Source of the DNA: Candidatus Altimarinota bacterium
GTDB lineage: Bacteria > Patescibacteriota > Gracilibacteria > 1-14-2-50-48-13
Length of the DNA: 64,000 nucleotides
Assembly (NCBI GenBank): GCA_046314355.1
Contig: JBKBWQ010000001.1
Span: 1,344,001 to 1,408,000 of the forward strand
Reading direction: 5' to 3'
Both the position numbers and the translations under genes were made by a program. Under the pieces are notes generated by a model that saw only the letters and a list, made by a program, of their open reading frames with translations, made no database searches and was not told the DNA's origin. This document shows positions 1 through 64,000 of the stretch, piece after piece (position 1 is the first letter of the stretch; each line of letters begins with the position of its first letter).

Positions 1-642
1 GGTGCTCTTCTACTTTGTGTCTCATGCGGTGCCGGGACACCATCTGAGACTGTATCTACGGACTCTGCATCAGGAAGTATGATGGAGATGGCTTCCATGA
101 GAAAAGAGCAAATTACTGACGTAAAGATGGTTATTGAGCAGCAGAGTGCTTATGTCATTTCTCTTCTTCAAAAGAATGATTTTTCAGCGTTAGCTTCTCA
201 AGTTCATCCTGAAAAAGGACTTTTACTGAGTGCAGATATTCATTTGGATGACAAGACATTTCCAAGACAAATTATAGCTAGAAAAGAACTCGCTGGATTT
301 TTGAAAAATACCACTCCCCGTATCTGGGGAAGTAATGGGTATACGGAGCTGCCGCTTCGAATGACCGGAAAAGAATTCTGGGAAACATGGGTATATACAC
401 GCACTATTACTCTAAACTCTCCGCGTGCGTTTGATGAGGTCCGGATCACAGACGTAAATAAAGTGGCTGCAGCTGAAATGATGCAGAAAAGATTTCCAAA
501 CTCTCATTTTGTAGAATACAGTGTACTTTCTTCATCTACGGGTGAGGTCAAAGAAAAAGACTGGAGCTTGAGATTAGTCTTTAGTGAATATAACGGACAG
601 TGGTATCTCGTAGGTATTGTGAGAGATCAGTTTATCGCGTAG
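1..642 (+). CDS. Conserved hypothetical, probably lipoprotein (5'-truncated by window edge)
   Basis: The frame of ORF 79..642 is open from base 1 (GALLLCVSCG, lipobox-like). HPEKG and the C-terminal DWSLRLVF..WYLVGI..DQ motifs resemble a widespread uncharacterised exported family. Confidence 0.6.
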   Translation, partial: GALLLCVSCGAGTPSETVSTDSASGSMMEMASMRKEQITDVKMVIEQQSAYVISLLQKNDFSALASQVHPEKGLLLSADIHLDDKTFPRQIIARKELAGFLKNTTPRIWGSNGYTELPLRMTGKEFWETWVYTRTITLNSPRAFDEVRITDVNKVAAAEMMQKRFPNSHFVEYSVLSSSTGEVKEKDWSLRLVFSEYNGQWYLVGIVRDQFIA

Positions 643-646
643 ATAC

Positions 647-730
647 AAAAAAGGCACACGTTCCTCATTCGTGTACCCTCTCCTCTCTTGGTTCTCTCCT
701 CACAGAGAACCAGTAGCTTTTCTCTTGCAT
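647..730 (-). ncRNA. Candidate small RNA (or leaderless 21-aa ORF) with own promoter and terminator
   Basis: TTGACG-N17-TATACT (763-735, minus strand), two hairpins and a T-run at 652-647. Confidence 0.4.
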
Positions 731-789
731 ATGTAGTATAGGTGATAATAACATCACCGTCAATAGTAATTTACATTTTTTAGCACAAA

Positions 790-1215
790 GTGTCATTCCC
801 GCGCATGCGGGAACCCATTGCGGGGTATTGGTTTATTCAACTAGTGTTCTTATAGTGTTCACAAATGTTCTTATAAGAAATAAAGGTTCGGGTGAAGTGA
901 AGGGTGTTTGATGACATAGGTGGTTTCTTCTTCACCTGCCGGTGGGGCGTTACTTTTGTGACCAAAAGGTAACCAAAAGTCTTGTGGGAGGAGAAAAGCG
1001 TCTGGCAGAAAGGGTGCTTTCTACAAGTCATCAGACGCTTCTCCTCCCCCAAACCCCCAGGGACGGTGCGGTCTAGATGAGGGCTCGAGTGACTAGTGAC
1101 GGTCACTAGTCACTACACAGCCAGGCGATGTACCTACGGTACATATCAGGGCTCGGGGAGGGGAGCCTCTATGAGCTATCCCCCTGAGAAGGGGGACACA
1201 GGGGGTTTGAGCCCG
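790..1215. repeat. ~420-bp composite palindromic non-coding element, copy 1
   Basis: Colinear, highly similar copy at 51710-52120; multiple hairpin modules. Confidence 0.9.
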
Positions 1216-1424
1216 AGCCAAGATGCGAGGGAAAATGTCTCCTCTGTGACTGTTATCATTGATTAATCTTTATTGTATTACCTGTCCTTATACAGCCGTC
1301 ATGGTAATTTGACACATGTTAAAAATTATTGACTTAAACTTATTTTTAACTATTCTTCCTTTAAGCCGAAAGGCTCTATGATTATTGGAAAATGAGGTCT
1401 CTGCAAAGAGAAAGGAGAGTTGAA

Positions 1425-2075
1425 ATGGAAAGTAGCAGCAATATGAGTGGGATTTTTTCTGAAATATTAACAAAAGTAGGAAAGCAGATTCCTGACTCTG
1501 TAACGCTCGTACTGATGAGGCATGGTGAGTATGAAGAAGGTGCTGACAAGCAGTTTCATCTGACTGCGGTTGGAAGAAGCAAGCTTTTAAAAGGGGAGTT
1601 CTCTTCTGGACACATACAGAATGCAGACTATTTTGTCAGCAGTATGCTTCCTAGAGCAGTTGAGACTGCTATGGCTGTATTGTATAATAAAGCTCTTAAA
1701 GGTGCAGTAGAAGTACCTACTTTTACTACGGACAGTAGGATAGGAAGCGATGGTCTGATCGCGAGGATTAGAACACCGCACTTCAAGGATTTGCATGATA
1801 CCTACTGTAAGCCAGGTCATCATATTAGTCTGTTCCTAAAAGGCTTAAATGAGTATGCCGATGAATTTACTGCATTCCAAGCGGTGATACTGGAAGTACT
1901 GTATGGCATTGTCGACCATAGTGCCAATGCTAGTAAAAATAAAGAAGATGTGACTGTACTTATTGTCGGTCATACACCTCTGCTTGAGTCAGCGGCATAC
2001 TGCATTACAGGTCAGGACATTTCTGGACTTGATAAAGCAGATGCTCTCTGCATCCGGGGAGGTAAACTACTATAA
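1425..2075 (+). CDS. Histidine phosphatase superfamily protein (PGM/SixA-like)
   Basis: LMRHGE motif, SSMLPRAVETA and LIVGH; AAGGAG SD before the ATG at 1425. Confidence 0.75.
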   Translation: MESSSNMSGIFSEILTKVGKQIPDSVTLVLMRHGEYEEGADKQFHLTAVGRSKLLKGEFSSGHIQNADYFVSSMLPRAVETAMAVLYNKALKGAVEVPTFTTDSRIGSDGLIARIRTPHFKDLHDTYCKPGHHISLFLKGLNEYADEFTAFQAVILEVLYGIVDHSANASKNKEDVTVLIVGHTPLLESAAYCITGQDISGLDKADALCIRGGKLL

Positions 2076-2085
2076 AACAAAAATG

Positions 2086-2118
2086 AACCGTCTGCTTAAT
2101 GAGTAAGGCGGTTTTTTT
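2086..2118 (+). terminator. Intrinsic terminator
   Basis: AACCGTCTGCT..AGTAAGGCGGTT stem followed by a T-run. Confidence 0.75.
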
Positions 2119-2154
2119 CTATAAGTATTTTAGTTGATCATTTATAGAATTCTC

Positions 2155-2904
2155 TTATCTCACCCGACAAAGTATCAGATCAAATACCGCCTTTGCCGCT
2201 CTTTCCGCAATCTCAGGAAATGCCTTTGGATGAAATCCCGGAGCTGAATTCAGTTCTACAATACCATGATGATTTTTAATCTGGGGTACTTTAGAGATAT
2301 CTTCCATTATGATATCGATGCCTAATACATCAGCTCTGAAAATGTGTGCGATATTTTCAAAAAATATTTCTACTTCCCGAGTCATTTGAGCAGTTACATC
2401 TACTTTTATTTTCGTTCCATTTTCTTTACGCTTTTCTATCACACCTAAAACTTTTCTTTCAATAAGCAGAATACGATACTCTTTTCCTTTTAATGTTTCT
2501 TCTGCGAGAATTCTGTATTCTTCAGGAAATTTAGAGAAATATTTCTGTACTCCTTCCAGGTCAGTGACGTTTTTCATAAGTCCTCTGCTTTTTTGCTTGT
2601 CTACAGGTTTACATATGAGCGGACCTGACAAGTGTGAAGGGAATTCTATCTTGTCTCTCCAGATCACTTTCCATGGAGCCGTGGGTATATGATGTTCATC
2701 AAGGATCTGTTTTGTAATATATTTCATTTTGCAGATGTGAGTCAGTGCAGAGCTTTGCAGCGGTGTTCTAGTATCCGCGCAGAAAAAACCTTCACCTGTT
2801 TGTACTTCAAGGACGTAGGGAGTATGGAGGATATAAGATATATTTCTCTTTTCACATTCCTGCACGAAGAGTGCTGTATTTTTACTTGGGATCATAAACG
2901 GCAT
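2155..2904 (-). CDS. ATP-grasp domain protein (cyanophycin synthetase/RimK/GshAB-like ligase domain)
   Basis: K..TKQIL....IPT, LICKP, EYRILL, GIDII and IVELNSAPG motifs. Confidence 0.75.
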   Translation of the reverse strand: MPFMIPSKNTALFVQECEKRNISYILHTPYVLEVQTGEGFFCADTRTPLQSSALTHICKMKYITKQILDEHHIPTAPWKVIWRDKIEFPSHLSGPLICKPVDKQKSRGLMKNVTDLEGVQKYFSKFPEEYRILAEETLKGKEYRILLIERKVLGVIEKRKENGTKIKVDVTAQMTREVEIFFENIAHIFRADVLGIDIIMEDISKVPQIKNHHGIVELNSAPGFHPKAFPEIAERAAKAVFDLILCRVR

Positions 2905-3009
2905 TCAGATAATTAAAATAAGTATACTCACATTTTTCTTTTTTTCATCTGTTAAAAAAACATAACAGTAGTATTGTTTTGTTAGATGTGAGTTTATAAG
3001 TTTCCAGTT

Positions 3010-5709
3010 ATGCTAAAACAAACAATCGGAGCACATGACATAGTAATTTTAGGAGCGAAAACCAATACTCTCAAGAATGTACAGGTGGTGATCCCGGCAG
3101 GGAAACTTACTGTGGTGACTGGCGTTTCTGGTTCAGGTAAATCATCCTTAGCTTTTCAGACACTCTATGCGGAGGGTCAGAACCGTTTTGTGGAATGTCT
3201 CAATACGTATACAAGACAGTTTATTCATACGCTTCAGAGACCAGATGTAGAAAAGATTCTCAACATTCGTCCCGCACTTGCTATCAAACAGGAAAACCGC
3301 GTACGAAGCGGAAGATCTACGGTTGGCACTACTTCTGAGATACATGATTATCTGCGTATTCTTTTTGCAAGAGTAGGTATTACCTATTGTTCAAACTGCG
3401 GAGACGAGGTAAAGGAGCATACGAAGAAAGATATTTTTGATGCAGTTTCCAAGATACAGGAGAGTACAAAACTTGCTTTTGTTTTTCCATATGCCTCTGC
3501 AAAGCTGGATCTGGAGAATCTCACAGAGCTTGGTTTTCAAAGAGCAATTGTGAAAGGAAAAGAAGTACTTTTATCAGATGTAAAAGAGAAAAGTCTCAAG
3601 GATCAGTATATTGTCTACGAACGGTTGAGCTATGACTCTTCAAAGGATAACCGGATACGTGAAGCAATAGACAAGAGTCTTCATTTTGGAAAAGGTGAGA
3701 TGGCAGTGTGGCAGTACGAAGAGAAAAAACTTGAAAAATTCTCTGACCAGTTTCGATGTGATCATTGCGGGCTTGTGTACCAAAAACCTATGCCTGCATT
3801 TTTTTCCTATAATTCTCCTCTTGGTGCCTGTGATGCCTGCGGCGGTTATGGGGATGAGATGACATGGGATGAAAAAAAGGTAGTGCCCGATCCTAGCCGT
3901 TCGATTTTTGAAGGAGCAATAGACCTGCTGCTCAAACCAAGTATGTCTTGGGAGCAGGGACACTACTATAAACGCTGGAAAGGATTGGGGCTCCCTATGA
4001 CTATTCCTTATTCCACATTAGATCAAAAGTGGAAGGACGTTATCTGGAAAGATATCAAAGATATTTTTGCCTATCTTGAAAAGAAAAAATACAAGATGCA
4101 TGTGCGGGTATTTTTAGCAAAATATAGAGGCTATGTGCCTTGCACCGGTTGTCATGGTACGAGACTAAAGCCTGAGGTGCTTAATGTAAAAATAGATCAG
4201 AGGAATATTGCAGAGCTCTCAGATATGGTGATCGAGGATCTTGTCGTTTTCTTTGAAAAAATACACCTGAGTGCATATCAAAAGCAAGTCGCAGAAGCTC
4301 TGCTGCAGGATATAAATGCACGTCTCATTTCTCTCTGCGAAGTGGGACTTTCTTATCTCTGCTTAAGCCGCAGAATGAATACACTCTCCGGAGGAGAATC
4401 CCAAAGACTAAGGCTTGCGACTGCTCTTAGATCCGGACTTTCTGACGTGCTCTATGTGCTTGATGAACCGACCATTGGACTTCATCCGAAGAATACCCGC
4501 CAGCTTATTACGATCCTGCTCAAACTTCGTGATCTCGGGAATACGGTAGTAGTAGTCGAACATGAAGAAGAGGTGATGAAACATGCGGACTATATTATTG
4601 ATATGGGACCCGGTGCAGGAGAACATGGCGGAACAGTTGTATTTCAGGGAGACTGGGATGAACTCTATGCTGCTCATGATTCATTGACGGGCAGATACCT
4701 CACAGGAGATTTAAAAATCACGCGGGAAAAGATTGAAGATAAGAGCCAGGATATGATGATATTTTCCGGCGTAAAAAAACATAATTTGAAAAATGTTGAT
4801 GCCACATTCCCGCGAGAACGTCTTACTTCTCTCACAGGTGTCTCTGGATCAGGAAAATCCACACTTATGGAAGTGATCTATGATACGCTTCAGGGAGACA
4901 ATAGTGCTGTAAGAGGTTATCATAACGCAGACTTCAAAGATGTAATTATGATTGATCAAGAGCCTATCGGAAAAAGTTCAAGATCAGTGCCGGTGACCTA
5001 CCTTGGATTTTTCGATCCGATTCGGAAACTATTTGCAGATACCGAAGATGCAAAGAAGCTGAGACTTACCCCAGGACACTTTTCTTTCAATAGCGCGCTT
5101 GGACAATGCAAGCACTGTGACGGTCACGGCGAGAGAGTGGAAGAAATGTACTTTTTAAATGATCTTGTGGTGATATGCGAATTCTGCGAGGGAAAAAGAT
5201 ATAAACCTAAAGTCCTGAAAGCAAAGTACAGATTTAGAACTATTGCTGATGTATTGAATATGACTGTCACTGAAGCAAAGGAATTCTTTGAAGGGCAAAA
5301 AAAGATACAGCAGGCACTAGATACTCTCATCCAAGTAGGACTTGGATACGTGAGGCTTGGGCAAAGTGCGCTGACCTTCTCAGGAGGAGAGGCACAGCGT
5401 TTCAAAATCGCAGAGGCACTGGACTCACACAGAGAACAGAGACATATGCTCTACCTTATGGATGAGCCTACCACAGGACTGCACTTTGCAGATATTCAGA
5501 CCCTGCTTAATGTATGTGATTCTTTAGTAAAGAAAGGTGCTACGATTATTATGATCGAGCATAATGTAGATATGATCAGGAATAGCGACTGGATCGTGGA
5601 GCTAGGACCAGAGGGAGGAGAAAAGGGTGGAGAGCTCTTGTACGAGGGGACAGCGGGAGAAATTGAAAAAAGTAAAAAAAGTATGATAGCAGAATACTTA
5701 AATAACTAA
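3010..5709 (+). CDS. uvrA: Excinuclease ABC subunit A (UvrA; possibly a UvrA2-type paralog)
   Basis: Two GVSGSGKS Walker A motifs, LSGGE/FSGGE signatures, DEPT motifs and zinc-finger CxxC pairs. Confidence 0.92.
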   Translation: MLKQTIGAHDIVILGAKTNTLKNVQVVIPAGKLTVVTGVSGSGKSSLAFQTLYAEGQNRFVECLNTYTRQFIHTLQRPDVEKILNIRPALAIKQENRVRSGRSTVGTTSEIHDYLRILFARVGITYCSNCGDEVKEHTKKDIFDAVSKIQESTKLAFVFPYASAKLDLENLTELGFQRAIVKGKEVLLSDVKEKSLKDQYIVYERLSYDSSKDNRIREAIDKSLHFGKGEMAVWQYEEKKLEKFSDQFRCDHCGLVYQKPMPAFFSYNSPLGACDACGGYGDEMTWDEKKVVPDPSRSIFEGAIDLLLKPSMSWEQGHYYKRWKGLGLPMTIPYSTLDQKWKDVIWKDIKDIFAYLEKKKYKMHVRVFLAKYRGYVPCTGCHGTRLKPEVLNVKIDQRNIAELSDMVIEDLVVFFEKIHLSAYQKQVAEALLQDINARLISLCEVGLSYLCLSRRMNTLSGGESQRLRLATALRSGLSDVLYVLDEPTIGLHPKNTRQLITILLKLRDLGNTVVVVEHEEEVMKHADYIIDMGPGAGEHGGTVVFQGDWDELYAAHDSLTGRYLTGDLKITREKIEDKSQDMMIFSGVKKHNLKNVDATFPRERLTSLTGVSGSGKSTLMEVIYDTLQGDNSAVRGYHNADFKDVIMIDQEPIGKSSRSVPVTYLGFFDPIRKLFADTEDAKKLRLTPGHFSFNSALGQCKHCDGHGERVEEMYFLNDLVVICEFCEGKRYKPKVLKAKYRFRTIADVLNMTVTEAKEFFEGQKKIQQALDTLIQVGLGYVRLGQSALTFSGGEAQRFKIAEALDSHREQRHMLYLMDEPTTGLHFADIQTLLNVCDSLVKKGATIIMIEHNVDMIRNSDWIVELGPEGGEKGGELLYEGTAGEIEKSKKSMIAEYLNN

Positions 5710-5720
5710 GGAGCTGTGAG

Positions 5721-5850
5721 CCGTCATCCTGCAGAGTGATACTTTCTCTTTAGTTGTATGATTCAGAACTGCAGGAACCAAACACTAGTGATTCTGAAGC
5801 CACTAATTGAGTGCTTTATCATTTGATGTATTCATTGCAGGATTACAGCA
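5721..5850. repeat. Degenerate GTCATCC-type REP-like inverted pair
   Basis: GTCATCCTGCA...TGCAGGAACC and ...TGCAGGATTACAGC, related to other GTCATYC palindromes in the window. Confidence 0.45.
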
Positions 5851-5917
5851 CCATTGCGTTTTTCCTCTAAATCAGTACTATCTTTAAGATTTTCTATTAA
5901 CTTCTGATAACCTTTTC

Positions 5918-6625
5918 ATGGTAAAGACATCTTCAAAACGAAATACTATTATCCTTGCAGTATTGATTATTCTGCTTCTCGGAATAGGAACATTCCTTTA
6001 CATCACTCGTCCTCTTGAGGCTCCAAGTATAGACTTCACAAAAACACCTGTGACTTCTTCTGGATCTACTACTGAGAGCGGAAGTACTATTACCTATAGT
6101 ATTGACGCTACACGTTCAAAAGCATCTTTCTCTATCTTTGAGGTGCTTCGGGGAAATGACTTTACTGTAGTGGGTACTACAAACCAGATTGCCGGAACTG
6201 TGACTCTTGATATGAGTGATCCATCTCAGTCGAAGGCTGGAGAGTTTAAGGTCAATGCGCGAACTCTAAAGACAGATAGCCCGCAAAGAGATGGTGCCAT
6301 CAACCGTATGATTTTAAAATCAGAGACACCAGGGAATGAGTTTATAATATTTACTCCTACAAGTGTTACTGGACTTCCTACAAATGGAGAGGTTGGAAAA
6401 GATTACATGATTTCTATCACAGGAAACCTCATGATTGCCGGTGCTGTAAAGCCTACTACTTTCACAGCTCAGGTAGCGTATTTACAAAATGGTGAAATCC
6501 AAGGAATAGCTACAACAAGTGTCCGACGAGCGGATTTTAATTTGAATATCCCTAACTTGCCGTTTATTGCAAACGTTGGTGAGACGGTAAGTATAAATGT
6601 AGAGTTCGTGGCAGTGAGATCTTAA
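5918..6625 (+). CDS. YceI-family (polyisoprenoid-binding) protein with N-terminal membrane anchor
   Basis: YSIDATRSKASF, LKTDSPQRD, GNLMIAG and RADFNL motifs. Confidence 0.85.
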   Translation: MVKTSSKRNTIILAVLIILLLGIGTFLYITRPLEAPSIDFTKTPVTSSGSTTESGSTITYSIDATRSKASFSIFEVLRGNDFTVVGTTNQIAGTVTLDMSDPSQSKAGEFKVNARTLKTDSPQRDGAINRMILKSETPGNEFIIFTPTSVTGLPTNGEVGKDYMISITGNLMIAGAVKPTTFTAQVAYLQNGEIQGIATTSVRRADFNLNIPNLPFIANVGETVSINVEFVAVRS

Positions 6626-6646
6626 AAAAGAAAATATAGTAAGTGT

Positions 6647-6686
6647 AGCCATCCCCCTGATAAGGGGGACCAAGGGGGTTTGAGCC
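6647..6686. repeat. CCCCCT..AGGGGG..GGGGG REP-like palindrome
   Basis: GCCATCCCCCTGATAAGGGGGACCAAGGGGGTTTGAGCC matches the terminal module of the 420-bp element. Confidence 0.8.
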
Positions 6687-6700
6687 CCCTTTTTTATAAT

Positions 6701-9430
6701 TTATACATTCTTTCTCACCACCTTATACACCTCCATCAATATCATCAAACTAAGAGCGGCTACAAATACTAGTAGCCATGTCTGTAGAGAGACTGGCTGG
6801 ATTTGAAGGAGATCCTGAAGAAAAGGAATATTTGATGCTATGAGATGAATGGTATGAGCGATTATTACTCCCGCGACGAGAAGCAGATTATTCCGTAATG
6901 GTATTTTAAAAGCAGAGATATATTCAGACCGTACAGTAAATACATGTACATTCTGCATAAGTACCATAAGGAGCAGAAGTAGAGTTCTCGCAAAGCTTTC
7001 ATCAAATCCCTGATGAAGCATCCAGGTCCACACAAAGAAGGTAAGCAGTCCGATATAACTTCCACTGATAAGTACCTGCTCGATCATTCGTCTGTTAAAA
7101 ATACCTTCTGTAGTTGGTCTTGGAGGTCTCTGCATAAGACCTGGTTCTTTCTTTTCAAAGGCAAGAGCTATTTCCTGTACCCCGTTTGTGACGAGATTGA
7201 TCCAGAGCAGCTGCAGCGGAAAGAATGGTACCGGTAAACCTGAAAAAAGTGAAAGAGCAAAAAGGCAAAGCAGACCAGCTCCGGTAGGGATCAAAAGGTA
7301 GACTGCTTTCCTTATATTATCATAAGCAACCCGCCCTTCTTCTATACCGGCAACAAGGGTAGGGAACTGATCATCTTGTAATATGATGCTTGCGGTATCC
7401 TTTGCCACATCAGTACCGGATCCCATGGCGATTCCAATGTGCGCCTTCTTGAGAGCAGGAGCATCATTCACACCGTCACCTGTAACTGCTACATAATTTC
7501 CCAGTTTACTCAGAGTCTCTACGATCTGCACCTTTTGAAAAGGAGATACTCTGGCAAATACCCGTGCATTCTGTATAAGTGCTACTGTTTCTTCAGGAGT
7601 TCTAGAGTCCGTATATTTTGCTAATAATTCTCCTGTAACTACCTGATCCCATTCGCTCGTGATATCGAGCTCCTTTGCGATCGCAAAGGCTGTGGCAGGG
7701 TGATCCCCTGTAACCATTACTACTCTGATACCTGCAGTGTGACATTCCTGCACTGCTTCCTTTACGCCTTCATGGAGCGGATCGATGAGACCAATTAATC
7801 CTAAAAAGGTCATGGAACTGAGTTCTTTTTCTAATGCTCCATTGTCCTTGTAAACTGTTAGTTTTTTTTCTGCCACAGCTATGACACGATACCCCTGTTC
7901 CGCGAGATTATTTACTTTTTCATTCAGCAGCTCCTTATCAATATCTGCAGTTCCTTCAGCTGTCTGCATGCAGTCACACATGGCAACTATGGCCTCATAA
8001 GCACCTTTTGATGCAAGAGTATAGGTATCTTTTTCCTTATAAAGAGCTGCAGAGTAAGCTCTTTCAGATTCAAAGGGGATACTTTCTATAATATTTTGTC
8101 TAAGTATCTCATCAATAGGAGGTGCAGCTTTATAGGAAAGTGCAAGAAGACCAATATCCACAGAATCTCCTGAATATTTCCACATAGTATCTACTTTGTA
8201 GAGTGCAGCTTCATTACATATAACACTTGCCCGGATGAGTTTATTCACTGACTCCGTATTATTAGCCGAGATTTCTTTGTCCTGATAGAGGATATTTCCA
8301 TTATCATTATAACCTTCTCCGGTCACATCCATCTCCATATGCGGGGCAATGAGTATCTTTTTTGCAGTCTGCATATTGACTGTGAGAGTTCCAGTTTTAT
8401 CAGAGGCTATATAATTACAGCTTCCGAGTGCTTCCACAGCGGCAAGCTGTCTGATGATGACCTTTCTTTTTGCCATACGCTGTGTGCCGATTGCGAGCGC
8501 TACAGTGACAGCGATAGGTAAGCCTTCCGGTATGGCTGCTACAGCCAACCCAATGGACATCAAAAGAGTATCTTCCAGAGAGTTTCCTTGTAAAAATCCT
8601 ACTATTCCCAATAGTACTACTACTCCTAGAATGCTTATACTTACCATTTTAGAGAACTGTTCCATTCGTATTACGAGAGGTGCTTTTCCTCTTGTAGCAG
8701 TAGATACTTTTTCCGCGATTTCACCTACGATAGTATTTTTTCCTGTCCGTATCACCACTCCTTCAGCTCGACCGGCATTTACAGTAGATCCTGCGAAAAG
8801 CACGTTTATTTGACTTGAGATATCTTCACTCTCTCCCGTGACAATATCAGCATGTTTTTCTACAGCTATGGATTCGCCAGTGAGAAATGATTCATCTACG
8901 GTTAACTGCTGTGTACTTAATATCCGAATATCTGCCGGCACCTTATTTCCAGATTCAAAAAGAACAATATCCCCGGGCACAAGATGCTCTGCTTCTATTT
9001 CCTGTATCGTACCATCTCTTCTGACACGGCATGTGGTGACTAGCATTTTTTTCAGTGATGCAGCTCCTTTTTCAGCATTCCATTCCTGTATTGTCCCAAG
9101 TACTGCATTTATAGTTATGATGACTACGATCATAAGTGCATCTTTCCATCTGCCTAGAAAAAGGGAAATGGCAGCTGCCCCAATCAATATCGCCACAAAA
9201 GCACTGATAAACTGTCTTAAGAAGATCTGAAGCAATGTTGGAGGAGGTGTTTCAGGGAGCGTATTACTTCCAAAACTCTCAGTCCGTTTTGTAACTTCAT
9301 TTAAAGATAATCCTGTCTGCTGATCTGTATCCAGTATTTCAAGCACTTCTTTTGTATGTAAAACATGCCAGCTCTTCACTGACAAAATTTTTCTGTAACC
9401 TGTATGTAAATTATTTTCTGGATGTGTCAT
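6701..9430 (-). CDS. Cation-transporting P-type ATPase (type IIA, Ca2+-like)
   Basis: TGES, IPEGLP, DKTGT phosphorylation site, TGDH and GDGVNDAPAL motifs. Confidence 0.93.
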   Translation of the reverse strand: MTHPENNLHTGYRKILSVKSWHVLHTKEVLEILDTDQQTGLSLNEVTKRTESFGSNTLPETPPPTLLQIFLRQFISAFVAILIGAAAISLFLGRWKDALMIVVIITINAVLGTIQEWNAEKGAASLKKMLVTTCRVRRDGTIQEIEAEHLVPGDIVLFESGNKVPADIRILSTQQLTVDESFLTGESIAVEKHADIVTGESEDISSQINVLFAGSTVNAGRAEGVVIRTGKNTIVGEIAEKVSTATRGKAPLVIRMEQFSKMVSISILGVVVLLGIVGFLQGNSLEDTLLMSIGLAVAAIPEGLPIAVTVALAIGTQRMAKRKVIIRQLAAVEALGSCNYIASDKTGTLTVNMQTAKKILIAPHMEMDVTGEGYNDNGNILYQDKEISANNTESVNKLIRASVICNEAALYKVDTMWKYSGDSVDIGLLALSYKAAPPIDEILRQNIIESIPFESERAYSAALYKEKDTYTLASKGAYEAIVAMCDCMQTAEGTADIDKELLNEKVNNLAEQGYRVIAVAEKKLTVYKDNGALEKELSSMTFLGLIGLIDPLHEGVKEAVQECHTAGIRVVMVTGDHPATAFAIAKELDITSEWDQVVTGELLAKYTDSRTPEETVALIQNARVFARVSPFQKVQIVETLSKLGNYVAVTGDGVNDAPALKKAHIGIAMGSGTDVAKDTASIILQDDQFPTLVAGIEEGRVAYDNIRKAVYLLIPTGAGLLCLFALSLFSGLPVPFFPLQLLWINLVTNGVQEIALAFEKKEPGLMQRPPRPTTEGIFNRRMIEQVLISGSYIGLLTFFVWTWMLHQGFDESFARTLLLLLMVLMQNVHVFTVRSEYISAFKIPLRNNLLLVAGVIIAHTIHLIASNIPFLQDLLQIQPVSLQTWLLVFVAALSLMILMEVYKVVRKNV

Positions 9431-9564
9431 AGTAGAAATAATACTTTATCTTTTTATTATACGTGTGGATAACCGAAATAAACAAGGAAAATATGGAAGA
9501 AAAATGATCAACCAGTTTTCTTGAATACTAATCTCTAGTATAATACATATATAACGATCTTCTT

Positions 9565-10026
9565 ATGAATAAACGCCTTCTTATTATTGTAGGAATACTT
9601 GTACTATTTGCGATACTCGCAGCTGTATTCTTTTTTTGGAAAAAACCCGTATCTATTGTGCAGGATACAGGCAGTGCTGTGACTCTTCCTGTATCTGAGG
9701 ATGAGATTCTGATACCAGATCCATCCTATTATCTCTCTAGAGCCCAGCCCTATTTCCAAGAGCTGGAATCTGCTATAAACAAAAAAGATTATATTACTGC
9801 ATCTCAAGCCAATGAAAAAATACATGGCTTTCTTACAAAAATGGAGCAGGTAAGTGTAGTTCAATATGCAAAAGATCAAGTTATATTTCTCATAAACGCT
9901 TCAGTAGATATAAAGGATTCACTCAGTAGCCGTAATGATGCTGATATAAAAAAAGCGCTGGAGAATCTTCGTATGATGAAGGTGCTGCAGTTTCAGTCGC
10001 AGAAAGGGGGAATTGGGACTCAGTAA
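9565..10026 (+). CDS. Hypothetical membrane-anchored protein
   Basis: N-terminal hydrophobic helix; 153-aa ORF. Confidence 0.65.
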   Translation: MNKRLLIIVGILVLFAILAAVFFFWKKPVSIVQDTGSAVTLPVSEDEILIPDPSYYLSRAQPYFQELESAINKKDYITASQANEKIHGFLTKMEQVSVVQYAKDQVIFLINASVDIKDSLSSRNDADIKKALENLRMMKVLQFQSQKGGIGTQ

Positions 10027-10124
10027 GAAAGTAATTAAGTAAGAGAGCAATTAGCTCGCTATAATTAGATACGCATTATTGAGCCCAATTACTCTCTTAC
10101 TTAATTATTCAATTACTTTCTTAC
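10022..10124. repeat. Inverted array of short AGTAATTA/AGTAAGAA repeats
   Basis: GTAAGAAAGTAATTAAGTAAGAG...CTCTTACTTAATTATTCAATTACTTTCTTAC; related arrays at 10947, 13465 and 38781. Confidence 0.7.
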
Positions 10125-10133
10125 TTCTTTCCC

Positions 10134-10162
10134 TTGACTCTTCCCCCCACTTTAAATAAGAT
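10134..10162 (+). promoter_or_regulatory. sigma70-type promoter of the tRNA pair
   Basis: TTGACT-N17-TAAGAT upstream of tRNA-Thr. Confidence 0.6.
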
Positions 10163-10195
10163 AAACACGCTTTTAAAAATTTGGAAGCACTAAGT

Positions 10196-10271
10196 GCCAC
10201 TTTAGCTCAGCTGGTAGAGCTACTGTCTTGTAAACAGTAGGTCGTCGGTTCGAATCCGACAAGTGGCTCCA
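10196..10271 (+). tRNA. tRNA-Thr(TGT)
   Basis: Cloverleaf; anticodon arm ACTGT-CT-TGT-AA-ACAGT, GGTTCGAATCC T-arm, encoded CCA. Confidence 0.97.
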
Positions 10272-10356
10272 GTAGAGGTTATCATCATAAGGAATGGTCG
10301 CTTGTACTGGAGCTATACTGATGAGAAGAGTTTAAGGAAACAGAGAAATAACCCCC

Positions 10357-10442
10357 GGGCAGATTCCAGAGCGGTCAAATGGGGCGGACTGTAAATCCGT
10401 TGGCTTACGCCTTCGAAGGTTCAAATCCTTCTCTGCCCACCA
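10357..10442 (+). tRNA. tRNA-Tyr(GTA)
   Basis: GGGCAGA acceptor stem, CT-GTA-AA anticodon loop, long variable arm, encoded CCA. Confidence 0.97.
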
Positions 10443-10590
10443 TTCTTCGCTTCTACACGAAGCTACGAACGGCACAGCCAGAATGGAATGAACTTCATAA
10501 ATGAAGTTTTTTTATTATATACAGCGAAGAATGTCCCTCGTAGCCTACACCTGAACTCTAAGTTACATGTTCATCATGGCGAAGTGGGAC
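10443..10590. repeat. Inverted pair of CTTCGC..GCTACG REP-like elements
   Basis: TTCTTCGC..AAGCTACGAA at 10443 and an inverted GCGAAGAATGTCCCTCGTAGCC..GGCGAAGTGGGAC at 10523-10590; same family at 62719. Confidence 0.55.
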
Positions 10591-10701
10591 ACCCAAACAT
10601 GAAGTTAAGCTGTATATTGGTAGCCTTTTAATAGTCATTAAAATACCACGAATCTCTTTCCCTGAGAGCAAAAGCATAACGCTGATACTACAGCCGATTT
10701 C

Positions 10702-10917
10702 CGGCGCATACTTCTTCGGTCACTTTCACGACGATCCGAAACACCTTTTAGCGTGTCTTTTGCTACTTTCAACAAACATTATAAACTGAAAAACCTCACT
10801 ATCATAGTATTGTAGAGAAGGTATACATTACGCTACGAGGTCTTGGAATACTTGTGGTAGATGGTCAGGAAATTGAAATGAAGCCTGAGACAATGATTCA
10901 TATTCAACCAAATTCCT
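10702..10917 (+). pseudogene. Cupin-domain gene remnant
   Basis: 10785-10916 translates as TEKPHYHSIVEKVYITLRGLGILVVDGQEIEMKPETMIHIQPNS (cupin motifs). The upstream part is in another frame and there is no start codon. Confidence 0.6.
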
Positions 10918-11144
10918 TAATTGCTTTTAGATCGCGTTTGACGCGACTCTCATACTTAATTACTTTCTTACTGTCCCACTTTCCCCTTGCATCTGATCTC
11001 GACTTCTTGTAAAAAGAATACATATGGGGTATACTTTTATGAACAGTAAAAGATACGATATCTACTAAGAAATTTTTAAGAGAAATCGACGAGCCTTGAA
11101 TTAGAACAACTGTATCAATCTGTAATTTAAATATTTATATATAT

Positions 11145-11323
11145 TCTATCCCCGTTGTGACTACGGAGATTATCCGAAATTCTTTGATAGGAAGGGTGTA
11201 AGAAAACTGGACATGTACTTTTTTCTTATCCTTCCACAGCTAAAGTGAGCCTTAAACAAGCAGTGTAAACAAGTGGCATGCGCCATACTATTTGCATGGA
11301 TAACCATGGGACAACTGGGTAGA
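11145..11323 (+). ncRNA. Candidate structured 5' leader RNA of rnj
   Basis: Terminal pairing TCTATCC.GTTGT / ACAAC.GGGTAGA encloses at least four hairpins. Confidence 0.4.
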
Positions 11324-11337
11324 TAACTTCAAAAGTT

Positions 11338-13464
11338 ATGCAAGATCCAATCAACACAAATCCAATACCGGAAGGTATGCCAAGTAACGGTACTCCGCCG
11401 ATCAGAAGATCACGGGAGATTAAACGTACTATTACAAAGAGTACTGGACATCAGAGAAGAATTCCTCCTGTATCTACAGATATGCAGAGACAGGGATTTA
11501 TTCCTTCGACTCCTCTTGTAAGAAGACCAGAGGGCACACAAGATAGAGGACCTGTAAAGGTTGACTATCCTCCTCGGACGCCAAGTTCATCTGTGACTCC
11601 AAATGCTCAGACATCAGAGCCTCGTACAGAACAGAAGCCGGGATTTTTCTCACGTATGAGAAATAATTTTACGCGCTCAAATACACCTCAAACTCAAACT
11701 CCTGACAGAACTATGCCTGCAATGACACCTGCGGCTCAGCCAGTTCCTCAACAGAGAGAGTATGATGTGAATACTACTCCTATGCGTATTATGCCTGTAG
11801 GTGGTCTTGATGAAGTGGGAGGTAATAGTATGCTCGTGGAATACGGCAATGATATTGCTATTATTGACTATGGTTTCCTTTTTCCAGGGACTGAACTTCC
11901 AGGTGTCGACTTTATTATTCCAGATCTCACTTATGTAGAGAAGAATCTTCATAAGCTACGAGGTTTTATCATTACGCATGCGCATCTTGATCATATCGGA
12001 GCACTGCCGCATATTCTGGCAAAACTAAATTTTCCGCCTATTTATGCGACAAAATTTACGATGGGAATGATCAAAAAAGGTCTTGATGAAGCAAAAATTC
12101 TAAAAATCATGCAGCCTAAGCTTCATATAGTAGATAGAGATATTCCTATTCAGATGGGAAAGATTACTTTTGAGTACTTCAAAGTAAGTCATTCTATTCC
12201 TGACTGTTCAGGAGTATATATCCAGACTCCTGCAGGTACAGCAGTACATACGGGTGACTTCAAATTTGACTTCAATCCTGCAGACGGAGGACATGCTGAT
12301 CTAGAGAAGATGGCAAGAATAGGCGAGAGAGGTGTAGATCTTCTTATGGCAGACAGTACAAATGCTACTCATGAAGGATTCTCCATATCTGAAATGGAAG
12401 TGGTAAAATCTCTTGAGAAACTCATCGTGGAGGCTGAAGGGAAACGTATTATTATTGCAACCTTCTCATCACTTCTCGGGCGTCTGCAGCAGCTTATTAA
12501 TATTGCTGAGAAATACGACCGTACAATTTTTGTGAACGGACGAAGTATGATCAACAATCTCGTACTTGCGAGAGAGATGGAAGTAGTAAAATTCAAAAAA
12601 GAGCGTGTACGAAGAGTAACTGCAAATATTAAAGATACTCCTCCAGAAAAAACTATTATCCTTACTACAGGAAGTCAGGGAGAAGAAATGGCAGGACTCA
12701 CACGTATGGCGCTTGGATCTCATCAGCATATCCAGATTAGCCGGGAAGATGTGGTGATCGTAGCTGCGAAGCCTATCCCAGCCACTGGTAATGATAGAAA
12801 GCTCGTAAATGTGATCAACTTTATCACGAGAAGAGAAGCTAAGGTCATCTGTACCTTTAATAATACAGCTCTACTTCATACATCAGGACATGCCTTCAGA
12901 GGGGAACTCCGTATGATGATGAAGCTTATGAAGCCTAAAAATATTATGCCGATCCATGGAGAGCTCTTCATGCGGGTAGCTCATAGACAGCTTGGTATTA
13001 ATCTTGGTATTCCAGAGAAAAATGCACATCTCATTGATAATGGTGAGATCATGGAGATCTTGAACGGTCAGGTAACAAAATCCACAGATAAGATCAAACT
13101 TCTTGATCAGATCTCGGATAACGGAATGATCGGAGCCATCAATGATCCAATCATTATGGAAAGACTTACTCTTATGGAAGAGGGAGTAGTTACAGTACTT
13201 TTCAAAGTACGAAGATCTGATAGAACTCTTCTTGCAACTCCTAAGATCATATCTCGAGGATTCGTCCTCAGAGCTGGGCTTCAGAGAATCTATGACGAAC
13301 TTGAAAAATCAGCTAAAAATAGCTATGAGAAACTTCTCAAGAGATCTATGCAGCAGGATAAGAGAAAGGATATTATTCACCTCTTGAAGGCGGAACTCTC
13401 CAGATTCCTTGTGCAGAAGTTCGATAAGAAACCATTGATTATACCAGTTATAATTGAGATATAA
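11338..13464 (+). CDS. rnj: Ribonuclease J with long disordered N-terminal extension
   Basis: GGLDEVGGN, THAHLDHIGA, HSIPD, HTGDFKFD, TGSQGE, HTSGHA and PIHGE motifs. Confidence 0.95.
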   Translation: MQDPINTNPIPEGMPSNGTPPIRRSREIKRTITKSTGHQRRIPPVSTDMQRQGFIPSTPLVRRPEGTQDRGPVKVDYPPRTPSSSVTPNAQTSEPRTEQKPGFFSRMRNNFTRSNTPQTQTPDRTMPAMTPAAQPVPQQREYDVNTTPMRIMPVGGLDEVGGNSMLVEYGNDIAIIDYGFLFPGTELPGVDFIIPDLTYVEKNLHKLRGFIITHAHLDHIGALPHILAKLNFPPIYATKFTMGMIKKGLDEAKILKIMQPKLHIVDRDIPIQMGKITFEYFKVSHSIPDCSGVYIQTPAGTAVHTGDFKFDFNPADGGHADLEKMARIGERGVDLLMADSTNATHEGFSISEMEVVKSLEKLIVEAEGKRIIIATFSSLLGRLQQLINIAEKYDRTIFVNGRSMINNLVLAREMEVVKFKKERVRRVTANIKDTPPEKTIILTTGSQGEEMAGLTRMALGSHQHIQISREDVVIVAAKPIPATGNDRKLVNVINFITRREAKVICTFNNTALLHTSGHAFRGELRMMMKLMKPKNIMPIHGELFMRVAHRQLGINLGIPEKNAHLIDNGEIMEILNGQVTKSTDKIKLLDQISDNGMIGAINDPIIMERLTLMEEGVVTVLFKVRRSDRTLLATPKIISRGFVLRAGLQRIYDELEKSAKNSYEKLLKRSMQQDKRKDIIHLLKAELSRFLVQKFDKKPLIIPVIIEI

Positions 13465-13566
13465 GGGCTCGAGTAATTAGGGCTCAATAATTGGGCTGCA
13501 ATAATTGAGCTCAATTACTTAATTATGTGCAACCAATTACTCAATTATTTAGTTACTAAATTACTT
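13465..13566. repeat. Inverted array of short GTAATT/ATAATTG repeats
   Basis: GAGTAATTAGGGCTCAATAATTGGG...CAATTACTTAATT...CAATTACTCAATTATT. Confidence 0.6.
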
Positions 13567-13568
13567 TC

Positions 13569-13883
13569 ATGAACCGACCAACAATAACCGAAGACATGAT
13601 CGTTGCCGAGATCATTGAGCAGCATCCAGAAGTAGTAGACGTCCTTTTCAATCACGGAATTCAGTGTTTCGGATGTGGTGCATCTACGTCAGAAACGATA
13701 GGAGACGGATATAGAGGTCACTACGGACCAGATTCAGACGTAAAATCCTTTATGGAGGAGATCAACGCTGCAGTCATCGTAGAGACATGCTACAAATGTG
13801 AGCAGGTCTCATCGTATGATGAACCGCTTTTTAGAGCACTTGTAGGAGGTCAGGAGAAGTGGGTGTGCAAAGGGTGCTTCTAA
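13569..13883 (+). CDS. DUF1858 (redox disulfide) domain protein with C-terminal CxxC..CxxC
   Basis: ITEDMIVAEII..HP..L..HGIQCFGC..S..ETI motif; CYKC and CKGC in the tail. Confidence 0.8.
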   Translation: MNRPTITEDMIVAEIIEQHPEVVDVLFNHGIQCFGCGASTSETIGDGYRGHYGPDSDVKSFMEEINAAVIVETCYKCEQVSSYDEPLFRALVGGQEKWVCKGCF

Positions 13884-14108
13884 AGGATAAGAATTAGGGA
13901 GATGCCTTATCCTTAATTCTCATCCTGATCCTCATCCTAAATGGTCCAACGCAGCTTCACTTATCGCTCAGCTCTACAGTAAAATTAAAAGCGCATACCA
14001 AGAGGTATCCGCTTTTTTATCAGAGTTTATCATGAATAACTTGCCAATCTAATGACAAGTTTATACCATGTAGGCAAATGTAGTTCTATTTATTTTTGTT
14101 CGCTTGGT

Positions 14109-14675
14109 ATGAAAATTATTCTTGGTTCCTCCTCAAAATGGAGACAGCAGATACTGCAGGAGGCAGGTATTGAGTTCACGGTATGCAGTCCGGATATTGA
14201 TGAAAAAGCAATACGTCATGAGGATCCAAAAGAACTTGTGAGACTCATTGCTCATGCTAAAAATGATGCAGTTTTGCTTAAAATCCAGGACCCAAGTTTA
14301 GTCATTACTTCAGATCAGGTAACAGTCTTTGAAGGGGTGATTCGTGAAAAACCTGAGTCTGAAGAAGAAGCAAGAATGTTTTTGAGAAGTTATAGCAATG
14401 CGATGGTACAGACTGTAACAGGTGTTTGTGTCAGCAACACTGAAACTAAAGAATTGAGAGAAGGTATGGATGTGGCAGAAGTATATTTTGATACTATACC
14501 TGATCATGCCATTGATCTTCTCATACGGCAGGGAGATGTGATGACCTGTGCTGGAGGATTTGTCACTGATAATCCTCTTCTAGATCCGTATGTAAAAGAA
14601 ATACGTGGAGCAAAAGACAGTGTTATTGGTATGCCTCTAGAACTTACGCTGAGTTTGTTAAAGCAGGTACAGTAA
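14109..14675 (+). CDS. maf: Maf family nucleoside triphosphate pyrophosphatase
   Basis: IILGSSSKWR, DIDEK, SDQV, EKP, AGG and VIGMP motifs. Confidence 0.9.
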   Translation: MKIILGSSSKWRQQILQEAGIEFTVCSPDIDEKAIRHEDPKELVRLIAHAKNDAVLLKIQDPSLVITSDQVTVFEGVIREKPESEEEARMFLRSYSNAMVQTVTGVCVSNTETKELREGMDVAEVYFDTIPDHAIDLLIRQGDVMTCAGGFVTDNPLLDPYVKEIRGAKDSVIGMPLELTLSLLKQVQ

Positions 14676-14736
14676 GACTAATTTTTCCCTAGGTCAGCTA
14701 ATGTGCTATACTATACTCTATAGCACTTCTTTTTTT

Positions 14737-15426
14737 ATGAAAAAACAACTCCCTTCAGTCACTCTCCTTGGTCTCGATTGTCTCGATATTGACCGCCTCA
14801 TTCAAGCCGCAGAGATCTGTAAAAAAGACTTTGAATTTGCAGATGTAAAACTTCTTACCTCACTCCCAAGCACACACGAGAGTATAGTTCCAATAGAAAC
14901 TATCGATCGCATCTCAAAGTACTCAAATTTCATGATTCATAAGGTAAATTCTTATGTAGAGACAAGTCATGTGCTCATCATTCAGTATGACGGATTTATC
15001 TTAAATCCTGCAGCATGGACTGATGAGTTCTTAGAATATGACTACATAGGTGCTCCTTGGTGGAGAAGAGGGGAAATGGTGGTTGGAAACGGTGGCTTTT
15101 CACTTCGTAGTAAAAAGCTTTTGGATATACTTCAGAACGACCCAGAGATTATTCCTATTCCTGAAAAGGAACCTGAGGATATCTATATTTGCTATGATCT
15201 TCGAGAGGTGCTGGAGAAAAAAGGAATCAAATTCGCGCCTGTAGAACTAGCAAAAAAATTTGCTATCGAGGCAAATGAAATAGTGGGTCATATATGGACT
15301 GATCAACTTGGATTTCATGGACTTAGGTGGACTGATATTTCGAATTGGACCACACATCATCCACAGTATAAAATTGATAATACTCTCGTAGAGATTGTGA
15401 AAGATGGGAAAATTGTTCAGTTATAA
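14737..15426 (+). CDS. DUF5672 family (glycosyltransferase-like) protein
   Basis: IQYDGFILNP..W.DEFLEYDYIGAPW, VGNGGFSLRS, PED and GFHG motifs. Confidence 0.8.
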   Translation: MKKQLPSVTLLGLDCLDIDRLIQAAEICKKDFEFADVKLLTSLPSTHESIVPIETIDRISKYSNFMIHKVNSYVETSHVLIIQYDGFILNPAAWTDEFLEYDYIGAPWWRRGEMVVGNGGFSLRSKKLLDILQNDPEIIPIPEKEPEDIYICYDLREVLEKKGIKFAPVELAKKFAIEANEIVGHIWTDQLGFHGLRWTDISNWTTHHPQYKIDNTLVEIVKDGKIVQL

Positions 15427-15446
15427 ATGAACCTTTAATAATAAAT

Positions 15447-16253
15447 CTATATTCCAAAAAATCGCCTCGCATTCTCCGTAGTTACTCTCTCTATCTCCCC
15501 CAAACTAACCTCCTTATTCTCCGCAATTTGCTTCGCTACGTCCACTACATACGCAGGCTCATTCTGCTTTCCACGATAAGGAACAGGAGCCAGATAGGGG
15601 CTGTCAGTCTCGATCATCACTCTCTCCAGAGGAACTACTGAAAGAATTTCTTTATAGCTTTCCACAGCGTTTTTAAATGTAATTACTCCTGTAAAAGACA
15701 TCATCATATTTGGAAATTCCAATACCTTTTTTGCCTGTTCCATTGTTCCTCCGAAACAGTGAATGACTCCTTTCATTTCCTGAGTTTTCTCTAGAATTTT
15801 AAAGAAATCCTCAAACACGTCTCCTCTAAGATGTATAATTAAAGGTTTGTTCACTTTTGCTGCAAAAGCCACATGTCCTTCAAAAAGAGCAATTTGGGCA
15901 TCTCGATGAAAAGTCCGATAATAATCCAGTCCACATTCGCCAATGGCCACTATTTTTTCTTTATGATTATGAAAGTTTATCTCTAGTGCCTTCAGTAGTT
16001 TTTCTACATGCTCATGAGCATTTTCTTCATCTTCATTAGAAAAGGTATCTGGATGATATCCAAGAGTATTATAGATCGGAAGTTCAGGTGTAAAGTGTGT
16101 AGCTGTCCATTTTATATTATCTACTTGTTCATCTTCGGCGCATGAGACATTTATGATAGCACCAACGTTAGCTATTTTTGCTCTGTTTAATACATCTTTT
16201 ACGCTGTCTTTGAAGTCTTTACAACCTATGTGTGCATGTGTATCGATAAACAT
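15447..16253 (-). CDS. tatD: TatD family deoxyribonuclease
   Basis: DTHAH, GYHP, AIGECGLDY, IIHLR, HCF and ETDSPYLAP motifs. Confidence 0.93.
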   Translation of the reverse strand: MFIDTHAHIGCKDFKDSVKDVLNRAKIANVGAIINVSCAEDEQVDNIKWTATHFTPELPIYNTLGYHPDTFSNEDEENAHEHVEKLLKALEINFHNHKEKIVAIGECGLDYYRTFHRDAQIALFEGHVAFAAKVNKPLIIHLRGDVFEDFFKILEKTQEMKGVIHCFGGTMEQAKKVLEFPNMMMSFTGVITFKNAVESYKEILSVVPLERVMIETDSPYLAPVPYRGKQNEPAYVVDVAKQIAENKEVSLGEIERVTTENARRFFGI

Positions 16254-16477
16254 TGGAAATCTGAAAAAAATATATCTTTAAATAATTATACTCCTCAAGG
16301 CAAGCTACCCTAAGCAAGCTTGTGTCCATAGCTTAACATGGAGACATAGAGCTTTCTATACTATCACCTATGTTTCTCTTGACAGAAGACCCTAGTCATA
16401 TTACATTCTGACCATACATTATGGTCTTTTTTAAGACATTTGTCACACAAGCATTTTTATTCTTCAGATATAGGCGC

Positions 16478-17563
16478 ATGGTAACTGCAGAACCGGTTTC
16501 AGATAAAATTTCCATCAACCTTTCCGATACACTTCAGGACCTATTTCTTGTCCTTACAGCCAAAGAAAAGGAAATATTGATAGGTAGATTCAGTCTTAAT
16601 AATGAACCAAAGAGAACTCTAGAGAGTATTGGAAGCAAATTCAATGTTACTCGTGAACGTGTGCGCCAGATCGAGAATATTGCAATCAACAAACTTAGAA
16701 GAAACGTTACTAATAGCAGTCTGCAGGAGATTAATGCGCTAGGAAAAACTATTTTGAAATCAGTAGGAGGACTTCTCCTTGAGGATAAACTTGTGAGCTA
16801 CGTATACCATCGTCTTGAGAATCCAAGTGAGTTTGATAAAAATATTATCCGTCTTGCTCTTCGTATTGATGAGGAGATTGTAAAGCAGGAAAAGACTAGT
16901 TTCTTTAATGTTTTCTGGTACACAAATACTATTTCAAGACAGGAGATTCTTGATATCCTAGAGGAAGCTCGAAAGAACTTGAAGCAGAAGGGAGATGTTA
17001 TTTCTGAGGAGACACTTATTGCAAAGATCATGAATAAGCTCAGCCTTAAGTACGATAACCTTACTCCTTCGCTTATCTCATCTACTCTTGAGACTGACAC
17101 TAGACTTAAGAGAGCAGATGACGGATGGGGACTTTCCTCTTGGAGACATATTAATCCAAAGAGTATCCGGGATAAGGCTTATATTATCTTGAAGAAGGCA
17201 GCAAAGCCTCTTCACTTCATAGATATCGCCAACAAGATTATTGACGCAAAATTTGATAAGAAGATGGTAACAACTCAGGCTGTACACAATGAGCTTATCC
17301 GGTACGACAAATTTGTACTTATCGGACGAGGTCTCTATGCTCTTAAGGAGTGGGGATATGAGTCAGGTACTGTATCTGATATTATCTCAGCTATCCTTGA
17401 AAAGAAGGGTGAGCCTATGACAAAGAAAGAGATTGTAGCTGAGGTACTGAAACAGAGAAAAATCAAGATTGGAACTATTTCCCTCAACCTTCAGAATAAC
17501 CCTAAGTTTGTACGAGTGGGACGAGCTGTATACACACTCTTTGATAAGATAGATAACGAATAA
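16478..17563 (+). CDS. Sigma70 region-4 / HARE-HTH (RNAP delta-like) protein
   Basis: N-terminal TLESIG..FNVTRERVRQIE; C-terminal PLHF..I...HNELI....FVLIGRGLYAL.EWG winged-helix repeats; no sigma region 2. Confidence 0.8.
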   Translation: MVTAEPVSDKISINLSDTLQDLFLVLTAKEKEILIGRFSLNNEPKRTLESIGSKFNVTRERVRQIENIAINKLRRNVTNSSLQEINALGKTILKSVGGLLLEDKLVSYVYHRLENPSEFDKNIIRLALRIDEEIVKQEKTSFFNVFWYTNTISRQEILDILEEARKNLKQKGDVISEETLIAKIMNKLSLKYDNLTPSLISSTLETDTRLKRADDGWGLSSWRHINPKSIRDKAYIILKKAAKPLHFIDIANKIIDAKFDKKMVTTQAVHNELIRYDKFVLIGRGLYALKEWGYESGTVSDIISAILEKKGEPMTKKEIVAEVLKQRKIKIGTISLNLQNNPKFVRVGRAVYTLFDKIDNE

Positions 17564-17577
17564 AAACTTTTTAAAAA

Positions 17578-17614
17578 AAGTGGCTCCGGGGATGCTCTCG
17601 GGGCCACTTTTTTT
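17578..17614. terminator. Bidirectional intrinsic terminator
   Basis: AAGTGGCTCC..GGGGCCACTT stem flanked by A- and T-runs between convergent genes. Confidence 0.75.
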
Positions 17615-17624
17615 TGTCTTTTTA

Positions 17625-18833
17625 TTACTCCTTTCGATTTTCCAGTTTAGCTTCGAGGAAGATCTCCTTCGTTCCTCTTTTCACTTTGAATTTTACCTTC
17701 TCCTCTTGTCTGTAGAGGGTGATGACATCGCTTAAGGTACGGTCACCTTTGAGCTCTAGTCCACCTACGGAGATGATGATATCTCCTTTCTGAAATCCTG
17801 CTTTTGCTGCAGGAGAATTTTTTACCACCGCATCTGTACCGTCTTCAGATGTAATGTAGGCACCAAAAGAACTGCTTAGTTTCTGAGCCTTTGAATTCTC
17901 CCGAGTAACCTTCACATACTGTACCCCGAGAAATGGACGCGGAATATAGCCGTATTTTAAATATGCTTTATAAGCTGCGGTTAAGTACTTTGAATGTATA
18001 GCAAAACCAATATTTTCTCCCTGAGGATCAAAGGCGGTGTTCATTGCTAGTACCTTCCCGTTACTATCCACGAGAGGACCTCCACTATCTCCCTGACTGA
18101 TACTTGCATCAGTTTGTACCATATCAAACAGTCTCTCTGATGAATTATCTTCACCATACGCAGTGAGGGTTCTTTTTAATCCTGAGATGATTCCCTCATT
18201 TACAGTATTGGAGTATTTGCCTAGTACGTTACCTATAGTATAAGCTGTCTGACCTACTTGGGCATTCTCAGCTGTATTTGCAAAGCTGAGAGACATGAGA
18301 GGCTTCAGTGTTGTGAGACGTAGAATAGCAATGTCATTCAATGGATCTTTTTGGATATCTTCTACTGCGTAGATAGTGCCAGTATCGTCTACGACTCCAT
18401 AATATAGATTAGTATCCTCAACGACATGCCTATTTGTCATGGCTACGCCGTAGCTTCCTATAATAAAACCAGTACCTTGAGTAAGAGTTGTGGATGCATT
18501 TACAGCGAGTATGGGAGTACTAATACTTGAGAGGCTTGCATTCGTAGAAAGCCGGTCCATATAGTTGCTTAATCCTTCCTTTGTGCTTACTCCAACAACA
18601 CTTACTACACTTTTACGGGCGATCTGCAGCATTTGTATCTTTGTATTTTCTGCAAAGCTCAGTGGAGTACGGATCTGTTGATCATTATTTACAACACTAA
18701 GAGTATTTGTACTTCCAGAGGGAGGTACGGTAGCTGCTGCCTGTACATAGGGAAGGGTATTGCTTATTGTACCCACTGCTATTAGCATAGTGAAAGCAAT
18801 CACATTGCTTTTGAAGGAGAGTTTTATAGACAT
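17625..18833 (-). CDS. HtrA/DegP-like trypsin serine protease with PDZ domain
   Basis: GTGFII, TNRHVV, DIAIL, QTDASI and GDSGGPL motifs; C-terminal PDZ (SPAAKAG..GDII). Confidence 0.9.
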   Translation of the reverse strand: MSIKLSFKSNVIAFTMLIAVGTISNTLPYVQAAATVPPSGSTNTLSVVNNDQQIRTPLSFAENTKIQMLQIARKSVVSVVGVSTKEGLSNYMDRLSTNASLSSISTPILAVNASTTLTQGTGFIIGSYGVAMTNRHVVEDTNLYYGVVDDTGTIYAVEDIQKDPLNDIAILRLTTLKPLMSLSFANTAENAQVGQTAYTIGNVLGKYSNTVNEGIISGLKRTLTAYGEDNSSERLFDMVQTDASISQGDSGGPLVDSNGKVLAMNTAFDPQGENIGFAIHSKYLTAAYKAYLKYGYIPRPFLGVQYVKVTRENSKAQKLSSSFGAYITSEDGTDAVVKNSPAAKAGFQKGDIIISVGGLELKGDRTLSDVITLYRQEEKVKFKVKRGTKEIFLEAKLENRKE

Positions 18834-18844
18834 TCTGAAAGTAT

Positions 18845-19543
18845 ATGAGTTATCTAATAAATTGGCTGAAAGGTATTTTGGGATTAATATTTCCTGATAG
18901 CTGCCAGGTATGTAAGAAAGAAGGCGACCTTTTCTGCGGGTCATGTCTTGCTACTTTACAGGCATTGGATGTACAGCAGTGTCCAGGATGCTTTTGCAGA
19001 TCACCTGAGGGTGAGTTCTGTATAAAATGTGCAACTGGAGAGTCTGAATTAGACTTTTTACTGGTAGGCACTTCCTATCGGAATAGTCCTATTGTATCAC
19101 TTCTGATAAAAACCTTGAAGTATAAAAGTATAAGAAGGTGTATTTCCTACCTTCCTCAGACACTATTTGCTCCGCTTTCAGCTAAGAAAAAGCTGAATCC
19201 TGTACTTATACCGGTACCACTGCATGCCAAGCGTCAAAAAGAACGTGGTTTTAACCAAGCTTTTATCATTGCCCGCCAAGTAGCAGAGATATTTAGTTTG
19301 GATATAAACTCCTCATTGCTTAAGAGGGTGAGGTATACGATACCTCAAGCCACTCTGGGAAAATATGAGAGAGAAACAAATCTAAAAGATGCCTTTGCGG
19401 CTTCTGTAATTAGTGATCCTGAAAGACTTTATATACTTATAGATGATGTAGCAACTACGAGGTCTACACTTGAGGAGTGTGCAAAAACTATGAGAAAGGC
19501 AGGGGTAAAACGTATAGGAGCTTATGTACTTGCAAGAAAGTAG
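18845..19543 (+). CDS. comF: ComF family competence protein (zinc ribbon + PRTase)
   Basis: Four CxxC motifs, PVPLH..R..RGFNQA and LIDDVATT. Confidence 0.9.
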   Translation: MSYLINWLKGILGLIFPDSCQVCKKEGDLFCGSCLATLQALDVQQCPGCFCRSPEGEFCIKCATGESELDFLLVGTSYRNSPIVSLLIKTLKYKSIRRCISYLPQTLFAPLSAKKKLNPVLIPVPLHAKRQKERGFNQAFIIARQVAEIFSLDINSSLLKRVRYTIPQATLGKYERETNLKDAFAASVISDPERLYILIDDVATTRSTLEECAKTMRKAGVKRIGAYVLARK

Positions 19544-19544
19544 C

Positions 19545-19574
19545 GTGTCATTCCCGCGCATGCGGGAATGACAC
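19545..19574. repeat. GTCATTCCC REP-like perfect palindrome
   Basis: GTGTCATTCCCGC-GCAT-GCGGGAATGACAC; the first 23 bp are identical to the start of the element at 790. Confidence 0.85.
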
Positions 19575-19632
19575 ATTGACTCTTCTCTCTCTTCTTACTA
19601 GACTACAGATACGTTCTTAACTTCCCAACTCT

Positions 19633-20742
19633 GTGAAAATAGGTATCGACGCTTCCCGTTATCAATTTCCAACTCCTACCGGTGTTGAAGTATATTCCAA
19701 CTATCTTATTGATGAACTTCAGCAGATTGCACATAAAGAAAAATCAGAGCTGCTGCTTTTAAGTCCAATTAAAAAAGATATTATTGAAAGTACTCATATC
19801 TCACAAAAGATCATCAAAGGGAAAAGACTTTGGACATTAGGAAAGTTAAGCTATGCCTTTTGGAAGAGACCGAAGCTGCTGGATACCCTTTTCGTACCTT
19901 CTCATATTCTTCCTCTCTTTCTGCCTCAGAGATCTATCATTACTATTCATGATGTAGCATGGAAGCATTTTCCAAAAAGCTATTCTACCTTTCAGCGGAA
20001 ACTTTTGGATTTCTCTACAAAATTTGCTGTGCGAAGAGCTTCCAAGATTATTGCAGTATCTTATGCTACACAGAAAGACATTATGAAATTCTATAATTGT
20101 CCTGCAGAAAAAATCGAAGTTATTCACAGCGGATTTGATAAGGAGAAATTTTTAAGCCAAATAGAATTTGAGAACTTTCAGGAAATTTCAGGTAAGTTTC
20201 ATGTAAAGAAGGAAAAATACTTTATATATGTAGGACGTATAGAAGAGAAAAAGAACATTCCTTATCTTATAGAAGCATTTCTGAAATCAAAACTCTCTTC
20301 AGAGTGGAAACTTGTATTAGTGGGGAAGCCAGGAGTTGGGTTTGAAAAGATTCAATCGCAGCTTACCTCTGAAAAAAGTGACCGTATCATAGTTACCGGC
20401 TATCTTCCAAACAATGAAACCTATACCCTTGTAAAAAATGCACGTGCATCCTTGCTTGTTTCAAAGTACGAAGGATTCGGATTTCCTCTTCTTGAGGCAT
20501 TTGCTTTGGAAGTACCTGTAATAGCCAGCCGGATTCCTGCCCTTGAAGAAGTAGGCGCGGATGTACCGTATTTTGTATCTCCTACGCAGATGAATACACT
20601 TACGCAGGCTTTCAAGGTCTTTTCATTAGAAAAGTATGAGGTGGAGGGGATGATCGAAAAGGGAAAGGAGCGGTTGAAAATCTTTTCATGGAAGAAGTGT
20701 GCAATGGAAACTTGGAGTATTCTTACAAATAAAAAGGAATAA
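19633..20742 (+). CDS. Glycosyltransferase family 4 (GT-B)
   Basis: MKIGIDA, TGVEVY, TIHD, VGRIEEKKN and EGFGFPLLEA motifs. Confidence 0.92.
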   Translation: MKIGIDASRYQFPTPTGVEVYSNYLIDELQQIAHKEKSELLLLSPIKKDIIESTHISQKIIKGKRLWTLGKLSYAFWKRPKLLDTLFVPSHILPLFLPQRSIITIHDVAWKHFPKSYSTFQRKLLDFSTKFAVRRASKIIAVSYATQKDIMKFYNCPAEKIEVIHSGFDKEKFLSQIEFENFQEISGKFHVKKEKYFIYVGRIEEKKNIPYLIEAFLKSKLSSEWKLVLVGKPGVGFEKIQSQLTSEKSDRIIVTGYLPNNETYTLVKNARASLLVSKYEGFGFPLLEAFALEVPVIASRIPALEEVGADVPYFVSPTQMNTLTQAFKVFSLEKYEVEGMIEKGKERLKIFSWKKCAMETWSILTNKKE

Positions 20743-20820
20743 TATTTCTCCTGGAAATTGCAATTGCAATTCTACGGTACTTAAAATACACTTATGTCAG
20801 TATGTAATTTATTATAAAGT

Positions 20821-21537
20821 ATGTCCGATCTAGATAATTTTGTACCATCTGAATCCTCTGAGGGTTCTGCAACGGGTAAGGAAGCAAGCCGCGAAAGTAG
20901 CGAACAGTTTAGTGAACAGTTCAGACAAGCGCAGGCAAGACTCGCAGGAATGAAAAAAGATGAGAAGAAATCCAAGAAGCGTGATAAGAATCTTGCTGCT
21001 CTTTTATCACAGTTTATAAAAGAAAATTCTGATCCACAGATTGTAAATACACTTGTGGCTCTTTTAAAGGAAGAGGTTAGTTCAGAGTTTCTGCTTGGGA
21101 TTATTTCACTCTACTATCCAAATATCCGGACAGCTCTCTACGAAGAAGAACAGGAAACTTTGATGGATAATCCGCGTCTTATAATGGAGACAAGGCAACT
21201 AACCCTGACGGTACGTCCTACTCAGGCACTTGTAGAGGCAAAGGACTTTGATGAGAATAATCTGCCTGAAAATATTAAACAGGCTATAAATGTATGGGTA
21301 CAGGATATGCTCTTTACTGCGTTTCTTCATCCGAATTGGCTTCTGCCTAAGATATTCAAGGCAAACCAAGTGCATTCTACAGTGATACAGCTTGGTACAT
21401 TTATAGTAGAACGGTTCCTTGCTGCGCATAATATTAAAGGTGACTTCCAGCGCAAACGGCAGTTTGTACTGTATATTCTGAATGGTATTCTAAGTGAAAC
21501 GCAGAAACGTGCTGAATCTCACAAGCTCGCGTATTAA
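20821..21537 (+). CDS. Hypothetical protein
   Basis: 238-aa ORF with host-like composition. Confidence 0.7.
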   Translation: MSDLDNFVPSESSEGSATGKEASRESSEQFSEQFRQAQARLAGMKKDEKKSKKRDKNLAALLSQFIKENSDPQIVNTLVALLKEEVSSEFLLGIISLYYPNIRTALYEEEQETLMDNPRLIMETRQLTLTVRPTQALVEAKDFDENNLPENIKQAINVWVQDMLFTAFLHPNWLLPKIFKANQVHSTVIQLGTFIVERFLAAHNIKGDFQRKRQFVLYILNGILSETQKRAESHKLAY

Positions 21538-21933
21538 TATATTATAGTAGTTCTTATACCTATATAGGTAAGAAGGATACTATTTACCTTATTGTAGATA
21601 CTAAGAACAGCAGCTCTCAATTATGAAGATAATAAAGGCAGCTTCAATACCTTACGTACTTCATGCTTTTGAGAATAAAAGGGTATCTGAAAAGCTTATA
21701 AAGTCTATTGTGAAAAATGCATAGGTGAAGCTAAAAGGAAAGAGGTTTTTTTCTGATATAAATATTCATTTACTAAAGCCACTTTCCAGAAGAAAATAAT
21801 AATACTTTTTATAAACTGTTGACTTTTAATCGAAAGTATTTTAAAAAGTTTAGCGTCACCTGCGAAGAAATTCGGCAAAAAATATTGAAAAGTAGCTTCA
21901 GCAAATGATTTATAAAAAAAGTAAAAGAATTTC

Positions 21934-22070
21934 TTGACTTTGAGAAATATATCAGTAAATTGAACTACGCATAACGCATTCAGAACTTGTTCCCAGCTAC
22001 AATTACATGAACCACTTCAGGTGATTGTAGGTGGAAATAAATTTTTGTTTCCCCGGATTGATTTTTGAAA
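21934..22070 (+). promoter_or_regulatory. rRNA promoter/leader (promoter, hairpin, boxA-like)
   Basis: TTGACT-N16-TAAATT at 21934, long hairpin ~21987-22039, boxA-like TGATTTTTGAAA at ~22059. Confidence 0.55.
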
Positions 22071-22156
22071 AATAGGAATGTCAATAAAAATATGTGTATC
22101 ACATTGTAATTTATAGAAAGTAACTGCTAGTTAAGCAATTAGTTGTTACAATAGTA

Positions 22157-25176
<3,020 letters not shown>

Positions 25177-25323
25177 CTATTGTACCGCTTCTCTCCCATT
25201 TGGGAACTATTCGTAAGGATAGTAACTAGATGGGGATGCTTAACTAGCAATTACTTTCCGTAAATACAAGATACATCTACTGACATTTCTAAAACAATCA
25301 GATCATTTCGTAAAAAGACATGA

Positions 25324-25440
25324 TCTTGGTAATTATACTAAAGAGGGTACACCTGATCCCATTCCGAACTCAGAAGTTAAGCTCTTTAAGGCCGATGGTA
25401 CTTCAAGCGTTGCTTGCGGAAGAGTAGGTAGTTGCCAAGA
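25324..25440 (+). rRNA. rrf: 5S ribosomal RNA
   Basis: CACCTGATCCCATTCCGAACTCAGAAGTTAAG, GCCGATGGTAC, GAGTAGGT; TCTTGG/CCAAGA terminal stem. Confidence 0.95.
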
Positions 25441-25895
25441 TCATGTTTTTTTGTGTCTAAATAACTGTTTACATTAAGTAAACGGTTATTTTTTTGTATG
25501 TACTTATTAATATATAGAATATAAACCTGATTTAAATGCTTTGTAATGCATCTTTATAATTGGGAATGAAGTTGCTATCACATTTGATATAGTTGTTTGA
25601 AGATAAAATTCTATATATTGTAAAAACACAAAATGTATTTATATATGTTCTTCGAAATATATCTGTACCAAAAGGCATATTTCAAACTATTTTAAGAGAA
25701 TTTCTTATGACTTTCCCATAAATATTATTTCATGCAAAACTGTTTCACAACCGCTATTTATTTCTTAATTTATTATTAATATAGATAAAGTTATATAAAT
25801 CTGTATAGATATATAATCTGTAATAAATTTATTTTACATTTTATGAATACAGTAGTATCTTTAAAAGTATGGGTTGTAGAGAAAATTAAAATTTC

Positions 25896-25923
25896 TGTAA
25901 CAAAGGCGAAGTTACTCCGTCTA
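25896..25923 (+). promoter_or_regulatory. Putative ECF-sigma promoter
   Basis: TGTAAC-N16-CGTC upstream of the FecR-domain gene. Confidence 0.4.
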
Positions 25924-25956
25924 TTTAGGTGATCAACTTGTTTCATCTATCTTTAC

Positions 25957-27357
25957 ATGGACACTAATCGTCCCCACAATTTGGCTTTTGAAAAGCGTCT
26001 TGAGCTCTTGAAAAAAGAGATGAAACCAAGCCGTACATTTGTTATTTTGACAAAAGATAAGGTTTTTAGCCATATTGAGAATGCACAGGAGAGAAAGAGA
26101 ATGAGCTTTGTACAAAGATTGCTACTACCGTTTTTAAAACAGGCTTCAACTTTTGCATTTGCCTTTATATTTGCATCTGCTCTTTTAAATGTTGTCTTTT
26201 TGGCAACACTGCAGTCCACAAAAGCTGATTATATCGGTGAAGTAACGAGCTCTCAGGGGAAAGTATATATTGTACGTTCAAGTGAGAAGATAGAGGTAAC
26301 AAAGACGCAGAAACTCTTTGAAGGTGATACTATTGAAGTAGAGGGGGAGTCTAACGCTCAGCTCTACTTTTACAATACTGGTGAGACGAAGCTTAGTGAG
26401 AATACAAAACTAAAGATTGGAAAAGTAGAAAGACAGGAGAATCAGGAAAATGTCATTGCTCTTAACTTAGAGAAAGGTTCTTTAGAAGGTAAAATTGATC
26501 CCGTGGGAGATCAAGGAAATTCATCTACAAAACTCTCTGTTGTCACTACTAGTGGAACAGTAGAGGCGCGTAATAATGCTGCATTTGCAGTCTCTTTGAA
26601 TGATAATGGTACTATTGCGAGTGTATCTGCCTCTTCTGAGCAGGTAGATCTTATTGCTACAAATACTGCAAATCCTTCTGATGCTCAGACTGTGACTGTG
26701 ACAGCAGGGCAGACATTTACAACTCCTGTAATTACCGCTGTAGTGACTGACGCTGATACTCAATCTGGGGCAACTATTATAGCATCTGCTGATGCAGGTA
26801 ACGCTAATGTAAATAAACCTGAAGGGGATGTTACAGAAGAAAAGAAAATCCTGCCTATAGCAATACGTCCAGTACAGACCGCTTCCGGTGCACAAATCGT
26901 TGTACAAGAGAACTCAAATACTCTTGTACCTTTGCCAGAGACTTCTATAGATGTCTATCAGTTAGGTCAGATTCAGGATCTTGACGCTGCTGTAGATATT
27001 GCACAGGTGAAACTCAATAATGCTATTACCGCTGTAAATGCTAAAGACGAGGTTCTCGCGCTTACTTCTATCCAGAGCTATCTTTCTACTCTTGAGAGAA
27101 TAGACGGCCTTGTAGCGGCAATAAAGCAGACCCAGACATCGGCAAAATTCCGTATTAAGACTTTAGCGGACTTTATAAATACTACAGCTCTTACGACTAT
27201 AAATGGTAAGTATGTAACTGCTGAGAACACTATAAATACTGAGAACATGAGAGTATACAATACAAGCATGAAAAAACTTCATTATCTTGCAAGGATAGAA
27301 GCATCATTTAAGTCACGCCTACAGCTTGTGAACTCTGCTCTAATTAAGAATAAATAG
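25957..27357 (+). CDS. FecR-domain membrane protein (anti-sigma-like architecture)
   Basis: Basic N-terminus, one TM helix, then G.V.I.R...L.EGDTI.V...S.A.L.F.....LSENT.L.I...L.L.KG..V.T..G FecR pattern. Confidence 0.7.
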   Translation: MDTNRPHNLAFEKRLELLKKEMKPSRTFVILTKDKVFSHIENAQERKRMSFVQRLLLPFLKQASTFAFAFIFASALLNVVFLATLQSTKADYIGEVTSSQGKVYIVRSSEKIEVTKTQKLFEGDTIEVEGESNAQLYFYNTGETKLSENTKLKIGKVERQENQENVIALNLEKGSLEGKIDPVGDQGNSSTKLSVVTTSGTVEARNNAAFAVSLNDNGTIASVSASSEQVDLIATNTANPSDAQTVTVTAGQTFTTPVITAVVTDADTQSGATIIASADAGNANVNKPEGDVTEEKKILPIAIRPVQTASGAQIVVQENSNTLVPLPETSIDVYQLGQIQDLDAAVDIAQVKLNNAITAVNAKDEVLALTSIQSYLSTLERIDGLVAAIKQTQTSAKFRIKTLADFINTTALTTINGKYVTAENTINTENMRVYNTSMKKLHYLARIEASFKSRLQLVNSALIKNK

Positions 27358-28512
27358 TACGAGGGCTGCTACTAATGGGATTGTGAGATTATCATCAATT
27401 TCAAGATCTCCGAAATAAAGAGGGAGTGTCTCTACTGTCATTGCAATAAGTGTCGCAATTAATGCATGGGGAAAGCCTACAAAATATGAGGCTGCGATTG
27501 TACTGAATATGCTCGCAATCAGAGGACCTTCAAGGCACTTCTTTGTATTATAAGGGAGGCGTATTTTCCCGAAGTATTTTCCAGCTACATTTGTAATAGA
27601 ATCTCCAAAGGCAAGTATCAAAATACTCGCCTGAGCAATATGCAAAGGGAAAAGCAGTACGCTCAGAAAGCTTCCAAGAACAAAGAAAAACATACCTCGC
27701 CCAGGAAAGACTTCAATATGATGTGCTCTTTCAAAAAAGCTTAGAATTGGATAGAGTACTGGAATATTTTTCCATTTTTTAATGCAGAGAATTGCGAGAG
27801 AACCTACTAAGAGGAGAAATAATAAAGTACCTGCAGAGATAAACTGCACTTGAAGTAATGCTACTATAATAAGCCCAAATCCGAGATGTGCCACCTGTCT
27901 TCGTATTTCTTTATCATGTTCAAGCAGTGCTTGAAATTTTTTCATGCTTGAGAGATGTTCGCCTAGGTAATAACATAAGATACCAGTAAGTAAGCCTGCA
28001 ATCATACCTCCAAGTACATCTGCATAAAAATGGACACCCACATACATTCTTGAAAAACCAACTAGTATGCCTAATACGACAAGAGGATAGAAATATTTTC
28101 TCTGCTTAAAGAAGAATATTGGAAGAATAGAAAAGATACTTGCTGTGTGACTGCTAGGAAATGAATAGCTGATCTCACGGCTGAGGGTAAGTTCTGTGAC
28201 AATTGGTCTATCTGCCATAAAGAACAACTTTAATGCTTCGGAAAGTGCTGTACCACCAGCAAAAGCTAACCACAACATGCATTTTGCTTCGATGGAGAGA
28301 CTTTTATCTTCAAAAGTAATGGTAAGAAGGAATGCTCCTAAAAAGACATAATAAAAGTATGCAGTCAGCCACTCCATAGAGACATCCAGTATATAGGAAC
28401 GTCCAAGAAGTATATAAAGTAGAGCTATACTGAGACTTGATACAAGGAAAGTCAGAACAGCAAAACGTGATACTTGTGATGTGGGAAGAAATGAAGGAAG
28501 ATCTGCAATCAT
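27340..28512 (-). CDS. PAP2 phosphatase fused to SEC59/DGK1/VTE5-type polyprenol kinase
   Basis: K......RP, SFPSSH and SRMYVGVHFYADV (PAP2); RRQVAH, GDS...G..FG, K.LEG and DDNLTIP (CTP-dependent kinase). Confidence 0.85.
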   Translation of the reverse strand: MIADLPSFLPTSQVSRFAVLTFLVSSLSIALLYILLGRSYILDVSMEWLTAYFYYVFLGAFLLTITFEDKSLSIEAKCMLWLAFAGGTALSEALKLFFMADRPIVTELTLSREISYSFPSSHTASIFSILPIFFFKQRKYFYPLVVLGILVGFSRMYVGVHFYADVLGGMIAGLLTGILCYYLGEHLSSMKKFQALLEHDKEIRRQVAHLGFGLIIVALLQVQFISAGTLLFLLLVGSLAILCIKKWKNIPVLYPILSFFERAHHIEVFPGRGMFFFVLGSFLSVLLFPLHIAQASILILAFGDSITNVAGKYFGKIRLPYNTKKCLEGPLIASIFSTIAASYFVGFPHALIATLIAMTVETLPLYFGDLEIDDNLTIPLVAALVLFILN

Positions 28513-28631
28513 AACAGGGGAGAATAATACATCTAGATATATACCTGCAATTGAGCTATTTGTAAATTAAAACACTTTGTGGTATACTACTTAGATAAAA
28601 AAACCTTCTTCTGGTATTCTACACTTCTCTT

Positions 28632-29402
28632 ATGCACTACATTCCTTCTATTTCGCTTACGGTTCCTGCAGATCTCCGCTGCTCTGCTCTTGTGAGAAAA
28701 GCTGCAAAGAACGCTTTTGATCTTGCACAGATTCCTTATACATGGGGATTCCGGCTGACTCTTGTGATCGATGAACTTTTTATGAATGCTGTGAAATACG
28801 GCTCTCATTCAGCAAAAAATACTGTAGAACTTCATTTCTATCTTAAAAAAGACAAGGTAGTCATCGAGATGGAAGATAGCGGAACGCAAAAAAAACATAA
28901 GGTGTCTCCTAAGCAGCTTATGGCAATCATGAATGAGAATCAAATGCATAATGACCTGACGAAGGTATCTGGCCGAGGACTTGCTTTGATAGTGAAATCG
29001 TGGACAGATAGTTTTGCGATTACTAAAAGCAAACAGGGGGGCATCAAGATCAAAGTGGAAAAGTATTTTGCAAACTGTATCCTTGAACCAAGATCCTATA
29101 AACATCTTGAGTTCTCCGTAAAAGATGAGAAGACTATTGTTTGTCATCTAAAAGAAGACCTTTTCCAGGAAAAGTATGCTAAAGAAATGCAGCAGATTTT
29201 TGAGATGATTGATAACTATAAAGGGTATCATGTTGTCTTTGATATGCAGAAACTTTTATTTCTTGATTTCAAAAATCTTGGACGTATCACTGAGCTCTAT
29301 TCACGGATTGTTACAGAAGGCGGTACCGTCTCTCTCTGTAATGTTTCTGATCATATGAAAGATCTCTTTGCACAGACAGGATTTTCAAAAGTATTTTTAT
29401 AA
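28632..29402 (+). CDS. RsbW-like anti-sigma factor Ser kinase fused to a C-terminal STAS domain
   Basis: ELFMNAVKYG, D.G and GRGL motifs; C-terminal VVFDMQKLLFLD...LCNV...LF..TG. Confidence 0.8.
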   Translation: MHYIPSISLTVPADLRCSALVRKAAKNAFDLAQIPYTWGFRLTLVIDELFMNAVKYGSHSAKNTVELHFYLKKDKVVIEMEDSGTQKKHKVSPKQLMAIMNENQMHNDLTKVSGRGLALIVKSWTDSFAITKSKQGGIKIKVEKYFANCILEPRSYKHLEFSVKDEKTIVCHLKEDLFQEKYAKEMQQIFEMIDNYKGYHVVFDMQKLLFLDFKNLGRITELYSRIVTEGGTVSLCNVSDHMKDLFAQTGFSKVFL

Positions 29403-29419
29403 TCTCTCACACCTCCACC

Positions 29420-29845
29420 ATGAACATGAATACACAAGTAATACTCCATACTACTCACTTTGATCATAAGCCTAGCTTTAGAATGATTGCTGTACGAGGA
29501 CAAATTGATGAGTCAAATCTTGACGAAGTACGAAACCATATTGATCCTTTTGTTGGTGATATTGCCGTAGAAGTTATTCTTCTTGATTTTCAGGATCTTG
29601 AATTTATCAACAGTAGAGTTATTGGATACTTTCTTGCTCTCTATCAGCAGATGAATGATGCTGAGAAGAATATTGCCTTTGTGCAGGCAAATAATAATAT
29701 CATGCAGATTATCTCTCTCGTAGGACTTACTACTCTGATCAATCACTATGAGACTCTTGAAGAGGCACTGGAAGCTTTAGATAGTGGAGAAGGAGCAGAG
29801 CATGTTCCTGATACTGCCCGGGAGACGCAAAATAATATTATGTAG
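29420..29845 (+). CDS. STAS-domain anti-sigma factor antagonist
   Basis: GQIDESN, LLDF..LEFINSRVIG and LVGL...YETLEEAL motifs. Confidence 0.85.
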   Translation: MNMNTQVILHTTHFDHKPSFRMIAVRGQIDESNLDEVRNHIDPFVGDIAVEVILLDFQDLEFINSRVIGYFLALYQQMNDAEKNIAFVQANNNIMQIISLVGLTTLINHYETLEEALEALDSGEGAEHVPDTARETQNNIM

Positions 29846-29918
29846 TTTCTAGTTAAGAAAATAGATATAAAAAAGAATCTCATATCCGAAACGGAATGAG
29901 ATTCTTTTTTTATTGTAA

Positions 29919-30167
29919 TTATGCTGCAGCCTGCTCTGCTGCCTCTTCTTCTTTCTTCTGCTGAGCATTTGCCATTCTCTTCATAAACTTATCTACTCGT
30001 CCTTCTGTATCTACAAGTTTCTGTTTTCCTGTGTAGAATGGATGGCACTTAGAGCAGATTTCTACTTTCATCTCTTCTTTTGTTGATCCGATTGTATGTG
30101 TAGCTCCACAGCTGCAAGTAACTTTGCATGCGAAGTGAAATTCTGGGTGTAGGTCTTTTTTAGCCAT
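29919..30167 (-). CDS. rpmE: 50S ribosomal protein L31 (zinc-binding type)
   Basis: KDLHP, VTCSCG and [22 protein letters not shown]. Confidence 0.97.
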
Positions 30168-30526
30168 ATGTGGTGGTTGGTAGAGAGTAATATTTACGCC
30201 AAGTACGTAAATGCTATGGAATTATACGGGGAAATGAAAGGAAGTAAAGGGAAAGTAACTTAGAGATCTTTATAGTTTTTAGTTCCAGTTATCAAAAGAT
30301 TTCTTTCAATAAAAAATAAGGAGTAATGATGCATCATGAATACTGAAATTTAATTTAAAAAAATAAATATGACTTCAACTGTACGTATTATTTCTCTTTA
30401 CAGCTATTTTAAATAAGAGTAGGTTTGTGCTACGGTGTTTGGTTTTCTGGAATATAACATACCTCTTTAATAGATACTTATACAAGGATTTCTTTACATT
30501 GAATAGTATTTTCAGCATTTCTTATT

Positions 30527-33082
30527 ATGTCACAACTATCCAAATCTCATGCCAGCTTTCAGGAAGAGCATGTGTTGCATGAGTTAGAGCATTATTTGCC
30601 ATCACAAGGTCCCCTAAAAGACTTTGTGCATCATAATTCTCTTCATGCTTTTCAGAATATGAAGTTTTATGATGCTATTTTTAAAGCATCAGAAATATTT
30701 GGCTACCAAACAACTTTTTCTGTTACTGAGTACAGAAAACTCTACGAAATTAATAGAATAGATCCACAGATACTACAACGAGTAATAAAAGAGAGAAAAG
30801 GAGAAGCCGGACTTGAAGAATGGATGAAAAAGGCAGTAACGTCTTCCTATGACTGGAGTGTTACTTCCCGCATTGGAAGATTAAGAAAAGAGTGGAAAAG
30901 ACTCTATCCCATAGATCTTGATAACACAGTACATCCGCTCTTTTTTCGTATTCTTTGTAGTTATCTTGACCAGGGAATTGCTATCTTCCCGTTTCCTTTT
31001 GAACAGAAAGGACTCCTAAATGCAATACGTACTTTAGAAGAAAAAAGTATGGTAAGCTTCTTTAAGACGACAAGAGCGCGTGATCTGCTTATGGATCCAA
31101 ACACAACTATGAGTTCTCTATTGGAGCTTTTAGTAGGAAAAGAAGAATTATTTGAAGAATATCTCTATGATCAGCAGTTTGTCCATAGAGGCTGGTCTGG
31201 TATCGCAGCGACTCTTGCGGCACATCCAGAAGGTTTATTATATCCAAAGAGTATCTCTCTGAAAGATTGTATTATCCTGGAATTGCTGCTTGAGATTGAT
31301 GCTTTGGACAAAACTCTTCATGGGAAATGGAAACCACTTGGAGAAGTAAGTGATTTGAAACCAATTGATATTTTTGAAGATACCGAAAAAAATGAGATTC
31401 ATGAAGTACTCAAAATATGGCAGGATGCCTTTGAGTGGAGTTATTATGACAAAGTGCTTGCAGGACTTTCATTATCTGCAGGACAAAGAGTGAATGTTCA
31501 AGAGAAGAAATCAGAATTTCAGGCAATTTTTTGCATTGATGAACGCGAAGATTCCTTGAGAAGATATCTGGAAGAAGTGGAACCAGGAGCGGCTACTCTC
31601 GGAGCACCGGGTTTCTTTGGAGTAGAGTTTTACTTTCATCCTGCACATGCAAAATTTTATGAAAAACTCTGCCCTGCACCGGTCACTCCAAAATATCTGA
31701 TAAAGGAAGTCGAAAAAGGTGATGCACATAAAAGAGCAGTTGAAGTAATGTATACAAAAAACTCTCATACGTTCTTTAGGGGATTCTTTTCGTCTTATGT
31801 CTTAGGACTTCCCGCACTTGGAAAATTGTTCTTTAATCTGCTTCATCCTACGATGAGTCCGGCGATCGCGGATGCTTTTGCGCATATGGATCATCATGCA
31901 GAGCTCACAATCGTGCATACGGGAGAACGAGATGAGGAGCGTGATCTGCAGGTAGGATTTACTGTAGTGGAGATGGCTGACCGTGTGGAAAAACTCTTAC
32001 GTAATATTGGACTCACGAAGGATTTTGCAGATTTCGTATATATTGTGGCTCATGGCTCAAGTAGTGCAAATAATCCTCATCATGGTGCCCATGACTGTGG
32101 TGCCTGCAGCGGGCGTCCAGGGGCAGTGAACTCACGAGTATTTGCGTTTATGGCAAATTACGGACCTGTGAGAACACTGCTTGCTGAAAGGGGAGTCACT
32201 ATTCCTGAAGGAACAAGATTCATTGGTGCTCTACATGATACAGCAAGTGATCTGATAGCATTTTTTGATGATGAACAATTGCCAGAGGAACTTACTCTTA
32301 AGCATATGAAAAATAAAGTTTCCTTTGAGAATGCGCTTGATTTGAATTCAAAAGAGCGTTCAAGAAGATTTATGTCTATTGATACAACACTGCCACTTAA
32401 AAAAATACGTGAAGCAATTCAAAGGAGATCTGTTTCCTATTTTGAGCCACGTCCTGAACTGGGTCATGGGACTAATGCATTATGTATTATAGGAAATAGA
32501 AGTTTTACAAAGCAGTTATTTCTGGATAGAAGAGCGTTTCTCAATTCATATGATTACAGAAGTGATCCGGAGGGGAAGCTGCTTGTTGGGGTTATTACTC
32601 CACTTGCAGTGGTGTGCGGAGGTATTAATCTTGAGTACTATTTCTCCAGAATGGATAACTACAAACTAGGTGCAGGAACGAAACTTCCTCATAATGTCAT
32701 GGGGCTTATTGGAGTGGCAAATAGTAGCGACGGAGACTTACGTCCAGGACTACCTCTACAGATGATAGAAGTGCATGATCCTATTCGTCTGATGATGATA
32801 GTGGAGCAGATGCCTGAGGTGGTGCTAAGTGTGATCTCTTCTTCTCCAGCGCTTTATGAGTGGTTTATCAATGAATGGGTGCATTTGACAGTCTATCATC
32901 CTGAGGAAAAGAGGTTTTATAGATTTAAAGAAGGTGTCTTTGTTCCTTATGAAATTCTTGATAATGAAGTCGCTGAGGTTTGTGATGTTTCAAAAATGAT
33001 AGAGTCCTGTATCAAGATGAAGACAAATTATATTCTTGATGCTACGAAAGAAAATCTTCCTGTACATATTCTTAAGAAATAA
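30527..33082 (+). CDS. dabA: DabA inorganic carbon transporter subunit (DUF2309/UPF0753, beta-CA-like)
   Basis: PLKDFVHHNSLHAF, FCIDERE, HGS..NNPH..DCGACSG, E.RPELG, FLNSYD and INLEYYFS..DN...GAGTKLPHNV motifs. Confidence 0.92.
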   Translation: MSQLSKSHASFQEEHVLHELEHYLPSQGPLKDFVHHNSLHAFQNMKFYDAIFKASEIFGYQTTFSVTEYRKLYEINRIDPQILQRVIKERKGEAGLEEWMKKAVTSSYDWSVTSRIGRLRKEWKRLYPIDLDNTVHPLFFRILCSYLDQGIAIFPFPFEQKGLLNAIRTLEEKSMVSFFKTTRARDLLMDPNTTMSSLLELLVGKEELFEEYLYDQQFVHRGWSGIAATLAAHPEGLLYPKSISLKDCIILELLLEIDALDKTLHGKWKPLGEVSDLKPIDIFEDTEKNEIHEVLKIWQDAFEWSYYDKVLAGLSLSAGQRVNVQEKKSEFQAIFCIDEREDSLRRYLEEVEPGAATLGAPGFFGVEFYFHPAHAKFYEKLCPAPVTPKYLIKEVEKGDAHKRAVEVMYTKNSHTFFRGFFSSYVLGLPALGKLFFNLLHPTMSPAIADAFAHMDHHAELTIVHTGERDEERDLQVGFTVVEMADRVEKLLRNIGLTKDFADFVYIVAHGSSSANNPHHGAHDCGACSGRPGAVNSRVFAFMANYGPVRTLLAERGVTIPEGTRFIGALHDTASDLIAFFDDEQLPEELTLKHMKNKVSFENALDLNSKERSRRFMSIDTTLPLKKIREAIQRRSVSYFEPRPELGHGTNALCIIGNRSFTKQLFLDRRAFLNSYDYRSDPEGKLLVGVITPLAVVCGGINLEYYFSRMDNYKLGAGTKLPHNVMGLIGVANSSDGDLRPGLPLQMIEVHDPIRLMMIVEQMPEVVLSVISSSPALYEWFINEWVHLTVYHPEEKRFYRFKEGVFVPYEILDNEVAEVCDVSKMIESCIKMKTNYILDATKENLPVHILKK

Positions 33083-33087
33083 CTTTT

Positions 33088-34938
33088 ATGATGTCTTATT
33101 TACTAAGTTTCTTTATTGTTTTTCCTCTTATTGCGCTGTTTGTCTCGTTGTCACTTCCGCGCGCCTGGGAAAAGGGAATTGCCTTTACTGCCATTACAGG
33201 AATATCTGTAAATCTTATGCTGTATATAGCGCTTTTGTATCTTTGGAGTATAGAAGGATTTCATCCAATTGCGCAGCAGGGTCTCATACTCTTCTCAAAT
33301 GTACACTACACCTTTGCGTTGGATTTCTATTTTGATGTTGTTTCTGCAGTCTATTATGGGGTGACTTGTATTATGACTCTGATGATCATGCTGTTTAGTA
33401 AAACCTATATGCACCGTGATCAGGGATACAAAAGATTCTATAATACTGTCTTGGTATTCTTTACAGGGTTAACACTGGTTATTTTATCAGGAAATCTTGA
33501 AACACTTTTTCTTGGATGGGAATTTATCGGAATTAGTTCTTTTCTGCTTATTGCATTTTATAGAGATCGTTTCCTTCCTGCTAAAAATTCTTTGAAAGTA
33601 TTTAGCATTTATAGAGTAGCTGATGCTGTATTCCTCGGAGCATTGTGGTATGCGCATCATATATTTGAAAAGAATATTCATTTCTCTGAATTCACGGAAT
33701 TAATTGCTGCACATGGCAATAGTCTTACTACTCTTGGGGTATTGTTTTTGATCGTTGCTATTATCAAATCCGCACAATTTCCTTTCTCGTACTGGCTTCC
33801 GAGAGCGATGGAAGGACCCACTACTTCAAGTGCAATCTTCTATGGAGCACTCGCTGTGCATATGGGATTATTTGTACTGCTTCGAACTTTTCCACTCTGG
33901 GAAGGCGATATGATTCTGAGAGGATGTATCGTTGTGTTTGGTGTAGCCTCAGCTCTTATTGCAAGCAGCATTACGCGTGTGCAGTCTTCCATCAAGACAC
34001 AGATTGCGTATGCATCGATTACACAGATAGGTATTATGTTTGTGGAGCTTGCTTTAGGACTTCACTGGCTTGTACTTATTCATTTTATAAGTAACGCGCT
34101 TCTGCGGACATATCAGTTGTTGATTTCACCATCAATTGTGGGATATATGATTCATGAACAGTTCTTTTATTTTATTCTTCCGGTACAGAAAATAGGAGAT
34201 AATTTTCTCGGTCGAATTCGCGCAACATTGTATGTACTCGGCATTAAGGAATGGAATATGGATATCTATTTTGCAAGTTATATCTGGAAGCCCTTTAAAA
34301 CGGTTGGAAGAGCGATAAAAATGCTTGATAAGCCCGCTGCAATGATCGTTGCTGCTGTTGTTCTCCTGATAGGTGGATATGTCCTTTATAGTGAACAATT
34401 CTCACCTACTGTACTGCTTACTGTTGCAACACTTGCTGCCTTTGTAAGCCTGCTCTACTATGTTCGAGCATTTACCACAAAAGAACACCCTAGAACTGCC
34501 TGGAATAACGTATTCTTCGGTCATCTTTTTGGAATACTTTTCCTGACGGTGTTTCTGGAGCGAAGCTATATGGAACTTTTTATGTATCTAAGTGGAATCA
34601 TAGTTGCATTTGTTCTCGGACATCTATGTCTTATCTATCTAGATAAGAAGGGAGAACATGATGAGCTCATAGAATATCATGGTCATATGTATGAGCATGG
34701 TCGATTAGGAATTTTTTTCTTTCTTGTCTGTCTTGCCTACATGGCTTTTCCAATTACTCCATCTTTCTTAGGGCAGGAAATACTTCTTAGTCATATTGGG
34801 ACTGAGCACGTGCTGCAGATGATACTCTTTAGTATGGGGTATATTTTTGCAGGTATAAGTGTAATGCGTCTCTATGCAAAGGTATTTTTTGGACCGCACG
34901 ATAAGACATATCATGAAATTGCATATCGATCTTCTTAA
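33088..34938 (+). CDS. dabB: DabB proton-conducting membrane subunit (NuoL/ND5-like)
   Basis: GWEFIGISSFLLI, KSAQFPFSYWLPRAMEGPT and K..IAYASITQIG motifs; directly downstream of dabA. Confidence 0.88.
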   Translation: MMSYLLSFFIVFPLIALFVSLSLPRAWEKGIAFTAITGISVNLMLYIALLYLWSIEGFHPIAQQGLILFSNVHYTFALDFYFDVVSAVYYGVTCIMTLMIMLFSKTYMHRDQGYKRFYNTVLVFFTGLTLVILSGNLETLFLGWEFIGISSFLLIAFYRDRFLPAKNSLKVFSIYRVADAVFLGALWYAHHIFEKNIHFSEFTELIAAHGNSLTTLGVLFLIVAIIKSAQFPFSYWLPRAMEGPTTSSAIFYGALAVHMGLFVLLRTFPLWEGDMILRGCIVVFGVASALIASSITRVQSSIKTQIAYASITQIGIMFVELALGLHWLVLIHFISNALLRTYQLLISPSIVGYMIHEQFFYFILPVQKIGDNFLGRIRATLYVLGIKEWNMDIYFASYIWKPFKTVGRAIKMLDKPAAMIVAAVVLLIGGYVLYSEQFSPTVLLTVATLAAFVSLLYYVRAFTTKEHPRTAWNNVFFGHLFGILFLTVFLERSYMELFMYLSGIIVAFVLGHLCLIYLDKKGEHDELIEYHGHMYEHGRLGIFFFLVCLAYMAFPITPSFLGQEILLSHIGTEHVLQMILFSMGYIFAGISVMRLYAKVFFGPHDKTYHEIAYRSS

Positions 34939-35279
34939 TATATTGAAAGATACTTCGGATCGATTGTTCATTTTTCAAATGAAGGGACCTAACATGGATA
35001 GGGTCTCTTCAATATGAACTGGTTTGTTTTGTATGTGAAGAATAACAGCGATACTCCAGAAGGTTTGGCAAAAGATAATCAAGTATGAACAAATTTGTTT
35101 AATTATTTTTAATAGAGTTATATTCCAGATTCCTACTTATAAATGAAACTTGAGAGTATACGCCTTACTGAAAGACTCTATTATGACAAAACTGTAGTAT
35201 TTCTGATCCAAACACCTGAAAGTCTTCAACGTCTAACTGCGCAAGATGTGCATTCTATCTCCGTAAAATATATGAAAGG

Positions 35280-35537
35280 CTATAAAATTTTCGTTCCAGT
35301 AAGTTGTACTATTGCATCTTTAGCTTTTTCTCTCAACGGTTCATCATCAATATACATATAGATTTCCTTAAAATCTTCTACACTATGGATGTGAGAACTG
35401 AACTCTTTTTTATATTTTTCAAACTCGGCGGCATATTCAGGTTTTTTCAAAAGAAAATTATAAAGATCAACATGATCTTCCATATTTTCGGGACTTTGTA
35501 AAAAACGAGGAAGATGATCTTTTTTAAAAAGCTCCAT
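35280..35537 (-). CDS. Hypothetical protein
   Basis: 85-aa ORF co-oriented and closely spaced with its neighbours. Confidence 0.5.
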   Translation of the reverse strand: MELFKKDHLPRFLQSPENMEDHVDLYNFLLKKPEYAAEFEKYKKEFSSHIHSVEDFKEIYMYIDDEPLREKAKDAIVQLTGTKIL

Positions 35538-35548
35538 ACGGTCAAGTT

Positions 35549-35896
35549 CTAAAAATCCTCTGTATGTACAGCGAGTGCTTGAGCTTTACTCTCTACCAAT
35601 GCTCTTTGCTCATGAGAAAAAGGAAAGCTGAACAATGCCTGTGAACAGGTGTAGGTATCATTAGCAAGTGGGATAATATGTTCGTTAAGCCATTGTATGA
35701 ATTTGGAGTCTTCTTCGGGTACATATGCAGAAGTATCATACAGATGCCAAAAGATGAGCTTCTCTGCTGTGTAGAAATTTTGAATATCTTTAAAGGTAAT
35801 GAGTCCCTGGCTATAGAGCTTGCCTAATGTGTCTCCGTAGTTCAGAGGAAAACCTTCTTCTTTAATCTGTACAAAATGTGGTCTATGTGAAGGCAT
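35549..35896 (-). CDS. Hypothetical protein
   Basis: 115-aa ORF in the ruvB-hemW run. Confidence 0.55.
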   Translation of the reverse strand: MPSHRPHFVQIKEEGFPLNYGDTLGKLYSQGLITFKDIQNFYTAEKLIFWHLYDTSAYVPEEDSKFIQWLNEHIIPLANDTYTCSQALFSFPFSHEQRALVESKAQALAVHTEDF

Positions 35897-35961
35897 ACTT
35901 TAAAAATTATCTGATGTTTTTACTGAATGGTGGAAATGTCTTACAGATATTGTCATTTATT

Positions 35962-37113
35962 TTAGAGTAGTTTGCTGACAATAAAATTATGAAGCAGTCT
36001 TTTTCCTTCTTTGATTTTATATCCGTTTGCAGTTGTTTCAAGCATATCGTCCATATCATCTGCATTTTTTCTTAATTCAATAAGCTCCTCATCAGATAGT
36101 AGTGTATTCATATAGCTTATATCTATACCTTCATTAAGCCGCAGCGCCGTCATCAAGTATGTATCTGCAGTATCTTTCTTAGATAAAGTTTCTATGCTTT
36201 GTAGATTTATTTTCTCCTGATTTTTCATATAAAGATTCATATTCTGAATATTACTCCACCGCTTATGATCAAAAAATGATCCTGCTCCGAGACCAACTCC
36301 TAGATATTCATATCCTCTCCAGTACATGAGATTATGTTTTGATTCAGTTGTTTCCTTTGCCCAGTTTGAAATCTCATATTGTGTGAAGCCGTTTTTGAGT
36401 AAAATGCTTTTCATCTGCTCAAAAATTTCCAATTGGACTTCTTCTTGTAGGAACTCTTTTTCCGGCAGCAGCTGAAATGGAGTACCGGATTCTATAGTCA
36501 GAAAATAAGAGGAGATATGTGAAGGTTGAAATTGAAGGATTTCCTCTAGAGTATGTATAAAGTTTTCTTTTGTTGAATCTGGTAAGCCGAGGATCAGATC
36601 TACATTAAAAGGAATATTGGTATTTTGTAGTAATGAGAGTGCGTGCAATGCTTGTGCCCGAGTATGTTTTCTGCCAGCTTTTTGAAGCACTTTTTCATCA
36701 AGACTTTGTATGCCGATACTCACCCGAGTGATCCCTATTTCTTTTAGGTCAGAGAGATATTGTTTAGTGACGTGTTCGGGATTGAGCTCAAAGGAGATCT
36801 CTATCACATCACTTTTCGAAGGAGAATCAGAAACAGACTGAGGGGGAATTATAATGCTAAGTAGATCTATAATATCTTCTTTTTTTAAAGTGCTTGGTGT
36901 ACCGCCTCCAAAGTAAACTGTACGGATTGTTCTATCTTGTTCGTGAGCAAATTTTATTGTTTTTTTGAGTTCTTTTTTTAATTCAGCAAGATACTGATCA
37001 TAAAAACTATGATCAGTAATCACTGCAAAAGAACAGTAATGGCACTTACTTGGACAAAAGGGGATGTGAATGTAGAGACCGATGTCTTTTTTTCTCTGAA
37101 AATGAATCATCAT
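35962..37113 (-). CDS. hemW: Radical SAM heme chaperone HemW (HemN-like)
   Basis: LYIHIPFC..KC.YC.F, YFGGGTPS, RVSIGIQS, DLILGLP, YEISNW and HN..YW motifs. Confidence 0.88.
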   Translation of the reverse strand: MMIHFQRKKDIGLYIHIPFCPSKCHYCSFAVITDHSFYDQYLAELKKELKKTIKFAHEQDRTIRTVYFGGGTPSTLKKEDIIDLLSIIIPPQSVSDSPSKSDVIEISFELNPEHVTKQYLSDLKEIGITRVSIGIQSLDEKVLQKAGRKHTRAQALHALSLLQNTNIPFNVDLILGLPDSTKENFIHTLEEILQFQPSHISSYFLTIESGTPFQLLPEKEFLQEEVQLEIFEQMKSILLKNGFTQYEISNWAKETTESKHNLMYWRGYEYLGVGLGAGSFFDHKRWSNIQNMNLYMKNQEKINLQSIETLSKKDTADTYLMTALRLNEGIDISYMNTLLSDEELIELRKNADDMDDMLETTANGYKIKEGKRLLHNFIVSKLL

Positions 37114-37118
37114 ACTTA

Positions 37119-37646
37119 TTATTTATTTCTCCAATAAAGAAGAATACTTATGAAAGCCAGTACAGCAGTATAAAATAGAACGTAATTTAAAGTAAGAAGA
37201 TGTTCGAAGTAATTATCTCCACCGGTGATGAACTCTACGTGAAGAACGTGTAAAAGCATCAGTCCTAGAGGTATATAGAATCTTGTAATAGGAGAGAGTT
37301 TTGTAAGTTTTTTTAGTACGATTTCAGAAAATATCAGAAATAGGATAAAAAAAGGCAGCGTATTCTGCAATCTCCATCGGCGACCAATGCTAAATGTATG
37401 AGTAGCAGATTGGCATTCATCCAAAGACGTATATGTACCTTCGAGTTGTTTACTCCGCAGAGAGTATGACTTATTGATAAGGGGATCAGAAGATATTTGC
37501 TTTATGTCACACTTGTGGTTTTTAAGATCGTAACCATATGTGATAGAGAGCTGTGTGGGTTGATTATCTGCAGATATCTTGGTTGGTGATAAAACCAAAA
37601 AAAATATCATGATAAGCAGTACTTTTTTCATATCCAGTGTATGCAC
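37119..37646 (-). CDS. Hypothetical membrane protein
   Basis: Signal peptide, two-Cys ectodomain and three TM segments. Confidence 0.6.
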   Translation of the reverse strand: MHTLDMKKVLLIMIFFLVLSPTKISADNQPTQLSITYGYDLKNHKCDIKQISSDPLINKSYSLRSKQLEGTYTSLDECQSATHTFSIGRRWRLQNTLPFFILFLIFSEIVLKKLTKLSPITRFYIPLGLMLLHVLHVEFITGGDNYFEHLLTLNYVLFYTAVLAFISILLYWRNK

Positions 37647-38711
37647 TTAAGAAAGAAAAGATGTTTGACTGGATGATTCATTCTTTACAAAGAGCTTTTG
37701 CATTCCTAAATGAATATAGGCTTTTTCAGTGGGTTTTCGTCCTCGAGGAGTCCTTTCTATAAATCCTAACTGTAGTAGAAACGGCTCATACACTTCCTCA
37801 ATGGTGCCTTCCTCCTCTGAAGTGGCAGCGGCAAGCGTACCAAGCCCAATAGGTCTTCCTCCGAATTTTTCGATCATAGTGAGAAGAAGATGCCTATCTA
37901 TGTAGTCGAGTCCAAATTCATCGATATTGAGGTGAGAGAGTGCTTCATTGGCTACCTCAAGATCAATAGTATCTTTTTTCCCGACCTGTGCGAAGTCCCG
38001 TACTCTTTTGAGGAGTCTATTGGCAATACGCGGGGTCTTACGGGATCTTTTGGCAATCTCAACAGCACCTTCCTTTGTACATTTGATATTTAAAATCTTT
38101 GCAGAACGTATAATAATCTCTGTCATCTCTTCATCAGTATAATACTCAAGTCTGAATACGTGACCAAAACGGTCGCGGAGGGGAGAAGAGAGCATATTCA
38201 TCTTCGTAGTAGCACCTATGAGTGTGAATTTTGGAAGGTTCAGTCTCATGCTTCGTGCAGAAGGTCCCTTTCCTATCATCAGATCTATACAATAGTCTTC
38301 CATGGCGCTATAGAGTACTTCCTCCACAGTGGTCTTGAGTCTATGGATCTCATCTATAAAAAGTATGTCGTGCTCCTGGAGATTTGTAAGCAGGGATGCC
38401 AAGTCACCTGGCTTTTCAATAGCAGGTCCTGAAGTAACTTTGATAGAGACACCCATCTCATGGGCAATAATATTTGAAATGGTAGTCTTACCAAGTCCTG
38501 GAGGTCCGTAAAAGAGCAGATGCTCAAGAGGCTCTCCTCTTTCTTTTGCAGCCTCCAGGGAAACATGCAGATTCTTTTTCATCTGTGTCTGACCAATATA
38601 CTCACTAAAACTTGTAGGTCTCAGTGTATTTTCAAACTGATCTACTGCAGTCTCCTGCTGTTCAAGAATAGTGTTTTCTCTGATTGTTTCGTTCTGGGTA
38701 CTTTTGATCAT
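37647..38711 (-). CDS. ruvB: Holliday junction branch migration helicase RuvB
   Basis: LRP....[21 protein letters not shown] and [15 protein letters not shown] motifs. Confidence 0.97.
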
Positions 38712-38780
38712 GAAAAATGTAATAACATGTAGCTACATTTTAGTGAGGGTTTATGTAAAAGGAAAGGGATAATGAGGGGG

Positions 38781-38830
38781 AGAGTAATAAAGTAATTAAG
38801 TAAGAAAGTAATTGATAATTCAGTAACTAA
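38781..38830. repeat. Short AGTAAT/AGTAAG tandem repeats
   Basis: AGAGTAATAAAGTAATTAAGTAAGAAAGTAATT; same unit as at 10022. Confidence 0.6.
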
Positions 38831-38928
38831 ATTTATTTCTTGATATGAATAATATGAGTATGTGTAAAAAAAGACCTCACCTATTTTGGAATAGTGAGGT
38901 CAGAGGGAAAAGCAGTCGGCAGAGAAAT

Positions 38929-39423
38929 TTAGTTTCTGACTAAGACTTTAGCTTTATTAGCACATGTCTTAATTAGAGGGATTTCATACTGGCTTGAAGC
39001 TATAACTAACCTTGGAATTTCATCTACATGTTCAAGAAATTCAATCGCATCATTAGTGAAGTAGCTATTGAGGGACTCAAACTCAAATGAAAATCCTTTC
39101 TTTACCATCGTGCATAGTAAATCCTTTGGTATAAATAATATATTTTGGAAGTTAATTCCAATTTTATCGAAGTAGGCATCTGTTCTTTGAAAAGAAATTT
39201 GAAAACCTTTCAAAGCTTGTGTTGTTACTTTTAATCTCTGGATATAATAGGATGCTGTTATATAGGCATCTTGTTCAGACACTTTCTTAACTTCATCTTT
39301 TATAAACTTCTGGATTTCATCTTCTTCGGTGCGGCTATAATATCTAGTACGAAACAATAACTCTAAGATTCCATCTAAACTGTTAACTTTTTCTTTAATA
39401 GTCTGATCAACATTCTTTACCAT
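38929..39423 (-). CDS. Hypothetical orphan protein
   Basis: ORF with AGAGGA SD before ATG 39423, TTGACT at 39564-39559, terminator at 38866-38901. Confidence 0.6.
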   Translation of the reverse strand: MVKNVDQTIKEKVNSLDGILELLFRTRYYSRTEEDEIQKFIKDEVKKVSEQDAYITASYYIQRLKVTTQALKGFQISFQRTDAYFDKIGINFQNILFIPKDLLCTMVKKGFSFEFESLNSYFTNDAIEFLEHVDEIPRLVIASSQYEIPLIKTCANKAKVLVRN

Positions 39424-39647
39424 TATAATTTCCTCTTTTATAATTATTTGTTCTCTGCGAATCTGCTTTTCAATGATCATCTCTGGGGGAGACTGGTCAT
39501 ACATTTGAAAGCATATCAGTCGCGTGAGATGAAGGAGTTATAAACTAATTTTAGATAAAGTCAATAGTTGTTTTTCATAAAAAAATACGGCAATGCTTCT
39601 TGTGAAGTTTGCCGTATTTTTTTATTACTTCTGCGAGTAGGGCTTTT

Positions 39648-39675
39648 AGATTCCGGGTCAAGCCCGGAATGACAG
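39648..39675. repeat. GTCATTCC-type REP-like palindrome (reverse orientation)
   Basis: AGATTCCGGG-TCAAG-CCCGGAATGACAG. Confidence 0.75.
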
Positions 39676-39680
39676 AGCGG

Positions 39681-42600
39681 TTATCTATTTTTGATGTTGA
39701 GGGCCTGAGAAAGGAAATATATAATCTCTTTTCTCGTAGCTTTATCATTAGGTCTGAACTTCTTGTCCTTCTCTATTGAGATGATTCCTTTCTCGATGGC
39801 GTAGCTTACGTAGCCTCTGTACCACGCTAGGGGATCATTCCATGAGATATCTGCGAAGTCCTGAGCATTTCCTGTAAATGTCCGCTTACCATCTCCAAGT
39901 GTTACTTCGAGGATGATCTTGAGCGCTTCCGCACGTGAGACATCGTTATCTGGTTTGTAAGTTCCATCTGTGAGGTATCCTGAAATAATATTCCGGAGTT
40001 TTGCTGCATAGATGAAGAATACATCCTTATGAGTGACTGGTACGTCAGGGAATGGTGCTTTCTTTATATTCTCAAGCTTGAAATCTTCACAATTTCCCTC
40101 GATAACAAACCGGAGGAGCTCTGATCTTGCTACCATAGCGTTCTCATTGAACTTACCGTCTTCAGGTACAAATGCTACTCCGCTTTTGATAAGCAGATCT
40201 ACGAATTTTGCAAGATCCTTGTTTGTAAGATCTCCATATGTAGTCTTTGTCTTTGCTTCTATAGAAGGACATACAGATTCTGCATAAGGCACTTTACCTT
40301 CCTTAAGTATAGTTCTCTCAGGGATTGTTCCTTCATTTGTATTCGAATTTGCTGGAGTCTTCGGTTCTTCAGGAGGTGTTAAAGAATTTGTGTTCTTGTT
40401 TACTACTGGCGCAGTATTCTGATTTACATTTGCTACAGGTTTAAGATCTTCTGGAGATCTGAGTATTCCTGACTTCAGGATAAGAGCCTTCGCAAGGAAC
40501 TCGGCAATCTCTTCTCTTGTAGCAGGAGAATTCGGATTGAACTTATGATCAGGTGTGTCTGAAATAATATGCTGTTCATATGCAAATCTGATATATGGAG
40601 CGTACCATTCGCTACCATTTACATCTGAGAACGGTTCACTTTGACCATCAACAATAATATTTTGATAAGAAGTGAATACCTGGATCATTACTTTCAAAGC
40701 CTCTGCTCTTGAGATAGGACGGTCTGGTTTATAAGTTCCGTCATTGAGGTAGCCTGTGACTACTCCATTATCTTTTCCAACCGTCACATAGTAGACATCC
40801 TTATGCGTGAGAGAGACGTCAGGGAAAGGAGCGGTGCTTACAGATTTGTTTCTGTACATCTCACATGATCCTTGTATGAGGTATTTGAGAATTTCAGAAC
40901 GAGTAACAGGTGCGTCAGCTAGGAAGCGATTATCAGTACTGTCGATATGGATACCATATCTATTGAGCTGATTGATATAGTTCTGGAGTTCTGCGTCTGT
41001 AATATCACTATAGTTTGGTACTGGAAGATTTTGCAGAGCAGGACATACGCTCTCTATATAAGGTACTCCTGAAGTGCTAGGAGATACACTATTTGGTCTC
41101 TTTGCGAGATCTGGCTGTGTAAGTACTGTATTCTGATTAAGATTCTGCTGAGGTGTGTTTGTATTTTGGTTTTGGATAGTATTTTGATTCTGATTTTGAA
41201 TAGTATTCTGATTGATATTCGTGACAGCATTACTATTCATATTCTCTGCAGATTCTCTGAGATTCTGGTTGAAGTTAGTTGGCGCTGGGATAGGAGTCAC
41301 ATATCCTCCACCACTTCCACCACCTCCTCCTCCGTTGGAGACTGGCGGAGTCGCTGCCTGAGTTGTAAATGAGAATGCATTGGAGTATGTATTTGGAACT
41401 AGGGCAGTATCAGAGATCATATAGTTTACTGCAATACTTGTCCCTGCAGGGAATGGGGTAGTATGTGTAATCACAGCTTTTTGTCCGCCTGAGATTGCAG
41501 TAATAGTACAGCTATACCCTGACTGACATACTCCATTGGTAATTGCTTGAGATCCGTTAAAGGCAACATTAATGCTTGTAGGACTTACACTTGTATCTGC
41601 ATCTGTGAAATTTAATTCTACTCCTGCTGTTGTCGCAACTCCTGTTGCTCCATTGATAGGAGTACTAGAACTGAGTATAGGAGCTACAAGGTCCGCGACC
41701 ATAAATTGCGCTGTACTTGAGAATGCTCCTGCTGTATCACTATCATCCCAGAACTTTATTCTGTAATAATATGGTGTTTCAATGGCAAGGCTTCCTCCTG
41801 GTATTGCAAGATCTTCTGATCTATCTCCTACAGCTACTGGAGTGGTAAGATTGGTACCAGTGGATCCGCTGTCGTAGACAACACTTGTAAAGGCAGAGTC
41901 CGTTGCTACCTGTACCTGATATTTTACTGCAGTATCAGAGGTGTCTGTATCTTGGAAAAGTCCAGAGACTACCACTGATGTACTATCTAAATTTGTAGGA
42001 TTGGTGCTTCCGCTTTGTGCTGTATTTACTGCTGTATTTGCAAAGATAGCTGTCGGTGCGCTTGGTGCTGAGTTTGATACTGCCTCAGTAGTAAAACTCA
42101 ATGAAGAGCTAAGTGCATTTGGAACTGCTGCACTATCATCGACACTATATCCAATAGTTATATTTGCTGCATTAGAAAAGGCAGCGGCTGGAGTAATGGT
42201 GACCTGTGCTGTATTTGCTGTCGGTGTGGTAGTATTGCATGTATATCCTGTTTGACATACTCCTCCCGTAATGGCATTGATACCTCCTATAGTGATATTA
42301 ATGCTTGAAACATCAATAGGTGTTTCTGTATCTGAAAAATTAAGTACAATATTTGTTCCGACACTTACCCCAGTAGCACTATCAGTAGGAGTACTAGAAG
42401 TAAGAGTAGGTGCTGTAGAGTCTGCAACCATAAACTGTGCAGTACTTGAGAATGCACCAGTACCGTTATTATTGTCCACAAATGCGAGTCTCCAATAATA
42501 CGGCACTTCGACATTAATAGTGCCATTTGGGATCACGATATCTTCTGATCTATTTCCTACACTTACTGCGTTTGTAAGAGTAGTTGCACCACTAGCATAA

Positions 42601-45600
42601 ATAATATCCGTAAATGCTGCATCTGTTGCAATGTCTAAGATGTACTGAGTAGCTGTGTCAGATGTATCAACGTCATTGTAGATACCTGAGAAGACAACAC
42701 TTGTACTATTTAAATTTGCAGGGTCTGTGCTACCGCTTTGAGCTGTATTAGCTGCGGTATTTGAGAAAAGATTTGTTGGAGCTGTAGGGGTATTATTTCC
42801 GCTACCTGTACCTGTAGTAAAGGTAAGTGTATCCTGCAGATAGTTTGGTAAGAATGCATTATCTTCTACATAGTAGTTTACATTTACTGCCTGACTTACT
42901 GGAAGATTGACGTCAGGGTTGATGATGACGCGGATACCATCGGTAATATTCGTAAAAGTACATACATATCCTGTCTCACATACACCGCCTGAAACGGCAG
43001 CTATAGCATCAATATCTATAAAGAGATTATTGAGATTAATTCCTGTACCTGGGTCTGTGAAATCAAACTGAATATTTGTATTTGGAGAAACGTTTGTAGC
43101 ACTCATTGCAGGTATACTTGTCGCAAGAGGGGCAACCTGATCTGAGAGTACTGTAAATTCTGCTGCAGAGCTTCCATCAGCGGAGAAGGCTCCTTCAGCA
43201 CCATTGTTATCCCAGAACTTGATTCTCCAGTAATAGGTAATATCTGCATCGATAGTACCTCCTGGAATTGTAATATCCTCAGAACGTCCGTCTACTACTA
43301 CAGCATTATTTAGTGCCGTACCAGCTGATCCACTGTCGTAGATAATGTCTGTAAACTCGTCATCAGTGGCAATTTGAAGCTGATACTTAGAAGCTACATC
43401 TCCAGGATTCACATCCTTATATATTGCAGAAAATACTACATCGGTACTATCTAAATATGGATCATCTTCTCCTGACTGGGCAGTGTTGACCGTTGTATTA
43501 GAATACAGATCATCTGGGCTTCCCGGGTAATTATTTAAAGGTGCAATAGTAGTATAAGTGCCATCTCCTTGATCTATAAGTAGATCATTTTCGTCATAAT
43601 CCAAAACATTAATGTAGAAAGTACTTGTACTACAGTTTGGTCCAGGTACAAATGCTAATAAGGAAGCATTGAGCACTGCAGCACAAGGGTTTTCAATGTT
43701 ATCTACTGTCACCGTAATTGGATCTCCATTTGAATCCCCTGTAGTCTGGACTTCAATTTCTATGATATTTTGGTCAGCATCTATGAGTATGTTGTAAGTT
43801 CCAGTTATGTTTGTTCCTGAGATATTCACATCACCTGAAGTGAGTCCTGTAAGGTCAAAAACATCTGGATAGCTAAGTACTACAGACCAATGGTCATTAA
43901 TATTTGTAGGAGGAGTATACGTGATACTTTGAGTGGCAGGTGCACCAACATGATAGTCAGTAAGAGTGACATTTATTGGATCAATGATACCTGAAATTCT
44001 AAAGTTTCCGCTTCCTTGGTCAATCAATGTGTCCGCGACATCAAGATGGTCCACTCCAATAGTATAAGAACCCGGATTTGGATTTGTAAGACCACCAACG
44101 AATATGTTTATCTCATCTCCGTTTGTATCTCCACCTGATGTTTGTATTTCGATAAGTATTGTTTTTGTGCCATCATCTATGACAACATTGTGAGGCATGG
44201 TAATATTTGTACCTTGAATATCTATATCACCTGCAGATAACGCCGAGAGATCAATCTCTGGTGGAAATGTCAGGAGAACCTTCCAATGATCATCAATATT
44301 CGTTGGGGGTGTGTAATCAATGTAATATCCATTATCAGTACTGCCGGCAGATGAGTCTCCAAGGCTGATACTGATTGGATCAATCACTCCTACTGCAAAT
44401 TGTGTCTCGAAACTATATGATCCAGTAAGAGTATTAGGAGCTGCTGCTGTATCCGAAATACTATAAGTTACTGGTACTGTTGAGGCACTAGGCAGCTGAG
44501 GCAGTTTATTAATATAAATATCGATATAGTGCCCTGAAGGAGAAATACTACAACTGAAACCTGTCTGACACACGCCATCGACAACTGCATTAATTCCAGA
44601 AACTGTCATATCAAGGCTATTCTCATCTATGTCTGAATCTTCATCATAAAATGAGATAGAGAGTGTGCTATTTACGTCGACATTTGTATATGTATCTTCA
44701 GGATTATAGTAGCTGAGTATTGGTGCTACTGTATCGATAATATTAAATTTGGCAGCAGATGCTCCTGATGGAGTGAAGGCACCTTGTCCCTCTTTATCAT
44801 CCCAAAACTTAATTCTCCAATAATACGTAGTCCCGGGTGAGAAGGTAGTTCCAGCAATGAGATCTTCGGAACGTTCACCATTTGCGATAGGTGTTGTAAG
44901 AGTCTGTTTACCGCTATCAGATATAATGGATGAGAACGCATCATCCGTAGCTACCTGAAGTCTATAGCTTGTAGCAGTGTCTGATCCGTCTGGATCATTG
45001 TAGAGGGCAGAGAAGACTACGTCATTGGTAGCAAGATCCAAAGGATCCGTCCGTCCAGTCTGGGCTGTATTAGTAGCTGTATTAGAATAAAGCGTTGTTG
45101 GTGATGTTGGAATGCTATTAAGAGGTGCAGTTAAGACAAATGTACCTGAACCTCTGTCCACGAGAACAGAAGACGGATCAAGATCCTCTACCATAAGTAG
45201 ATAAGACGTCGCAGTACTCGGGTTTTGTAAACCATTAATACTTATGACTATTGGATCTCCATTTGAATCTCCATCTGATGCTTGTACATCCATGGTGATG
45301 GTTTTGGCAGTATTATCTATAACGATATTACTAGCACCAGAGATGTTTGTACCATTAAGGAATATATCTAGCCCTGTAAGGTTATATTCTGGTGGAAAAG
45401 TTAAACGAATCTTCCAGTTATTATCAACATTTGTCGGAGGAGTATACGTAATAATATAGTCTGAACCCTGACTAATAAGTGGATTTACTGGTTCAATAGT
45501 GACAGGATTAATAAGCCCGACAGATGGATCTACTCCTGTAAGAGTAAATATTCCTGTACCTGAGTCTGACACTAGTCCACGATCTGTAAGTTCCGTAACA

Positions 45601-48023
45601 TGAAGAGGTTTTTCACCTGGAGGAGTCGTGTTTATGACATTATTTACTACTATTTGTACTGCATAGTTACTTGAGTTGTTACTCGAGATGTGAGTAATGA
45701 GCTGGATTTTATTATTGACAGCATCTACGGTCACAGTCGGACTACTCAGCGGGCCTCCGCTTATGGAGACATCTCCATTTGTTACATTGGAAAGGTCTGT
45801 ACCTGCAGGAAAATCAAGATTGATAATCCAATCATTATCGAGAGCACTACTTGGAGTGTAATCGATAGTATAGGTACTCTGTGTACTTACATTATCATCT
45901 GAGAGAGTGACAATCGGAGTAATAGTACCCTGTGCTGCAATAGATAAAATGCCGTCCAGAGTTTCCACTAATGTATGCGATGTATTATAGATCTCCATAG
46001 TTACAGGAAGATCTCCTCCCGTAGAAGGATTAATGACGTTATATAAATTCATATAAATATCCTGACCATTGGAGTCACCGCTTGAGTACTGAAGATGTAC
46101 TTCCACTGTTCTAGCAATAGGATCAATGGTCTTTGAGTAGCTGCCGGACATGTATGCTCCATTATTACTGATGTCACTCTCAGAGAGATTGGAAAGATCT
46201 ACTCCGGCAGGGAAGAACACTTTTACATAATATCCGTCAGATATATTTGCGACAGGTTTGTAAACAATGTCATAATAGGTATCTGCAAGACGCTGATTAT
46301 TATCTGGAGTGACAATTAGGTTACTTGTAATAGGATATAAAGCTACTCCTTGATCGACGAGACTGCCAAAGGAATCTTTATGCGTAATAGTAACATCGTA
46401 GTTACCTGGAGTATTAGGATTGATAATGTTCGGAATGTAGAATTGAATAGTGTTGAGACCAGATGGTCCGATCTGCATGTCAGTTACATACGTAATTGTA
46501 TGATTTGCATTATCTACTGTGGGAAGTACATACTCAAAGTTATTGCCATATACCGTTATATCATTTGGATCTATATTTGAAAGATCCACAAGGGGATCAA
46601 ACTGAAGTTCCAAAGTCCACCCGTCAGAAATAGATGTGGGAGTAGTGTAGCTGATTTCATAATAGGTCTCAGTATTCTTTTTATAATCCCCGAGAGCAAG
46701 ACTGATCGGGGTAATGAGATTGCCGGAATTCACAATCTGAAAGTCTCCATGACCGCTATCAATAAGTAAACTACTTGGGTTGTAATCTTCTATTAATAGC
46801 TCATAGATATCCGCAGTATTAGTATTGATGACGTTTGCAATCTGAAGTGTAAGCTCTGCTCCGCCAGAATCTCCGCTTGGCATATCTACAGTTACCTCCA
46901 CGTAGTGATTTGTATTATCTATGAATACCATGGGAGTATTGAAAGTTGCACCTGTGAGAGAAACATCTCCTGAAGTAACATTTGATAGATCGGTCCCATC
47001 CGGGAAAGTAGCGCGTATAGTCCAGCCGTTATCAATATTTGCTTGAGGGGTATATTTTGCTGTATAAGTCGCTGTAGCACCTACGAGTGGTGTATTGATT
47101 TCTACCGTAGGATACAGATTTCCTGGAGGAGAAATATAGAATGAATCTACTCCTGTACTTAATATATTGAGAGAACTATCAAGCACAGTAAAATTACCAA
47201 AGAAGTCTCCTCCTATGGAAGGATTGATAATATTCGCAATGTAAAATACAGCTAAGCCACTATGATCAATACCCGAAAGATCTAAAGAAAAATCTATATA
47301 CTTATCTACAGTATTAATCGATGTATTATTTACGATAGCTGGAGTGCTCAATGTTGCTGTAACGTCTGGAGCAGTGACATTGCTTAAATCTACTTCAGGT
47401 GGGAACTGCAGTCTGATATTGCTTGTATCTGCGATATCCCCATAATAATAAAAGTTATATGTAGTCGAAGCACCTCTCATATCTGAGTCAGTGGTAATGG
47501 AGGGGTAGTTTGCTACTGGTGCAAGTACAAAATTTCCCAAACCAGAGTCTTTGAGTATATCTGAGGAGGTAGTAGTTTTAAGCTCCAATTCGTAAAATCC
47601 TGCGGCAGCATTTGTGATATTGTATACAGTTGCATACATTGTCGTGATAGTACCAGTAACAGTACCGATCTCCACAGTGGCGGTTCTATTTACTGTATCA
47701 ATACTCACTGGACCTGCACTAGTCATTCCAGTTGCATAAAAGCTTACATCGCCTGTGGTAAGGTTGGAAATATCAAATCCAACTGGGAATTCTATAACTA
47801 GTTTATCGCCGGTCTGAAGACTGGTCTCAATATTAAATTGTATAGGGTATGTGACATTTGTATCGCCAGGAATACTACTATATGGCAATACGAATACGCT
47901 TGTTAAATTACCAGCAGCAGAAGCAGCTGGAATGGAGAAAAAGCTAAACACCAATAAAGTGAGTAGAAAACCGAATATATGTCTCTTAAAAGTATCTTTA
48001 AAAAAAGAAAGTCTGTTTATCAT
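39681..48023 (-). CDS. Giant (2780 aa) repetitive cell-surface protein with C-terminal SLH domains
   Basis: Signal peptide; 9 ~130-aa beta repeats; 4 YYWRIKFWD Fn3-like repeats; 4 Ig-like (Big_5-like) repeats; G-rich and N/Q-rich linker; two SLH blocks (FPDV...GY..GTYKP...SRAEALK). Confidence 0.88.
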   Translation of the reverse strand: MINRLSFFKDTFKRHIFGFLLTLLVFSFFSIPAASAAGNLTSVFVLPYSSIPGDTNVTYPIQFNIETSLQTGDKLVIEFPVGFDISNLTTGDVSFYATGMTSAGPVSIDTVNRTATVEIGTVTGTITTMYATVYNITNAAAGFYELELKTTTSSDILKDSGLGNFVLAPVANYPSITTDSDMRGASTTYNFYYYGDIADTSNIRLQFPPEVDLSNVTAPDVTATLSTPAIVNNTSINTVDKYIDFSLDLSGIDHSGLAVFYIANIINPSIGGDFFGNFTVLDSSLNILSTGVDSFYISPPGNLYPTVEINTPLVGATATYTAKYTPQANIDNGWTIRATFPDGTDLSNVTSGDVSLTGATFNTPMVFIDNTNHYVEVTVDMPSGDSGGAELTLQIANVINTNTADIYELLIEDYNPSSLLIDSGHGDFQIVNSGNLITPISLALGDYKKNTETYYEISYTTPTSISDGWTLELQFDPLVDLSNIDPNDITVYGNNFEYVLPTVDNANHTITYVTDMQIGPSGLNTIQFYIPNIINPNTPGNYDVTITHKDSFGSLVDQGVALYPITSNLIVTPDNNQRLADTYYDIVYKPVANISDGYYVKVFFPAGVDLSNLSESDISNNGAYMSGSYSKTIDPIARTVEVHLQYSSGDSNGQDIYMNLYNVINPSTGGDLPVTMEIYNTSHTLVETLDGILSIAAQGTITPIVTLSDDNVSTQSTYTIDYTPSSALDNDWIINLDFPAGTDLSNVTNGDVSISGGPLSSPTVTVDAVNNKIQLITHISSNNSSNYAVQIVVNNVINTTPPGEKPLHVTELTDRGLVSDSGTGIFTLTGVDPSVGLINPVTIEPVNPLISQGSDYIITYTPPTNVDNNWKIRLTFPPEYNLTGLDIFLNGTNISGASNIVIDNTAKTITMDVQASDGDSNGDPIVISINGLQNPSTATSYLLMVEDLDPSSVLVDRGSGTFVLTAPLNSIPTSPTTLYSNTATNTAQTGRTDPLDLATNDVVFSALYNDPDGSDTATSYRLQVATDDAFSSIISDSGKQTLTTPIANGERSEDLIAGTTFSPGTTYYWRIKFWDDKEGQGAFTPSGASAAKFNIIDTVAPILSYYNPEDTYTNVDVNSTLSISFYDEDSDIDENSLDMTVSGINAVVDGVCQTGFSCSISPSGHYIDIYINKLPQLPSASTVPVTYSISDTAAAPNTLTGSYSFETQFAVGVIDPISISLGDSSAGSTDNGYYIDYTPPTNIDDHWKVLLTFPPEIDLSALSAGDIDIQGTNITMPHNVVIDDGTKTILIEIQTSGGDTNGDEINIFVGGLTNPNPGSYTIGVDHLDVADTLIDQGSGNFRISGIIDPINVTLTDYHVGAPATQSITYTPPTNINDHWSVVLSYPDVFDLTGLTSGDVNISGTNITGTYNILIDADQNIIEIEVQTTGDSNGDPITVTVDNIENPCAAVLNASLLAFVPGPNCSTSTFYINVLDYDENDLLIDQGDGTYTTIAPLNNYPGSPDDLYSNTTVNTAQSGEDDPYLDSTDVVFSAIYKDVNPGDVASKYQLQIATDDEFTDIIYDSGSAGTALNNAVVVDGRSEDITIPGGTIDADITYYWRIKFWDNNGAEGAFSADGSSAAEFTVLSDQVAPLATSIPAMSATNVSPNTNIQFDFTDPGTGINLNNLFIDIDAIAAVSGGVCETGYVCTFTNITDGIRVIINPDVNLPVSQAVNVNYYVEDNAFLPNYLQDTLTFTTGTGSGNNTPTAPTNLFSNTAANTAQSGSTDPANLNSTSVVFSGIYNDVDTSDTATQYILDIATDAAFTDIIYASGATTLTNAVSVGNRSEDIVIPNGTINVEVPYYWRLAFVDNNNGTGAFSSTAQFMVADSTAPTLTSSTPTDSATGVSVGTNIVLNFSDTETPIDVSSINITIGGINAITGGVCQTGYTCNTTTPTANTAQVTITPAAAFSNAANITIGYSVDDSAAVPNALSSSLSFTTEAVSNSAPSAPTAIFANTAVNTAQSGSTNPTNLDSTSVVVSGLFQDTDTSDTAVKYQVQVATDSAFTSVVYDSGSTGTNLTTPVAVGDRSEDLAIPGGSLAIETPYYYRIKFWDDSDTAGAFSSTAQFMVADLVAPILSSSTPINGATGVATTAGVELNFTDADTSVSPTSINVAFNGSQAITNGVCQSGYSCTITAISGGQKAVITHTTPFPAGTSIAVNYMISDTALVPNTYSNAFSFTTQAATPPVSNGGGGGGSGGGYVTPIPAPTNFNQNLRESAENMNSNAVTNINQNTIQNQNQNTIQNQNTNTPQQNLNQNTVLTQPDLAKRPNSVSPSTSGVPYIESVCPALQNLPVPNYSDITDAELQNYINQLNRYGIHIDSTDNRFLADAPVTRSEILKYLIQGSCEMYRNKSVSTAPFPDVSLTHKDVYYVTVGKDNGVVTGYLNDGTYKPDRPISRAEALKVMIQVFTSYQNIIVDGQSEPFSDVNGSEWYAPYIRFAYEQHIISDTPDHKFNPNSPATREEIAEFLAKALILKSGILRSPEDLKPVANVNQNTAPVVNKNTNSLTPPEEPKTPANSNTNEGTIPERTILKEGKVPYAESVCPSIEAKTKTTYGDLTNKDLAKFVDLLIKSGVAFVPEDGKFNENAMVARSELLRFVIEGNCEDFKLENIKKAPFPDVPVTHKDVFFIYAAKLRNIISGYLTDGTYKPDNDVSRAEALKIILEVTLGDGKRTFTGNAQDFADISWNDPLAWYRGYVSYAIEKGIISIEKDKKFRPNDKATRKEIIYFLSQALNIKNR

Positions 48024-48094
48024 ATGTATTTTTGTTTAGAATAATCCACTAATAGTATACATGAGCCGGTCAGATATGAAAAGTAAGTAAGTAC

Positions 48095-49876
48095 TTACTT
48101 TTCATAAATGGCATAAAAAATGAGATCGTTAGTAGTCTCTTTTCGTGTAGTCATAAGAGCGCCGGATGAATAGACATTATTTTTTGCCGCACTTATCCGG
48201 AGAGGAGAAGTGGAGGAGATAGTAGGAAACACTTCAAAGCAGTATGGAGTGTCTTTACTTGATGAGATCACAGGGAAGTAGACTTCATAGTATTTTCCTG
48301 GGAGGAGTTGCTCCGGCATCAGAGGAGCGGCAAAAAGTATTTTTCTGCAGTCACCTTCTTTAAGCAAAAACTGGTAGGTAGAAGTAATTTTTGGGCTACT
48401 TTTATCTATAAAGAATCCAAGACCAGAGAGATTCTTTTGATCTGATATAAAAGTCTGCTCTAATGGTTTCTGTTTTTCTAAAGCATAAGGAATACTGTCT
48501 GCAGTTTGCGAAACGTAGACTTTTTCCTCAACACTGTAGTATCTCTGTTCAATGAGTGAAAATGAAGCAAGTATACTTATTATTATGATGCTGACTATGA
48601 GTATTTTTCGTCCATATTCATTGATGACGGTATGATACAGTAATAAAAACGCGAGAGGAAGAAGCGGGAGAAAATATTTACCCTGAACGAGATCTATTAC
48701 ATTGCCGCTGCGGGGTTCAAGAATGGATAGACCAAGAAATATTGTGCAGATACAACCTAAGAGAGTAAGCAGTGAAATGAGCGAGAATTTTGCAGAGAGA
48801 GGTTTGGTTTCCTCTTTTGCAAGTACTATGAACCCTCCGAGAAGCAGAATATAGTGAAGATTATTGAGGTAGAGCTCCTTTGTGCCAAGACCTCCTAAGA
48901 GACTCTTCCAGTAATAATCAAAATAGACATTGATGCTGAAAAAGAGATCTTTGAAAAAATCAAATGGGTTGACAAAAAACACAAGCAGCTGACTCTTCTG
49001 ATCAATAACCTGCGTATTAAATTTGATAAGCAGAAAATAGCAGATGGCAAATAAGATATGTCCTATAATGAATAAAATCTTATATAAAATTGAACTTTTC
49101 TTTGAAGCAAATAATGTCTCAGGGATGAGTAATACAAGAAGAGCAAAAGGATAGTAGCCTGCCTTTGCATGTATACAGAGTAGGGATATCAGAAAGAAAA
49201 GGATGCCCTCTGTAAGAGAGATCTTTTTTTCCCGCTTATAATAGAAATATAGTATAACCGCTGTGAAGAACAGTAAGCCTACATAGTGCATTGCGTCTGC
49301 ACTTAGGGATGCTGTTTGCTGGACAAACATTGGGAGTAATCCTGTGAAGGTGAAGACACCTTTTGCTAGAGGTGTAATACGAATAGCAAAAAACATCACG
49401 AGTATAGCAAAGAGCAGATTAGCTACTCTTCCTGCATAAAGTAATACTCCAATTTCAGAGGTAAATAACTTAGCTATAAATATACCAAAACTTTGAGGTA
49501 AAACCGTCCAAAGTGTCCGTGTGCAGAATGGCTGGTTTGTAAATTCTCTTTCTGTGCCTACTGTCTTTTTTGAATTTTCCGCTATGGTTTTTTCAGGAAT
49601 ACGTACATCTATTCTATTGATGAGGGGATCAACTCCAAAGGTTTGCCCCACATGAGCTATTTCCTTTGGAAGGTACATGCCATACTGTCCTTTTTGCTCA
49701 CCCTCACTACAGAAAAAATATCCTTCTGAAAAAGCATACGCCTTCTGAAAATGCCTCTCTTCATCCATGATCTGCAGCGGCGGAAGTCTGAATGCAAAAT
49801 ATAATCCAAATATAAGTGCAAAAAAAAGATAGATGAATTCCCACTGCAGCAGTCTTTTTACTATATTTGAATTCAA
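48095..49876 (-). CDS. DUF2142-like GT-C membrane protein
   Basis: PP.Q..DE.RHF..AY, GR..N, LPM..Q..SLS.D and QGKYFLP motifs; many TM helices. Confidence 0.75.
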   Translation of the reverse strand: MNSNIVKRLLQWEFIYLFFALIFGLYFAFRLPPLQIMDEERHFQKAYAFSEGYFFCSEGEQKGQYGMYLPKEIAHVGQTFGVDPLINRIDVRIPEKTIAENSKKTVGTEREFTNQPFCTRTLWTVLPQSFGIFIAKLFTSEIGVLLYAGRVANLLFAILVMFFAIRITPLAKGVFTFTGLLPMFVQQTASLSADAMHYVGLLFFTAVILYFYYKREKKISLTEGILFFLISLLCIHAKAGYYPFALLVLLIPETLFASKKSSILYKILFIIGHILFAICYFLLIKFNTQVIDQKSQLLVFFVNPFDFFKDLFFSINVYFDYYWKSLLGGLGTKELYLNNLHYILLLGGFIVLAKEETKPLSAKFSLISLLTLLGCICTIFLGLSILEPRSGNVIDLVQGKYFLPLLPLAFLLLYHTVINEYGRKILIVSIIIISILASFSLIEQRYYSVEEKVYVSQTADSIPYALEKQKPLEQTFISDQKNLSGLGFFIDKSSPKITSTYQFLLKEGDCRKILFAAPLMPEQLLPGKYYEVYFPVISSSKDTPYCFEVFPTISSTSPLRISAAKNNVYSSGALMTTRKETTNDLIFYAIYEK

Positions 49877-50868
49877 AGGAAGTGTCTTTTAATAATATGG
49901 AAGCTTTCATACCATTCTCCTACTCCATAGCTAATATGAGTTGTGAGACATAAGAGAAAGAGCATGGGGACAAGGCTGAGATGCCCCTGTATGCCAACCT
50001 GGATACTAAAACACAGTATGACAAAGAGATAGAGAAGAAAAGGAAAAAGAAACAAATAATGTATACAACTTAAAAATAATATGATGATGCTGCTCACTAC
50101 AAGCATTGGGAGTAACATATGCGGTTCATGTAGTAATTTATTTTTTGTCATAGCAAAAATACGTCCTCTGCCATATCTAAACATGCTTTTACTCCAGCTT
50201 CTGAGTGATGGCTCTCTTTTGTGAAGAATAATTGTGTCTTTGAGATACATAAATGTGTATCCCAGAGAGCGGAGTCTAGAGGTAATCTCTAGATCAGATC
50301 CCCCAAAAGTCATTGTTTCATCAAAAGGATAGAGCTTAAGAACTTCTCTTTTATAAAGAATATTAGTGGTGGGCAGATGGTCAATGAGCTGATCTTCATG
50401 ATATATTTTTCCATTTGCAGATCCATGAGATCCTAGATATGACTGCAGAAATACTTTTAATGCCCGGCTATACATGCTATTTAGCAACTCTACTTCATTA
50501 CCGCCTCCCACAGCACATAAGGTAGGATACTTTACTACATAATGCTTATATCCTTTCATCAGTTTCGACAACCAGTCTGTGGGGGCTACACAGTCGGCAT
50601 CAGTATAAGCAAGATATGGAAAACTGCTTACTTCTATTCCAATATTTCTACTAAAGACAATTCCTTTTTTGGGATTACTCACTAGCTTAATGGTAGGGTT
50701 TGCAGCTGCTAGAGATTCTACTATTTGTACTGTTGTATCTGTAGAGCCATTATCAATCACAAATATCTCAAATCCTTCTTCATAGTCCTGCGCTAGGAGA
50801 GATTCGAGGCATGATTGTATACAGGACTCTTCATTGTAAGACACGATGACAACTGAGATACTATTCAT
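49873..50868 (-). CDS. Glycosyltransferase family 2
   Basis: ISVVIVSYNEE..I..CL.SL, IDNGSTD, TDAD; C-terminal TM helices. Confidence 0.9.
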   Translation of the reverse strand: MNSISVVIVSYNEESCIQSCLESLLAQDYEEGFEIFVIDNGSTDTTVQIVESLAAANPTIKLVSNPKKGIVFSRNIGIEVSSFPYLAYTDADCVAPTDWLSKLMKGYKHYVVKYPTLCAVGGGNEVELLNSMYSRALKVFLQSYLGSHGSANGKIYHEDQLIDHLPTTNILYKREVLKLYPFDETMTFGGSDLEITSRLRSLGYTFMYLKDTIILHKREPSLRSWSKSMFRYGRGRIFAMTKNKLLHEPHMLLPMLVVSSIIILFLSCIHYLFLFPFLLYLFVILCFSIQVGIQGHLSLVPMLFLLCLTTHISYGVGEWYESFHIIKRHFL

Positions 50869-50876
50869 GGAATTTT

Positions 50877-51575
50877 TTATGAAAGCTGCTTTTTTCTCCA
50901 CTCAGAAATATTTTTATGATGACCTGACATAAGTACGTCAGGTACTTTTACTCCACGCCATTCTTCAGGTCTTGTATAATGAGGATATTCTTTTTTTCTT
51001 CCAAATTGTTTTGAAAATGATTCTTCTTCAGGAGATTCTTCGTTGCCTAGAATACCAGGTAACAAACGTGTGACAGAATCTATGAGAAATAATGCAGGGT
51101 ATTCGCCTCCAGTGAGGATGGCTTCTCCGATGCAAAATTCCATATCCACATACATATCGAGTACTCTTTGATCGATACCTTCATATCTTCCACACAGCAG
51201 AATGACATGTTCATACTTTGAAGAGATCTTTTCTGCTCGAGCTTGAGTATAGCGTTTTCCTCTAGGCGTGAAGTGGATGACTAGAACTGAGAGGCTCTTA
51301 CTCCTCCTTGATAAAGGGGGTTGGGGGGATTGCAGCTCGGCAATCTTTTCTTTTACCGCTTCAATAGCCCGAGCTACAGGTTCCGGACGAAACAGCATAC
51401 CGGCTCCTCCTCCAAAGGGTGTATCATCAATTCTCTTATTTGGTGCTTCTTTATATTCTACGAGATGGTAAAAAGAGACTTCCACTTTTTTATCTTCTAC
51501 AGCTTTTCCTAAAATGCCCGTTTTGAGCGGGGATTCGAAGAATTGGGGGAACATGGTGATGATGTGGAAATGCAT
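50877..51575 (-). CDS. trmD: tRNA (guanine37-N1)-methyltransferase, with REP-derived insertion
   Basis: DDTPFGGGAGML, CGRYEGIDQR, LTGGE and YPHYTRP..VPDVL.SGHH motifs. Confidence 0.96.
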   Translation of the reverse strand: MHFHIITMFPQFFESPLKTGILGKAVEDKKVEVSFYHLVEYKEAPNKRIDDTPFGGGAGMLFRPEPVARAIEAVKEKIAELQSPQPPLSRRSKSLSVLVIHFTPRGKRYTQARAEKISSKYEHVILLCGRYEGIDQRVLDMYVDMEFCIGEAILTGGEYPALFLIDSVTRLLPGILGNEESPEEESFSKQFGRKKEYPHYTRPEEWRGVKVPDVLMSGHHKNISEWRKKQLS

Positions 51576-51709
51576 GGTGGTTCTGTAAGGTCTTTGTGAG
51601 GATAGTACGGAAATGATGGAGGAAAGGCAAGAGTTTTGGTGAGCCAGTCCCTAATCCTAATCCTAATCCTTAATTCTTGAGTCAATATCGCAAAAAGAGG
51701 GAAAACTTC

Positions 51710-52120
51710 GTGTCATTCCCGTGCAGACGGGAACCCATTGCAGGGTATGAGTTTATAAAACTAGTGTTCTTATAGTCTTCACAAATCGTCTTATAAGAGA
51801 TTAGGGTTGGGTGAGGTGAAAAGTGCTTGATGGCGTAGGTGGTTTCTTCTTCACCTGCCGGTGGGGCGTCACTTTTGTGACCAAAAGTAACCAAAAGTCT
51901 TGGGGGAGGAGAAAAGCGTCTGGCAAAGGGGGGGCTTTCTTGGAGTAATCAGACGCTTCTCCTCCCCCAAACCCCCAGGGACGGTGCGGTCTAGATGATG
52001 GCTCAAGTCACTAGTCACTACGCAGCCAGGCGATGTACCTGCGGTACATATCAGGGCTCGGGGAGGGGGGAGCCAATGAGCCATCCCCCTGAAAAGGGGG
52101 ACACAGGGGGTTTGAGTCCG
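51710..52120. repeat. ~410-bp composite palindromic non-coding element, copy 2
   Basis: Direct-orientation copy of 790-1215. Confidence 0.9.
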
Positions 52121-52311
52121 GAGACTCTTATTGCTAAGCCCAAGTGAGTGTCATCCCGTTCAAAGGACATTTTTTTCTATTACTTGAGTCTTCCTAAACC
52201 CTATCTTCAATCTTTTCATCATTCATTGACAATTAGTGAGAATGATTTATTTTATTGTTCGAAAAACGAAATAAGACAATAAATATAAATAGAAAGGAAA
52301 ATGAAAAGACC

Positions 52312-52617
52312 ATGATAACTTGTAAAGTAGATGCTAAGGGTGGAACATTCCAGTACTATCTAAAGATGATCGATAACTATCCAGCGATAAAAGAGATTAA
52401 TCTAGAAAAGCTAAATAGGATTATTAAAGAGTTGGATAGGCAAAAACAGATGCAGTATAAGAATGCATCTAGTATCGACACCTTTAGTTACACTTTATCT
52501 GATGAAGATTGGAGCTGTGTTGTAAAGACTCTTCAAACTTTATCAGAGCATTCGCTGCTTGATAAGGTCCCGATTCTTCGAATGCTCGCTAATCTTAAGG
52601 AGCATGGAATAAAATAA
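52312..52617 (+). CDS. Hypothetical orphan protein
   Basis: ORF preceded by TTGACA at 52226 and AAAGGA, followed by a hairpin/T-run. Confidence 0.55.
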   Translation: MITCKVDAKGGTFQYYLKMIDNYPAIKEINLEKLNRIIKELDRQKQMQYKNASSIDTFSYTLSDEDWSCVVKTLQTLSEHSLLDKVPILRMLANLKEHGIK

Positions 52618-52681
52618 AAATATTATTAAAGCTTTTCTATATTATAGGAAAGCTTTTTTCTTAGTTTAAATCTGAAGAATG

Positions 52682-53836
52682 CTAATTTAAAAGAGATGCC
52701 AAACGTATTTTCCCCACATGAAACACCAATTTCTCTACTAAATAATCTACCTCTTCCATGGTATTCATAAAACTAAAGGAAATCCTGATGCTTCCCTGAG
52801 CTTGGTCTGGAGTTCTTCCGATAGCTGTGAGTGTATGTGATGGTTCCTTTTTTTCTGAGGAACATGCAGCTCCCGTGGATACTGCGATGCCTTCTAGGTC
52901 AAGCCGGATAAGTAGGGTCTCTCCATCCACTCCGTCAAAACTGAGATTGAGAATATGAGGTGTAGTTTGGGTACCTTCTCCATTTAAAATAGCATCGGGA
53001 ATGAACTTGATGATTCTCTCATAAGCATAGTCTCTAAGGGTTTGTACGTATACTTTATGCTCTTCCTGTTTTTCCACAGCTAGTTCTGCTGCCTTTCCCA
53101 TTCCAGCAATATTTGCTACATTTTGTGTGCCTGATCTCATACCAAATTCCTGATGTCCACCGGTAAGCAGCGGCGGAAGCTGCCAGTTGCTGTTGATATA
53201 CATTACTCCGACACCTTTTGGAGCGTGAAATTTATGACCAGAAAGAGAGAGACCGCTTACATGTAAGTCATGTACATTACAGCTTAGATACTGAAATGCC
53301 TGTACTGCATCCGTATGAAAGAATATTCCTTTTTCATTTAACAAAGCTCCAATCTCAGCAACAGGCTGGATCGTTCCAATCTCATTTTGAACATAAATGA
53401 GACTTACAAGAATGGTATCTTTTCTCAATGCTTCCTGTACTTGCTGTTTTGAAATATAACCCTCACTAGTAGGTTGGAGATATGTTACTTCATAGCCCTG
53501 TGATTCAAGATCTCTACACGTTTCTAGCGTTGCAGAGTGTTCAAAGCTGCTCGTAATAATATGCTTTCCATGACTGATGAGCGCATGGGCTACTCCTCTT
53601 AATATAGTATTGGTACTTTCTGTGGCTCCTGAAGTAAAATAAATTTCTTCGTGCGTACATCCAAGTATTCTTGCAAAGGTTTTGCGTGCAGTGTTTAATC
53701 CGAGATGTGCTTCCTGGCCTGGCTGATGGATGGAAGACGGATTTCCGTAATGTTCGGTGAAATAGGGAAGTATGGCTTCTACTACTTCCGGGAGGACTTG
53801 AGTGGTTGCGGCATTGTCGAGATAGATTTTCTGCAT
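52682..53836 (-). CDS. iscS: Cysteine desulfurase (IscS/NifS family)
   Basis: YLDNAATT, GNPSSIH, TSGATES, HTDAVQ, SGHKFHAPKG and STGAACSS motifs. Confidence 0.9.
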   Translation of the reverse strand: MQKIYLDNAATTQVLPEVVEAILPYFTEHYGNPSSIHQPGQEAHLGLNTARKTFARILGCTHEEIYFTSGATESTNTILRGVAHALISHGKHIITSSFEHSATLETCRDLESQGYEVTYLQPTSEGYISKQQVQEALRKDTILVSLIYVQNEIGTIQPVAEIGALLNEKGIFFHTDAVQAFQYLSCNVHDLHVSGLSLSGHKFHAPKGVGVMYINSNWQLPPLLTGGHQEFGMRSGTQNVANIAGMGKAAELAVEKQEEHKVYVQTLRDYAYERIIKFIPDAILNGEGTQTTPHILNLSFDGVDGETLLIRLDLEGIAVSTGAACSSEKKEPSHTLTAIGRTPDQAQGSIRISFSFMNTMEEVDYLVEKLVFHVGKIRLASLLN

Positions 53837-53965
53837 ATGTAATATAATTCTTAGTAGATATATTGTATGGGAACTTTTCCAGTTTGCCAGAGTATATTGT
53901 CTGAAATATGGGTATATAAAAAAGTCCTAAAGATTATTTAGGACTTAGAGAGCTAAGACTATAGG

Positions 53966-55720
53966 TTATAGATTACAAACGATGTTCTTCATCTCCTGTA
54001 ACTGTGCTAGAGCTTTAGCTACATTTTTGGTTTCTGCTACATCAATATTCATATGTTTTTGCATTAATTCTTTATAAGTTCCATCCCAGCCTGCATTCAG
54101 CAAATTAGTATAGTTACTCATAAACTTTTCTTTATCTTCTTTCCATAGATTGATAAAGAGAAGTGCATTCAATGACGCCAAGGTATACTGATAATTATAG
54201 TATGGTGTTTCAAATGAATGTCTTCGGGATGTCCATCTGTAAGCAGCTTCTTCCGGGACTAAAATTTCAGTTCCGGCGATTTCCTGGCTTTCAGTCATGT
54301 GCCAATCAGATATTTGTTTTCCTGAGGGCATGTCTCCTTTCAGCAGAGACTGTTCAATGTTACACTCAAGAGTCAAAGGCTGTCTTTCTCTAAAAATGAA
54401 AAACAATAATGATTCCAACTCTGAACTAAGATATGTTTTTTTTATATCCAGAGGAATATCTGCCTCAAGAATAAAATAAAATCCAATTGCTTCAAAGAAA
54501 GTTGAATGGCTTTCATTTAAAGCTCTTGAAGGTACCAGAGAATTCATATTCATGAGTTTTCCGGCTGCTCGCTGTCCATAGAGATTATCCACACAATGAC
54601 CAATTTCGTGAAATACATAGGATAGGTAGGAAGTTTTAAATACATTTTTCCAACCTATAATTGCCCATGGACCATTATAACAGTTCTCGGCATGTATCAC
54701 ATTTTGTCTGTGAGGTAAATCCTCAAACTGAACCCTACCTTCTTCGAAGAACTGTTTTACTGAGGTGCCAATGTCATCGGATATAAATTTCCCGAGGGAA
54801 ATAGTATATTCGATAGCTTCTTGAATACTAATAGGATTATTGGTATCAAGAGGAGCATTAATATCGTAGAGTGCAAAGTCATTTAATCCTAGTTTTGCAG
54901 ATTTGAAACTATAATATTCTCTATAAATAGTATTCTGAAGTTGAATAGTATCCATAATATTCCACACTTCTTCGCCTGTTAAGCCGGAACCATGAGCACT
55001 CATTTCAAAGGCAGACTTAAATCCATACTTTTTTGCTAATGTAATTTGCTGCTGTATGCTTCCATTCAAAAGTTCTGAAAAATCATCGAGCTGTTCTTTT
55101 ACAAATGCATAATTATAAAAAGATGCACGTCTGACTGACCTATCCGAATGATTAGAATGCTCAGATGCCCACCGTAAGTCATAAGGCAGCATTTTATGAA
55201 GCTTGGCATATTTTTCAATTTGCCCGCTATAAAATTCTCCACTTGTTGGATCGATATTCACTACAAGTGACCGAATGTTCTTAAGGAATTGCTTTGCATG
55301 AATTTTATAAGGATCGAGTATCAACAAAAATGCATCAAACTCTGCATCTGTGAATTCGATGAGATCTTTAAATGACTCAATAGCACTATCTAAATCACCA
55401 TCGAGAATGGAAACAGAGATAAAGGCTTCTTTAGCTTTCATATTACTTTCATCAAGAGCACGAAGATTACGTGTATAAACTGTCATGATATTCATAAGAA
55501 TTGTCTGATCTGAATATGCATGCAACATTGCGGCGTAGTCTTTTAGATCCCTTGATATCTTATAGAGATCATACTGATCTTTCACTTCCTGTATTTGAGC
55601 TTTAAGCTCTTTAAGTGAAAAATTCCATTTAGGATCTTCCAAAGAAAGAAAGAACATATCTAAATTCATTCCGTATAGAGCATTTTGCTCACTATTCGGG
55701 TACTTTTTTTCAAACATCAT
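53966..55720 (-). CDS. Divergent M3B oligoendopeptidase F-like metallopeptidase
   Basis: W.F..L N-terminus, YDI.AP, HEIGH zinc motif with downstream E..S.FFE, W....H....YYNYQY. Confidence 0.7.
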   Translation of the reverse strand: MMFEKKYPNSEQNALYGMNLDMFFLSLEDPKWNFSLKELKAQIQEVKDQYDLYKISRDLKDYAAMLHAYSDQTILMNIMTVYTRNLRALDESNMKAKEAFISVSILDGDLDSAIESFKDLIEFTDAEFDAFLLILDPYKIHAKQFLKNIRSLVVNIDPTSGEFYSGQIEKYAKLHKMLPYDLRWASEHSNHSDRSVRRASFYNYAFVKEQLDDFSELLNGSIQQQITLAKKYGFKSAFEMSAHGSGLTGEEVWNIMDTIQLQNTIYREYYSFKSAKLGLNDFALYDINAPLDTNNPISIQEAIEYTISLGKFISDDIGTSVKQFFEEGRVQFEDLPHRQNVIHAENCYNGPWAIIGWKNVFKTSYLSYVFHEIGHCVDNLYGQRAAGKLMNMNSLVPSRALNESHSTFFEAIGFYFILEADIPLDIKKTYLSSELESLLFFIFRERQPLTLECNIEQSLLKGDMPSGKQISDWHMTESQEIAGTEILVPEEAAYRWTSRRHSFETPYYNYQYTLASLNALLFINLWKEDKEKFMSNYTNLLNAGWDGTYKELMQKHMNIDVAETKNVAKALAQLQEMKNIVCNL

Positions 55721-55916
55721 TATTCTCCTTTTATTTATATTTTATAAAAGCAGTTATAAGTATTAAATCACCTAGTGTCAAGTTTGCTTTTAAGTATGAG
55801 TAATGCTTTAACTGTACATATAATGATTTATTTATAGAATAGATCATGCTTATAGTATAATACTGTCTGTAAAATAGAAAATTTCAGCTGCCCACTATTC
55901 ATTATTAATTTATAGT

Positions 55917-57182
55917 ATGATCGATATTAAAGACCTTAGATCCCGCCCGGATTATTACAAAACTTCTACTTCTGCTAAAAATGCTGATCCTTCAGTAGTG
56001 GATCTCGTTATGGAGCTTGATGACAAGCGAAAGTCTGCACGGCTCAAGTTTGATGACCTTCGAGCTGAACAGAATAGACTTTCCAAGGAGATCCCCACTG
56101 CAGATGCAGGTAGAAAAGTTGAGCTTATGGAAAAATCCAAGGCTATTTCCGGTGAGATCAAGGAGCTTGATACGATCGCCAACGAGGCAGAGAAAGCCTT
56201 TGCTGAAGCACTTTCTAATATTCCAAATCCTATTCATGAGAGCGTAGTAGTAGGAAAAGACGATTCTGAGAATGTTGTTCTACGTTATGAAGGTAAAAAA
56301 CCTGAGTTTGATTTTGAACCAAAAGAACATTGGGAGATTGCGGAGAATCTTGGACTGCTCGATATGGAGCGAGGAGCGAAGGTGAGTGGAAGCAGATTCT
56401 ACTATATGAAAGGAGATCTTGTGATGCTTGAGAGAGCTATGATGGATTTTGTACTTAAGAAGATTGTATCCAAAGGATTTACGGCTATGGTTCCTCCTTT
56501 CCTTGTGAAAGAGCGTGCCATGTGGGGTACTGGATTTTTCCCTGCAGATAAAAATGAGATCTATACAGTGAATCCTGGTGAGGATGATCTGTATCTTATC
56601 GGTACTTCTGAGGTTCCTCTCGTCAATTATCATGATAGTGAAGTTCTAGACATTGAAGAGAAGCCGCTCCGATATGTAGGAATCAGTCCTTGTTTTAGAA
56701 GAGAGGCAGGAAGTTATGGTAAAGATACAAAAGGTATACTTCGCGTGCATCAGTTTGAAAAAGTAGAGATGGTGATCTTTACGACTCCAGAGAATAGCTG
56801 GAAAGAACATGAGATGATCCGGGAGATAGAGGAAGAAATTCTAAAAGATCTTGAGATTCCGTATCAGGTACTCAATATTTGCAGCGGTGACTTGGGATGG
56901 CCGGCAGCGAAAAAGTATGATCTGGAAGCATGGATGCCTGGACAAGGAAAATATAGAGAGGTAACTTCTACTTCAAATACTACAGATTTTCAAACTAGAC
57001 GACTCAATATTAGATATAAGGACAAAGACGGAAATACGAAAATTGCCTATAGCTTAAATGGTACTGGAAGCTCAATGAGACCGCTCATTGCTATCATAGA
57101 GAACTATCAGGAAAAGGACGGTTCAATCCGTATTCCAAAAGTCCTCCAAGACTATATGCAAAAAGAACGTATTACGGTATAA
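55917..57182 (+). CDS. serS: Serine--tRNA ligase
   Basis: GSRFYY, LIGTSEV, CFRREAGS.GKDTKGI.RVHQFEKVE, YDLEAW.P and NTTDFQ.RRL motifs. Confidence 0.97.
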   Translation: MIDIKDLRSRPDYYKTSTSAKNADPSVVDLVMELDDKRKSARLKFDDLRAEQNRLSKEIPTADAGRKVELMEKSKAISGEIKELDTIANEAEKAFAEALSNIPNPIHESVVVGKDDSENVVLRYEGKKPEFDFEPKEHWEIAENLGLLDMERGAKVSGSRFYYMKGDLVMLERAMMDFVLKKIVSKGFTAMVPPFLVKERAMWGTGFFPADKNEIYTVNPGEDDLYLIGTSEVPLVNYHDSEVLDIEEKPLRYVGISPCFRREAGSYGKDTKGILRVHQFEKVEMVIFTTPENSWKEHEMIREIEEEILKDLEIPYQVLNICSGDLGWPAAKKYDLEAWMPGQGKYREVTSTSNTTDFQTRRLNIRYKDKDGNTKIAYSLNGTGSSMRPLIAIIENYQEKDGSIRIPKVLQDYMQKERITV

Positions 57183-57195
57183 TATAGGTACTTAT

Positions 57196-57226
57196 GCGTC
57201 ATCCTGAGATAAGTTCAGGATGACGC
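57196..57226. repeat. GTCATCC REP-like palindrome
   Basis: GCGTCATCCTGA-GATAAGT-TCAGGATGACGC. Confidence 0.8.
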
Positions 57227-57250
57227 TACACTTTCTCTCTTTCACAACGT

Positions 57251-57991
57251 ATGCTCACTCTTTCCTCGGATTCACTAGAACAGTACGGTCTCAACCGTAT
57301 ATTTGAGATAACTAAAGAAGCAGGCTATGAAGGTATTGATATTGTAGTCTCCAAGAATATGGATACCCGGGATGCAGAATATCTTAAAGAACTCTCGATA
57401 AAATATCAGCTTCCGATCACATCTCTTCAGTCAGGTCCTAACACTTCAAGAAAAGAGGCTATTGAACTTATTAAAGTTGCAAAGGATGCACAGGTGCCGG
57501 TAGTTATTTTCTATCCGCCGCCGCTCATGGATTTTTCCTATGTGCAGTGGGTCAAGAATGATCTTCCTATTCTGCAGAAGAGAAATGAGCTTATCGTTGC
57601 TATGGTAAACGCGCCGGCAACGACACTTTTTGGAGTACTACCAGAAAGAGCTATGAATAATTTTCAGGCTTTAAATAGATTTGGTGCTCTCGCACTGGAT
57701 ATTTCCAATCTTGAGACACAGAGACTCAATCCTCTCCGTGTATATGCACATTTTCAGAAAGATATTATCCAGGTATTCTTCTCCAATTTTCACAAAGGAC
57801 TCACTCATATGCCTCCTGAAGAGGGAACTCTCCCACTTGAATCATTCCTTACAAAACTCAAACAAAGTCAGTATAGAGGAAATATCAGTGTAAAGCTTCG
57901 TCCCTCTGAACTGACAGCAAAAACTACAGCAGATGTAGTGGAAAAACTCGTAAACACAAAGGCTTTTATTGAGAAATATTATAACGCGTAA
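57251..57991 (+). CDS. Xylose isomerase-like/AP-endonuclease-2 TIM-barrel protein (degenerate metal ligands)
   Basis: E.GYEGID, LP..SL, LD...L and H.P..G.LPL..F...L....Y.G pattern. Confidence 0.6.
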   Translation: MLTLSSDSLEQYGLNRIFEITKEAGYEGIDIVVSKNMDTRDAEYLKELSIKYQLPITSLQSGPNTSRKEAIELIKVAKDAQVPVVIFYPPPLMDFSYVQWVKNDLPILQKRNELIVAMVNAPATTLFGVLPERAMNNFQALNRFGALALDISNLETQRLNPLRVYAHFQKDIIQVFFSNFHKGLTHMPPEEGTLPLESFLTKLKQSQYRGNISVKLRPSELTAKTTADVVEKLVNTKAFIEKYYNA

Positions 57992-58657
57992 ATGATGCCT
58001 TTGCTTGAAGTGAAATCCCTTTCGAAGTCCTACGGCACTGAGAAGATACTCTCAGATGTGTCTTTTTCTATGGAGCAGGGAAAGGTAGTAGCCATTAGTG
58101 GTCCTTCCGGAAGCGGGAAAACAACTCTCCTTCATATGATTGCAGGACTTATTACTCCAGAAAAAGGTGAGATTTTTCTAGATGGTACAGATATATTACT
58201 CCTCTCAGAGAGTGCTCGTCTAAGAATACTCTCTGAAGAGGTTGGGGTGGTCTTTCAGGCTTTTCATCTTCTCCCGTACCTTACTGTGGAGGAAAATATA
58301 AGTTTGCCTCTTCTTTTCAAAAAAGAGTCCGCACATGCAATGAAGAAACGAATCTCATATATTTTGGAAAGAGTAGGTCTTAAGGATCACGAGCATAAAA
58401 AGATCTCTGAGTTATCGGGAGGGCAAAGACAGCGTGTGGCAGTTGCACGGGCTCTTCTGCATAAGCCAAAGCTGATACTGGCAGATGAACCCACAGGAAA
58501 TCTAGATGAAATGACTGCAACACAGGTAACAGATCTCCTGGAGACTCTTGCACGTGAGGAAGGAGCAAGTGTATTACTCGTCACTCATGAGCAGGCATAC
58601 CTGGAAAAAGCAGATGAGATCTGGGATCTTAAAGAGAAAAAGTTAGTGAAGAGATAA
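57992..58657 (+). CDS. ABC transporter ATP-binding protein (LolD/FtsE-like)
   Basis: GPSGSGKTT, VFQ.F.L, LSGGQRQRVA, LADEPTGNLD and VTH motifs. Confidence 0.92.
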   Translation: MMPLLEVKSLSKSYGTEKILSDVSFSMEQGKVVAISGPSGSGKTTLLHMIAGLITPEKGEIFLDGTDILLLSESARLRILSEEVGVVFQAFHLLPYLTVEENISLPLLFKKESAHAMKKRISYILERVGLKDHEHKKISELSGGQRQRVAVARALLHKPKLILADEPTGNLDEMTATQVTDLLETLAREEGASVLLVTHEQAYLEKADEIWDLKEKKLVKR

Positions 58658-58662
58658 GTCTC

Positions 58663-58770
58663 CGTCATCCCGGGCTCGACCCGGGATCTCATGCGCATAG
58701 CTAGAGTCGCCAGCGTAATTTTGCGACTCATGTAAAGTGTATGAAATTCTGAAACAAGTTCAGAATGACG
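58663..58770. repeat. Inverted pair of GTCATYC REP-like palindromes
   Basis: CGTCATCCCGGG-CTCGA-CCCGGGATCT ... ATTCTGAA-ACAAG-TTCAGAATGACG. Confidence 0.75.
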
Positions 58771-58790
58771 CGGCTTTCATGATATCACGT

Positions 58791-59090
58791 AAAAGAAAAC
58801 CCACCACGTATGACGTGGTGGGTTTTAGAAGAACTGATTTTGGTCCTTCTTCCTCCTTTTATTCAGTCAACAGGTCTCAATAGAAATGAACCTGTCACGA
58901 CTGCTTATTCTTTGCGTTGAATTTTTATTTTTACTTTTTGTTTTTTTAAAATTTTTGTTCCTTTTATTTTTGATTTTTTTTGGAATTTTGTTTTGAAGTG
59001 CAAAGAAATAAGTAAGGAGGAGAAAGGAACTAGTATTTAGGTGCTTTCTTCTCCCTGCTTAAAGCGATGAGATGTCAAAGAACAGACTTC
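58791..59090 (-). ncRNA. Candidate novel ~300-nt structured ncRNA with boxA and A-rich loop
   Basis: TTGCTC-N18-TATACT promoter with extended -10 TG, boxA TGTTCTTTGACA, nested long-range stems, side hairpin, strong terminator; no ATG-started ORF longer than 5 codons. Confidence 0.6.
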
Positions 59091-59319
59091 ATAGAAGTAT
59101 ATCATGAATAGGGAGTTTTGAGCAATAATCATCTTTGAAAAAGATAAATTTTAAACGATACAGAGAAAAGCTAGTACTTTGTAATAAAATGATCATTCTG
59201 CAAAGAGCAAGTGATTGGCTTTAATTGATTCTTTGCCGGCTATCCTTATAGTAACTCCGCAGCAAAACACGTTCATTGAAGTATCATATTATAATAAAAA
59301 AAGGAGCATATACAAAAAA

Positions 59320-59910
59320 ATGTTCAAGTTTTTAAAAAACCTTTTTCGTACCTTTCATACAGATAAATCTGTGGAAGAAGGACAGAAAAAAGTTATTGAA
59401 CAACATGTACTACCGCCACCAGTTTTTATACACCAGCCCAATATTAATACTATAAATATTAATATTGTGAACGGTGATAATAATAAGGTGGGTAATGATT
59501 CAAACAACACGGAGGTCATTAGATACGTGCCACAGTCAGATCTATTGTTGCGCGAAGTGGTGAACTACGCACTCAATAAGGATATGTATGGTCTCAGAGT
59601 TTGGAGTGTTTTAGATGATCAAGACGTAGTAGGGTACTTTTTTGTCGGCAATGACGAGAGAATGCGCATGTACGTAGATTCTGAAAAAGTCTCACTTAGA
59701 CCAGGAGTGAGAGCTTCAGGTAAAAAGAGACTCATTGATGAGAACTTTTATTGTACACTAAATATAATTACCACACATACGTGGGAAAGTTGTTTAGAAG
59801 CAGATAATATTATTCAAATCAATAATGCTCCAAGCAAGAGAAGTCTTGTATTAAGTGAATTAGCTGAGGAGGTGATAATCAGCAGTAAGCGAAAGCTTGT
59901 AGGTAAATAA
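59320..59910 (+). CDS. Hypothetical orphan protein with amphipathic N-terminus
   Basis: AAGGAG SD, MFKFLKNLF start, terminator at 59933-59959. Confidence 0.6.
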   Translation: MFKFLKNLFRTFHTDKSVEEGQKKVIEQHVLPPPVFIHQPNINTININIVNGDNNKVGNDSNNTEVIRYVPQSDLLLREVVNYALNKDMYGLRVWSVLDDQDVVGYFFVGNDERMRMYVDSEKVSLRPGVRASGKKRLIDENFYCTLNIITTHTWESCLEADNIIQINNAPSKRSLVLSELAEEVIISSKRKLVGK

Positions 59911-60013
59911 ACAAAAAGAGTGTTTTGCGCTAAGCCGAGTCTAATAAACTCGGTTTTTTCCTATATAAAAAATTCATAGCCCGAGCTATGAATTTTTTGA
60001 GAATTACTATTAC

Positions 60014-61201
60014 TTATTCGTTAATCTGAATCTTATCCTGCTGCAGCTCAATACGGTTATAGTCTTCTTCTTTGACCTCCTGTGAAGGCATATCTTCATC
60101 TCCAGGGAAGAAGTATTCAACTATGTTTTTTCTAGCATCATTGGCTATCTTCAGTGCCTCTTGTTCAGTGAGATTCTCTTCCTCAGAAGTAAGTAATGTC
60201 TGTAGTTCAGTATAATCCTTTAGTATAAAGTTCTTATCTCTTCCTCTCTGCAGGAATCTTGATTCAAGATCAGATATCTTTTTATCCTTCTCCTCCATAA
60301 TCTGAGATTTGAATGCAAATGCTTTCTGCATCTGGACTATCTGTTTATCATCTCCCCGGTAATCTTCACTGATGGCTCTAATAATAGATTCAATTTCAGT
60401 TAATTGTCCTGCGTAAATACTGAGAATCTCCCACTTTGCTCTAGATACATCTATAAATTCAAGATATTCACTCACATTATTAAAGAACTTTCTTGCCTCA
60501 GAGAGTGACTTAAAATCCTGTACCACATGAGTTTTTTCTAAAACTTCATTATCAATACGTTCAATTTCTTTTTCAAACTGCATTGTGCCGTAACTCTGCA
60601 CTGCAGGTTCCTGCTCAGACGGTGCTGGTTTATTTTCAAGGACTGCCGTATTTCCCTTTGTTGAGACAAGCGGTTGAGTATTATTATTTTCTGATGCCTT
60701 TTTCTCTTCCATAAATCTGTTGAACTGGAATCTTGGATCTGTCTCTTGATCCTCTGTAGGCTTATCATCACTATTCTGACTTGGGATCACGTGTACAAGT
60801 TCTTCTAGATTGATATCTCCTCTAAACAATGCAGTTAACTCTTTCTGATCCTCTTCTCCAAGAGGAAGTATATCTTCTTTGTAAAGCTTGTATAAAAGCA
60901 TGATCTGCGCTTTTCCCTCTCCATTTTTTTCTCTATTATCATCTAGTTCAGTCTCAAAGAGCTTTCTGTCATCAGCATTAATAACAAAAGTTTTTATTAC
61001 AAACTCAGGACTTAAATTCATAATATTTGAGAGCTTGAGTGCTCCAGGATTTTCTGACTCTTTCTTTTCTACCACTGCAGTAACCTTCTTTTTAAAAAGA
61101 TTTTTAAATGAAGAAAATAGTCCTGTTACAGGCTCTTTTTGCTGCTCAATAGGAGATGCTACTTTCGGCTCCTCAACTCTTTTAAATAACCCGAATGCCA
61201 T
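60014..61201 (-). CDS. Hypothetical acidic/coiled-coil protein
   Basis: ~395-aa ORF; MAFGLFKR and GLFSSFKNLFKKK amphipathic segments. Confidence 0.7.
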   Translation of the reverse strand: MAFGLFKRVEEPKVASPIEQQKEPVTGLFSSFKNLFKKKVTAVVEKKESENPGALKLSNIMNLSPEFVIKTFVINADDRKLFETELDDNREKNGEGKAQIMLLYKLYKEDILPLGEEDQKELTALFRGDINLEELVHVIPSQNSDDKPTEDQETDPRFQFNRFMEEKKASENNNTQPLVSTKGNTAVLENKPAPSEQEPAVQSYGTMQFEKEIERIDNEVLEKTHVVQDFKSLSEARKFFNNVSEYLEFIDVSRAKWEILSIYAGQLTEIESIIRAISEDYRGDDKQIVQMQKAFAFKSQIMEEKDKKISDLESRFLQRGRDKNFILKDYTELQTLLTSEEENLTEQEALKIANDARKNIVEYFFPGDEDMPSQEVKEEDYNRIELQQDKIQINE

Positions 61202-61434
61202 TGTTTTAAGATAAGTATGCATTAATGACTACATTCTATCTTAAGATAAAGGAGCCTTCAATAGATTATATAGATATCATTGTTAACCAACAGTTCTTCT
61301 ATAACGCATCAGCTCTTTTGAGAGCACTTTGACTCTCCCATGTTTTTTTATAGAATGGTTCAGCACTGGTGTGAATCATGGTAAGGACATCGTTTCAAAC
61401 AACACAACAATTATTTCAGTTTAAAGGAGTACAA

Positions 61435-62037
61435 ATGCTGAAAAAACTGCTGAAGCTTTTTTCTTTCTTCAAAAAGAAAGAAGGAGCATCCTTATCTCTC
61501 TCTATGTCGTTCAATATGGAAGTGACTATGAAGTCGCCTCTAGTTGAGCCACCTACGCCACCTCCTAAAGGCGGTGAAAAAACAAACATTGTCCCGTTCC
61601 ACAAAGAAAGTACTTCTAAAGCCTTGGACATTCACAAAATGTCCTACGCTGAGGAAATATTTTTAATCAATGTTTCGCATTATCAATTAGGTTATCTGAA
61701 CGAAAGTTCTGTAAACGTAAAAGAAAACCTAATCCTGTATTTTGCGGGCGGAGAGATATGTGCCACTTACAGGGGTGATAACAAAAAATGGGAAGTGTTT
61801 TACAATTCTCATTTATGGGATCATACCCTTGAAGTAACTTCTTATGATATTGAGAGGGAAAAGTATAAATACTTGACCTCAAAGCTTGAAATAAGAAGAG
61901 TCCCATATCTGATGGTACGAGACCTCAATCAAATGCTTGATCTTATCAAAACGGATTTCGTTTCGAAAGATGGGCAGAGGGTTGAAGAGGTTAAACAAAT
62001 ATCGTGGGAGAATTGGAAGGAACTTATTCCTGCCTAA
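61435..62037 (+). CDS. Hypothetical orphan protein with amphipathic N-terminus
   Basis: TTGACT-N16-TAGAAT at 61329, AAAGGAG SD, MLKKLLKLFSFF start, terminator at 62051-62078. Confidence 0.6.
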   Translation: MLKKLLKLFSFFKKKEGASLSLSMSFNMEVTMKSPLVEPPTPPPKGGEKTNIVPFHKESTSKALDIHKMSYAEEIFLINVSHYQLGYLNESSVNVKENLILYFAGGEICATYRGDNKKWEVFYNSHLWDHTLEVTSYDIEREKYKYLTSKLEIRRVPYLMVRDLNQMLDLIKTDFVSKDGQRVEEVKQISWENWKELIPA

Positions 62038-62136
62038 TCTCTTTCTGACTGGCACTACAGCTGTAGTGCCTTTTTTTTATTGCCACTCCGTCTCTAGTAT
62101 GTGTATAGTATGTATACACTATTTTTTACCCACTCC

Positions 62137-62715
62137 ATGCACGGCAAACTCATACTCCTTCTCGGTCCCTCAGGTGTAGGAAAAGGCACAGTCCGTGCGC
62201 TTCTTAAAGAACGGCATCCCGAATTTGTATTCCCGCCTTCAGTTACTACTCGTGTACCCCGGCCAGGCGAAGTAGATGGTGATAACTACTTCTTTATTTC
62301 CCATGAAGAATTTCAGGAAAAACTCCAGAAACACGAATTTTTAGAATGGGCATCTCCTCATGGTCTGGAATATTACGGCACGCTCATAGATCCTATCAGA
62401 AAAGCTTTAGAGGCTGGAAAGACTGTGATACGGGAAATAGACCTCAAAGGACTGCGAACAGTACTCGGTACTTCTCTAAGACCAAATGTATACAGTATCT
62501 TTCTCACTCCGCCAAGTCTGGAAGATTTACAGAGAAGAATAGAGGGTAGAAGCGCTCTCAGCTCTCTTGAAATGAAAAAACGCTTACTCCGTGCTGAGCA
62601 GGAAATCGCAGAATCAGACATCTGTGATAAAAAAATACTTGCAGAGGAAGGGGAAATAGATAAGATATACAGGCAAGTAGAAGAAGCAATAGCTGAATCG
62701 CTTGAAAGTATCTGA
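62137..62715 (+). CDS. gmk: Guanylate kinase
   Basis: GPSGVGKGT, TTR.PRPGEVDG..YFF, FLEWA, YYGT and FL.PPS..L..R motifs. Confidence 0.95.
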   Translation: MHGKLILLLGPSGVGKGTVRALLKERHPEFVFPPSVTTRVPRPGEVDGDNYFFISHEEFQEKLQKHEFLEWASPHGLEYYGTLIDPIRKALEAGKTVIREIDLKGLRTVLGTSLRPNVYSIFLTPPSLEDLQRRIEGRSALSSLEMKKRLLRAEQEIAESDICDKKILAEEGEIDKIYRQVEEAIAESLESI

Positions 62716-62718
62716 TCA

Positions 62719-62765
62719 TTCTTCGCTAAAGCTACGAATGACCTTCGCAACTATCGTTGCTACGG
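62719..62765. repeat. Tandem CTTCGC..GCTACG REP-like units abutting tRNA-Gln
   Basis: TTCTTCGCTAAAGCTACGAATGACCTTCGCAACTATCGTTGCTACGG. Confidence 0.55.
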
Positions 62766-62839
62766 TCGGGGATCGTCTAATGGTAGGACAGCAGCCTCTG
62801 AAGCTGTTTATGAAGGTTCGACTCCTTCTCCCCGAGCCA
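62766..62839 (+). tRNA. tRNA-Gln(CTG)
   Basis: TCGGGGA/TCCCCGA acceptor stem, GCAGC-CT-CTG-AA-GCTGT anticodon arm, GGTTCGACTCC, CCA. Confidence 0.95.
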
Positions 62840-62933
62840 ATGATTTTAATGGCTTAGAAAGACAATTTACATTAGTAAGCCAAGTGTTTGGTCGAAATTT
62901 AATAGTAATATAAAGTAATCTTTATATTGCTGA

Positions 62934-63902
62934 TTAGATATCAGCAACTTTATCTAAGTGATTACTTTGGAGCCATGCTCTGGAAATTTTGACAAGTTCG
63001 ATCAATGGAATTTTTGAGCTTTCGCTATGAGGAACAACAGACCAAATCATATTAGTCTCATCGAGTTTTAATCTTTTTAATCCGAAAAAGACTTCTTCAA
63101 GCTCAAGTCCAGGGCATTTATCATAAAACAAGAAGCTGTTTTTAAGATAGTTTACAATGGCATTATGATTATTTTTACGAAAGATATTACCCACAGCATC
63201 AGGACTTTCTAGGTGATATGCTCCGATTGATTCATCGTAAATTGGTGTATACCCATTATTAACACATAATCTATAACATAATTCTGCATCTTCAGGTCCC
63301 CATCCAATAAATCGTTCATCAAAAAGCACTTCAAGTGACTTTCTTACACTAAGATTTGCACTAAAACATGCTCTCCATGGATGAGTTGATTTGAGTAATT
63401 CTTTACGGAATATATTTTCTTTTTTCCCTCTTTTTAGTGCTGCATCTTCTGGTACAGTATTTTCAAGCTCTTCATAAGTTTTTATATTTGATATTTCCCC
63501 AAGCCATGTACGATTACCTGCTACTATTAGATTAGAAGTAGTATGTTGCATTACATGTTTCTCAATGAAATCTTTATGCGGCACTATATCCCCGTCCATA
63601 AAAACTAAAAGTTCATTTGTTGCTACTCTTATTCCATTGTTTCTTGCCGCAGCAGCTCGGTAACCATGGTCAGGTTGCCAAACATACTTTATGTCGTGTT
63701 TAGATTTTTTAATATTTGATATGTTTTCTTTTACTACTGTTTCGGGTGATCCGTCATCTGAAACAATTATTTCCATAATGCCTCTATATGTTTGCTGATT
63801 TAGTCCTTGAATAATCAAATTAAGGACGTCTGGTTGTTTATAAGTAAGTACAACAGCACTTACTGACTTTGGAAGACTAATTTTCATATTGCTATCTAAC
63901 AA
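62934..63902 (-). CDS. Glycosyltransferase family 2 (with GT7-C-like WG.ED motif)
   Basis: SAVVLTY, SDDGS, ARNNG, FMDGD and FDERFIGWGPED motifs. Confidence 0.88.
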   Translation of the reverse strand: MLDSNMKISLPKSVSAVVLTYKQPDVLNLIIQGLNQQTYRGIMEIIVSDDGSPETVVKENISNIKKSKHDIKYVWQPDHGYRAAAARNNGIRVATNELLVFMDGDIVPHKDFIEKHVMQHTTSNLIVAGNRTWLGEISNIKTYEELENTVPEDAALKRGKKENIFRKELLKSTHPWRACFSANLSVRKSLEVLFDERFIGWGPEDAELCYRLCVNNGYTPIYDESIGAYHLESPDAVGNIFRKNNHNAIVNYLKNSFLFYDKCPGLELEEVFFGLKRLKLDETNMIWSVVPHSESSKIPLIELVKISRAWLQSNHLDKVADI

Positions 63903-64000
63903 AATACACTAATAACTACTTAGTAGTACAGTAAAAAGACACTATTGACAATATAAGTGTTATATTATAAACCTAACATAGCCTAAATGTTGGCTTATTA

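What the first reader, a model, noticed from the sequence alone, without database searches (positions are those of the whole stretch)
58791..59125. Stand-alone non-coding transcription unit: boxA plus a long stem enclosing an ~80-nt A-rich loop
Seen on the minus strand: -35 TTGCTC (59125-59120), extended -10 TGaTATACT (59104-59096), then a near-consensus Nus boxA TGTTCTTTGACA (59084-59073). Nested complementary arms follow: AGAAGAA/TTCTTCT, TCCTTTCTCCTCCTT/AAGGAGGAAGAAGGA and CTTATTTCTTTGC/GCAAAGAATAAG. They enclose an almost G-free loop of A-runs broken by single C/T (CAAAACAAAATTCCAAAAAAAATCAAAAATAAAAGG..., ~58996-58918). A side hairpin (58902-58865) and a perfect 13-bp-stem terminator with a U-tract (58826-58791) complete the unit. 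The middle helix pairs an anti-SD-like CCTCCTTA with an SD-like AAGGAGG. There is no ATG-started ORF longer than 5 codons. Established: boxA directs NusB/S10 antitermination of untranslated RNAs such as rRNA. Inference: this is a dedicated ncRNA laid out like an rRNA precursor (leader, processing-type stem, payload) whose payload is an A-rich single strand. It could act as a sponge or decoy for ribosomes, S1 or nucleases, or be excised as a small RNA. It matches none of the tmRNA, SRP, RNase P or 6S features I can recognise.
Basis: partly seen in the sequence, partly recalled or inferred. Interest (0 to 1): 0.85.

Follow-up and report, generated by a model that had tools for sequence, protein, structure and literature searches.

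The report
New A-rich-loop RNA gene family
This is a stand-alone gene for a roughly 300-base structured RNA that makes no protein, has relatives in related uncultured bacteria and matches no catalogued RNA family, so it probably marks a new RNA class whose job is still unknown.

Summary
On the minus strand at 59125-58790 lie an extended -10 promoter, a boxA-like word, purine/pyrimidine helices, a stem closing an 84-nt loop (57 A, 3 G), a side hairpin and a 14-bp terminator. The fold is far more stable than shuffles (z = -7). No Rfam family matches and no conserved ORF exists.

Two sister genera carry a counterpart in the same place (SerRS, ABC ATPase, then the element antisense). Their sequences are unalignable, but the design is the same: perfect 7-8 bp stems of different sequence closing 73-75-nt A-rich loops.

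The promoter plus boxA-like leader also heads this genome's tmRNA gene. In other genomes of the class it heads tmRNA, RNase P RNA and a CRISPR array. A profile built from 13 RNAs of three other families finds this element as the top hit in 1.7 Mb (E = 3e-4). Those longer RNAs share a GCAGGGAG/CCUCCC hairpin and G-free CA-rich linkers, and they show covariation.

It is therefore the expanded-loop member of an undescribed RNA family of Gracilibacteria-class CPR bacteria. Function is inferred only; my best guess is a protein- or ribosome-binding decoy. Expression is untested. The nested "processing stem" is not conserved.

The parts
59120..59125 (-). -35-like hexamer TTGCTC (3 of 6 to consensus)
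   Evidence: Read directly. It lies 18 nt upstream of the -10. The consensus scan did not list it.
59096..59104 (-). extended -10, TGaTATACT
   Evidence: TATACT/TATAAT followed by CTATGA sits at the same relative place in G002 and G001. The same TATACT precedes the tmRNA gene of this genome.
59073..59084 (-). boxA-like leader word TGTTCTTTGACA
   Evidence: 2 matches in the window against 0.12 expected. A -10 plus this word occurs twice in the genome, here and before tmRNA. The class-wide pattern gives 43 matches against 15 for the reversed control, by my count of the table.
59044..59058 (-). Pu1, purine strand GCAGGGAGAAGAAAG (5' strand of the family hairpin P2; alternatively pairs with 58827-58833)
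   Evidence: GCAGGGAG(AA) is shared with RNAs of families f7 and f10. The nhmmer hit spans from the -10 to this strand. Constrained fold.
59012..59027 (-). Py1, pyrimidine strand CCTTTCTCCTCCTTAC; pairs either with Pu1 (13 of 15) or with Pu2 (14 of 15)
   Evidence: It contains CCUCCUU, which is identical to part of the 16S 3' end.
59000..59012 (-). 5' strand of the loop-closing stem, CTTATTTCTTTGC
   Evidence: 8 contiguous pairs, 12 with one mismatch.
58916..58999 (-). 84-nt A-rich, G-poor loop (57 A, 14 U, 10 C, 3 G); runs of 4-8 A broken by 1-4 other bases, mostly C or U
   Evidence: Unique in the genome apart from a poly-A contig. Counterpart loops of 75 and 73 nt in G002 and G001.
58904..58915 (-). 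3' strand of the loop-closing stem, GCAAAGAATAAG
58864..58903 (-). side hairpin
   Evidence: Present in the minimum-energy fold and in both constrained folds. One or two hairpins of unrelated sequence sit at this place in G002, G001 and G023.
58844..58858 (-). Pu2, purine run AAGGAGGAAGAAGGA (Shine-Dalgarno-like, no start codon after it)
   Evidence: A GGAG-containing purine run follows the A-rich tract in all four RNAs read.
58827..58833 (-). Py2, TTCTTCT
   Evidence: It pairs with AGAAGAA of Pu1, or locally with the end of Pu2.
58790..58826 (-). intrinsic terminator: 14-bp stem, 3-nt loop, U-tract
   Evidence: The weak Rfam hits here (rnk_leader at 32.7 bits, gathering score 50) are driven by this hairpin.

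Best explanation
This is a stand-alone gene for a structured, untranslated RNA of about 300 nt. It is the expanded-loop form, found in lineage f1, of a previously uncatalogued RNA family in the Gracilibacteria-class CPR bacteria.

Shown:
- The unit has an extended -10 promoter and a boxA-like leader word of the kind that, in this class, heads stable untranslated RNAs (tmRNA, RNase P RNA, a CRISPR array).
- It has a purine/pyrimidine hairpin (GCAGGGAG.../...CCUCC).
- It has a stem presenting an 84-nt A-rich strand with only 3 G.
- It has a side hairpin, a Shine-Dalgarno-like purine run with no ORF after it, and a terminator.
- Relatives keep the design and the base composition, not the sequence.

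Inferred:
- NusB/S10 load on the leader and help RNA polymerase make and fold the RNA.
- The mature RNA acts in trans as a decoy or scaffold. Its A/C-rich single strand plus the GGAGG run imitates a translation-initiation region without a start codon. It would thereby hold a single-strand RNA-binding partner, most plausibly ribosomal protein S1 or the 30S subunit.

My odds: about 0.8 that it is a real conserved ncRNA gene of this family; about 0.25 for the S1/30S decoy mechanism specifically.
For: Fold stability:
- This genome z = -6.99, G002 z = -5.71, G001 z = -6.04; no shuffle folded as well in any of the three.

Synteny and design:
- SerRS, ABC ATPase, then the element antisense is found in 3 of the 4 genomes of family f1; the fourth contig ends there.
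- Perfect closing stems of 8, 7 and 8 bp with different sequences close loops of 84, 75 and 73 nt that hold 3, 0 and 3 G.

Coding potential:
- No ORF is conserved on either strand.

Known families:
- No Rfam match at gathering score in the window, and only terminator-driven weak hits at E up to 10.
- None in 12 loci of relatives at E up to 0.01, apart from tRNAs and one microRNA false hit.

Leader:
- The same -10 plus boxA-like word lies 3 nt before tmRNA in this genome.
- It also lies before tmRNA in G054, RNase P RNA in G296 and a CRISPR array in G068.
- NusB is encoded.

Family link:
- An nhmmer profile of 13 RNAs from families f7, f21 and f24 (from the -10 to the purine strand) puts this element first (E = 3.3e-4) and the G002 element second (E = 0.023) in 1.7 Mb.
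- The GCAGGGAG / CCUCC(C)U hairpin and the G-free A/C-rich single strands are shared.
- G023 bridges the two forms, with the f7-type leader and a 53-nt A-rich tract.
- The f7 form has 157 predicted pairs, 10 of them with compensatory changes, plus insertions of whole hairpins, among 5 species.

Decoy idea:
- In mRNAs of the same class that carry the same leader word, CA-rich tracts lie directly upstream of GGAGG and ATG (L268, L269).
- Pu2 here is a perfect complement of the 16S 3' end.
Against: - No expression data exist.
- The three f1 sequences cannot be aligned, so covariation in f1 is shown only as whole stems replaced, among three genomes. Each closing stem taken alone is only modestly improbable: 129, 166 and 26 of 2000 flank shuffles do as well.
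- The profile hit includes the promoter and the leader word, which unrelated stable-RNA genes share. Homology of the RNA body therefore rests on short motifs.
- The 16S and 23S leaders of this genome lack the same word.
- The Rho RNA-binding domain and Hfq were not found in this genome. The usual reason for a boxA and the usual A-rich-binding sponge partner are therefore missing.
- The enclosing helix P1 of the f7 form is not clearly kept here.
- G001 lacks the GGGAG and CCUCC motifs.
- No partner protein is linked by gene neighbourhood. The upstream neighbours have no Pfam family and no counterpart in sister genomes.
Confidence: 0.55

Rival explanations
1. Precursor reading. The long pyrimidine/purine helices form an RNase III-type processing stem. 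The inner stem with the A-rich loop is cut out as the active small RNA, as mature rRNA is cut from its leader-trailer helix.
For: In this genome the nested fold is the minimum-energy structure, and about 27 pairs stack nearly coaxially. A boxA-like leader is typical of processed stable RNAs. In this genome's tmRNA gene the same word lies in a leader upstream of the start of the Rfam tmRNA match.
Against: The nested fold is worse than the local-hairpin fold by 11.8, 9.1 and 17.8 kcal/mol in G002, G001 and G023. It is better by only 1.4 kcal/mol here. The processing stem is therefore not the conserved feature. No read data exist to show ends.
Confidence: 0.1
2. A very divergent copy of a known housekeeping RNA that was not found in this genome: 6S RNA or SRP RNA.
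For: Neither 6S RNA (RF00013) nor small or large SRP RNA (RF00169, RF01854) was found in this genome. CPR RNase P RNAs are known to escape standard models (passages of PMC8172020 read).
Against: For SRP RNA:
- There is no helix-8 type motif in the element, and none stands out in the genome by a crude pattern.
- The SRP proteins were not found either: SRP_SPB in 0 of 9 genomes and the SRP54 GTPase in 0 of 5, with controls positive in 14 of 14.
- No GxxGxGKT..DTAGR..TKxD frame exists in the genome.

For 6S RNA:
- The fold is a branched structure with an 84-nt hairpin loop, not a rod with a central bubble.
- The relatives in f7 are 360-614 nt long.
Confidence: 0.05
3. Type I toxin-antitoxin pair, or plain antisense regulation. 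The plus strand would encode a 36-aa hydrophobic peptide (58886-58996), and the minus-strand RNA would be its antitoxin.
For: Antisense ORFs of 36, 38, 40 and 42 codons rich in F, L and V cross the T-rich strand in all four RNAs examined.
Against: Such frames stay open by composition alone, because the antisense strand has few A. The start codons are ATG, TTG, GTG and GTG, and none has a Shine-Dalgarno sequence upstream. The consensus scan lists no plus-strand promoter upstream of the peptide frame; its one plus-strand site (59225-59252) lies beyond it. The position is conserved in synteny across genera, which is unusual for type I pairs.
Confidence: 0.04
4. Not a functional RNA. It would be low-complexity intergenic DNA that expanded by slippage between a chance promoter and the bidirectional terminator of the convergent ABC ATPase gene.
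For: The sequences of the three f1 copies are unalignable. The tract shows weak internal repeats of period 6, 11 and 33. The terminator has A's before and T's after it, so it could also serve the plus-strand gene.
Against: Loop length (73-84 nt), G avoidance, perfect closing stems, the extra hairpin, the promoter and the terminator are kept in three genera although the sequence has turned over completely. Fold z-scores are -5.7 to -7. The 5' part is significantly similar to RNAs of other families.
Confidence: 0.1
5. A DNA-level element, such as a replication origin unwinding element or a terminus site, rather than an RNA.
For: It is an A/T-rich tract of 84 bp flanked by inverted repeats.
Against: The cumulative GC-skew extremes of the 1.62-Mb contig lie at 314 kb and 1,083.5 kb; the element is at 1,403 kb. 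The strand asymmetry (A on one strand, G avoided) and the promoter-terminator frame point to RNA.
Confidence: 0.01

Closest known systems
boxA leaders of rRNA operons and other untranslated RNAs (NusB/S10 antitermination complex)
   Same: A 12-nt word lies close to the 5' end of an untranslated transcript and agrees at 10 of 12 positions with the E. coli rrn boxA (the consensus is recalled, from no call). The word recurs before tmRNA, RNase P RNA and a CRISPR array in this class. NusB is encoded. That boxA binds NusB-NusE is stated in abstracts seen in the search listing (PMC3177189, PMC4807359).
   Different: The 16S and 23S leaders of this genome do not carry it. The Rho RNA-binding domain was not found. 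Binding is untested. In G002 and G001 the word is degenerate.
Protein-sponge RNAs with repeated single-stranded motifs (CrcZ/CrcY for Hfq-Crc, CsrB/RsmZ for CsrA); recalled, no call
   Same: It is a stand-alone, terminator-ended RNA that displays many copies of a short A-rich motif in unpaired regions between helices.
   Different: It has no sequence or Rfam relation to them. Hfq was not found in this genome. There are no GGA loops. The motif lies in one long loop rather than in many hairpin loops.
6S RNA
   Same: Like 6S RNA it is a stand-alone, untranslated, promoter-to-terminator RNA gene; abundance and stability are not shown here. It was considered because no 6S RNA was found in this genome.
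   Different: The fold is branched with a giant hairpin loop, not a rod with a central bubble. There is no RF00013 score.
The tmRNA gene of the same genome (C1:790733-791154)
   Same: It has the same TATACT -10 and the word TGTTCTTTNACA immediately upstream.
   Different: The element has no tRNA-like domain or tag frame. ARAGORN finds no tmRNA in the window, and the genuine tmRNA lies elsewhere.
Unnamed 360-614-nt RNAs of families f7, f10, f21 and f24 found here (for example L212:1507-2011, L214:1501-1862, L204:1501-1866, L270)
   Same: They share the leader, the GCAGGGAG/CCUCCC hairpin, G-free A/C-rich single strands, a purine run GGUAGGGAG/GGAGG near the 3' side and a terminator.
   Different: There the single strands are two 11-17-nt CA- or A-rich linkers between extra hairpins. 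Here and in G001 and G002 there is one 73-84-nt loop. Their enclosing helix P1 is not clearly present here. These RNAs are themselves in no database searched.

Membership tests
Any Rfam 15 family | covariance-model score at or above the curated gathering score | tested here: not met
   One search lists 5 matches in the window, none at the element. In one search the best hit is rnk_leader at 32.7 bits against a gathering score of 50, and it aligns only over the terminator.
boxA / Nus-factor leader | boxA-like word near the 5' end of an untranslated transcript | tested here: met
   TGTTCTTTGACA lies at 59084-59073, 11 nt after the -10. The same arrangement precedes tmRNA.
boxA / Nus-factor leader | same word in the rRNA leaders of the same genome | tested here: not met
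   The 16S leader has GGACCTTTGATATC. No such word was seen in the roughly 650 nt read upstream of the 23S gene.
boxA / Nus-factor leader | NusB encoded; Rho present as the factor to be countered | tested here: inconclusive
   NusB is found at E = 1.1e-30. Rho_RNA_bind is not found.
boxA / Nus-factor leader | NusB-S10 binds the word | not testable with these tools
   This needs an EMSA or filter-binding assay.
6S RNA | RF00013 match; rod-like helix with a central bubble | tested here: not met
   No match in the genome or at the locus. The fold is branched with an 84-nt hairpin loop.
SRP RNA | RF00169 or RF01854 match; helix-8 motif; Ffh partner | tested here: not met
   Searches give no match. 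The helix-8 type pattern gave no hit at the element's coordinates. SRP_SPB is found in 0 of 9 genomes and SRP54 in 0 of 5. The regex finds nothing.
tmRNA / RNase P RNA | model match at the locus | tested here: not met
   Both lie elsewhere in the genome. ARAGORN finds no tmRNA in the window.
Type I toxin-antitoxin | small hydrophobic ORF with ribosome-binding site and its own promoter, overlapped by an antisense RNA | tested here: not met
   The ORFs exist, but they lack a Shine-Dalgarno sequence and their start codons are inconsistent. The scan lists no plus-strand promoter upstream of the frame.
Hfq/Crc-type sponge (CrcZ-like) | repeated A-rich motifs in unpaired RNA, and Hfq in the genome | tested here: not met
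   The motifs are present, but the Hfq family was not found.
New family seen here (boxA-led GCAGGGAG / A-C-linker RNAs) | leader plus 5' domain similar in sequence | tested here: met
   With the nhmmer profile of 13 non-f1 members, this locus is the top hit (E = 3.3e-4, 20.2 bits) and G002 the second (E = 0.023). An earlier, cruder profile of 10 members gave E = 0.16 and 0.2, also the top two.
New family seen here (boxA-led GCAGGGAG / A-C-linker RNAs) | purine/pyrimidine hairpin P2 and G-free A/C-rich single strand(s) followed by a purine run and a terminator | tested here: met
   P2 has 13 of 15 pairs here, and the P2 fold costs -76.8 against -80.3 kcal/mol for the minimum-energy fold.
New family seen here (boxA-led GCAGGGAG / A-C-linker RNAs) | enclosing helix P1 between the post-boxA segment and the 3' purine run | tested here: inconclusive
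   P1 is clear in f7. Here only a short, interrupted helix appears, and only in the constrained fold.

The most novel reading that the evidence does not exclude
The element and its relatives would be one class-wide, single-copy housekeeping RNA of Gracilibacteria-class CPR bacteria, in genomes where the searches here found no SRP, Hfq or Rho RNA-binding domain. Its G-free A/C-rich strands plus GGAGG run would mimic a start-codon-less ribosome-binding site and hold 30S subunits or S1. That would make it a dedicated RNA governor of translation capacity. The f1 lineage would have expanded the binding platform six-fold into an 84-nt loop.
Probability: 0.2. Interest if true: 0.85.

Novelty: categorically new. 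Interest (0 to 1): 0.68.

Why it matters
CPR bacteria make up a large share of bacterial diversity, yet almost nothing is known of their non-coding RNAs beyond rRNA, tRNA, tmRNA and RNase P RNA.

This locus leads to a conserved, promoter-to-terminator RNA family seen in at least five GTDB families of one CPR class. The family is absent from Rfam 15, and my four literature searches found no description of it.

The family has an unusual design principle. Selection appears to act on an unpaired, G-free, A/C-rich strand whose length ranges from 11 nt to 84 nt, rather than on its sequence.

The work also shows that, in this class, a boxA-like leader marks stable untranslated RNA genes. That gives a practical handle for finding more of them.

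If the RNA binds ribosomes or S1, it would be a new kind of global translation regulator in organisms where the searches here found no Hfq, no Rho RNA-binding domain and no SRP components.

I rate the novelty as new because every membership test against known families failed. The rating concerns the RNA class, not a demonstrated new mechanism.

Tried and rejected
Searches for homologues that led nowhere:
- BLAST of the element against 61 relatives gave only low-complexity A-rich matches. Most of those I looked at (L009, L011-L015) are not counterparts. L010 (G023) is one.
- The SerRS-anchored scans of genome contigs and metagenome contigs (80 loci each) added no further syntenic copy. Among the 191 sequences scanned, only the copies in this genome, G001 and G002 lie in the syntenic place. 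Other A-rich windows were listed, and of those only L010 (G023) proved related.
- The G003 hit on contig C55 is only a similar promoter in front of a protein gene. G003's own syntenic contig ends about 200 nt after the ABC ATPase, so its status is open.
- MAFFT alignment of the three f1 copies is uninformative, so I did not run RNAalifold or pair counts on them.
- Alignments A3 and A4 of the 5' domains were too ragged for a trustworthy covariance model. I built no model and made no class census.

Class-wide word search:
- The 17-nt leader word with one mismatch matched in 94 of 401 genomes. The reversed control also matched often; I did not tally it.
- Of the 29 places printed, only 4 had a -10-like word upstream.
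- Of the 20 further places I fetched, I read 5 as RNAs of the family. The rest were mRNA leaders or coding matches.
- That tally therefore says nothing about prevalence.

Other checks:
- Loop periodicity is weak.
- The GC-skew test rejects an origin or terminus.
- A Lys-rich peptide on the sense strand is rejected, because neither frame nor start is conserved.
- Expression: the look-up of sequencing runs listed no RNA holder. This is no evidence either way.
- The one DNA holder (X1, labelled a hot springs metagenome) may be the source sample. Laying it shows only that the tract assembles identically.

Literature:
- Searches found no description of such an RNA.
- Searches were for context.
- Searches did not yield the boxA consensus, which I therefore give from recall.
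- Papers seen: PMC8172020 (passages); PMC3177189, PMC4807359 and PMC7862264 (search listing and abstract starts only).
- Recalled without any call: the E. coli rrn boxA sequence; boxA before CRISPR arrays and other genes (Stringer et al. 2020; Baniulyte et al. 2017); CrcZ; CsrB; BC1/BC200.
The supplement tables of PMC8172020 on CPR RNAs might bear on whether such RNAs were noticed before.

Full report
**What is there.** Read on the minus strand, the 660-bp gap between an ABC ATPase gene (57992-58657, plus strand) and a hypothetical gene (59320-59910, plus strand) holds a complete transcription unit. Its parts, in order, are:
- TTGCTC (59125-59120), then 18 nt;
- TGaTATACT (59104-59096);
- TGTTCTTTGACA (59084-59073);
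- a purine run GCAGGGAGAAGAAAG (59058-59044);
- a pyrimidine run CCTTTCTCCTCCTTAC (59027-59012);
- a stem CTTATTTCTTTGC/GCAAAGAATAAG closing an 84-nt loop (58999-58916) with 57 A, 14 U, 10 C and 3 G;
- a side hairpin (58903-58864);
- a second purine run AAGGAGGAAGAAGGA (58858-58844);
- TTCTTCT (58833-58827);
- a 14-bp terminator (58826-58796) with a U-tract.

**Is it more than chance?**
- The RNA folds at -80.3 kcal/mol against -47.9 (sd 4.6) for 200 dinucleotide shuffles, z = -6.99.
- Only two windows in the whole 1.69-Mb genome are as A-rich and G-poor. One is this loop and the other is a poly-A run on a small contig.
- A second assembly of public run X1 is identical over the region at depth about 20. 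That run may be the source, so this excludes an assembler artefact and nothing more.

**What it is not.**
- Rfam 15 gives no match at gathering score. At E up to 10 the hits are weak, the best of them aligned over the terminator.
- ARAGORN finds no tmRNA in the window. tmRNA and RNase P RNA lie elsewhere in the genome.
- 6S RNA and both SRP RNA models find nothing in the genome, which made a divergent 6S or SRP RNA worth considering.
- For SRP the partner is missing too. The Ffh M domain is found in 0 of 9 genomes and the SRP54 GTPase in 0 of 5 (this genome and relatives), while all 14 control genomes ring. No SRP-GTPase signature exists in any frame of this genome, and a crude helix-8 pattern gives no convincing candidate.
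- The fold is branched with a giant hairpin loop, unlike the 6S rod.
- Coding is unlikely on either strand. On the sense strand neither frame nor start is conserved. The antisense frames of 36-42 hydrophobic codons stay open by composition, use ATG, TTG, GTG and GTG, and lack a Shine-Dalgarno sequence. The consensus scan lists no plus-strand promoter upstream of them.
- The GC-skew extremes lie at 314 kb and 1,083.5 kb of the contig, far from the element at 1,403 kb.

**Relatives in the same place.** Record titles of the nearest SerRS loci name Candidatus Gracilibacteria, Peribacteria, Peregrinibacteria and Abawacabacteria MAGs. The GTDB family of this genome has three other species genomes.

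In G002 and G001, SerRS and the ABC ATPase are followed, convergently, by a unit of the same design. The design is a TATACT or TATAAT -10 followed by CTATGA, a purine/pyrimidine hairpin, a perfect stem closing a long A-rich loop, one or two hairpins, a purine run and a terminator.
- The stems are TCCGGGT/ACCCGGA in G002 and GTCGCTGA/TCAGCGAC in G001.
- The loops are 75 nt with no G in G002 and 73 nt with 3 G in G001.
- Both RNAs fold well beyond shuffles, z = -5.71 and -6.04.
- The three sequences cannot be aligned. What is kept is architecture, loop length and composition.
- Taken singly, the closing stems are only modestly improbable: 129, 166 and 26 of 2000 flank shuffles do as well.
- In G003 the contig ends just after the ABC ATPase gene.

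**The leader.**
- In this genome the word TGTTCTTTNACA lies shortly downstream of a TATACT -10 at only two of the places printed: here, and 3 nt before the tmRNA gene, where the word is TGTTCTTTCACA. The other three exact matches printed there have no such -10.
- Across 401 genomes of the class, the pattern TATAMT-N5-18-TGYTCTTTDACA matched 43 times in 41 genomes. The reversed control matched 15 times, by my count of the table.
- Reading the 30 loci returned, I found the pattern in front of tmRNA (G054), RNase P RNA (G296), a CRISPR array (G068), several structured leaders of small ORFs, some probable chance sites inside genes, and a recurring set of long unannotated structured RNAs.
- NusB is encoded.
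- I therefore read the word as a genuine boxA-type signal of untranslated RNA genes in this class.
- Three reservations apply. The 16S and 23S leaders here lack it. The Rho RNA-binding domain was not found. The word is degenerate in G002 and G001.

**A wider family.** The recurring RNAs begin TATAMT-N4-5-AGATT-TGYTCTTTKACA and run 360-614 nt to a terminator. By my reading I saw them in these genomes:
- family f7: G071, G101, G118, G126, G162, G244, G292, G312, G321, G325, G377, G393, G397;
- family f10: G083;
- family f21: G023;
- family f24: G189, G271.

None matches Rfam at E up to 0.01 (12 loci were searched, 6 of them from this set).

They share:
- a hairpin with a purine 5' strand GCAGGGAG(AA) and a pyrimidine 3' strand CCUCCCUGC;
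- two invariant G-free linkers, such as AAACACAAACA or AAAAACAAAAACAAAA;
- a purine run GGUAGGGAG that pairs back to the segment after the leader.

Five species of one genus give 157 predicted pairs, 10 of them with compensatory changes, plus insertions of whole hairpins.

G023 joins the two forms, having the f7-type leader and a 53-nt A-rich tract. G271 has a 17-nt A-rich hairpin loop.

The element in the window carries GCAGGGAGAAG and CUCCUCCUU at the matching places. They form a 13-of-15 hairpin.

An nhmmer profile of 13 of these RNAs, none from f1, spanning the -10 to the purine strand, ranks the window's element first (E = 3.3e-4) and the G002 element second (E = 0.023) in 1.7 Mb. A cruder profile had already ranked them first and second at E = 0.16 and 0.2. 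Part of that score comes from the promoter and leader, which other stable-RNA genes share.

- In G002, G001 and G023 the upstream pairing is the minimum-energy fold, by 11.8, 9.1 and 17.8 kcal/mol.
- In this genome the two constrained folds are -76.8 and -78.2 kcal/mol, and the unconstrained fold is -80.3.
- The nested 'processing stem' is therefore real here but is not the conserved feature.
- The presence of two partners in all three f1 copies may point to a switch. I did not test that.

**How it may work.**

Shown: a conserved, non-coding, promoter-to-terminator unit whose kept properties are helices and an unpaired G-free A/C-rich strand.

Inferred: it acts in trans through that strand.
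- Hfq was not found, nor the Rho RNA-binding domain, so the usual partners of A-rich or C-rich unpaired RNA are unlikely.
- In mRNAs of the same class that carry the same leader word, CA-rich tracts lie directly before GGAGG and the start codon (L268, L269).
- The 16S rRNA of this genome ends GGAUCACCUCCUUU, and Pu2 here is AAGGAGG with no start codon after it.
- The RNA thus looks like a ribosome-binding region without a gene. I take a decoy or scaffold for S1 or the 30S subunit as the most likely mechanism, at about one chance in four.
- The gene neighbourhood gives no partner. The flanking genes are a TIM-barrel protein, an ABC ATPase and three proteins without a Pfam family, and the upstream neighbour has no counterpart in sister genomes.

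**Novelty and limits.** Four literature searches and Rfam 15 show no description of this RNA. A paper on closed CPR genomes reports that CPR RNase P RNAs escape standard models (PMC8172020, passages read), so uncatalogued RNAs in this group are not unexpected.

Noticed in passing
whole genome G000 and relatives: No trace of the SRP pathway was found. Small SRP RNA matched in 0 of 61 genomes (this genome plus 60 class relatives) and in 0 of 61 genomes of a phylum sample, this genome included. Large SRP RNA was not found in this genome. The Ffh M domain matched in 0 of 9 genomes and the SRP54-type GTPase (Ffh/FtsY) in 0 of 5, while controls rang in 12-14 of 14. No SRP-GTPase signature appears in any frame of this 98%-complete genome. 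The RNA searches over 40 genomes used stricter filters, so weak matches may have been lost.
   Followed up: partly
G000:C1 about 791,155-791,200 (minus strand); L205 (G054); L217 (G296); L197 (G068): The same -10 plus TGTTCTTTNACA word directly precedes tmRNA in this genome and in G054, RNase P RNA in G296, and a CRISPR array in G068 (its repeat is visible; I did not type the array). This suggests a class-wide boxA-type leader for untranslated RNAs.
   Followed up: partly
L212:1507-2011, L223:1486-1992, L224:1483-1971, L225:1425-2000, L226:1506-2119 and others: Uncatalogued RNAs of 489-614 nt occur in one genus of family f7 (360-580 nt in the other f7 genera read). They have 157 predicted pairs, 10 of them compensatory, insertions of whole hairpins and invariant AAACACAAACA linkers. 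No Rfam match.
   Followed up: partly
L268, L269, L271, L272, L273 (f10); L220, L221 (f8): The same leader word also heads long structured 5' regions. These end in a CA-rich tract, GGAGG and the start of small, apparently membrane proteins, sometimes in two tandem copies about 1.6 kb apart.
   Followed up: no
window 58660-58785: Two palindromic repeat-like words lie between the terminator and the ABC ATPase gene: one of the type tcattctgaacttgtttcagaat and one of the type cccgggtcgagcccggg. A similar word is at the end of the G003 contig (L030, about 995-1012).
   Followed up: no
window 22156-25440; G000:C1:1206759-1208242: The rRNA genes are unlinked. 23S and 5S lie in the window, and the 16S gene lies about 158 kb away on the same contig.
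   Followed up: no
L030 850-930 (G003): Where the sister genomes have the RNA gene, G003 has an A-rich tandem repeat of 7-nt units (AAAACTG/AGAACTG/AGAATTG). It lies on the same strand as the ABC ATPase gene, just before the contig ends.
   Followed up: no
G000:C16:2090-2171: A run of more than 60 A lies on a small contig. It may be an assembly artefact or foreign DNA.
   Followed up: no
whole genome G000: The Rho RNA-binding domain and Hfq were not found, while NusB is present.
   Followed up: no
window 55092-55103 (+): A second exact TGTTCTTTTACA lies about 800 nt upstream of the SerRS start, with no -10 before it. It is probably a chance match.
   Followed up: no
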